64,000 nt of DNA, taken from NCBI RefSeq assembly GCF_009914755.1, contig NC_060929.1; one strand, 5' to 3'. Within the stretch, counting starts at the first letter, position 1, and every line of letters starts with the position of its first letter. Source of the DNA: the human T2T-CHM13v2.0 reference genome, Homo sapiens. A program made the position numbers and the translations under genes. This document shows positions 1-64,000 of this stretch, in pieces. The notes beneath the pieces are model-generated. The model ran no database searches, was not told the DNA's origin, and worked only from the letters and a program-made list of their open reading frames with translations.

Positions 1-815
1 TAATGGTGTCATAAATGTTGCACCTGCAGCAGATTATTCTTTGATTCAGTAAAAAAAAAAATTATTTTAGTTTTAAAGTAGCTCTGAATATTTCCATTCC
101 AAATCTGTTTCAGGATTTTAGAATTCAGACATGGTTACATAAAAAGAGAACCATAAATTGGCATGAGACTATAAATTACAGTCAAAGAAGACCCACGTTT
201 CAAGCAAGATGAATCTGGATTTTTAAAATTTTTATGCATGCTTTTTCAGTTTTAATTCATATATACGTTACCTAGAAATACAATCAATAAGTGGTTTTAT
301 GTCTCTCCTCTTTAATTCTGTGTGAAATGTTACCCTTTGCAATGGTCTTGTTAAACACTCTAGAAAAAAAGAGCAGTCTAAGCTGACTTTATAAAACCTC
401 TACCTTTGTTCAGCCCAACCCTATACCATCCCTGCTTCTATACCCCTGCTGAACACTCCCAGAAAAAAAAAAAAATATACTAATGTGAACCAGAGTCACT
501 ATGCAACCTCATTTTTGCCCTCAGTGTATTAGGTAAAGGTTCTTTGTTTTCCAGATTCTCTCTGTCAGTCACGGCACAAGTTATTCCAAACACACATTGC
601 ACTGTTACCACCAATGACCCCACCACCCACCAATTTCAAAAGATAACTCATGCTCCTACTGATCCACGAACAGTGGAAACTCATTGACAGGAAAGTCTTC
701 ACCCTCTCTCTTATCGCAGGTGAGTGTTAATGCAGAGCCACAAAAGATGCACAACTACCAGCTTTGTAACTATGCAAGCTCCGTAACAGTGAGGAAAGGA
801 AGTCAATGATAAAAC

Positions 816-1335
816 AGTCCATCCCAAAAATTCTGAGATGCACATTTCTTCAATTTTAATGGTTCTGAAATCAGTATAAAGAAGACAGGCAGTGTCTTCT
901 TACAATCACTTTCGGCCAGATGGTGGCCATGGCAGAATTCTCAAACCTAGCACAGGTGAGAACTTGGCCCTCTGCGTATCATTCAACAAACGCTCTAAGG
1001 GCTTTGAGTTAGGAATATCAGTTAGGGCTGTTGTCTGAAAACATTCCAGTGACATATTCTGATGAGACCAAGAAAATAAAACTTGAAGAATGTGTCTCAA
1101 CAGCTTGTAAGTCAAGCACAGAAGGCAATCGTGAAACACTTCTTAAAAATGTCCTGCAGCCTCACCACTTTTCATGTCACAGAGGGTGGCAGTGTGGGGA
1201 AAATGAAGACACTGATGGCTCAGCATCAAAAGTGATTCAGAAGAGAAAGACAGTGGAATATTTTTTGGGAATTCTCAGTCACCTTACTGAACTCGTATTT
1301 TCATTTTTTAAAGAATGTGCAACAATAATATAATC
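816..1335 (+). mobile_element. TcMar-Tc2 DNA transposon fossil (Kanga/MER104-like) with decayed transposase C-terminus
   Basis: The start 'ttctgagatgcacatttcttcaattttaatggttctgaaatc...tcttacaatc' resembles the Kanga/MER104 terminal sequence. ORF 1031-1333 (LEECVSTACKS..., acidic ENEDTD) resembles a pogo/Tc2 transposase tail. Boundaries are approximate. Confidence 0.5.
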
Positions 1336-1461
1336 ATACATGATAAAAATTTATATCTAGATAAGTCTAAACCAGCTTTTCCAAAAGGTATAAAATAAAC
1401 ACGTGAAGTAATAAAAAAGCATTGTGTCCTACTTTTCATGCTAACATCTTTGTATTTAGCT

Positions 1462-1560
1462 ATCTCTCTCTCTGTTTCCTTCCTTCTTCTTTCTCTCTCC
1501 TGTTTCTCTCTCCTTCCTGCCTTCATTTCTTCCTCCCTTCATTCTTTTCTTCCTTTCTTA
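1462..1560. repeat. CT-rich low-complexity/simple repeat
   Basis: Run of ctctct/ttcc/ttct units. Confidence 0.85.
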
Positions 1561-1834
1561 GTACATAAAATAACCGTATGTATTAAATTCAAAGTGTCTC
1601 AGGTTTTATGAGTTGGCAAAGATTTAAATAGTGCTAGTTAATTCTGACCATTAGTCAAACAATTAGTGACAATCACACTAAAGACTGACAATACAAATTG
1701 CAATTTTTCAGATTAGTATGCTATTTAAGAAGTACATTTTGAATAACTTCAATGGGCACATCAATCAAAATAATTTTTAAAAATCATTTTGATAAACCTA
1801 TTGTGCATAAAACTCAAATACCTTTAAACTTAAC

Positions 1835-1932
1835 CCCAAGTCTCAGTATCACACAATATATGCATGTAACAAAGTTGTACATGTACCCCCGAAATTAGAA
1901 GTTGAAATTATAAAAAGGAGAAAAAGAAAAAA
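1835..1932 (+). mobile_element. Old L1 3'-end fragment (L1M/L1PB type)
   Basis: 'acacaatatatgcatgtaacaaagttgtacatgtaccccc...gttgaaattataaaaa' followed by an A-rich tail resembles an L1 3' terminus. Confidence 0.6.
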
Positions 1933-3103
1933 CGTAAACAATGCTTCATATTTTGAATGATACAAAAACCTAAGCTGCTTCTTAACTTTATGACTTTTGT
2001 TATACAGATGGTTATAATTCTATTTAAAGTGGTTGAAAATCATTTTCTCCAAATCATCATCCAGAAGAACACTTTATTTTTATTACTAAAGCAAATTTTT
2101 ATTTTTCAAAAATTAATTGCTATATTCATATTTTAATCTATTACACAAGTATTTCCTGAAAACCTATATTCAAATTATAGTAAGCTTCCTCTTCAAGTTT
2201 TATGAAGATTGTGAAACTTACTTACATTATTACATCTTTTTAACCAAGTAAGAATAAAAAAAAATTCTTGAAAATATCTTGTATGCATGTGTGTGTGTTC
2301 CTGTTGACTCATGATCCATTGCCTTCATTACATAAACCTCGTCCAAGTAACCTTTCACAGGTGAGGAAAATATAATTGCTAGCAGGTGAGAAGCAAGAGC
2401 AAGATGAAGAACTAAATCTGTATTAATTTCCCTAATACATGTCAGAGATATTGTGAATAGCTCGGTGACAGTGGTGCATTCTGAATCTATCTGTTGTTCT
2501 CCAGCAGATCAGATGCAGTCAAGTCAAATTACTGACAACCAAGGAATAAACAGAATCCATTATGGGAAAGCTCTTATTTCCTGGCTTCCTGTGCTATCTG
2601 TATTGTTGTATTCCGTGGAAACTCACTAAACTGAAAAAAACTGACATCCCTCATCTTTGTCAAGGCCATAAAAACATTACAGTCAATGTCTTGAACTCAC
2701 TTAAGCCCCCTGGCTTCACGCACTCAGCTTGTAAGCTTTCCATAAACGACAGCTGATTGCTGAGGGGAGGAAGTGACAAATTAGTGAATTAAAAATTTAC
2801 ACTGCGCTATATGAATACATTTCCTGACAATCAGCATTACTGGCTGCTAAAATGAGTTTCAAAAAGATGTACAGACCTTGAAATTTTCAATCATAGTTTT
2901 ATCTAATAACACAAATCACGTTTTTATTTAGTTTACAAAGGACTACTGAAAAGAATTTAGAGATCAATTATGAATTAAATATTATCATAAAACAGAGCTT
3001 ATAACCAGATCACATTTAGCAATCATTTGATAGTTTAATAAAAACTTTTAAAAATTCATTTCAGTCAATTGTGCTTTAATGGTAGATTATTTACTTGCAA
3101 ATG

Positions 3104-3433
3104 TGGTTCACCCTTTGTATTCACGGTTCCTCATCCACAGATTCAACCAACGGCAGATCAAAATTATTTGGAAAAAAATTTTAAAAATAAAACAATACAA
3201 ATAATACAAGTAAGAAACAATACATTATAACAACTATTTTCATAGTATTTACATTGTATTAGGTATTATAAGTAATATAGAGATGATCTGATGTATACAG
3301 GAGAATGTGCATAGGTTATATGCAAATACCACATCATTTTACATAAGAAACTTGGGCATCTGTGAATTTTGGTATCTGCAGGTCCTGGAACCAATCCTCC
3401 TCAAATACCAAGGGCGTATACCAGCAAGACTGT
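3104..3433 (-). mobile_element. MER2 (TcMar-Tigger non-autonomous DNA transposon)
   Basis: Reverse complement of MER2 hallmarks: 'ggtcctggaaccaatcc', 'ataggttatatgcaaatacc', 'tacattgtattaggtattataagtaat'. Confidence 0.85.
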
Positions 3434-3999
3434 ATTCTTAATATAGTATATGCAATTAAAATGAATCCTTAACTCCTATAGAAGAATAAGTTCACGTGTG
3501 GACTGTAGACTTGAAGGCATCATTCTCTTGTCTGGTGCATTATAGCTTTCAAGTGTTAGCATGCACATTGATGCAAGGACATAGAGCTGATCCATGGCTC
3601 TATACCCAGAACTAGAACAAGGAAACATGGAACAAGGACTCCTGATGCCTGCTCAATAGACTCTCCCTACACAGGTGCAGTGGCTGCTCCATACCATCCA
3701 GCATATGACACGTTAAGGCCAAATGCAACTATGATCAGGGCCACTGTTTCCTGCATTAGGGCCTCGTGTTTTAATGCTCTTTTTCTCCTTGTCTCTTCAA
3801 GGACTCTCTTCAGTGGTCCAAAGCCTGAGAACAGTTGCTTCATATATTTGTCTAGTTTTATAACTATTTATGTCATGAGTGTACATCAGCTACCAGTAAC
3901 GTCTTTATGACCAGAAGCAGAATTCCAGGCAAACACATGTTAAGAAGGGTTCTTACTGTAGTAGTAATAGTATATACCACTTTGAAGAGAATTGTAAAC

Positions 4000-4730
4000 A
4001 CTTAACGGGCTAGAATATTGGATACTTATCCTGAAGTAGTGAGAAGACAGGATGAAATCAGATTTTGAACTTCTTTAGCTGTCAATAAAGAGTCTTTATT
4101 AGATTAGCAATGGAGAAGCTTTAAAGAAATTTGAGCTGGTGGGATGAGCTCAGCAGTTTGTGCTTGAAGAAGTTTAATCTGGCTGAATTTATCAGGCAAT
4201 AGTAATAGAATGAGATGTCCATAGGCAGACCAGGCAAGAAGCTGCTACCTGAGGTCACAAGGCCATGAAAAAGGATGGGGGAAGGAGAAATTTAATGAAA
4301 GAATAGGAACAAGCTACTTCATGAAGGTCTGCTATTTGATGAGTATGGTACGAGAAAAGTATAAGTTAAAGTACTATCAAAAGTGTTGAGCTTGCCTGAT
4401 TTAAGGAGAAAGAGAACAATCACCGGACAGAAGGGATATCTGACTCTGGGAACAATTACATTAATGATATCATTTTGACTTTGAGGCTGGTAAGATGCCT
4501 AATGTTGAAAGAGGAGATGTCCAGATGGAAATGACCAGTAGATGCCTAAAAATACGGGTCTTCAGCCTCTGGAGTAGGCTCAGTTTCCCAAAAATCTGAG
4601 GATTTCATATACAGGTAGGCAATGAGTGAGTTACAGAAGGAAACAAATGGGTCATTGGTATAAAATAGAATTTGGGAGGAAAAACAAGTTGAGAAAGAGA
4701 AGATGGTGACATTGAACGTGTTTCAATTAT
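4000..4730. mobile_element. Degenerate L2 fragments
   Basis: Purine-rich L2-like text ('ggagatgtccag', 'tttaatctggctg', 'gggaggaaaaacaag'). Boundaries are uncertain. Confidence 0.4.
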
Positions 4731-5981
4731 TGATAGTGGTACCCTTAAAAAAGTCACGTATTTAAAATATTAGTCTAGTTTGCATGTGTGTGCATGTGGG
4801 CATGTGTTGCAAGCTGATATAATAACCTTAAAAATGTCTTAGTTCTAATGGCATAAATTATCCAGATGATAAAGTAAAATAAAGTTAAAGTACACAAATC
4901 TATGTAGGATCAATATAATTAAAAGTAACATTTAATTTAAAAATCTTGAGAAAAATAACAAATGGAAACTTTTAAAGAAGAATGTGAGAGTTGAAAATGT
5001 GGCTTGATTTCTGAAACATGGCTACTCAGTTGCTAGATCAGAGAATTATTTGAGTAATATTTATCAAAAAACAATGATAATACTTGCTTTTAATGAAAAT
5101 AGGCCTCTTTCCATTTTTGGTAGCCACAGTGAGTGGCTTTCCGAATGGCCTAACATAGATACAACTTATCACCCACTTTAGATGTGTACTGTTATAAAGC
5201 TCTCTTGTTTACATAATTTTAAAACTTTATTAAATTAATTTTGAGATAATCTAATTAGGTTTCAGGAAAATAAATGTTGAGAAATACAAACTTCTTAAAA
5301 GATCAGATTAAGGAAAGTCACAGACTTGAAAAAGGTGTCATTTCAAGAGATATGTAGGCTATGGATTCCACAAGACATGGTGCCTCATTTAACAAATCAG
5401 GAAACTAAGTTACTAGAAGGTCCCATAAGCTACTTATTAAGAAAGTATTACTATTTCAGTTCTGTTACTTTTTTATTGCAAACTTTTGCAACATCTACTT
5501 AACCTTCTGAACTTGTTTCTCATCTCTAGAATAAGCGATCTAAGATGTCTTCCAAATAACATCATAGGACCTATGTGACGAAATGGCTTTTGTGCCTTTG
5601 TCTAGCACTCTTCCCAAACCTACAGGTTCATGCTTACATCTAACTCCTTACTATCATTAATACAGATCTTTAAAAAAAAATCATCAATTTCCTAGTAACT
5701 TTTGTAACAACTGCTTTATTTGGGTTTAGCTAGAAAAAGAAATAAGCAATCATCATACATGTCTATTTCTGTTCCCTAAGGATTATTTGCTTTTTAAATT
5801 TTTTTCCGATAAGCTGAATAAATTTTTCTTTTTATGTCTTTCTTGGTTTTATATATGTCACGGACTGGTACCGGCTGGTAGCCTGTTAGGAACTGAGTGG
5901 CACAGAGGAGGTGAGCGGCAGGCAAATGAGCATTACCGTTCAAACTCTGCCTCCTGTCAGATCAGCAGCGGCATTAGATTC

Positions 5982-6744
5982 TGTATTAGGGTTCTCTAGA
6001 GGGACAGAACTAATAGGATACATGTATATATACACACACACACAAACACACACATATATACACACACACATATATACACACACACACACATATATATACA
6101 TATTTCTGAAACATGGATACATAGTTCATATATACATATATACACATATTTATGTGTGTGTGTATATATATACACATATATGTATATATACACATATATA
6201 TGTGTATATATGTGTATATATACATATATGTGTATATATGTGTATATATGTATATATATACATATATGTGTATATATGTATATATATACATATATGTGTG
6301 TATATATGTGTGTGTGTGTATATATATATATATATAGACAGAGAGAGAGAGGGTTTATTAAGTAGTATTAACTCACACAATCACGATCACAAGATCCCAC
6401 AATAGGCCGTCTGCAAGCTGAGGAGCAAGGAAGCCAGTCTGAGTCCCAAAGCTGAAGAACTTGGAGTCCAATGTTTGAGGGCAGGAAGTATCCAGCACTG
6501 GAGAAAGATGTAAGCTGGGAGGCTAAGCCAGTCTAGACTTTTCACGATTTTCTGCCTGCTTTATAGTCTAGCCATGTTGGCAGCTGATAAAATGGTGTCC
6601 ACCCAGATTAAGGGTGGGTCTGTCTTTCCCAGCCCACTGACTCAAATGTTAATCTCCTTCGGCAACACCCTCACAGACTCACTCAGGATCAATACCTTAC
6701 ATCCTTCGATCCAACCAAGTTGACACTCAGTATTAGCCATCACA
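5982..6744 (-). mobile_element. MLT2A (likely MLT2A2) ERVL solo LTR
   Basis: TG...CA termini: 'tgtattagggttctctagagggacagaactaatagga' ... 'gttgacactcagtattagccatcaca'. Internal 'gtctgcaagctgaggagcaagg' and 'cagcccactgactcaaatgttaatctcc'. Confidence 0.9.
6019..6351. repeat. Compound (CA/TA/TG/GA)n microsatellite inside the MLT2A LTR
   Basis: About 330 bp of mostly alternating purine-pyrimidine dinucleotides. It explains the YIYTH/VCVY junk ORFs. Confidence 0.95.
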
Positions 6745-8355
6745 GATGGATGCATAAACTCTACTGTGAACTGCGCATGCAAGAGATCTAGGTTGTGCAC
6801 CCTCTATGAGATGGGACAGTTTGGGCAGTTTCATCCCCAAAACATCCCCCTGCCTCCCCATCCCAAAACCCCGTCCATGGAAAAACTGTCTTCCGCAAAA
6901 CTGGGCCATGGTGTCGAAAAGGCTGGAGATTTCTGGTCTACATGAAAGCTGCCAGTAAACAAATAAAGTGGATAAAATATTTCTAGTCTGTACTCACTTG
7001 AGAAGGAGCACATCAGAGCATTATGTCAAGACCAGGATGGTATTAAGCCATGTGTTGTGAGAATGAGAAGTGAGGAAGGCACCAAATGATTCCTAGCTAT
7101 TTTTAAGATTTTTGTTTTAAGAAATGCCTCTAGTCAGGGTCTAAGGAAATGCAAGACTCCAACACAGCACCCACAAAGTCACTGCAGATGGCCTGCCATA
7201 CATTTGTACTTTCTGTAAAGTGGTCGTGGCATCATAAAAAATGTGTCTGCATAATTGATTTGAAATATAAGACTGATAAAAATTAGATCACCCTAATGTT
7301 CTCCACTTGTCATTAGATTGATCTATATTAAAAAGACAATCAAATTTTCCCATTAAAGAGAAGATATTCAATCATGAAATTGAGTTTTCCATTCCTATCT
7401 GCAATCAACATTTTAATATATACAGCCTGTCAATAAGTACAGCGGAAAATAGAGTTATATAACTATTAAGGTGCTTAATGAGTAGAACAGAGATATTCCT
7501 GGAAGAAAAAGATGTCTATTCCTGGAAAACAATGAGGAAAACCATTAAAATATGATGTCTTCCTAACAGCATGAATTAAACTACATATGTGTGTATAAAA
7601 TGCAGTGATTTCAATTAACATGATAAATTCTTTTCTTAATTACCATCCCCAAATACTCTATTCCACAGCAGTATTTAGAAACAAGAGACTAATAAAGCCA
7701 AACTTTAAACTTGTAAAAACCTTAAAATGCTTTCCCAATACAAAGACTGTATAAATCAAAGATTATTATAATTAAAATAATCCAGAATACAGTCATAATT
7801 TGACCTAGGAAGAATAAGAAAATAAGTACAATAAGGTGTTTGATATGTATTATAATATTTAAAGATATCCTTTATCATTGTATTCATAGCTAATAGCATT
7901 AAGTAACTTATTATGCTTCTAAATTATATTAGTTTGTGAAATTAAATTTAATGATACTAAAAGGGATCTGATTGGCAACACTCCAAATTAGCATTTCTTA
8001 GCAAGCCAAGAAGGTAGAAACCATCTCAAGACTAGATGCTATTTCTTCTTCAAATTCCATTAGTTGCCAACATATTTCAAAGCTACAGGGAACTTAACAC
8101 AAAAGGTTTAGTCTAGAAATTCATTCAGACCTGAATGCCTCAGATAAAGCTGCTAATGAAAATGTTATTCCATAATAATATAAATTGGTTGCTAACCTTG
8201 ATACCTTTATTCAAAATATCTACCAAATAATTATGTACATACTATATTGTTATCAATAGAACATTTTTTAAAAGTTCACTTCTGTGTCATACCTTGACAA
8301 ACATTAAGAGTTTTCAGGGCTGACTGTATTAAGACGACTTAAAAATTAAAATACA

Positions 8356-8640
<285 letters not shown>

Positions 8641-9269
8641 ATAACTTACTTTAAAGTTTGTAACATAAACTCATGAAAGTACCAAAATAATTTATCATAG
8701 AAAAAACATTTGCTCATTTCCTAAGTTTCAGATGGCCTTCGGGTTGAGATCCTTTTCATCTAAATTATTACCTCCAATTCATTTCACTCACTATTTCCTC
8801 CATGGATACTTATCAGGGAAAGCTAGAATTGATAACTTAGTCTTCCATCCTCCACAGAATGAAGTGCTCCATCAGGTCTTGTTCAGGGAATGAAGTATGA
8901 AGTCCTCTTTATTGTTGGATTAAGTATATAATTGTAAAATGAAAGCAAATTAATTGTATTGTGAAATCACTGCTTTGAAGAAAGAATCCTAGTGAAAGGA
9001 ATGCCTCCCCGGAATGAAAATTCATGAAATGTTAATATTTGGTGTCACGGGGTTTCCATTACTCGAGTTGCCAGCCTTCTTTTGATGGTGAGCATCAAAA
9101 GATGCTGATGGTGAATTGAAATTCAATTTCCCAACCAGATTTCCTATGAATAAATAAACTCACGCTTGAGTTTACAGATAACTGGGTTAATATTTGCTAT
9201 TGGTGAATAGTGCATCTCCGTTCAGAGCTTAATAGAGAAATTGTGTAGCTCTTGTATATGTGGTGAATC

Positions 9270-9420
9270 CGTGGGCTAGCTGGGAACCTTGCCTGTGACT
9301 TTCAGCTCCACTACTTACCAGCTATGAGATAGTGAGCAAGTTATTCCATCCAGCTGCTTCACTGAAAGAATGCAGATAGTGATACCTACATTACAGAGTT
9401 GTGGTACTGGTTTATATAAG
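9270..9420 (+). mobile_element. MIR fragment
   Basis: 'cagctccactacttaccagctatg...gagcaagttatt...atacctacattacagagttgtg' matches the MIR core. Confidence 0.6.
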
Positions 9421-10204
9421 TGGTTCTGAATAACATCTAGCTTTACCATATAGCAAGATAGTTCCTGAAAACAGAATGCCTGAACCCGTGTATAAATCTT
9501 ACTACATTTTCACAACCACAATGTTATCATCTTTAGGGATTTCACTTGAGGAGAAAATAGACTAAGTGACACAAGGATTTTCTCTTGTTTCATTAGTAAT
9601 TTGGTTTTACAATTCAATGCTATACGGAATATCATCTTCAAGCATGGCTACTTCCCAGGGAGTTTTCCAGAATGACAGATTTATATAATGTCTTATATAT
9701 TCAATAGAAAATATCAACTTGCTCTTCTTCTCTCTATCTTAATATTGATGTGAAACTGAAAACAAAGTGAGGTGTGTATTCAGGGGCCAGTTGAATCACA
9801 GGAAAGAGAGGCAGTGAAGACCCTAACCCTTTCCTGTCTCACATTGTTTAAACACATTTGCTTTGTCCTTCCAAGTGGACCACAAGGGTTATCCTCCTGT
9901 TTCATAAATATAGTGTTATGCTTAAGATATGACAGCAGAAATATGTAGGGGAAAACAAAATGCATCATATTTTTCCTTGATAATCATCAATCAGGAATCA
10001 TATATATTATGAGCAAAGAAATACACTTTCCAAAGATCTAAGCATGTACTAGATTTGCATGCAGTGACCATATGATTATTAAATTTTTTAAACAAGATGA
10101 ATGTGTACTACAGAATGATAGCCAAGAAGGATGACACTTAAGCCCCAAACCTAACATTCAGTGGAATCAAGGCATGTACACAAATTGCAACCTGAAATAA
10201 ACTC

Positions 10205-10348
10205 ATAGCCTGTGACATAACTGCAAAGTTTGTGCACTGCCAAAAAGCACCTGGAGAAAGAGGTAATTCGAGGCTGTAGTTGGACTCTCATAGGATTGTC
10301 TAAGCTATGCACCTTGGTCTAAGGCTGTGTCTTCCAGGAGGAAGAAAC
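10205..10348 (+). mobile_element. MER91-like hAT-Tip100 fragment
   Basis: 'gtttgtgcactgccaaaaagcacctgg...aagctatgcaccttgg...ggctgtgtc' resembles MER91A. Confidence 0.4.
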
Positions 10349-11029
10349 ATCCCAAGTCAGCAGACTTATATCAACCCAGAGGGGAAACCAAACCTTAGAA
10401 GTCCAGAATGAAATAAATACATTAAGAATGAAACACAGATAAATGAAAGAATTATTTTCCCTTGAAAGATTATTGCACTCTTCAGAGAAGCTTTAAAGAG
10501 TTTTCATAGATGGGATTGTTTCAATAGTCACATTACAAAATGTAAAACAAAGTTTTCACAGATCAAGTTGAAGGAATATGTTTGGATAAAAGTAAAAGTG
10601 TGCTGTAATGCGATCATAAAATGGAACTAAGTCTGCCTGATCATTGGAATTGTTCTCTTTATGCCACTGAGTCTTAGAGTTGGAGCTTGTGCTTGGCCTG
10701 TTTCTGTAACGTATGAGGGAAGGAAACCATTTGAGATTTTTAACTACTCTTTTGTAATGTAAAGTGAATGAATTCTTCTATACTTCAAATTGAGAGAATC
10801 TGATTTCTTATTTTTTCTTTTTTTAAAATTATACTTTAAGTTCTGGGGCACATGTGCAGAATGTACAGGTTTGTTAAATAGGTATACATGTGCCATGGTG
10901 GTTTACTGCACCATCAACTCATCATCTACATTAGATATTTCTCATAATGCTATACTTCCCCCAGCCCCCACCCCCTGACAGGCCCCAGTGTGTGATGTTC
11001 CCCTCCCTGTGTCCATGTGTTCTCATTGT

Positions 11030-14861
<3,832 letters not shown>

Positions 14862-14924
14862 TATGATATTAGCTGGTTATTTTGCCCCTTAGTTGATGAA
14901 GTTTCTTCATAGTGTCAATGGTCT

Positions 14925-15950
14925 TTACAATTTGGTATGTTTTTGTAGTGGTTGGTACTGGTTATTCTTTTCCATGTTTAGTGCTTCCTTCAGGAGCTCC
15001 TGTAAGGCAGGTCTGGTGGTGACAAAATCTCTCAGCATTTGCTTGTCTGTAAAGGATTTTATTTCTCCTTCGTTTATGAAACTTAGTTTGGCTGCATATG
15101 AAATTCTGGTTTGAAAATTCTTTTCTGTAAGAATGTTGAATACTGGCCCCCCATCTCTTCTGGCTTGTAGAGTTTCTGCTGAGAGATCCGCTGTTAGTCT
15201 GATGGGCATTCCTTTGTGGGTAACCTGACCTTTCTCTCTGGCTGCCCTTAACATTTTTTCCTTCATTTCAACCTTGGTGAATCTGACGATTATGTGTCAT
15301 GGGGTTGCTCTTCTTGAGGAACATCTTTGTGGTGTTCTCTGTATTTCCTGAATTTGAATGTTGGCCTGCCTTGCTAGGTTGGGTAAGTTCTCCTGGAAAA
15401 TATCCAGAACAGTGTTTTCTGACTTGGTTCCATTATCCCTGTCACTTTCAGGTACACCAATCAAATGTAGATTTGGTCTTTTCACATAGTCTCCTATTTC
15501 TTGGAGGCTTTGTTCATTTCCTTTCACTCTTTTTTCTCTAATCTTGTCTTCTCACTTTATTTCATTGAAATGATCTTCAATCTCTGATATCCTTTCTTCT
15601 GCTTGATTGATTTGGCTACTGATATTTGTATATGCTTCATGAAGTTCTCATGCTGTTTTCTTCAGCTCCATCAAGTCATTTATGTTCTTCTCTAAACTGG
15701 ATATTCTAGTTAGCAATTCGTCTAACCTTTTTTCAAGGTTCTTAGCTTCCTTGCATTGGGTTAGAACATGCTCCTTTAGCTTGGAGGAGTTTGTTATTAC
15801 CCACCTTCTGAAGCCTACTTCTGTCAGTTCATCAAACTCATTCTCCATCCAGTTTTGTTCCCTTGCTGGCGAGGAGCTGTGATCCTTTGGAGGAAAAGAG
15901 GTGTTCTGGTTTTTGGAATTTTCAGCATTTTTGCAATGGTTTCTCCCCAT
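14925..15950 (-). pseudogene. L1 ORF1 (coiled-coil RNA-binding protein), disrupted
   Basis: MGRNHCKNAENSKNQ..., KRPNLHLIGVPE and EKMLRAAREKG...RPALQELLKEAL appear in three separate ORFs. Confidence 0.95.
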
Positions 15951-17939
15951 GTTCGTGGATTTATCTACCTTTGGTCTCTGAAGTCAGTGACCTATGGAGG
16001 GGGTCTCTGAGTAGATGTCCTTTTAGTTGATGTTGGTACTATTCCTTTCTCTTTGTTAGTTTTCCTTCTAACAGTGAAGCCGCTCTGAGGCAGGTCTGCT
16101 GGAATTTGCTGGAGGTCCACTCCAGACCCTGTTTGCCTGGGTATCACCGGCAGAGGCTGCAGATCAGCAAAGATTCCTGCCTGTTCCTCCCTCTGGAAGC
16201 TTCGTCCCAGAGGGACACCTGCCAGATGCCAGCCAGAGCTCTCCTGTATGAGGTATCTGTTGGCCCCTACTGGGAGGTGTCTCCCAGTCAGGATACACAA
16301 GGGTCAGGGACCCACTTGAGGAGGCAGTCTGTCCCTTATCAGAGCTCAAATGCTGTGCTGGGAGAACTGCTGCTCTCTTCAGAGCTGTCAGGCAGGGACA
16401 TTTAAGTCTGCTAAAGCTGTGCCTGTAGCCACCCCTTCCCCCAGGTGATCCGTCCCAGGGAGATGGGGGTTTTATCTATAAGTCCCTGACTGGGGCTGCT
16501 CACTTTTTTTCAGAGATGCCTTGCCCAGCAAGGAGAAATCTAGACATGTGGTTCACCTTGCTGAGCTATGGAGGGCTCCACCTGGTTCAAACTTCCTGGC
16601 AGGCTTGTTTACACTGTGAGGGTAAAAATCACCCATTCAAGCCTCAGCAATGGCGGACGCCCCTCCCCCAACCAAGCTTGAGCATCCCAGGTAGAGCTCA
16701 GACTGCTATGCTAGCAGTGAGAATTTCAAGCCAGTGGATCTTAGCTTGCTGGGCTCCATAGGGGTGGGACCCACCGAGCCAGGTACTGGAGGGAGTCTCC
16801 TGGTCTGCAGGTTGTGAAGACCTTGGGAAAAGGGCAGTATCTGGGCCAGAGTGTTCCGTTCCTCCCAGTACAGTCTCTCACAGCTTCCCTTGGCTAGAGA
16901 AGGGAAATCCCCTGACCCCTTGCACTTCCTGGGTGAAGCAACACCCCACCCTGCTTCGGCTCACCCTCCGTGAGCTGCACCCTGTCCAACCAGTCACAAT
17001 GAGATGAACCAGGTACCTCAGTTGGAAATGCAGAAATCACCCACCTTTTGCATCGATCTTGCTGGGAGCTGCAGACCGGAGCTGATCTATGAAACTAATA
17101 TAAAGTCCACAAACTTGTACACGTAAGGCCAAATTTCTTCTCATTTTCCAGTTTATCACTTTAATACTCATGGGTTTTACAATCAGAAAATGCAGGGCCT
17201 CTATTCTGAGAACACATCACTCTCAAATCTTTCAGAAATTCTGGAACTTACACAGTCTTTTTATATGAGATAAATCACATTTTCCCACCCAAGCAGGGAG
17301 TAGTAGAGAAGACAGAAAGCAATTGCTGTAGATTTTCACTTCCTATAGTTCTTTCTCTAAATAGTTCTCTCTCAATTAATTTATAGATATAGCTATTATT
17401 ACGCAGATGAATATCCAGATTTAAATCCCAATATGTTATAAATGCATTTTTGTGGGTTTTGTGGTCTTTTTATTTTTATTTGTTTAGAAAATCTGCTTTA
17501 ATGGTTAAGCAAAGACTTATCTGAAATTGCAGTAAATGATTATGCATAAGTTTTGGGTTTTATGAGTTAAAATTAATTTGTGACATGGTTGCTTTACATA
17601 TGGAAATTCAGTCTAATCTTTTTCTCATACTTTAAAATCTTATTCTGAAGGCTGGGTTTTATTGTTTTGTAAGTTTTGTAATGGCCTCAAGCCCAAAGCA
17701 CCATAAATTTGAATTGGCATTACCATGCTGATTTATTCAATATTAGAAAGGTAGCTAATTTTTACATGAAAAGTGAAAAGGGAATTTATGCAAGACATTT
17801 ATAACTTCAGATAAAAAAGAAAAATAAATATAAAACTGATAAATAGCGTTATCTAAATGTTTGTTTGAGGCTCTATGATTTATCAGCATATGAGTCTTAA
17901 ATCAGAGCCACAGAGAGAGTGAAGTGTCCAAGTGTTGGC

Positions 17940-18130
17940 TTAGGGGTGAGGGTTTTGATTTGTGCATGTCCTCTATATCATAATTATGACTAGATTGACA
18001 AGTCCTGGGTATATTCAACCTCAGTTTTAAATATGAAGCCGAATTTATTCACAGAGGTTTGGGAAACAGATTAAGTTAATACCAGAAAAAGTCCTTCTTA
18101 AATTACAATAAGTAAATGTAGTGAGTTTTT
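17940..18130 (+). mobile_element. MIR fragment
   Basis: 'aacctcagttttaaatatgaa...cacagaggtttgggaaacagattaagttaat' resembles the MIR core. Confidence 0.45.
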
Positions 18131-18394
18131 TATTCCCAAGCAAGTCTACAGTGTGGTTACTCTAAGTGTTGATTCTTTGAATATCTTTTGAATTCCAAAT
18201 ACAAGATACACCAGTAGACTTTAAAGTGAAACCATATCTACAGCTTTTCCTCCTAAGAAAATAATCCATTGGCTTTCAAAATTATAGCAAGGTTAAAAGA
18301 CAGTATATGAGATAAAAATATATGCCACGTTCCATTATGGACTTTCTAAGCTATTTAATGAAAACAGATTTTTTTCACATATGCATATATTTTA

Positions 18395-19024
<630 letters not shown>

Positions 19025-19823
19025 GCATATGTAGTTTTATCAGATATTGCTATATTCTTTCCAATGGGGTTATTGCAGGTTGCATTCCCCCAGCAGACTC
19101 TAAAGGAAGGCAGAATTTTTGAGGTGCCTAAAATATTTATTCAAACTAAGATTGTCAATGAAAGTATTCTGAAACGGACGGAACTGAAGAAAATTTAAAC
19201 ATTTACTCAAAAAAGTAGAAAAAAAGGCATTTGATATGCAATATTCATACTTTAAATGGGAAATAAGCCAATCAGGTAAACTAATGTATAGCAGAACAGA
19301 AACTCACTTTCCATAGCACCAGCCCAATCCCTGTTTTAACCGTGATACCCAATTTTCAAACAGCCACTGGCACTGCCCATGGAGACTGATCTCCATGGAA
19401 CCTGTGTTTGCCTGGCAAGTGCAGACATTCTGAATCCAAGTAGGGATGAATGCCATTTGTTAGCAAGTGCAGTGGGAGGGAGGAAAGGCAACCAGCGCCC
19501 TCAGAGAAACCAGAGTGGGGCAGTTCTTGTTCCTCACAGAACCCCATCTTCTCTCACCACCTCTGTGTAACCTGACCCCCCTCCAATTTTTAACTCTTTT
19601 TAAATTTTTGCCTTTTGCCTCTGAATTTTGCGTTCACCAGTCCTTAAAAATCACAGAGGACCCAGAAGAGATTTTAATGTAGCAACATTTTTTTGGAATG
19701 AAACACTTATAAATTTACTAAATATAAATGTTAAAAAAACTGTTACAGCATATATATATAAACTATTACATCACATATATGTGTGTGTATATATATGTGT
19801 GTGTATATATGTGTATGTGTGTG

Positions 19824-20163
19824 TGGAGGCTTTGTTCATTTCCTTTCACTCTTTTTTCTCTAATCTTGTCTTCTCACTTTATTTCATTGAAATGATCTTC
19901 AATCTCTGATATCCTTTCTTCTGCTTGATTGATTTGGCTACTGATATTTGTATATGCTTCATGAAGTTCTCATGCTGTTTTCTTCAGCTCCATCAAGTCA
20001 TTTATGTTCTTCTCTAAACTGCATTTGAGCTCTGATAAGGGACAGACTGCCTCCTCAAGTGGGTCCCTGACCCTTGTGTATCCTGACTGGGAGACACCTC
20101 CCAGTAGGGGCCAACAGATACCTCATACAGGAGAGCTCTGGCTGGCATCTGGCAGGTGTCCCT
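19824..20163. other. Bipartite templated insertion copied from the adjacent L1 (198-bp direct + 143-bp inverted segment)
   Basis: 19824-20021 matches 15502-15699 on the same strand. 20021-20163 matches the reverse complement of 16211-16353. I saw no mismatches by eye. Flanked by (TG)n on the left and (CA)n on the right. Confidence 0.93.
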
Positions 20164-21103
20164 ACACACACACACATATATAACATTTTCAATTGCTTAG
20201 ATACTGTTTTCCTAACTTTACTACCTTTTAGGTATAAAAACAGCTTTACAGAACAGCCTTCCTTCTGAAGAGACAACCATTATTAGGTTAGGTACTTAAG
20301 TCCATATTACAGCTTCATATTGTCTCCCTTTCTATGTCACACTCAACTCTGTCCCAAATACTAAAAAAAGAGGTGAGAAATTCTTAGCATCCTGGTAGTG
20401 ATTTACACGTATCATATATCTTTAGTATTGTCAATCTAGGGTTTTTAGCACCCAATTTATGGGGGCAGGGGTTAAGGAGGAGGCCAGTGGGGTGAAAGTC
20501 CGTGAGTTAATATAATGAGGAAGAGCTCGCAAAAGAGATGAGCATTTATGAGTGACATAAATCTCTGAAGTTTAAGAACAGCACTTAGCATACTAAACTG
20601 TCCAAATAGTCCTTGAATGCTGACAAACGGTTCGTAAAAAGTTAAAAAAAAAAAAAAAGACATACATTCTTCAGAGCTATTTTTTCAATACCTGAAAAAA
20701 ATCCTGTAATCCCATATTGGTTTGTGATACATGTTATCATTCCTTTATGGAGTTTTCAACTCAAGGTCAGAAGGTTCTTGAGTCATTCCTCTTTGGTGCA
20801 GATAAGTTGTATTTTACGTTCTACTGCAGTTCTCTGCCATTCTTCTTGACTTCCAAATCTCAAGCTTAGAACATTTCTTATGAAATCTATGACTTCCATT
20901 AATATCAAACCTGTTTCCCTTTTGTGTAAATTAATATATTACCATTCAATTATATTTAAGTTTACCAAACATTTCTCAAAATTATCTCATTCTCTTTAAA
21001 AGATAATCCAAAACTTGGTCCTCAATTAGTTTCTTCCATTGTAAACCAATCTTTCCTTTCTGAACTGGCTTGCTTAACTGATTGTATGCTTACTTTTTGA
21101 TTC

Positions 21104-21516
21104 TGTTAAATGAACTTAAATTTGGCCTAATTCTGCTGCTGTATGTAGTTAACTGCAACCTAACCTAGCGTGTCAACCAAGAGCAAACCAACTTAAGAGT
21201 CTATTCTTGCAATAAATAGCTGTGTCTCAGCCAATCACAGTAGCCAAGCTTCAACCAATCACAAGTTGCCAACTGATAAGATCATGTTCATATAAGGCAA
21301 ATGCCTCATCATATCTTGCCCAAATAGGGCAAACACTGAGCTGTAACCAATCAGGCTGTTTCTACACCTCCTGTGCTTTTCTGGTCTAGAAATACTATCT
21401 GCCCCTGAGTAGAGCTCCTGGAACCTCTCCTGGTTCTGAGAGCTGCCCAATTTATAAACTACTTTTGCTCAGATAAACTATGCTAAATTTGATTTGTCTG
21501 AAGTTTTCTTTCAACA
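21104..21516 (+). mobile_element. MER57-family ERV1 solo LTR
   Basis: Runs from 'tgttaaatgaacttaaatttggcctaa' to 'aagttttctttcaaca', with three CCAAT boxes and 'aaggcaaatgc...gagctgtaaccaatc'. Confidence 0.8.
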
Positions 21517-22879
21517 GATCTGACTGGTTTTCCAGTAAGGTGATACCAGATAGACTACTATAGCGATTATGATTCCTTAGAAATGAATTAATATAAAGAC
21601 TAATGTGAAGTAGAGGAACCGGCTTTAAGCAAAAATACTTAAAACACTGATAGATAATAATGTGTTTATGAAATGTGAACAACACACGGTTATGAAACCC
21701 TTGAGTTAAAAAGGGTACACAATGAAAGCCCATGTATTCGAGTTTTGCTTTAAGTCATTCAAAAACCGTGAAAGGGAACACTACAAGTAAGTTCTATTTT
21801 GATCACAGTTGTGTGTGGTTTCCACATAAAACACCTAGATTTCATCAGTGCTTGTCCAATATCATTACCAATGCTTCTAACAAGTGGTCCAGAATTTGTG
21901 GCAAAGGTGATGTGAATCTGATTCAGGAAGTATCAAGCAGAACACTGCAGGAGTTCCACTCATATTGGAAATGTATTTTTGGCCTTATTTTCTACTGGGC
22001 CAAAAATATCATTCTGGTTAACATCCCATAAACAGGTAGTGAACCAAAAAGAGGGTGAGAGACTTCCTTCCTGATAGTAGGAAAAATATTCACTCTACCA
22101 CAGACCGTGGATGGGTACAGGTGTCAGACAGAACTCTGACAATAAGCAGTTAAACATTACTTGGCATTGACAATACAAGAAAAAAAAGTCAGAATTCCCT
22201 TCACTATCAGGAAAATAATCTAGATAGGTATTTTAGAAAACTAATGTATCAGATCAATCCACTTCCTGCCAACTGAAGTTACCTCCTACTCTGATAGAAA
22301 TGTGTACTTATTTATTATTCAAATGGTTGCAGCTTAACAAATCCGATATCTATCAGGAGGAGACTAGGTTTTCTGAAGCAGTGACTTCAGAACCCCTGAC
22401 TGGTATTTTACATTAATAAAATTGGCTAGAGCTCTAGACCTGCTGAGTCAAGAGTTAAAATAAAACTCCCCAACCAGCAATCCATCACCTAGATAGTGCA
22501 AGCGGCCACAATGCTGACGATGGAGTCTTTGATAGGTGTCCATTGAAATAAGGAGGACTAATTAATGCTCTGACAATCATCAGCCTTCAATAGGAAATTA
22601 AATGTTATTAAGACGAAGCCCTCTAGCACTATTGATCATTGATATGAGCAGGGAACTGAGCTTAACATGAGGTGCTATGTCCATCTCACACAAATTAATC
22701 TAGCTAAAATACTGCAAATCATGCAGATCACGAACAAAATTAAGGTTAATCTTCCTTTAGTAAAGAGTAACAAACCTTATTTTAAAGTACTATATTAAGA
22801 GTATGGCAAGTTACAGATAAGTTTAAGGAAAAAAGTAAAATGTTCCGGCCTATATACGTGAAAAATCCAGAGTACTGGA

Positions 22880-23318
22880 GTTTTTGGCTCATTGGCTCCA
22901 GGAACAAAGGACAGGTGTGTGTATGATCTTTTGCCACCCACTCCACATCTCTTACTTCCATTTCTTTACTTGCCTCTGCTTGGTCATATTGATAGATATA
23001 CTTATTCTACATGGTGCTGGGATGGACACCGATGGTTCTGGAATTACATTACTCTCAAACATTGCAATCTCAGAGGAGGGAAAAGACTTTTGTTTTTCAG
23101 CATCCCTTTCGTTCTCATGGGGGACTCTGACTGGCCCTTCCTGAAACGATGCCTATCCAGGAACCAATCAGTGTGATCAGGGAGATAAGATCCTAGATGG
23201 GCCAGTCATGAGGCACACCCCTATCCTGGAGAACTGAAATGAACCATTCCAATAGAATCACACAGAATGACTAGTTACCTAAAGGAAAGGGACTGCCAAA
23301 ACCTATAACTCTACTACA
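22880..23318. mobile_element. Old MaLR LTR (MLT1J/K-like)
   Basis: 'ggactctgactggccc...gaaccaatcagtgtgatcagggagataagatcc...ctactaca' pattern. Boundaries are approximate. Confidence 0.45.
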
Positions 23319-23829
23319 CACACATTATGTACTCAATCCATTCAGGTGGTATTTACTGAGTACCTATATGGGCCAGGCCTTGTGCTAAACCCTACAATGC
23401 CAGAAATATGGAGATTAAAACTGATGCTTGTATCTCTATCAGAATTAAAATGCTGTAATTCATTGAAGTCTCAGTTTTATACCATCTTTAGGCCCGTTAT
23501 GCTGGACCATCTTATTAGCAGGTTTCTCTGAAACAAAGTATGTAATATAGTCTAGGAATTGTCAGCCAGGCTGCTTCTCACTCCCTCAGGTGTTAATAAC
23601 TTTCACCACAACTCAAAGCTTTAGAGTTAGTCTTTGGATTACTGCTTCATTGGCTGCAATCAAGTGGGCTCATTTGGTGGTCCCTGTCTTTCCCGACACT
23701 CATGTGTCTCTTTACTTTCTGCACCCAAATATGTTAAAGTCTCTACCTAATTAAACATGCCAACCAACAGCATAATGGTTTGTTGAATTCAACCAAAGAG
23801 TACAATCTCACCAGTGGCTGCTAATGATA

Positions 23830-25350
23830 TTAGTAACGTATCCTGTTGTAGGCACTCATAAAACTGAGGAATGACAACAACCAGCTCCCTGACCTCATGG
23901 AGGCGGCATCCCAGTGAGGGAGACACAAACCAAACAGCTAGTAACACATTCCTTCGTTATTGTGGTGATTGTGATGAATGTTCTAAAGCACAATCACAGG
24001 AATTACAGAAGAATAGAATCCAAGCACATAACTTATCCTGGGAGACTAGAGATTATGTTTCTCGAGAAAGGGACTTTGGAAGTGTAACATGAAGGAAAGT
24101 CAAGAATTAACTAGGGGACGTGGGTGGCAGGAGTGAGGGAGAACGTTCCAGACAAATGGGGCATTTTAAGGAAAAACTGTGAGGTGTAAAGACCACAGGA
24201 TGCTGAGAAACAGGGAGAAGGCCAGAGCAGGGAAAAGTGAGAACAGCAGGTGGATATCACCAACCCCTAAGGCAGCTCTTAGATAACGCAGGAACACAGA
24301 CTTACAATAATGCTAAGGAATTGGCTCTTTATCCCTAGAGCAGTGGTTTCCACACTCAACAATTTTGCCCCCCACCCACACCCCCACATTTGGCATTGAA
24401 TGGAGACATTTTGGTTGTCATATTGCCACAACTGTGGTGGTAGGAGTGGGGAGGGAGTGTTACTGACACATTTAGTGGAAAGAGACCAGGGCAGCTGCTA
24501 AACACCCCACCACGCACAGGACATCCCCCTACAACAAATGGAATCATGCTGGCCTGAATGGGAAGAATGCTGAGGTTAAAACCCTGTCTTAAAACAGCAC
24601 AAGGACCTAGAAAGGTTTTCAGCGAGAAATTATCATACTAAAATGTGCATTACGTGCACTTAAAACAACCAAAATATCGTTCCTATCAGGAAATGAATAG
24701 GAGGAGGAGAGTGAGTAGATGCGTGTGGGCTGAAAAAAGAAAGAACCCAGGAAGTCAGGGCAGAAATAACAGCACAGAGCAGCAGGTGGACTGCAGAGGA
24801 GGTCAGGATGAACAGAGGCAAGACATGTCATGGACAACAAACCAACAGGCTTGTTCATCACCAGCCATGGGAGCAAGGAAAGGGAAAGGCTCCAAGAACC
24901 ACTCTTGTCATTGTGGCCATTAGGTAAATAGAGCTCCACCACTCACTCACAACAGGAATGCTAGTGGAGAGAAAGCCACACACTCAGTTCTGGACATGTC
25001 GAGCTTTAGCTGTCTGGGATACAGGAGGGTGGAGATCTAGAGGATGAGATGGAGGGCTGGGCTGCTGATGCCAATTTAGAGATGTCTGCCATGGCCATGA
25101 GTGGTCTCAATCAGGAAGGACAGAATGAGATGCGAAGAAGATCTCCAGCTGAGCCTGGAGGAATTCTACCCCCAGTTGTGTAAGGAAGAATAAACTGGCT
25201 AAGAAAACAGAAGAACAGTCAGAATGGTAAGAGGAAAACCAAAGGAGAATAACATTTTGTACCCAAGAAAAATGTATTTCAAGAAGGATGGAGTGTTCAA
25301 CAGTTTAGAAGAGAGCCCAGAGATAAATGAGAACTGAACCGTGTCCACAG
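23830..25350 (-). mobile_element. L2 fragment(s) interrupted by MER20
   Basis: L2-like 'ccctgacctcatggag', 'gttccagacaaatgggg', 'gttctggacatgtcgagc', 'gaggaaaaccaaaggaga'. Confidence 0.6.
24341..24586 (+). mobile_element. MER20 (hAT-Charlie)
   Basis: 'cagtggtttc...aattttgcccc...tggagacattttggttgtca...gctgctaaacacccc...gcacaggaca...tgctgaggttaaaaccctg'. Confidence 0.85.
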
Positions 25351-26010
25351 CTGACACTCCAGAAGTACTCGGATGAATCTAAAGGATGCAGATTAAAGTC
25401 TCCTGAACATAATAAAAGCATTCAAAAGAACATGAAGTCAAAAGCTTGTGTCTGCACTGACATGTGCCCTGACTTTTCAGGTTCCCTTTCTCTTTCTTGG
25501 TTTGTCTTCTTCAGCAGCCCTGATCTTGCTATTTATTCCACATGGCTTCTATTGTGCATGTGCTGAAGTCTCTAAGAAATCCTGCTCTTGAGGAAAAAAA
25601 AAATTCTTTTTCCAGTCCCAACAGGGAAGTTAATGAAGGGATAATGAATGCAATAGAAAGCATAAAGATCCATTTATTTGTATATGCCAACAATTTTTAT
25701 AATGGCACAATAATCTTAATTACAGTTATTTATCACAACGTAATTCCTACTGACCATGCCACATTGACACAATTAATAATTTGATGTGTACTTCCTAAAA
25801 CAAATTGGTTTACACCTATCAGAAAGGCTGTGCTTGCCAGCTACCTGCAAGTTTACTAATTACCTGCTTTGAAAATCTACTGACCTATCAGGAAAGGGTT
25901 AATTTTTCTCAGTAGCATTCCTGTGGTCACCATTTGAAGTAATTATCACAACATAGTAAGAAACAGACAAGAAACAGACAAGCTGTCTACACATGAGATG
26001 ACTGGCCTTC

Positions 26011-26046
26011 TGACACATGACACATGACACATGACACATGACACAC
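26011..26046. repeat. (GACACAT)n heptamer tandem repeat, 4 perfect units + 1 variant
   Basis: t-gacacat-gacacat-gacacat-gacacat-gacacac. Confidence 0.95.
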
Positions 26047-28093
26047 AGCATGCTGGCCTTCTGTGCAGGTAAGTGCCTGCTTGTTTTTCCCCAGGTAACT
26101 GACTGGGAGCAGCAACTGGCCTATCTGTAACGTCCTGCCATTGAGACACAGTGCAGAGTCATAGAGCATTTGAATTATCTCTGGTTTCTACAAAGAAGAC
26201 ATGCATCGGCGGCACACTGGTTTAACGTATCACAGTTTCATATGCTCTTCCTAGACTCTCAGATCTTTATATGAAAGTTATTCTCTGTGCCTGAAGCCTT
26301 GGGCATTTCTACTGGGCTGGGGACAATATTTTTTAGAAACCAACAGATGGAAGCAAGATGACAGAGAAAGCCGAGGTGTTGAAAATTGCCCTTGCAGCTT
26401 AACATCCAATATTCCACAGGCGTTCCAAACACAACTTATTCAGTAGCATTTGCACATTATCACAACATCCGGATAGATTCCTAAAAATGTGAAAATGTCT
26501 ACTTTGGTCAGCGAATGTGTTCTAAATAAAAGAATTATACCAAATGTATACTGGAAGGATATTTCTTTGTGTAAATTTAGAGAAAAAAGGTTCCTCCTTT
26601 AATTTCTTTCTTAACGGATTTTTGCTGTATCTATAAAGATGCAACAGATTTGGAGCTACATAAATCATAATACATTTCATGATACATGGAAGGTGAACAG
26701 TAGAAGAGACACAGTTATTATTCTTAATTGCAATACAGAAAATTACTGAACACCAAAAATGTACCCAGAACTGTGTGAAGGGCAAGTAATACAAGGGTCC
26801 TTGCTCTTGGATGGAAACACAATGCATAACCAAACCAAGAGGCTTCTTAGATTGGCATGTGGTCTGCTGTTCTGATAGGATGAAAAACAGAAACAATGAA
26901 ATTCAAAAACCCTACCACTGAAAATATTACAGAAATATGCAACTATGAATGAGGAGGAAAAGGTGGAGGAATTAGAATTTGCAAACTCACTGTGTAGAAA
27001 ACATAATTAAATAAAGATAATTACTAAATTTATTGGAACAGAATACATAGCCCCACAATTTAAATCACATTTTCTACATCACTTATTTGCCAGTCAATGA
27101 TGCATCGATTTGTAATCTCTTCTGTATTTTCTGATGGTTCAGTTTGCACTGCTAATTTATCGTGCACTTCTGGGGTTTATCCATCTAACTAGTTTCTAAC
27201 GCATTTTACCCTTCACTTGGAAATCCACAGACATGTAATGGAGACTCAAGACATTTAAATATTCTTTTAAAAGCAGTGTATTAGATAGAATATTAAGCTT
27301 CCATGTCAGAATGTAAACTCTAATGAGGTGATAAAAATTTCACTGAAAGAATTTTAAGTATTCTGAGCAATGCACAGACTATTTATCAAACAGCAGCAGA
27401 AAATAAATAGGCTTCATTACTCCAAACATTTAACCTCTCTTAAGTCACATTTTTACACCTCAATTCATAGTCCATAATAAAGCCATTAATAGAATACTCA
27501 TGATCCAGTATAAAGACAATGATTTCTTTTTCCGAAATACAAATTAATCATTTTAAACAATCCATAGCACAACCTAAGTTGGCAATCCTGTAACTGTTGA
27601 AGACCGTCTTTGCACTTACATGGTACTTTGCCAATAATTAGTATTCTTCATTTATTTTCTACTGAACTGCTCTTTATAAAGTACTCAAAGAGAAAACTAA
27701 TGCATATCTTCTTGAACTTTTAAGTGAAGGCAAATATTCTCTGGAAAGTGAGTTTCTCATCTCTCTCCTTCAAAAAGCCACTTGGAATCATATAAACAAG
27801 AAACCTCTGTTGACACCCTATGGAGAAACAACATATAAAGCTGCAGGCAGCATTACCATGTCTTTCCATTATGATGACTGGCAGACTCTAGGTCAGAGCC
27901 CTGAGTCCTGGAGCGCTGCCCATGTTTCATTTCCTCACTGTAACATGAAGGGTTTTGAGGAAATAAACTCTAAGCTCCCAATAGTCCTAACATGTTATGA
28001 CAGTAAAAGTGCTAGGATTGCATGATTCCAGGGAAGAGAATAAAAAGGGTGTAGACCTAATAATATACCATTATGATGTCGATCCACTTTTAA

Positions 28094-28446
<353 letters not shown>

Positions 28447-29967
28447 TACATGTTATTTTTAATAGAAGAGAAATAGTGTAAATATTTAATGAGACATATT
28501 TTAAAGGATATTGTTTCATTGAAAAAAATGATTATTTTAAATTAGGGTAGAACATTCAATACACTTTATTTTAAATGCAGATTTCCTTCTCCAAACTCTA
28601 TTTCTTCCAATAAGATCAAGTATATTAAGTCATATATCCAGTCAGCAAGTTGGTCATGGCACAGTTAGTACATGTACTGTGCCTCCCACCTTCTTAATTC
28701 CTAACATGAGTGTGAATGAGTTTGAAGTTTGAATGCTGTAGTGCTTTTTTACTATAGTACTCTGTTAGGTGATCTGGTGATTGTTCCTATAGTTGCTATG
28801 TGCTTGGTCAACCACTTTGCTAAGTCATCTCAGCTGTACTACTCGAGGATTTTATGCAAATCAGCTCCTTCTTCAACTGCCTTAAAACAGGAAGCTTTTC
28901 TCTATTTCTGAAACTCCTTGAACTTCCTTCCTTAGAATACTTCCCACTATAGTCAAACAAGTAGGAACAAAGAGAATGGTCCAATCCTTCTTCCCTCTAC
29001 CTGATAATATAGTAATCATTGCCGTGAAATCATTAGGCTGATGCTTCACAGCTTATAACCTTCATCTTATTCATAGTGCAACCTAATAAAAGGGCTATTT
29101 TGTCATCTAAAACAGTGTAGTATCTTCAATTCCTCATAGTTTAGTATAAGTGCATTGTTACTTTAGAAAGTAGATTACCACAAAAAGAAAAACAGTACTA
29201 TGTTGACCCTAAGACATTTTCTTTGTCCATACCTAGAGTTACAAGTTCACATGAGGGGCAGCAGATGAAGTGTATGTGTGAAGGTGCTGGGCATAAGAGC
29301 TAAGGGAGTCTTGGAGAAAAAGGTGAACACATATTCAGTCAAAACTTGTCCAATGTCTTTAAAAATGAAAGCAAAGTGTCAGCCATCATATTAACCTACA
29401 GGTAGTTCACAATCTCACCTCTCATGAATTCCTTACAACAAATACATAATTACTTGAGCTTTCTGGTTATTTGAGTGCCAGGTAATATTTGATTGTATGT
29501 GAACTAGGATCATAATGGTCTACTAGTTACTACAACATAGATTTAGGGATTGGGATATAACAATTCATTCAAGTAAAACAAATTCTTCTAACAATGGCTT
29601 ACTTTTCCAAACATAAGGATTATATTATTAAACTCAACCTTTTACTCTCTTAATATGGAAACTCTAAAGACTTTGCATATATCCACTGAAAATTCTTTAA
29701 GTTAAATTCCATCAACAAATCATTCAGATGCTAACCCAATCCTACTACTACGAATTGCAATTTAATGAATACTTGCAATATTATTGATCTCTACAAAGAG
29801 TATCTCAGGTAATTCCCTCACAGTAAACCTATGTGAGAATTATTTCCCAGTCTAGAGGTGAGGAAATGAAGACCAGAAGTTGTTTATCCTTAATCTTTAC
29901 ATTCCCTAAGAATAAGTCCCCTTAGCATTCAAATCTATCACATAAATAAGCGTAAAGATTCAAGGAA

Positions 29968-30272
29968 GGCCTGGCACAGTGGCTTATGCCAGTAATCCCA
30001 GCACTTTGGGAGGCCAAGGCAGGCCAATAGCTTTGAGCTCAGGAATTCAAGACCAGCCTGGGCAACATGGCGAAACCCCATCTCTACAAAAAATATAAAA
30101 ATTAGCTGGGTATGGTGACATGTGCCTGTAGTCCCAGATACTCAGGAGGCAGAGGCTGGAGGACTGCTTGAGCTCAGGAAGTGGAGGGTGCAGTGAACCA
30201 AGATCGTGCCACTGCATACCAGCCTGGGTGACAAAGTGAGACCATGTCTCAGAAAAAAAAAAAGAAAGAAAA
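29968..30272 (+). mobile_element. AluJ-type element
   Basis: 'ttgagctcaggaattcaagaccagcctgggcaacatggcgaaacc' and 'ggaggactgcttgagc'. Confidence 0.9.
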
Positions 30273-30759
30273 AATATATATTTAAGGAAAAACTCATGTG
30301 AAGCACTGCACTTTGGAAAATTCTATAGTACAAAAGAGGAGGCCATGGGTAACTCTGTGAGGCATTACAAGAGCCCTGCCAATGCCAGGCCACTCCATTT
30401 GCTATTAGCCATAACTGACCTTAATTTTCAGTCTTGTCCAGCAGCACTAGGAAGGCAATCAATCTTTTGTCAGAGTGAACTTTTTAGGGAAGACATGTGC
30501 TATTCAATTGTATAATAACAATGATAATACTATTTCTAGTGAATAAATTATATTTGTTTTTTATATTTGCCACATTCAAAGACCTCTCCCAGAAGTATGT
30601 GTGAGCTCCAAAAAGGGGTTCTCAGTAGTCACTACCTTAGGCTCCACATCAAAGTATAGGTCTTGCTGATGAATAGTAGAAGGAGAAGAAATGTAATAAA
30701 TTTCTAAATGTGAGCATGTTAAAATATTTAACAATATACTTTATTAATGGAAGTAATGC

Positions 30760-30965
30760 ATATATAATTTTTTAACATCATGTTAAATATATTATTCTTA
30801 TATAGAAATATATGTATATACAATACACAAATATAATACACATAATATAAATATATATTTATATACTATATGTATCTAATATACTATATTATACTATAAA
30901 CATATATACATACTACATATACTATATATTTATATAAATATATTATCTATGTTTTAAAATATAGA
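30760..30965. repeat. AT-rich low-complexity (TA)-rich tract
   Basis: Degenerate tatat/atac repeats. Confidence 0.8.
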
Positions 30966-31059
30966 CAAAAATAGAAAATGCAGTTAAGAAGGTAAGAAAA
31001 TGGTATTTTTCATTTCCCATCCCTCCCAGGGACGTGCCCTTTATAACTACTTGTGCTAT

Positions 31060-32200
31060 GATTCAGTCCATTTTGCCTTCCCAGAGTCTTTTAAACTCAC
31101 CCTCTCTCCCCATTTTCAATATAATTCACCTGGTTAAGTTCTTTGTCAATTTGTTGCCTGGACTACTCCAATAACCTCCAAACTGGCTTCCCAAACATAC
31201 TGATTCTCTTCAATTTATTCTTCATGCGATTTCCGGAGTGATCTGGCTAAAACACAGGTCTGATCATGTCATACAATCTCATCCCTGACCTTTGACATTC
31301 TTCAATGACTGTCACATGTACCCAACTGCATTGCAAAGGCAACAAGGGGCCGTGATCATTGGCCTCCTGCCCACCTCACTGGCCTCAATTCCTTGCACTG
31401 CCTCCCACAGTCATTTCCAGGGCCCCAGATAAAGCATGTTCTCTTTCCTACCTAGATTCTAGGGTATGGATTAAGTATGTGGGTTCCAGCTGCAGTCCAC
31501 CCAGATTCAAAACCTGCTGCCCCCACTTAGTCACCAAGGTGTGGGCAAGCTACTACACCTGTTGAAACTGCAGCTTCTGCTGTGATATGGAGGAGGTAGC
31601 TGGACCTAAAACATGGCTTAGGTGTGAGGATCATCAAGTGTATGAAATCATTCCTGCAGAGTTTTCCATACAGTACTTGGCTCACACACAGATAATATCT
31701 GTAGGCCTCCTTTCCAGAGCTAAAAATGCACACACTTCACAAGAGGGGAAAAATCTTAGCCCTCATGGAGCACGTGTTCTAGTGGAGACAGACACTGACA
31801 AGTATAATACACAGTGTGTTGGAAGTAAAAACTCCCATGAAGAAACTAAAGCTGGCCAGGACTGCCATTTTCAGTAGGATGGGCAGAAAAAACATTAATG
31901 GGAAAGTGGCATTGGACCAAAGATTTGTAAGAGGTGAGAAGGTGAGCCACACAGAAATCTGAGAAAGAAACATCTCAGGCAGAGAAAACCATAAGGCAAG
32001 GACCCTGAGGTGGGGTTGTGCCTGGAGAGTTTGGAGAATAGAAAGGAGATCAATGACTGGAACCGAATTTTGCCTGGGCGAGTGATAATGAAATCAAAGA
32101 GAAAAGTGGTGGTGGAGCAGATCATAGTGGTTTGGGGGCCATTTGAAGGGTACTGGCTTTTACTGAGTGAAGTGGAAAAGTATATGACTGCCACTGGCTA
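31060..32200. mobile_element. L2 and MIR fragments
   Basis: L2-like 'cctggactactccaataacctccaaactgg...gagtgatct...tctgatcatgtca'. MIR-like sequence at ~31480-31700. L2 3' sequence 'ccctcatggagc...ttctagtggagacagac' onward. Confidence 0.55.
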
Positions 32201-34534
32201 TTACTACTTATTAACGTTTCTGGGAAGTTTCAAGCCAATCTTCCAAGCTGGCTCAAGAGCTTCATGTCTCTGCCCCCAGAGGACATCTGAAACCTCTATT
32301 ATGGCACAGCAGTCCCCCACCTGAACTCCCGGAAGACAAGGCTCAGGTGTTCATCTTGGTGTCCCCAGCACTCTGTGGGTTACTCAGCAGGCAGGAATGG
32401 CTTAATTAAGAATGACTTTGAGAAGACCCCAAAAAAGTGTCTGTTCCATAGTGCACTAAATATACTCTGTATGATCCTAAAAATAGTGATGGGAAATAAG
32501 CATATGCCTTCCGCTGACATCATGTTTGAATTCTCAGCACTTTCAGCAATACGATACAGTGATGCTGGACTATTTTGCTAAGATTCTTTCATTTTACAAT
32601 TTTGAAAAATTCTTGCATGGGTTATCTAAATCTGTTTCAAAAATAACCCTGTGCTTTTTACATTTTAGTAACTCCATTTTCCAAATAAGGAAACTGAAGC
32701 CCAAAATATCAAGTGACGAGTGGAAGTCTCAGTCCTATAATTCAGAAACCCACCACCCAGGAGAAGGGCCCTGATGCTTGTAAAGAATGCAAGAATGCAT
32801 GGCTGCTTATGACACAGAGAGCATCCCTATTAAAACGGCTGCAGCACAGCGAGCTGAAGCAAGGCAGAAAGAGGGAGAAAACAGACTGAGATAATGCAGC
32901 AGCACTTGGTGGTGAAAGGAAACAACCAAAGCAGGAAGAATTCCATTCTGCATTCACTGATCACAGACGGAGTTGCCCTTTTGATGAATGACACAGCGAG
33001 GGCCACAAAATAAGAGGTGCTGCCAAGAGACACCAAGATGACTGGGAACGAACAGTATCGATATCAAAGTTACTACTGGTAGTGCCTATTCTCTGTACTG
33101 CTGTTTTATTCTATTGCATTTTTGTTGGATTCTAATTCCACAGTAGCTGTAGTATCTCTGATATGGAGCATAGGGCAGCTGTAGCACCAATCCAAAACTA
33201 ACCAGCACTGTACCTGCACCCAGTTAAGACTCAGCATCTACTACTGATGAAGTCTTAGTCTTATTTTTTGTTTTCTTACTTCTGGGATCTGGTTTCTTAA
33301 TCTGCAAAAATGGGAATGATGGTGTCTATTTTACAGATTTGTTACAGAATAAATAATGTGGTAGAGTATTAAAAATGATGAACTGTTCTATGATGGTAAA
33401 ACATAATTAAAATCTCTCTTCTCTCCACATACATTTGTGAATTAGTTGTGTTGCCCTCAAATTAAATAATACTTTACTTTATAATCATTCTAAAATACAT
33501 ATTAATTTTTCTGCCATCTAAACAATTATCAACACCTAAAAACAGAATCATACTGCATACCCATTTCTTAGTGTCACTTTTCAGTAAATAAATCAATTTG
33601 TGAATGCTGTTGTACAGAATATTGTCACTTACTTTTTTTCACATATACTGTATCATAGTTTCATGAAGCTAATAATCACTGTACTGCAGAAATAGTCTAA
33701 TAGGTCTTTTATTCACCACACTGCTTCTGTATTTTATTATGGTGATATTTTGACACTTGAGAAGCAAAAGTGGTGAGACAGTATCTTCATAAAAAAAAAG
33801 GGATCAATTACATTGAATTACCTTGAAAACTAAAGTAATGAAAATGATTTCCTTCAACTTAATATGAGACTGCTGATCCCATCATCTCTTTCCAATAGTG
33901 CACATCGTAACACAGCAGAAGCTATTTTGTTACAGCAGCATCACCACCCATAGCCTTGAGTCTAGGACAGTAAATGAGCAACATGAATGAATCGCCATTC
34001 TTCTTCCTTCCTACACAGTACTGTGAAGAATACAGAGCAATAGTCAAACATCAGGGGAAATCTATCTTGTTCTTTCAAAAATAATAACCTGAGTTTATAT
34101 TTTAAAAGATTATCATTCCAAGTTTGGAGACTTTCAAATTGCCTCAATTATAAAACGACTTAAATGAAAGTGACAAAGTCAAAGAAAATTGCACTGTGAT
34201 GGGGAAATAAAATCAGTGCCAGGAATGTGATGGAAGAGAATAGAATCCAATGTATCCACCGACTGGTGCAGGAATTCAAAATCATGTAACTGTTGACAAA
34301 TATTTAAACAGCAACACATCAGCTTAAATGTACAACTAAAAAATAAAAACAAAAAAAACTTTCAAACGTTACAAACAAGAAAGCATACTATTGCAAATTG
34401 TATAGTCCTCAAATGCTGCTTCATTTTTACAGTAACACAGCGAAGTGAAGCAAAATGAAAAGCACATCAGGTTCTGTAACTCCTTCTATTCACCTACGAT
34501 ATTAGAGGCTCTCACTTAAGAAATCTATGCTTTC

Positions 34535-34821
<287 letters not shown>

Positions 34822-35134
34822 AATCTATGCTTTCAGCAATATACTCTTTTACAAAACAAAAAACTTGATTGCTTATAATTATTATATAAAATACTGCTGC
34901 ATGCCCTTTGGGCTTAATATGAAATTAATAACTCCATGTAGAAGGATCACAGCATATTAACCTGAAAACACGTTGAAAATGAAAAGTGAAATTTTAGTTA
35001 ACAAAATGTAATGATTGTGACCATAATGAGAGCTGCATTGTTTTGTATTTGTTTTTGCAGTCCATCTAACAGTGAGGCTCCCCAAGATAAGAACAAAAAA
35101 ATGTGAATAATGCAAATATCTTAAAAGAAATAAT

Positions 35135-35466
35135 GGCCGGGCGCGGTGGCTCACACCTGTAATCCCAGCACTTCGGGAGGCCGAGGCGGGTGGATCACAA
35201 GGTCAGGAGATTGAGACCATCCTGGCTAACATGGGGCAACTCCGTCTCTACTAAAAATACAAAAAATTAACCAGGCGTGGTGGTGGGTGCCTGTAGTCCC
35301 AGTTACTCGGGAGGCTGAGGCAGAAGAATGGCGTGAACCCAGGAGGTTGGAGCTTGCAGTGAGCCGAGATTGCGCCACTTCACTCCAGCCTGGGCGACAG
35401 AGCGAGACTCTGTCTCAAAAAATAAAATAAAATAAAATAAAATAAAATAAAATAAAATAAAAAATA
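35135..35466 (+). mobile_element. AluY-type element with (TAAAA)n tail
   Basis: 'ggccgggcgcggtggctcac...gaatggcgtgaaccc...gagcttgcagtg'. Flanks are aagaaataat / aagaaatgat. Confidence 0.95.
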
Positions 35467-35665
35467 AGAAATGATATGTCTGGCTAACAGAGCATGCAAA
35501 GTGGTCTCTGGTATGTTTTGAAAATTACCATTTTCCCCAATATACAAGTACTCAACCAAAGCATCAACTTTTTGAAAAATCAGTTTCATCTAAAAGATAC
35601 ACAGTTCAGATACAAATTATATATATTTTAAAAGAAACTTTAAATATATAATAAAGAAAAGTAAG

Positions 35666-35945
35666 AAGCAAGTTGGGGTGGCTCACACCTGTAATCTCTG
35701 TTACTTTGGGAGGCTGAGGTGGGAGGATTACTTCAGCTCAGGAGTTTAAGACCAGCCCTGGCAACACAGTCGTCCCCTCTCTACGAAAATATTAGTTGGA
35801 TGTGGTGTTGTGCACATGTAGATATATGGCAGTTTGAGGTGGGAGGATCACTAGAGACCCAGGAGTTACAGGCTGCAGTAAGCTATGATTGCACCGCTGC
35901 ACTTCAGTCTAAGGCAAAGTGAGACCTTGTATCAAAATAAAGAAA
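35666..35945 (+). mobile_element. Diverged AluJ
   Basis: 'ggctcacacctgtaatc...gggaggattacttcagctcaggagtt...ggctgcagtaagctatgattgcacc'. Confidence 0.85.
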
Positions 35946-36620
35946 AACTTAGAAATGTTTTAGTTCTCAATTATGTAACTATATTTTTTTCATGTGCTCA
36001 GTGCTCATATTCTATGTTAACATTTTAGTTTAACTGGTTCTATAAAATGTAAAGGTTACATAGCTAATCAACAAAAACTGTATGATTGAAACTGGTTTAA
36101 AAAAAAGTTTTCCTAATATCTAAGAAACACCATACATCTATTTTTTTCTGAAAGACCATGCAATCATCAAAACACTATTTTGCAGCAGCTGCACATTTAA
36201 TACTTTGAAAGCATGGCTGCAATGTATTTTGTGAATTTTAATCCTGGTTAATTCTGGGCACATAACTATTAGGGGTTTTTATTTTTTCCCTTTTATCTTA
36301 CCTTCTTTCAGAAATTTCAAACAAAAAAAAATTTTAAAAAGTAAAAGAATATGATTCCCAACTCATTATAAAAACATAAAAATCAAACTGGAAAAACATT
36401 GGTAAACTATAGCTTGTGAAAACACAAGTGGCCAGATGCACAGTGAGACAGGCTGCTGTCTGTGTTTGGCTTTCTTGATATTACATTTCTTAGAATTTGT
36501 TTTATTTGTTAGGCAGCAAAACAAAGCTTGGCAAGAGGATACCACGTCTGAGGAGAGTCTGAGGATGTGGAATAGCTCAAGAGGCAGCTGGGTGTGTGAT
36601 GAGAAGATAAACGCCATTAG

Positions 36621-36946
<326 letters not shown>

Positions 36947-37189
36947 GGGTCAACATTTTTAAAAGACTTAGAAAGTCTCACTGAGGTATGTGACAAAAAT
37001 CTCTTCTTATCTCCCCAAAACTCCAGTAAGAATTTCTGTATTTCTTCAAAGTTTAGTCCTAAAACACATCTGGGTTGTCAATTTTCATATATTATACATA
37101 TAAATTCAGAGTCCAAAAACCAAGAACATTTTAAAAGTTACTCCAATGTCAAACTTTGGAGTAATTTAAAAATTCCTCGTAAGGTGAAA

Positions 37190-37397
37190 GGGAGCATGCT
37201 CACTCTTTCCACCAGATGAGGACGCGGGAAAAAGACACCATCTACGAATCAGAAAGTGGAGCCTCTCCAGACCCTGAATATGCCAGTACCTTGATCAAAG
37301 ATTTCCCAGCCCCCAGAACTCTGATAAATAAATTTCTGTTATTCATAAGCCACCTAGCTTATGTTAGTTTGTTATAGCAAACCAAATGGACAGATAC
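37190..37397 (+). mobile_element. MLT1A-type MaLR LTR 3' part
   Basis: 'ccatctacgaatcagaaagtg...accttgatc...ccagaact...aaataaatttctgtt...aagccacc...gttatagca'. Confidence 0.75.
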
Positions 37398-37802
37398 GCA
37401 GACTTTAGATTCAAGTCAACTTGGGTTTGAAACCCAGTTTTGGAAGATACTGCATTTCATTTTAGGGAAGTTATTTAAATTATTTGAATCACAGTTTTTT
37501 GTTTTTGTTTTTATTTTGTTTTGTTTTGTTTTCTTTAAGAAGGAGCTAGAAATACCTGTTTCAAAGCATTGTTGAAAGGATTACATGGCACACATAAAAT
37601 GCCTGGAACAGGCACTTAGGAATTAACAAATCTTCAATGCAATGGAATCTCAATGAGGACAGGGCTGTTTGTGTCTTTTGATCACTGGTGTATGCCTGTC
37701 ATACAGAAATGCTCCATAAATATTTGGAGAATGAGAGAACTAGTATTATCAATAATTATTTAATAATTTCCCCTAAGCTTAAGTAGCAGCCTAAACACAG
37801 TA

Positions 37803-38740
37803 CGATTGATTCTTGTTATGTGTGATAGTTTTGTTCTATAAAGTCAATGATAACACTGAATTAGAGAATACTGAGCTATCGCTCCTAGGAGAAATAAAGG
37901 GTTAAGTTCCTGCAAGCCTTTGGTCACAATGTTTTCATCAACTAATTAATGCATAATCTTGTTTTATGGATGTTTCTCTTTGAAGCTATCTTATTTTTAT
38001 ATATTGTTGATTCATGAATATTTAATTCATGGCCAACAGCTCTGTAACTCATGCAGAAACAAAGCTTATTGAACACATATATTTTCTCCGTAGGGCACAC
38101 TGCAGCTTTCTTGCACTTATAAACATTAGATAACAAATCAGCATTACCATTGAGGGCTATTTTAAACAATGAAATCACTAGGAAAAAACATGAAAATGGG
38201 CCAGGCGCGGTGGCTCATGCCTGTAATCCCAGCACTTTGGGAGGCCGAGGTGGGTGGATCACGAGGTCAGGAGATCAAGACCATCCTGGCTAACACGGTG
38301 AAACCCCGTCTCTACTAAAAATACAAAAAATTAGCTGGGTGTGGTGGTGGGCGCCTGTAGTCCCAGCTACTCAGGAGGCTGAGGCAGGAGAATGGCGTGA
38401 ACCCGGGAGGCGGAGCTTGCAGTGAGCCGAGATTGCAGCACTGCACCTCCAGCCTGGGTGACAGAGTCTCTCAAAAAAAAAAAAGAAAAAAAGAAAATGA
38501 AAAAAACAAAACCAAACTGAAATGTGGCACCAACTAGACTATGAAAAGGGCATTTGTTTGCAGAAGGAGAGCTGAAATGAGAACGCAGAGTATTATCTTC
38601 TGAGGCCTCAGTTAGGTACATGTGTGTCCATGCACGGCACATGACTGTGAATACCCTGTTTGTTAATTTGGGGGTTATAAATGCATTTTAACATACACAA
38701 GCTCACAAACATGAAATTCTCAAATACTGAGGATGGATTG
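37803..38740 (-). mobile_element. MER82 (TcMar-Tigger) interrupted by an Alu
   Basis: Reverse complement of MER82 text ('gctcctaggagaaataaagggttaagttcctgc', 'ttggggggttataaat'-like). ORF 37942-38178 keeps a pogo/CENP-B HTH-like relic (MSYRAVGHELNIHESTI). Confidence 0.85.
38199..38492 (+). mobile_element. AluY-type element inside MER82
   Basis: 'cctggctaacacggtgaaacc...gaatggcgtgaacccgggaggcggagcttgc'. Confidence 0.95.
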
Positions 38741-39914
38741 TATATCCAACAGGGAATCCATGGTACTCATGTAAGGATTACACCTTCTATTTCTGCATAT
38801 CTCTCCTCTCTCCTTCTGTCTCTGTTCAACACTGTCATAAATATTTCTTTTCAAGCAGCAAACACCCAATCAGTACGTGCTGAAAAGAAAAAAAATGAAC
38901 ATATGCTTTGAGGATTTTCATTCCAATGGAGACTAAATACACAACAGGACTTGGAACCCCAATGTGTTGTCATCTTAAATGTATATGGTACAGTAGTCAT
39001 CCAAAAGAATATTGCATATAGCAGGTCATTTTTTAAAAATGTTACATACAAACATGTCTTTCAATGAATGTTGTTAGGGTTATCGAACAGTTAGAAGAAA
39101 TGGAAATATGCTAGATGAGGTTAAGTAAATAGAAAGTAGATAGAAAACCACTAGCTTCCATCAGGGTCTAGAGGAGCCTATAATAATAAAAAGGTCAGAC
39201 CAGGAAGAGACAGGCTGGAAGAAGAGGGATCACACAAAGGAGGAAACTGGTTTGTATAGTATGTTATTAAAAATGCTGATTTTTGTCATATCTTGTCACA
39301 TTGCTTATTGTTCAAGACAAGTATCTAGCAACTGGCCTGAGAGGAAATTAATACCCTATCATAATCTCTCTGATCTATTGTTCAGTGGCAAGCAATGAGG
39401 GGAAAATCTTTGTGTCTTGAGAGCTGTGTGGCTTGTGTATTGGTTTACTACTTCTCATTCCACTGAAGCTCAAGAGTTGAATTATTCTCTACAGAATCAT
39501 TAAGAAGTATAAACGGAGTGCCCTACCACTTCTCTTTTCCTCGGTTATAATGGAATGGGTAAATAACAAGGTATTCAGAGATGTTTTCCTATTTGTGTAT
39601 TAAAATAATGCTTTTCTATTTCTTGAGAAAAAATGGAATATTTTTATTCCGTAACAATGTCACATTCACATTTATTTCACTAATGAAGAACACTATGCAG
39701 AGTTCCTTTTACTTAGCTTTGCGTGAGTTTGATGTTCTCATGCTGTCTTATCATTTTAGTACTGAAGCAGGCTTATTTAGAATAGTTAGGCAATAAATAA
39801 AAACAAAATCCATAATCCCTTAATTTGTCCCATTTTTATCACACTATAAACAGATGTAATATTACATACACATATATTACATATTAAAATTGTGATATTA
39901 TATATAAAGTCTTA

Positions 39915-40109
39915 CACTGTTTTTAATCACTTAACTATATAATGAGTATTGTCCAGTTCCTTAGACAGTCTTCAAAAACAGTAGTTCACACTGCCTGTAA
40001 TGGATGAATTATTTAAACATTTGCCACTTTTATTATAAATATTTGTATACTTTTTACAAATATCTATAATCTACTTTAAAATAGTTAGCATGGATAGTGT
40101 GATATTGCC
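39915..40109 (+). repeat. Left arm of a ~190-bp imperfect inverted repeat (partner 40994-41176)
   Basis: For example, 'acagtcttcaaaaacag', 'gaattatttaaacatttg' and 'tagcatggatagtgtgatattgcc' occur reverse-complemented, in collinear order, in 40994-41176. Confidence 0.9.
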
Positions 40110-40119
40110 ATGCAATTAT

Positions 40120-40454
40120 TTAACTGTCAGCACACTCTTTCTGCAAGGGGCCAGATAGTACATATATTTGGATTTGTGAGTAATCTCATCTCTTCTCCAA
40201 CTGTTCAGCACTGCCATGTTAGTGCCAAAGCAGTGATAAACAACGTATAAAGGCATGAGTGTGCTGTGTTCCAATAAAACTTTATTAGTAGGCGCTGGTT
40301 GAATTTCACCTAATTTTCACATGTCATGAAATATTCTTCTTTTGAATTGTTTCCAACTATTTAAAATATGTGAAAAATCATTCTTAGCTCATAGGCCATA
40401 GAAAAACAGGCAGCAGCTTGGAATCAGCCTTGGGCTATAGTTTGCAGACCACTA
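40120..40454 (+). mobile_element. MER58B (hAT-Charlie)
   Basis: 'ggccagatagta...gctgtgttccaataaaactttatt...gaatttcacctaattttcacatgtcatgaaatatt...ttcttagctc...gctatagtttgcagacc'. Confidence 0.85.
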
Positions 40455-40993
40455 GTTCAAGCCCCACTGCAGATTCAGTCAACTGCCCTAATGAGAATCT
40501 CTTGCTCCAAGACTGGCCAACTCCCTTCCATTTAGAAGCCCCTTTCTCCAGAGGAGGGCTACCCTAAACTGTTTAGACTAATTTTATATCTGATCAACAG
40601 CAGATATTTTTAATAATTTGCATTAGAATGAGTTTCCATGGGTGACATTAATGGCTTGTTAGCATAATGTAGATGTAAGAAATGAGCGCTCATTGTTCAA
40701 ATTCATGATACTTAGAGCCAGCATTTACCCCTCTTTAGTGGTTTTCAGGTTGAGCACCTGCAGATCCTAAGGGAGGTCAGGGACACTCTGAAACCCAGAC
40801 AGTAGTCATATATCAACAGGTATGAACAACCAGTAATTAGCAACTGACATGCTGCATAATAGCTGAAAATCAGCCCTGCCTAAATGGGCTTTATCTGATT
40901 TCACAGATAGCTGGATGAAATCTTTTGTGCTCACTTAAAGATACATTTTTGCCCTTTATAGAAAGAGCTGCTGACCCTTGCCTTAAACACCTG

Positions 40994-41176
40994 GGCAATA
41001 TCACACTATCCATGCTATTTTAAATGATAGATATTCAGAAAAAGTTTCAAAATGTCCATAAATAAAAGGTCAAATGTTTAAATAATTCAGCCATTATAGG
41101 TAATGTGAACTGTTTTTGAAGACTGTTTAAGGAACCGGACAAATATCATTATGTATGTAAGTGATTAAAAATAGTG
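40994..41176 (-). repeat. Right arm of the inverted repeat (partner 39915-40109)
   Basis: 'ggcaatatcacactatccatgcta ... caaatgtttaaataattc ... ctgtttttgaagactgt ... aagtgattaaaaatagtg'. Confidence 0.9.
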
Positions 41177-41359
41177 CCAGAATAAATATGTAAATGTCTG
41201 CAGGCATGGTAGATTTTGGTGTCAGAATTGCTCTCACTTTCAACTGTTATACAGAGGTTGTTGGAAAGTGTGCAAGCTGCCCCTGATTCTAACCATTGGA
41301 AGCTGCCATTCCATTGCCCCCCAAAAATTTGGACCTTAACAGTATATAAAAGTTGGATC

Positions 41360-42220
41360 TCAATTCACAGTTCTTCCATAAAACACTTACTGAGTTTCTT
41401 TTATGTGCCAGGCATAGATACAGACACAGTAGTGGAATAAAGGCAGATATGGTCCCTGTCTTGATATTCATTGTTATGGCATAAGTGGGAATAAAAAATA
41501 AGCATTAAAATGCATTAAATATTCCTTTGTATTTTATAAGTCAGTAACAGTATACTGTATCAATCACTAAAATAGGGATTTCCATGAGCCAGGACTGTCC
41601 CAAGGGCATGGCATACATCAATCTATTCAAGAACCCCGCCTTATGAGGTGATATTATGCCCACTTTTCAGATGAGGAAACTGAGGGACAGAAAGATTAAG
41701 GTATCTCTTGACATATGACAACTTTAAAGCTGTGGCTTGGGTTTTAACCCCAGCAGTTCAAACTCTTAGTCTATGCTCTTAGTCTCTGTTCTTCAAAGTT
41801 TGGTGAATGAATTTGGGGTACAAAGTGACAGTCACTTAGGCGGGCAGTCAAGGAAGGACTTTCTTAGCAGGGATAATTTAAACTGCAGCCTAAAGGACGG
41901 GAAGGCATCAATTATGAAAAAAGGCAAACAGCACATCTAACACCCTATGTCTGGGAGGAGATTTCTCTGTTCCTGTAAGAGAAAAGAGGTTGACATGCCT
42001 AGAACCTGGGAAGCCACAGATAGGACCTTGCTTTTATTCTAAGCTGGCAGAAAGTAGGAGAGTTACAGTCAGATTTAATTTTAAAAATCAGTCTGGTTGC
42101 TGTGCAGAGATTGCATAATGGGGTAAAAGTGATACTAGGTGGGGTCCATTGAAGATCAAGAACAAAGGTGGCTTAGACCAGAGTAAATGCTGCAGGGAAA
42201 GAAACTGATGTAGCCCATTT
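41360..42220. mobile_element. L2 / MIR / L2 fragments
   Basis: 'aaacacttactgag...tatgtgccaggca' (L2 end), 'ttttcagatgaggaaactgaggg' (MIR) and 'ttttaaaaatcagtctggttgctgtg' (L2). Confidence 0.6.
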
Positions 42221-42330
42221 CAGAAACAGTTCAAAAGCTCCCAAACAATACTCCCCAACCAAGCCCTCCATGAAATCTATCTGATGCTGAAGATAAATAA
42301 TTGTATTTCTTGTATTAAAGCAACACATTA

Positions 42331-42632
42331 TTATTTTTTTTTTTTTTTTTTGAGACGGAGTCTCGCTCTGTCGCCCAGGCTGGAATGCAGTGGCGCGATC
42401 TCGGCCCCCTGAAACCTCCGCCTCCTGGGTTCAAAGGATTCTCCTGCCTCAGCCTCCCGAATAGCTGGGATTAAAGGCATGCGCCACCACGTCCAGCTAA
42501 TTTTTGTATTTTTAGTAGAGACAGGGTTTCACCATGTTGGCCAGGATGGTCTCGATATCCTGACCTCGTGATCCCCCTGCCTCAGCCTCCCAAAATGCTG
42601 GGATTACAGGTATGAGCCACTGTGTCCCGCCC
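42331..42632 (-). mobile_element. AluS (Sc/Sg-like) with TSD
   Basis: Dimeric Alu flanked by aaagcaacacattatt / aaagaacacattatt. Confidence 0.95.
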
Positions 42633-44150
42633 AAAGAACACATTATTCTAATGTAAATTACACACTTCCTTTTTTGTCTCCAGCTTACACCTTTCTCTCC
42701 ATGAAGTGCTGGAAATAAATCAGGGACTAAATTTTCATATAAAGAATTTTTTCTCTCTTATCTAACTAAAATATACTTAATTTCATTTGAAATGTTATGA
42801 AAGCAATGGAGCTAGTACCACAACAGAGTTTAAAGTAAGAATTGTCCAGTTCAATCCATTAAACAGGTGATTTATTTTTGGAAAAATAAAGCTTTAAATA
42901 ATTTATAAACAAATTTGATCATTTATTCTAAATTGTAAATATATATTATAATAATTGAAGGATAATTAATATCAATAAGCATATTTTCTTTTCTTAATGC
43001 ATATTATTTTGTGCTATTATTAAAACATTAAAATATTACAATTTATGTATTAACTATATATCATATATATATACATATATATATATCATATGTTCCCCCA
43101 CACACACATAGTTAGATTTAATCTACTTATACTTTTAAAAAGAGTTACTTTAAAAAAAGTGTCACTACATATGTCAATTCTATCGAATGAGTAGCTGTAG
43201 AACAGGTTTGCCACACTCAATCAGAATCGTAAGCACTGGGACAAATGGTCAGGTTTACATTTCAGAATCATTGCCTGGTTGTTAGATAGGTTGGGTCAAC
43301 TCAGGATAGAGGCCAAGAGTCCACGGGGAGACAAAGTGGAGAGTGTGGAATCACAGAAGCATGAATGCAATGGAGGTAGGAATGGCCTATTTCTTAGGAC
43401 CTGGGAGGATGACTAAGTCACCTGAGGATACGATGAGGATGACAAAAAGAGGGAAGGATTGTGGGTGAGAGGGAAATAAGATTATTTATGGGTATGTGGA
43501 GTTCAATTTGCTTATGGGGCATGAGAAATTGAATAAAAAGTCTAAATGACTGAAGAGAGAGGTGGGCCAGACCTTCTCAAATTTTCAACATTTAAGTGAA
43601 AACAAGGGAGGAATAATATTCCTCGGGGATATCATGAATTGCAGAGAAAAGGGCCGAGATGAAAGGAATATTTAAAGGACAAGAACATAAAGAGAAGCCT
43701 CCAAAAATACTGTAGCCCAACTCTCCTTCCTTCTTCTTATTGCCATCTCTTTAAATTCTTGCCACATAAAAAAGCATATCATCCACGGGCTTCCTTTCAA
43801 AGTAAAAATATTTTCTAGAGCTTTCTAACTTGTACCTGTCCTGGAAGAACTGTTCTGTAATGAAGTTAGAAATTATAAAGGTAAGCATGAAATAAGTACA
43901 ACGTGCCAGGGTGTAAATTCAATCAAATCCCCAGGTGGGGTTTCCCTCTTTGGTTCAGCTTCATTCTTTTGTAGTAGAGGGAGTCGGATACTTGGTAGAA
44001 GCTCCATTTGACTGAACATTAGGCTTAGTTGAAATCATCTATATTTTGGGTTTTAAAATATGTGTGTGGGGGGCACTGTGGGTAGGTAGTTGTGTTTAAC
44101 ATATCAATATGTATTGAAAATTATTTTTTGATTGAAAGATTTAATCACTT

Positions 44151-44463
44151 GGCCAGGCACAGTGGCTCACATCTGTAATCCCAGTGCTTTGGGAGACCCA
44201 AGAGGGCAGATCATTTAAGGTCAGGAGTTAAGAGACCAGCCTGGCCAACATCGTGAAACCCCCAGCTCTACTAAAAATACAAGAAAAATTAGCTGGGCTT
44301 GGGGGCACACTGTAGTTTCAGCTACAGAGGAGGCTGAGGCAGGAGAATTGCATGAACCCAGGAGGCAGAGGGTGCAGTGAGCCAAGATCATGCAACTGTG
44401 CTCCAGCCTGGGCAACAGAGTGAGACTCCATCTCCAAACAAACAAACAAACAACAACAAACAC
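44151..44463 (+). mobile_element. AluS with (CAAA)n tail and TSD
   Basis: Dimeric Alu with aaagatttaat on both sides. Confidence 0.93.
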
Positions 44464-45889
44464 AAAGATTTAATTATTGAAGGTGAGTGTTCCGACCCTG
44501 AGGAGCTTACAATTTGCTGTGGGATCAATGACTTAAAGAATCAAAGCCCTACTTGGTTGTATTCAGCGTGCTGGGGGAGTAAGCCATGGTGAGAATGTGC
44601 CTCGGGGTGATGCACATTTGTGAGCTCTTTTCATCGGCGCTGTGTGGTTGCATTCTCTGTCATCCTCTTGGGCTGCCATCCTTTTGTCTGTACCTATTCA
44701 CTCACTGAAGCCTACGGTCAATAGAGCACTAGTTGAATAGAAGATTATTTTAGATGGAACACTCTCAGATCTCAAGAAATTTCTGAAAAAAAGTAACAGT
44801 GCCAGGTAGCTGAGGAAAAGAAGAGATAAGACCTTGAAATAAGAATCTGATTGAACAACTGAACTAAAGAGAGAGAAAAGCCTTTGAAAAGCATGTGATC
44901 TACTTGAAATTTGAGGATTTGGGCTATAATATAAATCTGTCATGTTGAAAGAATACTTAGGAAGTTGGTGAAGACAGAACCCGTGCTAATTCGGGGTAAC
45001 TATAAAATGATTATCTTTATTTCATGAGTAGCATCAGACATAATCAAAGGGCAGTTATTTTATTAAACAGATGCTCACTTTGGTTAAATATTCTGGGATT
45101 ACCTGAGACCCATTCTGTACATAAATGTCTTTTATGACGTCTAAAGAAATTGTCAATATTCTGAAAGGAGGCTTTTAACAAAATCATGGGCCACAGGTGG
45201 AGATTTCTCCTCTTTACTTGAGGACATAGCAGGCTTTCTGAGTATGTATTTCTACTTCAATAAGACCTAAGTCCCCATGAGGAACTCCCCATAGGAAAAC
45301 CCTAGCACTACCCCATCAGCAAGGGACCTTCCATGCAGAGAATTCCATCGGATGTCACAGATAATGGCTGCCTTTCAACCAGTCTGCTGGATACCCAGGA
45401 CAAACGTGCATGAAGTATAAGTAAATCCAAAGTGAACTTAATTGACAACCTAATAACAATATCAAATTTAATCAATAGACATCTTTGACCAAGTAATGAT
45501 TCAGACCACTCAAAGAATTTCTATACATTCAATATTCGTATTTATTCTATTTTGAGTTAAATTGCTAGAATTATGAAATACAGAATTATTAATGAGTTTT
45601 CTACATTATATATGATGAATATGTATGAGGACACAATTTTACCCACTTCATTTACTATAACCTAGTCTATGTATTAAAACCCCAAAAGAACATACTTATA
45701 CATACATAAGTATAAGAAAGAATGAGAAAGAAGTATGGAATACTCCTTAATATAAGCTCCCTGTAGTATAAGTGCAGCATTTCTGTTACAAGTCTTATAA
45801 AATATATGAAGTATTTATTTGTATAATTTTTATATTAGCTAGGACACAAAAATCATGCTGAGAAAATAGTTAAGGATTTTTATCACTGA

Positions 45890-46325
45890 AGATAGGCTGA
45901 GTTATGCTGCAGTAAAAACAAACTAAAAATCTCAGCAGCTCGAGTCAACGGAAGTTTAAAGAGAACGAATTCTGCAGTGCCTTCCCACTGTGTCTATAAA
46001 CTCAGCCACATAACTCATCATGGGAAGCAGGACACAAGCAAAGGCTTGGAAAGCACTCGGGCAGTTGGGTTTGTCCTCTTCCTCATGCCTCAACCATCGC
46101 TCTGAGAAAATGCCAGGTCTACTGCAGGAAGAAACACAGTGCACAGAACCAGGGGGTCCAGTTGCTCCAGATCACATCTAGTTGAAACCTAGAGACATAC
46201 AGGCAAAATCAGCAGAATGGAGCTGACCACCCCAGTCCTGTGAGCAAAAAAATGCTTCTTGTGTACCACAAGGGTTTGTGGTTGTTTGTTACATAGCATA
46301 CTTGTAGCAAGGCACAGCTGATACA
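45890..46325. mobile_element. Old MaLR LTR fragments (MLT1H/I/J-like)
   Basis: 'gttatgctgcagtaaaaaca' start-like motif and a '...tttgtggttgtttgttacatagca...agctgataca' LTR end. Confidence 0.5.
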
Positions 46326-49300
46326 GCTGTCAAGGTCCCAGTATCTGATTTTAGCTCCCAGTTTATTTTTCTGTTGTGATGAACACTGTTTAATTCAGTT
46401 TCAAGTCCACATGTACATGTTAGTTTTCCCAATCTATTGCCCTATAGTTACATGGAATACATGAAGGAGGTGCTCAGACAGTTCTTGTTTTATTGTATTT
46501 CCTGCCAAAAAGATGCCCCATGTTCATATTAGTTATTCCCCTTGATCAGCTCTGCTTCTCTTTTTCCACAACAATTAGTGCTTCTATCCAGAATTACTAC
46601 TGTCCCTCTTATCTTTCTTCTTCTACCCAGAATTGCAAAGACAATTACAAGTCACTGACTCCAAGCCACTCTCCAGCACAAGGATTGCTACACCGGATCC
46701 TAGGGTGGAAATCTCAGGATAATCTTTTCTGGCTATCTGCTAATCCCTTCATATCTTGAGGGCTTCCCCTGGGTACTCTTCAAAAACACAGAGGTTGTTA
46801 GCATGCTTTAGCTCTCTATGCAGAGACTGAGCTCCACTTTGACTGCAATGCTTTCCTCCATTTCTCCTTGCTCTAATCTCTGCAGGTGCAAACCAACCCT
46901 GACATCCTGGACCCCAAACTGGGTCAAAGAGCCAAGCTCTCTACTTAATTTGGAGGACAGGCTTAGTACCTGATCATGTCAACTCTTAACCAACATCCGC
47001 AACACTCAGATGCTTCAGTGTTACTCCCAAAACATGGCAATGGGAGAATACCAACACAGAAAAATTCTAGGATGACGCATTCAGGGATCACAAGGCAGAT
47101 TCCTACAGGATCACACATGAATGCAGTGGGCTGGCTGGGGTTAAGAGTTGGGTAGAGTCTGCAGGCTCCATCCAAATAGGCTAAGAGCTACCCAACTGAA
47201 GTCAATTCATTCCAAGAAGAATCATGTTTCAATTTTTCAAATTTTCAAAAGAAATTAAAAATATATAGTTGGCAATTAATTTTTAAAAACTTATATTGTC
47301 CCAATGAAACATACATCCAGTTTACAGATATATGTTTATATATGCTATCAGGAGATAGCAACCACCATAGAGGTTTGATCTATTTGGTGGATTATTCCAG
47401 CAGGAAAACAGTGTTCTTACAGTCAGGATACATGCATGGTACCTGAATTATGTTGTTTACTGGAAGCAAGAGGGTCTTGCCTTGCCTTTACCTGGGTTTT
47501 GCAGTCAGAATGGAACACAGAGAGTAGGGCTACACAGGCAAATCTCCATTGCTGCTGCAGAGTTACACCTTCTGCCAACAGCAAGTATAATATGCAAAAG
47601 ATCTTAACTTTCTTTCTAACATTTATTCAGCAAATGCTATGTTCCAGGTACTTCTTTAGTTATTGCAAGATTTAGAGTGGAATAAAATATTGTCTCTGCC
47701 CTCAGGGAGTAGACAATTTCACAGTATTACTGTATTTAGTAAACAAACAGATGACTTTCAGTCTTTTGGGTCTCATAGAATGGATTTTTAAAAAGGGTGA
47801 ATTTGAATTACTTATCTGGATATCTTGTATATCTGCCAAATAATTCGATTTTGGAATAAAGATACAAAATATAATTTGATCAGACCCCCGTATCTCTGAT
47901 CAGAATCACTTAGTAACTAAAATAGTTAAGAAGGTGCAAAGGAATATTATCCTGGAGGAAGAAAATTAAAAGAATTATCTTTTTCTGAGGGATTCTCAAA
48001 TAATCTTAAACAAGCATATAGAGTGTCTTAACAATACGTGTACTGGAATCCTCATCTCAAAGCATCCTACAATTTTTTTCATCTCTCATTCAGAGGACAG
48101 GGAAAAAGAAAGGAAATGATTTTTCATCAAAAATGTGAACATGCTGTTTTAACATCAATGACTAGAAGACTAGATGTAGTCAAGCTTATTTGAAATTAAT
48201 TATCTAAGAAGCCTCAATAGTGCTCATCCCATCAATCTTGTTCCGGCCTGACCTCGGAGGACTACCTGCAAAGGTGTGAAGACAGCTCAGACTTCAGAAC
48301 AATCCAATGCATGGCCTTGGCTGACATTCACTACAGGAAGACTAATTAAGAAGACTTCTCAGAATACAGATGCCTACCTAATGAGAGCTGAAGTAACACA
48401 TACCATTTTTCACTTCGGTCAAGAAACAGATGACAGAGAGTAGCAGATGGTTCACTTTAACAGAGGCCTGATGAAAATATGAATGAGTGCCTCTCAGTTG
48501 CTACCTGGCAGAGTGTTGAAAGCACCTCAGTCACAGAGAGGGATCCTGAACCCAAGTACTTAGCATCAGGAATACAGCTCAAGTTCCAGTTTCCAGAGGA
48601 TGTTCTAGCAAACATTAGTTGAGGCCACTTAGGTTTGGAACGGACTGTGTTGGTCCTGGAGGGCTCCTCGAATGGATGCATCCTAACCTTTAACCCACAA
48701 TAAGAGAAATGTACTTAAGCCCACCTCTAAATGAATTTGTCTTCAGCTTGTTCCTCTGGAGGCCCTATGTCCAGCCCAACTATGATATAGCTGTCACAGT
48801 TTAGTTGTGGCTCACAGTTAGGAAAAAGGAAAAAGCTGCCTACATAAAGCATATTTACTTGGCTCCCTTCCCTGAAACCCACTGCAATGGAGGAAAACAA
48901 CATAATCACACGTAATAAAAATGGAAAATATCTACAATACAAATGCTAACCTAGTGAAACTAAACTAAGGACACACAAAGTCAGTGTGTTTCTCTCCAGA
49001 GCTCAAGCAGAAGGCAGATTTTGCTAGAATTAAATGAGAGACTCTTGAGCATCTCAGCTCAAAATGATTCATTTTCTGACAATTAAATTAGGGAAACTGT
49101 CTGAAGATAAATCCAGAAGGGAAAGAAAAAATAGCCACAAGCTTTTGAAGAGCTGACATCTGTCAATGGTGCAGGCATAAATCATCTCCAAATAGCCAAC
49201 CAAATGCCTGAACAGGACAAATACCACACTGACCTTCTGCCAGGATGATCAGCTTCTCTGCCCAAAGATGTGTCTCCAACCCAAAGGATGCTACACATTG

Positions 49301-49794
49301 TGTATGGAGAAACAGAATGTGTCTGAGCACTACGCCAGCCAGAATTCTTCCCCCACCCAACTCCATTCCTGAGCAAATCATGGGCCACACTTGAGAATAA
49401 TTATTAGAAAGAGAAAAAGCTAATGTAATATAAGTGGAAAAAGCAAAAGGCAGATGACAGAAGTAATTCAATAAACTGCAAAACAGTATATATAGCCAGA
49501 TCCCTTATATGAAAATATATGTATATGTGGGCATATAAATAAAATAATACCTGGGATGAGACATCTGAAAATGTAAATAGTATATATCTGAGTAGTGAGA
49601 GAGGGGTTAATGTGACGCTTCTACTCTTTGCTTTATTCATATAGGAACATTTTAAAAATATAATTTTGAAAAAACAGCTGAGTTGAGCTTAGCCTCTGAA
49701 GAGAGTGAACATCCCTTCAGGGAAGTGGTATAATGCTGTCAGACTTGAACCTTGATCCTTTTTCTTCTATCCCTTTTATCTTTCCCTTGACTCT

Positions 49795-50335
49795 ATGGTG
49801 AACCACTTTAGAGTGTCCACACTTTTATGCAGTCCTCCACATCTTGAGTGTGGATAGGACCCATGACTTGCTCCTAATCAAAAGAATATAGCACAGTGAT
49901 GGGATGTCATACCTATGATTACACTCCATTATATACACATGCATTACGTGAGACTTTATCTTGGGAATAGACTCACTCTAGAGACTCCCCTGGCTAGCTA
50001 GAGGAAGCAGCAGCTGTACTGGGAAATTCCACATGGCAAGGAATTATGAGTAACCTTTAAGGACCACAGGTAGCCTCTAAGAACTGAAAGTAGCTTCCAG
50101 CCTTGAGCCAGACAGTATCCCAGGCCCTCAGACCTGGAGGTCTGAACAAATTCTGCCAACAGTCTGAGTGAACTTGGAAGCAGATTCTTTTCCAGCAAAG
50201 CCTTCAACAAAACCCAACCCAGCCAACCCTTGATTGCAGCTGTGTGAGGTTCTGAGGAGGGGGCCCAGCTAGTCTGTGCCTGGACATCTGACTCGCAGAA
50301 ACTGAACTCATAAAAGTGTGCTTTTTTAGGCCAAA
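49795..50335 (+). mobile_element. MLT1E-type MaLR LTR
   Basis: 'ccatgacttgctcctaatcaaaagaata...cacatggcaaggaa...ttctgccaac...gaacttggaagcagattc...cttgattgcagc...cccagctagtctgtgcctggac'. Confidence 0.75.
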
Positions 50336-50464
50336 GACAAAACAAAAGCAAAACTCTGAAACCATTTCCATTGGTGTGATCACTGAATCAAGGTGGTAAA
50401 ATATGGGCCGAGCAAGGGATAGGGATGAGGCCTTCTCAACACCAGTGCTTTCCAAATATTTTTT

Positions 50465-50800
50465 GAAAGTCAAGTTTATTGGGGGAAATCTTATAGTCAG
50501 TAAAATTTATCCTTCTTAGGTATAAAGTTTAACATGTTTTGGCAAATATATAAAGGCAGATAAGCACCACCAAATCAAGATACAGAGTGCGTCATCACAC
50601 TAAAGAGTACTCTCTTTCCCTTAGTTGTCAGCCACCTGCCCTGGCCCGCAGGCATCCACTGATAGGATTGTCTACAGTTATGTCTTTTTGTGAATATCAC
50701 ATCAGTAGAATCACACATAGCCTCTTGTGTCAGTCTCCTTTCACTTAACATAGCATTTCTGAGATTTGCACAAATTGTTGTATGCATCATAATTAGTTTT
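50465..50800 (-). mobile_element. Old L1M (MB/ME) 3' fragment
   Basis: 'aagtttattg...caccaccaaatcaagatacag...caggcatccactga...ctcctttcacttaacatagcatttctgagatt'. Confidence 0.7.
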
Positions 50801-50850
50801 TTTTGATGATGAACTTTCCTACCAGGGAAGCTACTAAAATAAGGAAGTAA

Positions 50851-51359
<509 letters not shown>

Positions 51360-52074
51360 GAGCCGGTCTGCCAGTCCCATCCTCCTCTCATGCACACAGA
51401 CCTAATGATTTTTCTACAGAATATACCCGTTGTCTCCATGCAGAGGCCGAACAATGACCTGCATCTCACTTCTGCCTTCTTTTTCTCATGCAAGTAATCC
51501 AAGTGGTAAGACCTCAAACAAATTCAGGACCCTAAATGAAAAGGAGTCTGGGAAATATATTTGTACCTTTCCAGCCTCTGTAGTTCAGGAAGATACCACA
51601 GGAAAAAACTACAATAGGTGATGAGTGACAGTCCAAAATCCCCAAAACCAGGAACACAGGACACACAAATGCCACAGTACATATTAAATGCTAAATTTTC
51701 AACTATTTTTTAGAGTAAACCAAAATATAAGTAAAAATTGTAATTTTTCTTCCTACTCTCTCTCTTATGAAAATCACTTTTGTAAGCCAATATTTTAGAC
51801 ACACAACAATTTGCGATTACAAAGTCTGTTTAAAAATAAAAGAAGAAAAACTACAAAAAAGCCTCAGGGTCTTCAAACATCATCACTGCAGACAGCTCTC
51901 ACTGTATGACTCTAATTAATCTCTTGGAGCCTCCATTTCTACATCTTTAAAGAGACAAAGTTAAATATTTCTAAGAACTTTCCACTCCTAAATTTCTGCA
52001 TTTTGCTAATTGTAGGATATTAGCTATGATGCTAAGTGGTAACTCACATATATTCAGAAGAAATATATTGATGA

Positions 52075-52272
<198 letters not shown>

Positions 52273-52806
52273 TAAACTTAAATAGATTTATCAGTGGTAA
52301 AATGTAACAAAACCCATTGCAGAGTAATAAATTGTATTTAATTTTTACTATAATATATAATGTGCGTCAGTTTGCTAAGGAAAAAAGCAATTAAACATTA
52401 CCAAAGGGGGCCAAGAAATCTCCTAAAGTGAAAAGCTGTAAGTAAGAAAAGATGAAACCTTTCTTTAAGGGTTTAATCATGGTTCTCTCTAGATATTGGA
52501 GAGATCTGAGTAGTTCTACGAATTATAATAACACTAGTAATAAGTCTTTTATTTACAGGATACTAATCTGCTAGGATGTATCCATTTGCACAACCTGAAT
52601 AACAATGTCTAAAATATACAAGTTTATTTTTCTTGCTTGGCGAGTCTGGGATTATCTAGGGCGGGCCTTCTGCAGTGTGGCTCAAGTACGATGAAGACAC
52701 AGGCTCCATCATTCTGGATGCTTCCCCATCCTGGGAGTGTTGTTTGTCAACTCAGGGCCATGAGCTCTGTTGCAGTTCCAGGCAACAGGCCACATTTAAG
52801 GCAGGG

Positions 52807-53103
52807 TAAGCACCACAAAATCAAGATACAGAATGTTTCATCACCCTGAAGAGTACCCTCCTTCCCTTTGTTGTCAGCCCCCTCCCGTGACCCACAGGCA
52901 TCCACTGATGGGATCTGTCTATAGTTATGTCTTTGTGAATATCATATAAGTAGAATCATACATAGCCCCTTGTGTCTGTCTCCTTTCACCTAACATAGTG
53001 CCTTTGAGATTCGCACAAATTGTCACATGCATCAGTAGTTATTGGTTTATGAACTTTCTTACCAGGGAAGCTACTATGATAACAAAGTGAAAACTAGGTA
53101 TCC
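52807..53103 (+). repeat. Dispersed ~300-bp duplicate of 50561-50850 + 51147-51167
   Basis: 'taagcaccac..aaatcaagatacaga', 'caggcatccactgat' and 'gaactttc.taccagggaagctacta' are shared in the same order. Confidence 0.88.
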
Positions 53104-54306
53104 TGTAAGATTGAAGAATGGCAGTGCATCGACTGTTCCCAAGAGAGCAAGAACTGTTTCAAAAAACACAGTAGGTTTCTGCGTTTATGTGTCAGAGCTA
53201 TGCCTGTGACACACCCGGCTACTGAAGAGGCTGGGAAGATAAAATCAGCTTTCCCACTTCTACAGCAGAAGCCAGAAAAGGAGAAGGCAGTTTCACTCGG
53301 CTAATGGGCAGTATCTGGCCAAGATTTACAAGATGAAAGTCTTTCATAGCTGCTATTCTTTAGGAACATTACCAGCTAGAGTTAACTCCAGGCCCAGCTA
53401 CACAGCAGTGTGAATGATCTCTTATTCAATGACCACTGACTCTAGAAAAACTCTCAACTATACTGTGACATGGGTGTGTTTGCTCAAATAATTTAATCAT
53501 GTAAAAGCATCTCTTCTTGGATCTGTTAAAGCACTTGTCAAAATGTCAGATAAAAGAAGATGATGAACTAAACTGTATTATAAAATTGTGTACAATAATC
53601 CCAAACAGTTAGTTATTTTTTTCTGCTTGCTAAGAATACAGCGTGACCTGCAAAAACAACATAAAAAGTTAACAATTCTACAGAAAGCAATAAGAGCAGT
53701 GCAGAGAGAATTGCTTCCATCATTTAAGAAACGGTAGACAAAGTATTGAGAAGCCTTAAAACAAGTGCAAATGATGCTGTCAGTAAGTATAAGGTTGGAC
53801 TCCTTTTACTATGGAGAGATTTTGTACAAAACATTTCTTTAATATTAAACTAATGTTTTCTTAGCTAAATTATCGTATAGTGAAATTGTCCTTTAAGTAC
53901 ATTTTAAAAACAGAAATCATGCTCATTTAATAAAATTAAGATATTACAAAAAAGCATATTTGTACATTAATAATGTAAGAGTTATTTAGAAAAATGCCTT
54001 TGGTGTTCCACTTAAGATCCATGAATGGCATGTATTCTGTGATATATGGAATATAAAAATATTTTTATTATAAGAGATTAACTTAAACCCACAGAGACAT
54101 TTCAATGTAGTGAGGGAGAGGTGACCACAGATAACTCTAATACCTGTTAGAGATGACTATGCATCCCAAGAGAAGGGCAGGCAAAGGAAAGATGATTGTT
54201 CCTTCCTCAGCTTTAAGGAGCCAAGAACCATTTATCTGGATTTTGACCTGCTTCCCTTTGTCTCCATCTCCTAAATCAGGTGATGGTTTAAGGAACCCTT
54301 CGGTCC

Positions 54307-54672
<366 letters not shown>

Positions 54673-55112
54673 CTATTAGCAGAAATCCTTGAAGGCAGAT
54701 CTAGGAAACAGGAACTGATGAAAAACAAACATGAACTTTAACTCTACAAGTCTATTTTTTCCCTAAATGCCTCAGCCTGCTGCCTTCACAGCAGTTACAG
54801 CTGAAGGTCCGGGCAGTGCACCACTACAGTGGCATTTTCAATGGAAGGGAGGTTAGGGTTGAGTTTGCTATGTGCATCAAAGCTTTTGCTACGTTTCTCT
54901 TTTATTTTTTGTCATAGCAAAACAAAATACCATGCAATCTGATCCTTTGCCTATTCAGTTTAAACATAAGAAAAACAAGTTTTAACCCCTTGTCACTCCA
55001 CATCATTTGTACAGATAATACATTTAATTTCCTTCCAGTGTGTTCTTATTGACTCTAATTATCAAAGAGAAATCACTGAGATTCCCATTCTTCTTACCAA
55101 TGATTGGCTTAA

Positions 55113-55404
55113 TTTTTTTTTTTTCTTTTTGAGAGGAAGTCTCACTCTGTCGCCCAGGCTAGCATGATCTTGGCTCACTGCAACCTCTGCCTCCTGGGTT
55201 CAAGTGATTCTCCTGCTTAAGTCTCTGGAGTAGCTGGGATTACAGGCATGTGCCACCACGCCAGGCTAATTTTTGTATTTTTAGCAGAGACGGGGTTTCA
55301 CCATGTCGGCCGGGCTGGTCTTGGAACTCCTGACCTCAGGTGATGCACCCGCCTTGGCCTCCCAAAGTGCTAGAATTACAGGCATGAGCCACCACGCCGG
55401 GCCG
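55113..55404 (-). mobile_element. AluSx-like element with a small internal deletion
   Basis: 'cgcccaggctagcatgatct' lacks ggagtgcagtg. Flanks are tggcttaattt / tggcctaattt. Confidence 0.93.
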
Positions 55405-55579
55405 ACTGGCCTAATTTGATAGCATTTTTTTATATATATTTAATCGGCATAGTCCTAATTTTAACATGTAGGGCATGCTCATTGCACGCCACTTACATAT
55501 AGAAATGTACATTCAGGTTTCACTATTGTCTTTTATATAAAAAAATCAAGCAGATATTCTTATGTTAATGGCACATAAA

Positions 55580-56220
55580 AGTAATAGCTAATGGTTATTT
55601 TGTTATTACTACATGTTATGAACTGTTTTAAGCTCTTTAGCTATATTAACTTTGAAATTCTTACAATTCTGCGAGATAAATACTATTATTAACTTTAACA
55701 GATAAAACTGACGCACAGAGAGGTTAAATAATGTAACAAAATATATTTACAACACTCCTAGTTACTGTTAAAATGAAGTATAGTTTTGTCTATGGATAAC
55801 ATTCACATCTTGATCTTTCACACTTTGCCACATACTAGCCACACGGCCTTAAGTATGCTAACTTATCTCATTAAGCCTCAGTTTCCTCATCTTTCAGATG
55901 GGCATGGGAATTGTATATGATTCTGGTAGGTGGGCAGATTATAAGATAATGTGTGTGAGGCATGGTGCCTGGATCACAGTAAGTCCTCATTGATAATTAG
56001 TTAACATTATTATTAGTAGGAGTTCAAACACTGACTTCTAGTCTTGGATTGGGAGTTTATAATTTGTGTAATGTTGGATAAAAGACTTAAGATCTTTGCT
56101 TTCCCTATTTCTTTGCCTGTGGAGTGAGAACTAAATGTCCCCAGCCAGCTCCATCATGTAGCATAAGGTCAAGTCAAACAATGTTTGCAGAAGCAGTCGG
56201 TAAACTGTAAAGAACTAGAC
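55580..56220. mobile_element. Cluster of MIR fragments
   Basis: 'aaactgacgcacagagaggttaaataa' and 'aagcctcagtttcctcatct...gtgcctggatcacagtaagtcctca'. Confidence 0.65.
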
Positions 56221-57345
56221 ACATACAAACTACTTCTTTTATTAACTCAACAGGGAGAAAAAGGCTTTAACCTTTTATTCCACAATGACTACTTCCAAAA
56301 GTTTCAGGGTCTCTGAGCTAACACAGATAAATGCTTTCATTGCATTTTTTTTTAATGGCAAAGTGGTAGCTGATTTTTAAAGAGTTTTCAGAAATATTTT
56401 CAACAAAGTACCTCTCAGCAACTTTCTTAGGATACAGACCTCTCTCTGAAGTTTCACAGTCCTTGCATCTGTAATTATGGATGAAATGTAGTATTCCTAC
56501 TAACAACACTGAGACATCAAGAAAATGCTGAAATGTTTGTACTGTTCTGTTCTTTATTCAATAAAGGGCATACAGCAGTGTTAAAATAAAAATAATTTTA
56601 TAAAGACAATTTAAATAGAAATATTAAAGTACTTGTAAAGTTCAAACTCTAAAGTTTCTTATTTGAAACTCATTTTTCCAATGATGCTAATTCAATAGGT
56701 ATAATTTAAATAATATTTTTCTAAATTCGTGGTCACAAGGATTGTTTTTGGACATTAAAAGAAGAGGGTAAAATAAAACAAAAGAGTCGTTCATCCTAGA
56801 AATCAGAGTTTAGTAACTTCCCACAGTTAGCAAACTTAATAGCTTAAAATGAGTTTAAAATAGAATCAAATATACTAGTTGGAGAAGATAAGTTTTTACG
56901 AGATTATTTTTTGATTAAGTATATGCCATAGTGAAAATGGGGATATGATACTGAACAGCAGCACACAAAAGCAGAGGTATTTTTTGATAATATAGTCATT
57001 CATAGTATCCTAGGGGTCAGGCTAAAGATAAATAAAGTTCGAGCCACATTCCTGCAAAAATGGTATGTACACAGTGCTGCAAAATGGGGAGAAGGAGAAA
57101 GAAATGAGAACATAGGATATTCCTCTCCTTATGAAAAATTATATTGACTATGACCAGACAGAAATACTAAATACAGTCAGCAATTTATTTCTTATTTTAG
57201 GATGACAGAAATCAATGTGAATGGGTGATTTCACAAATAACATTTGTTTTTGTTGTTAATATTACTATTATTAGAAGGGCTGAAATTAAAAACTATTCTT
57301 TGTGGAGACAATTAGCACCTACCTATATTAGAAATACAATATGTA

Positions 57346-57653
57346 AGCCAGGTGCAGTGGCTCAGGCCTGTAATCCCAGTACTTTGGGAGGCTGAGGCAG
57401 GAGGATCATGAGGTCAGGAGTTTGAGACCAGCCTGATCAACATGGTGAAACCCCATCTCTACTAAAAATACAACAATTAGCTGGGCATGGTGGCATGCAC
57501 CTATAATCCCAGCTACTCAGGAGGTTGAGGCTGGAGAATCGCTTGAGCCCAGGAGGCAGAGGCTGCAGTGAGCCAAGATTGCTCCACGCCACTACAGTCC
57601 AGTCTGGGTGACAGAGTGAGACTCCATCTCAAAAAAAAAAAAAAAAAAAAAAA
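57346..57653 (+). mobile_element. AluS (Sg-like)
   Basis: 'ggatcatgaggtcaggagtttgagaccagcctg' followed by poly(A). Confidence 0.95.
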
Positions 57654-58671
57654 TACCATATATATACATATATATAAAGGACAGTTTTTCTCCTAGTATT
57701 TTCATCATGAGGATAAGACTTCTGCAACAACCTGGATATCATTAGAATATCTAAATACCAGCTCCATTTCATTTCAATACAGACAAATAAAATGTAACAC
57801 AGAGCCTTAATTCTGCAAATTTCTTAGGGTACAAATTGCAATGAAATATGTCATGGATTTGAAGACTAAAATAAATGGTTTGAAACATTCATTAACACAA
57901 TCTAAACTTGCCATCTTTAGTGATCAAGGCTTCTGGACCTACCGTTCACCTGGAAGTGTGGCATAGGACACTGGGGACAGCAGGGGGGCGGGACTCTGAG
58001 GACTCCATTCAAGTATGGCAGGTCCCTAACAAGACCGTAGCCTCGACAACAAGTTCAATATTAGTTTAACTGTAAATTACATTCTATATTTAACTTTGTT
58101 ACACGGGGAGTATATGTTTGCTGTGAGTGATGGCTTAATTTATTTTTAAAGAGAAAGTGAAAGATATTTCTCGTGATTGTATCTGAAACATAGTGAATGA
58201 ATTTGATGGAAGGAGTGCTCCTGTGGAGCTAACATTGGTAGAAAATGAAAAAAGGGAAACCCTATCAGAAACTGACTGGAGTCGGCCTTCCAGACAGAAA
58301 AACAAATGCCTCAACACCTCTTTAAATGTTTTTATTTTCCTAGGGATAATGACAATTTTTTTTTATGACCAGCTCCATATTTTTCTTAAGATTACTGCAT
58401 GAATTTCTCTCTTCCTCTCTCAATACCTTACTCTGGTAAAGTTACAGAGCATTACACTGGTTGCCTTGATCTTTTACTTCATTTATATGCATTTACAGAT
58501 TAGCAGAGAAGCAAGCTCACTTAAAAGGTAGGAAAATTTAGGTTTGAATGCCATTCTCACATTTAATAGTCTGTGACCCAGAATAGGTTGTAAGATCTCT
58601 CTTAGCCTCATCTTCATTTTAACTTGAGGATGATACAATCTTCCTCATATGTAAATTGTAATAATTCAGGG

Positions 58672-58985
58672 GGCCTGGCGCAGTGGTTCACACCTGTAAT
58701 CCCAGCACTTTGGGAGGCCGAGGCGGGCGGATCAAGAGGTCAGGAGATCGAGACTATCCTGGCTAACACAGTGAAACCCCGTCTCTACTAAAAATACAAA
58801 AAAAAATTAGCCGGGCATGGTGGCAGGTGCCTGTAGTCCCAGCTACTCGGGAGGCTGAAGCAGGAGAATGGCATGAACCCGGGAGGCGAACAGAGCTTGC
58901 AGTGAGCCGAGATCCCACCACTGCACTCCAGCCTAGGTGAGAGAGCAATATTCCGTCTCAAAAAAAAAAAAAGAAAGAAAGAAAT
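58672..58985 (+). mobile_element. AluY-type element
   Basis: 'cctggctaacacagtgaaacc...gaatggcatgaacccgggaggcg..gagcttgc'. Flanks are aattcagg / aaatcagg. Confidence 0.95.
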
Positions 58986-59139
58986 CAGGAAGGTAAAGAA
59001 TGAAAATGTACGTGTATTGCGATACATTATTATTAGCTATTATGTTTATGATTATCATTAAGGGAAACAATAATACTTATGTAAAAATAAAATACCTTAA
59101 GATTTTGAGAGATAGGGTTTCTGTCTTAGAGTGAATTTT

Positions 59140-59700
59140 TCTTCATGGCCCTGAGTTACCAGGCAGAGTGATTGGGGAAAATAAATGCCCCAATTTAATA
59201 TCCAATACTCTCTGGACAAGTTTAGTTCCATAGCCAGAGCAGATGTGAATGATACTATCAAGCATGAACTCCTCATTCACTCATTTTTACACAAGAGTAT
59301 CACAAGAGACTGCCAAATGCTTTATTGAAATCACGAAGCATTACATCTTCAGGTTGTCGCTGCTTTATTTGTATGGTAATCTGTTGGGGAAAAAAAACAA
59401 AGGAAAACACACAAACAAAAAACAAGGCAGTTTGTAACCATTCCTTCTGAGTGAATCCAGGTGGGCACATTCTGATGAATTTTTCAATGTATTCTCCAGC
59501 AGTTGACTTAACTGTTAACTCCAAAACCTCCTGTTAGTCAAGCCTTTTTAAGAAAGGAAAAGATCCTTTAACCATCTCCAGAAAGTTGTCCAAATAACAG
59601 ATACATGTGACAAGTAGATTTACCCTTCCTACTCTTTTCTGGGAATTCAGTTCTAGGAGGCCTTGCCAGGAGTCAATATTCTGGAATGCTTCAATTCATG
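59140..59700 (-). mobile_element. L3/CR1 LINE relic (RT region)
   Basis: ORF 59300-59524 reads GFTQKEWLQTAL...DVMLRDFNKAFG, which parallels the CR1 RT motif HGFTK.KSC.TNL...DV.YLDFSKAFD. Boundaries are approximate. Confidence 0.6.
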
Positions 59701-60670
59701 CATAGCTTCTTAAAGGCATCTTATAAATGTCTTAAGATAGAAATGGAAATGTTATGGGCCTGCCTATAAAGAGATTACCCATCCAAGTGCCAAATACATG
59801 ATTTAGTTAGAATGCATTTGGTTGCGACAGAAGGTCAATGTGAGCTAGTTTAAGCAAACCAAAAAAATGAAAATGACAAAAAACAAAATCAAACAACAAA
59901 AAATAATTTATTGGAAGAATACTGGGATCTCTCACTGAATCCAAAGAGTTGAACAATCAAGCATTCTAGCTTTCTTTACAGGGCAGAAAACAAGGCCTCC
60001 AATTATCCAAACTCTCTATCGTAGACAAGCAGACTTCGTTCAATACATAATAATGCTGGCATGAAAGGACTCAGAAAAAATGCACTGATGTGTCCGCATC
60101 TGTTCAAGTAACCATTCTGGGGCCACCAATCCTCTACGACCAACATGAGCATGGGGTATCTGGACTATTCACAGAGTGAGCAATTAGGGCTTGACAGCCA
60201 CTCATAAGGGGTTTCCCATAGTAACTTCCGGATTCCTTTATACCAGGTCTGATGTGATACTACATCATTATCAAGTCATAATGTTTCTTGAAAAATGTAA
60301 ACCCAACAACAAGAAGAGTAGCAATTTAGTTATACACTTAATTAAATAGTTTAAATAATAAAATAATTGAGGGATGTTAACAAAGGATAAATGTAACTTC
60401 TCATTCATTTATTTATGTGTATGTTATCAAAAAGGTCAAATTCAAGCATGTGCCCAGATAGCATTACCATGAATAAGAGAGATTATTTACTTTGGTTAAA
60501 CTCTTTTAAAATTAAATGTGAGGTATTATTGCAATTGAAATATTCACATCACAGCCTTGCAACCCTTGCATCTACCTAAATATATTAAATTTCATTTACT
60601 TATTTTCTCTCTATACAATTTCTAACAGTTGTTATTTATTTAATCATTCATTCATTTAACCTAAAATTGA

Positions 60671-61248
<578 letters not shown>

Positions 61249-61298
61249 TGAAATAGTGATTTTTTGAAAAGACAGAAAATGAGTTTCACCTTACTCAC

Positions 61299-61964
<666 letters not shown>

Positions 61965-63874
61965 CTCACCATTAATGCTATCAACACCTTCTTAAATATA
62001 TTCCAACAATTTAAATAAAATAGCTTTATTGACTTCCATAAAATAGTCCAATGGCAATAAAACATCAGGACTCTTGAAATGAATTTCGCACATTCAATTC
62101 AATCTCAGTGGTTAAGTGTGAAATTTATTACTATTGTTACTCATGATCAATTAATAAAATAATTTCAATATTCGTATTTGTAGCTACTATGCAAAGAGCA
62201 GCTTCCATATTCCAGGCACTACGACAGGCCCTTTCCATTGAATCCAAAAGAAGGAAGATGTCTCAAAGGGGCACAAGGACACTTTGCACAGCATAATTCA
62301 AATAGTGGCTAATGTTCTTAAGATTTAATGAGGACTATCTAGAGTCTCCTATCCCACCTTTTGTGAGAATTTCAATTGACCCAAGATTTCTGGAAACCCC
62401 AGAACTTCATGTTCTACTGGTCATCTGTGGCTCTGAGCTCCCGCTTCTGTAGGAAATATCTCCTTCTCCATTCACGGACAATAACTATTCTATGTGCTGA
62501 CTGAGATGAGCAACACAACTTGTTCTCCTTGATTTCCCCAAAGCCTCTTGATATCAGACATTGGCAGGTGCTGGGACTTGCAAACACACTTGTGATCCAG
62601 AGGGTTTTAAGTCACAGCAACAAAAATGACCTGATTATCAAGAGTTCTAACACATTTTCTTTTTTTACAAAAAAAAAAATAAGAAAAGTAAGAGAGAAAA
62701 AATCTACATCTTCTCCCAGAACACTGAAATGTAACATGTTGAAGTGTTATCAAGGAGCTTTGAAACGCCTCCTGCACTCTCTCTCCAGCGGATTTATAGA
62801 CCATCTCATGTAATAATCTGTCAATAAGTTAAATTCTGAAAGCTCATTTATTATTATTTTTTCTCTACCAAATATCCTCTCCTCTCTCCATATTTCCTTA
62901 GTGACTAAAGAAACTCCAGATTCACCATTGGATTTCCTGATTTAATCCCCAGCTTGAGACTGCATAGTCTTTACTGCTTAATTGTCTAAGAGAGATGGCA
63001 AAGAGTAATTCATCAAGCTGATATCAACTGAGGAGCACAGATTTCCATGGGCATCCTAATAAACTAATATGTGTTTGTAAAATGTGTGTTATTATATGCA
63101 TACATTCCATTACAACACTGAGAGCTAACTGTCTTCATTTTATCAGATAATTAAAATCAGTTTCAGAAATGTTACATAACCAAGGCCGTTCAGTAAGAAA
63201 ATGCTGGAGGAATCTGAAGTAAGTCTACTGATTCCAAATGTATCACTTTTTCCATCATGCAGAATATTAGCCCACACTCTATGGCCACTTATGAATCAGT
63301 CCTTAAAACAAGATGGCATACTTCTCCTTCAGAAGCGAGTGTCACGTAGCTTACTCTGTGTCATGGCAGAAGCCATGAAAATTACCTTATCCTTAAAATA
63401 GATTACAGCCCAGTAGTACTGAGTGACTTTCCCCCTAATTAACAAAGATAATCAGATGTCCCACCTCAAGTCCTTACCTAGACTTGTGGTGGAGACAATG
63501 GTTCCTAACGCTACATAATAAATTGTCTGTTGTTATAGATACTACATATTTACAAAGTATGGATATCTCAGACCACAGAGGAAAGATTCTTAGCAGGAAC
63601 AACAACAACAAAACTATATTTAAATGTTGTCAAGATTAAAAAATAATATGCAATATTTATCCTTAGCGATGAAATACTAATAAGTAGATTTTACTAGCTA
63701 ACAAGTTATATGTCAGAGTTTAACAACATCTATGATTTGGAGAAGACCTTAGTTCATTTAGTTAAATCTTCACTCTAATTTAAGTCCCTCACAGATATTC
63801 ATTCAGATTCTCCTTGCTTAATTCTAACATCTAGGACTTCGCTACTTCTCTCTTTGAATTTGTGGGTAGCTCTG

Positions 63875-63880
<6 letters not shown>

Positions 63881-63923
<43 letters not shown>
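63881..63923. repeat. (CA)n microsatellite, ~21 units
   Basis: Perfect ac repeat. Confidence 0.97.
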
Positions 63924-63925
<2 letters not shown>

Positions 63926-64000
63926 ACAGATCCTTTCCAACTTTTTTCGTACCCTAGTATCCTATGTTTCATATGGTAGTTAGAAAAGGATAATATATTT

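What the first reader, a model, noticed from the sequence alone, without database searches (positions are those of the whole stretch)
19824..20163. Two-piece templated insertion: a palindromic microsatellite patched with direct and inverted copies of the neighbouring L1
Seen in sequence: 19824-20021 (198 bp) copies 15502-15699 (L1 ORF1) in the same orientation. 20021-20163 (143 bp) copies 16211-16353 (L1 5'UTR) in reverse complement. I found no mismatch in either piece by eye. The donor is an old, heavily mutated L1PA7-like copy, so identity implies recent copying from this locus rather than an independent retrotransposition. There is no poly(A) and no TSD. The middle junction shares one base (G), and the left junction overlaps the (TG)n tract by 1-2 bases. 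The patch sits between '...atatatgtgtatgtgtgtgt' and 'acacacacacacatatat', the centre of a hairpin/cruciform-capable repeat. Established knowledge: multi-segment local templated insertions with orientation switches and microhomology are typical of template-switching repair (FoSTeS/MMBIR, or polymerase-theta end joining for shorter patches). Inference: a break at the fragile repeat was repaired by two successive invasions 3.7-4.3 kb upstream. An automated annotator would probably label these pieces as unrelated L1 fragments.
Basis: partly seen in the sequence, partly recalled or inferred. Interest (0 to 1): 0.8.

Follow-up and report, generated by a model that had tools for sequence, protein, structure and literature searches.

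The report
Break patched with copies of neighbouring L1
A 340-base patch in an intron of human CTNND2 consists of two exact copies, one flipped, of an old L1 repeat a few kilobases away; it is a tidy but ordinary scar of DNA break repair.

Summary
Window 19824-20021 equals 15502-15699 (198/198, same orientation). Window 20021-20163 equals the reverse complement of 16211-16353 (143/143). The two pieces share one G.

The donor is a full-length, decayed L1 on the minus strand, about 10811-17087. Its ORF1 and 5'UTR supply the two pieces.

In the window's own genome only this L1 matches at 100%. The next best matches are 94% and 97%, and the chimeric junction is unique.

The patch has no poly(A) and no target-site duplication. 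Junction overlaps are at most 2, 1 and 0-1 nt. It sits at the centre of a 19-bp-arm (AT)n(GT)n/(AC)n(AT)n inverted repeat.

It is therefore a local templated insertion made during break or fork repair, not an independent retrotransposition.

The sequence cannot separate four routes:
- serial template switching (MMBIR/FoSTeS);
- synthesis from both ends followed by end joining;
- copying of a nascent CTNND2/L1-sense transcript;
- capture of free fragments.

Zero differences in 340 bp bound its age only to under about 9 Myr. No empty allele could be examined. This is a new member of a known kind, of modest interest.

The parts
19824..20021 (-). Patch piece 1 (198 bp). It copies the L1 ORF1 coiled-coil/trimerisation region in the same orientation as the donor, so L1 sense lies on the minus strand.
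   Evidence: 198/198 identical to 15502-15699. Only two 100% places exist in the genome, this one and the donor.
20021..20163 (+). Patch piece 2 (143 bp). It copies part of the L1 5'UTR and is inverted relative to the donor, so L1 sense lies on the plus strand. It shares the G at 20021 with piece 1.
   Evidence: 143/143 identical to the reverse complement of 16211-16353. Only two 100% places exist in the genome.
15502..15699 (-). Donor 1, inside ORF1 of the neighbouring L1.
   Evidence: The minus-strand translation of 15300-15551 hits Transposase_22 (E 4.2e-30) and Tnp_22_trimer (E 5.6e-08). The donor is still in place.
16211..16353 (-). Donor 2, in the L1 5'UTR, upstream of ORF1.
   Evidence: It lies above the last ORF1-type open frame (15648-15983, minus strand). 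Translations of 15995-16303 and 16167-16475 match no Pfam family. L1 homology continues to 17087.
10811..17087 (-). Full-length, decayed L1, about 6.3 kb. It is in the same orientation as CTNND2, and its 5' end lies 2.7 kb from the patch.
   Evidence: The T-rich 3' end is seen at about 10811-10826. Homology to other L1 copies ends at 17087 in 5 of 13 copies. ORF1 domains lie on the minus strand, and the endonuclease and reverse-transcriptase matches fall below the Pfam cut-offs. The frames are broken.
19775..19825 (.). Left flank: compound microsatellite (TATATATGTGTGTG)~3 ending in (TG)5. Its last 19-22 nt form the left arm of the inverted repeat.
   Evidence: TRF rows of period 14, 16 and 2. 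Arms.
20164..20182 (.). Right flank: (AC)6A(TA)3. This is the right arm, an inverted copy of one unit of the left microsatellite.
   Evidence: It is reverse-complementary to 19804-19822 with one mismatch. The longest exact inverted match to the left array is 15 nt.

Best explanation
A single repair event at a double-strand break or collapsed fork at the centre of a short palindromic dinucleotide repeat was filled by DNA synthesis. The synthesis used the neighbouring L1 DNA as template. One stretch came from ORF1 (4.3 kb away, same orientation) and one from the 5'UTR (3.7 kb away, inverted). The joints carry 0-2 nt of overlap.

Shown: the pieces are exact copies of this L1, the donor is intact, and the hallmarks of retrotransposition are absent.

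Inferred: the template was DNA, and the route was one of two.
(a) One 3' end switched templates twice, as in MMBIR/FoSTeS.
(b) Each of the two 3' ends, both ending in (TG)n because of the palindrome, invaded the L1 separately. Both copied the same donor strand, and the two new strands were joined at a 1-nt overlap.

The patch now separates the two arms by 340 bp, which should make hairpin formation harder.
For: - Exact identity of 198/198 and 143/143.
- The local L1 is the only 100% match. 40 of 3263 and 40 of 2828 candidates were scored, and the next best were 94% and 97%. 60-nt sub-queries give the same picture, with next best 93% and 98%.
- The patch carries the 5 + 1 sites at which the donor differs from all 13 or 12 other copies compared.
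- The junction-spanning query is matched in full only by itself.
- The donor L1 aligns without a gap across both donor stretches to other copies, so it was copied rather than excised.
- There is no poly(A) and no target-site duplication.
- The site is the centre of an inverted repeat.
- A template within a few kb and a change of orientation are the known pattern of replicative template switching (PMC8421209, passages; FoSTeS/MMBIR literature, recalled).
- Sen et al. reasoned that SDSA-type copying would be expected to draw mostly on old L1 copies (PMC1920257, passage). An old copy is what was used here.
Against: - The junction overlaps (at most 2, 1 and 0-1 nt) are short for MMBIR. There, 80% of junctions had 2-12 nt, with a mean of 3.7.
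- No base substitutions lie in or next to the patch, although error-prone synthesis is often reported for MMBIR (recalled).
- Nothing in the sequence distinguishes a DNA template from an RNA template.
- No empty allele was seen. The break position, any target deletion and the prior existence of the palindrome are all inferred.
Confidence: 0.6

Rival explanations
1. The template was RNA. The break was patched by reverse transcription of a local transcript that contains the L1 in sense, either nascent CTNND2 pre-mRNA or L1 read-through RNA. Each of the two (TG)n 3' ends primed on the same RNA molecule, as in twin priming but without L1 endonuclease, and the two cDNAs were joined at one base. This would be a local version of class 2 templated sequence insertions or of endonuclease-independent L1 insertion.
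For: - Geometry read from the sequence: the left 3' end is extended by donor plus-strand 15502 to 15699, and the right (minus-strand) 3' end by donor plus-strand 16211 to 16353.
- Both pieces are therefore complements of one minus-sense template. That is the polarity of both CTNND2 (hub annotation) and the L1.
- Orientation-blind models give this arrangement about 1 time in 4 (my estimate).
- All four formal criteria of Sen et al. for non-classical L1 insertion are met: 3' truncation, no target-site duplication, no poly(A), and a site unlike the endonuclease consensus (PMC1920257, passages).
- The class 2 features described in PMC5110952 (passages) also fit.
- Short overlaps suit end joining.
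Against: - Described class 2 insertions come from distant loci, and non-classical L1 insertions from young L1s under 2% from consensus. Here the source is an old copy 4 kb away, so only a tethered nascent RNA would explain the proximity.
- CTNND2 is mainly a neural gene (recalled), so its transcription in the germline is doubtful.
- Only 2 of 21 non-classical insertions had internal rearrangements.
- The sequence carries no RNA-specific mark, such as splicing, editing or a tail.
Confidence: 0.2
2. The event was fragment capture. Two free double-stranded DNA fragments were released from the L1 region, for example during fork breakdown, and were ligated into the break by non-homologous end joining.
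For: - The overlaps of 0-2 nt are typical of end joining.
- Capture of DNA fragments at breaks is documented (PMC5110952, passages).
- The piece sizes of 198 and 143 bp are in the nucleosome or Okazaki-fragment range (recalled).
Against: - The donor is intact, so the fragments would have to come from a sister chromatid or from over-replicated DNA.
- Two fragments from the same 850-bp stretch of one nearby element landing together needs a special local source.
- There are no filler bases.
Confidence: 0.1
3. The patch is an independent, older L1 insertion with a 5' inversion (twin priming), later made identical to the neighbour by gene conversion, or identical to it by chance.
For: The topology, with the upstream segment inverted and the downstream segment direct, is that of twin priming (named in PMC1920257).
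Against: - There is no poly(A), no target-site duplication and no endonuclease site. The direct piece ends in ORF1, about 4.7 kb short of the L1 3' end.
- Identity runs to the very edges of both pieces, with no diverged L1 margins to seed conversion.
- The best non-local copies are 94% and 97%.
Confidence: 0.02
4. The patch is an assembly artefact of the T2T-CHM13 sequence.
For: None from the sequence. The patch lies in a low-complexity, hairpin-prone stretch where reads can misbehave.
Against: - The junctions are clean, the flanks are unique, and the architecture is biologically typical.
- The assembly is regarded as highly accurate (recalled).
- Raw reads could not be examined.
Confidence: 0.03

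Closest known systems
MMBIR/FoSTeS templated insertions (MMB-TI; complex insertions with dispersed and inverted dispersed duplication)
   Same: The inserted DNA is copied from nearby sequence and the donor is kept. There are several pieces, a change of orientation, short overlaps at the joints, and a site prone to secondary structure.
   Different: The templates lie 3.7-4.3 kb away, whereas the MMBSearch definition requires 100 bp or less. The overlaps are at the low end. No larger rearrangement is attached.
Class 2 templated sequence insertion polymorphisms (Onozawa and Aplan)
   Same: There is no target-site duplication and no poly(A), the joints are of end-joining type, and the patch is a few hundred bp at a presumed break.
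   Different: Those come from distant, often other-chromosome, transcribed regions through RNA. Here the source is 4 kb away, and an RNA step is not shown. Polymorphism was not tested.
Endonuclease-independent (non-classical) L1 insertion, NCLI (Sen et al. 2007; Morrish et al. 2002)
   Same: L1 sequence sits at a break, is 3'-truncated, and has no target-site duplication, no poly(A) and no endonuclease site.
   Different: NCLI uses RNA of young, active L1s and lands anywhere in the genome. Here the sequence carries the private mutations of a dead neighbouring copy.
Twin-priming 5'-inverted L1 insertions
   Same: The upstream L1 segment is inverted, the downstream segment is direct, and the two are joined at a tiny overlap.
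   Different: There is no poly(A), target-site duplication or TTTT/A site. 511 nt of the donor are skipped between the pieces, and the 3' end lies in ORF1.
Centre-break revision of palindromes, and breakage at palindromic AT-rich repeats (PATRR)
   Same: The change lies at the symmetry centre of an inverted repeat and turns an unspaced repeat into a spaced one (concept in PMC3300023, passages).
   Different: The arms are only about 19 bp, against hundreds of bp in the studied cases. It is unknown whether the palindrome preceded the event.

Membership tests
MMBIR/FoSTeS-type templated insertion | The insert is copied from nearby genomic sequence, and the donor remains in place. | tested here: met
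MMBIR/FoSTeS-type templated insertion | There is at least one template switch, often with a change of strand. | tested here: met
   One direct piece plus one inverted piece.
MMBIR/FoSTeS-type templated insertion | Microhomology at the junctions, typically 2-12 nt. | tested here: inconclusive
   At most 2, 1 (3 of 4 with a mismatch) and 0-1 nt, compared. The outer two cannot be fixed without the empty allele.
MMBIR/FoSTeS-type templated insertion | An allele without the insertion exists or existed. | not testable with these tools
   No other human or ape assembly is held. Scans of other collections found nothing.
Canonical L1 retrotransposition (TPRT, including twin priming) | A poly(A) tail at an intact 3' end. 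| tested here: not met
   The direct piece ends in ORF1.
Canonical L1 retrotransposition (TPRT, including twin priming) | A target-site duplication and a TTTT/A-like cleavage site. | tested here: not met
   The flanks are (TG)n and (AC)n, inverted rather than direct.
Non-classical (endonuclease-independent) L1 insertion | 3' truncation, no target-site duplication, no poly(A), and a non-consensus site. | tested here: met
   Criteria from PMC1920257.
Non-classical (endonuclease-independent) L1 insertion | Derived from a young, active L1 RNA (under 2% from subfamily consensus in the defining screen). | tested here: not met
   By proxy only. The patch is identical to an old local copy and only 94% and 97% identical to the best other copies. 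No consensus library was available.
Class 2 templated sequence insertion polymorphism | No target-site duplication or poly(A), and end-joining-type junctions. | tested here: met
   Definition.
Class 2 templated sequence insertion polymorphism | The template lies in a distant genomic region and is copied through RNA. | tested here: not met
   The distance is 3.7-4.3 kb on the same strand of the same intron. The RNA step is not testable.
Class 2 templated sequence insertion polymorphism | Polymorphic among humans. | not testable with these tools
   Only one human assembly is held.
Non-allelic gene conversion between L1 copies | The identical tract is embedded in longer, diverged homology at the acceptor. 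| tested here: not met
   Identity stops exactly at the microsatellite and at the internal junction.

The most novel reading that the evidence does not exclude
The patch is a germline scar of transcript-templated break repair in cis. Both (TG)n 3' ends of a break at the hairpin tip primed on the same nascent CTNND2 pre-mRNA, which carries the L1 in sense and is tethered a few kb away. Each end was extended by a cellular or L1 reverse transcriptase, and the two cDNAs were joined. This would be twin priming without endonuclease, poly(A) or an active L1.

A sub-variant is that the right (AC)n(AT)n arm is itself a third, snap-back templated piece made in the same event. In that case the palindrome would be a product of the repair, not its cause.
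Probability: 0.18. Interest if true: 0.6.

Novelty: new member of a known kind. Interest (0 to 1): 0.3.

Why it matters
This is a clean example, resolved to the base, of a multi-piece local templated insertion in a complete human assembly. Repeat annotation would list it as two unrelated old L1 fragments.

Such cases are useful for calibrating searches for template-switch scars in T2T and pangenome assemblies. The polarity argument made here also gives a concrete genome-wide test of RNA against DNA templates: do both pieces read as copies of the transcribed strand?

The event itself lies deep in a CTNND2 intron. It touches no exon or annotated element and is most likely neutral.

Tried and rejected
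- **Search for an empty allele or another haplotype:** a unique 36-nt right-flank word found nothing in genome contigs or viral contigs. No primate or second human assembly is held. The empty site, the age and any polymorphism therefore stay untested.
- **Paralogue search:** the right flank (518 nt) is single-copy.
- **Smaller templated pieces within 9-31 kb:** at a 22-nt threshold the search found only old Alu-like and L1 matches, chance AT-rich words, and the flanking inverted repeat.
- **Bacterial promoter/terminator scan:** run on the patch. It is irrelevant to a human intron and was ignored.
- **Gene conversion and independent retrotransposition:** rejected, because identity stops exactly at the junctions and the hallmarks are absent.
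- **Polymerase-theta templated insertion as the sole route:** considered unlikely, because known patches are tens of bases from flanks within about 100 bp (recalled). A role for it in the final joining is not excluded.

Full report
**1. The observation**

The window is T2T-CHM13 chr5:11,594,001-11,658,000 (hub note; confirmed). Reading 19600-20400 and comparing it base by base with the upstream region gives two exact matches.
- 19824-20021 is identical to 15502-15699 (198 of 198) in the same orientation.
- 20021-20163 is identical to the reverse complement of 16211-16353 (143 of 143).

The repeat finder and a self-BLAST of the window report the same pairs as 201 nt and 146 nt with one mismatch each. 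Both run three to four bases beyond the true junction.

The two pieces share the G at 20021. The bases around it (ACTG in the patch, ACAG in the inverted donor) match at 3 of 4.

At the left edge, the TG of the donor's TGGAGG can equally be the end of the (TG)n tract, so the overlap is at most 2 nt. At the right edge, the patch ends in ...CCCT and the flank begins ACAC, so the overlap is 0-1 nt.

Inside or beside the patch there is no A or T run of six or more, except a T6 at 19852. That run lies within the copied stretch and is therefore also in the donor. The longest direct word shared by the two flanks is TATATA, and it is not at the junctions. There is thus no poly(A) and no target-site duplication.

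Of 473 self-BLAST HSPs in the window, these two pairs are the only non-self matches of 95% or more over 50 bp or more.

**2. The donor**

Minus-strand translations give clear L1 ORF1 domains:
- Transposase_22 (E 4.2e-30) and Tnp_22_trimer (E 5.6e-08) in 15300-15551;
- Tnp_22_dsRBD (E 1.4e-38) in 14928-15296.

Further down, the endonuclease and reverse-transcriptase matches fall below the Pfam cut-offs. The piece 15651-15983 gives only coiled-coil-like hits below cut-off. The two pieces above 15995 match nothing.

So 15502-15699 lies in the ORF1 coiled-coil/trimerisation region, and 16211-16353 lies upstream of ORF1, in the 5'UTR.

BLAST against 13 other L1 copies fetched from the same genome shows L1 homology running to 17087 in 5 of the 13, at 78-88% identity. 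The T-rich 3' end is at about 10811-10826.

The element is therefore a full-length L1 of about 6.3 kb on the minus strand, the same strand as CTNND2 (hub note). Its frames are broken into pieces of 50-198 aa. Old and decayed is shown. The subfamily name L1PA7 was not testable.

Both donor stretches are still present, and the L1 aligns through them without a gap. The sequence was copied, not moved.

**3. Is this L1 the source?**

Searches of the whole assembly gave the following results.

| Query | Candidates scored | Places at 100% | Next best |
|---|---|---|---|
| 198-nt piece | 40 of 3263 | 2 (patch and donor) | 94%, the rest 90-93% |
| 143-nt piece | 40 of 2828 | 2 | 97% over 140 nt, the rest 90-95% |
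| 60-nt sub-query, direct piece | 40 of 1393 | 2 | 93% |
| 60-nt sub-query, inverted piece | 40 of 1765 | 2 | 98% |

The 60-nt sub-queries were centred on donor-specific sites.

A 161-nt query across the internal junction is matched in full only by itself. All other scored hits cover one side only (40 of 2953 candidates scored).

Only the best candidates are scored, so an unscored exact copy cannot be formally excluded. However, in every search the two local places ranked first.

In a column-by-column comparison, the donor differs from all 13 other copies at 5 columns of the direct piece and from all 12 at 1 column of the inverted piece. The patch shares all six. Those comparison copies were the best hits, so they are a sample biased toward similarity.

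The right flank (518 nt) is single-copy.

**4. Age**

Neither piece contains a CpG. There are zero differences in 340 bp. Assuming a rate of 0.5e-9 per bp per year (recalled), the 95% upper bound is 8.8 Myr and the median is about 2 Myr.

'Recent' is therefore relative. The event could be private to CHM13, polymorphic, human-specific, or shared with chimpanzee.

**5. The site**

The left flank is a compound microsatellite, (TATATATGTGTGTG) about three times, ending in (TG)5. The right flank is (AC)6A(TA)3, which is an inverted copy of one such unit.

The arms 19804-19827 and 20159-20182 are 24 nt and 88% complementary. Three of these pairs, GGA and TCC, lie inside the patch.

Joining the flanks in a script gives a hairpin with a 19-bp stem, one mismatch and a 3-nt loop, at about -19 to -21 kcal/mol with DNA parameters. 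The patch sits at the loop, within 3 nt of the symmetry centre.

Whether this palindrome existed before the event is not known. The longest exact inverted match of the right arm to the left array is 15 nt. The arm could therefore be a third, snap-back templated piece made in the same event.

**6. Mechanism**

Canonical retrotransposition is excluded. There is no tail, no duplication and no TTTT/A site, and the direct piece ends in ORF1, about 4.7 kb short of the L1 3' end.

Gene conversion is excluded, because identity stops exactly at the microsatellite and at the internal junction, with no diverged L1 margins.

A diffusible L1 RNP landing within 5 kb of its own dead source by chance would be about a 1-in-300,000 event (10 kb out of 3.1 Gb; my arithmetic). 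The template must therefore have been physically local. Several routes give the same product.

(b) A two-ended route. Because of the palindrome, both 3' ends of a central break end in (TG)n.
- The left end is extended by donor plus-strand 15502 to 15699.
- The right (minus-strand) end is extended by donor plus-strand 16211 to 16353.
- Both copy the same template polarity, and the two new 3' ends meet at a single G:C pair.

(c) The same two-ended route, but on RNA. That template polarity is the sense of CTNND2 pre-mRNA and of the L1 itself. This is twin-priming geometry without endonuclease.

(d) Ligation of two free fragments.

The overlaps (at most 2, 1 and 0-1 nt) are short compared with the 2-12 nt (mean 3.7) reported for MMBIR-type insertions (PMC8421209, passages). 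They fit an end-joining finish.

The patch meets the four formal criteria for non-classical L1 insertion: 3' truncation, no target-site duplication, no poly(A), and a non-consensus site (PMC1920257, passages). That class, however, is defined on young L1s. The same paper argues that SDSA-type copying would mostly use old L1 copies, and an old copy is what was used here.

Class 2 templated insertions share the junction features but come from distant loci through RNA (PMC5110952, passages). A long-read study of 11 genomes found 15 templated-insertion candidates among 8004 insertions, so such events are rare but known (PMC8082928, passages).

My estimates are:

| Route | Probability |
|---|---|
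| DNA-templated local synthesis, (a) or (b) | 0.6 |
| Nascent-RNA template | 0.2 |
| Fragment capture | 0.1 |
| Artefact | 0.03 |
| Independent insertion plus conversion | 0.02 |
| Remainder, unassigned | 0.05 |

The RNA reading gains about a fourfold likelihood from the orientation and polarity. It starts from a low prior, and it needs CTNND2, a mainly neural gene (recalled), to be transcribed in the germline.

**7. Comparison and novelty**

The event works like a template-switch or break-repair templated insertion. In structural-variant terms it would be a small complex insertion made of a dispersed and an inverted dispersed duplication (class names recalled).

It is not a member of canonical L1 insertions, young-L1 non-classical insertions, distant class 2 insertions or gene conversion, because a defining feature fails for each (see the membership table).

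Inverted repeats as break or stall sites, and the stabilising effect of a spacer, are established (PMC3300023, passages). Short-range template switching in apes is documented (PMC7954356, abstract only).

The finding is a new member of a known kind. It is neat, correctly read by the first stage, probably neutral, and of modest interest.

What remains open because no other assembly could be reached:
- the empty allele;
- whether the palindrome came first;
- any target-site loss;
- the age;
- whether the patch is polymorphic.

Noticed in passing
window 14662-14705: A perfect tandem duplication of a 22-nt unit (two identical copies) lies inside the ORF2 side of the same old L1. It is probably a young slippage or duplication event (family D14).
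   Followed up: no
window about 16782: Alignments of 7 of the 13 other L1 copies break here and skip about 168-188 nt of the other copy. The local L1 therefore seems to lack about 170-190 bp of 5'UTR that those copies have.
   Followed up: no
window 18812-19022, 28142-28461, 29953-30285: These are old Alu-like fragments (name recalled from the sequence motif). They are 77-83% alike, and two of them form an inverted pair 1.5-1.8 kb apart at 28.1-30.3 kb.
   Followed up: no
window 19824-19827 and 20159-20162: The flanking inverted repeat extends three pairs (GGA and TCC) into the two L1 pieces. Both copied stretches therefore begin at similar purine-rich donor words (TGGAGG and AGGGAC) next to a (TG)n 3' end. 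This may be chance or a hint about priming preference.
   Followed up: partly
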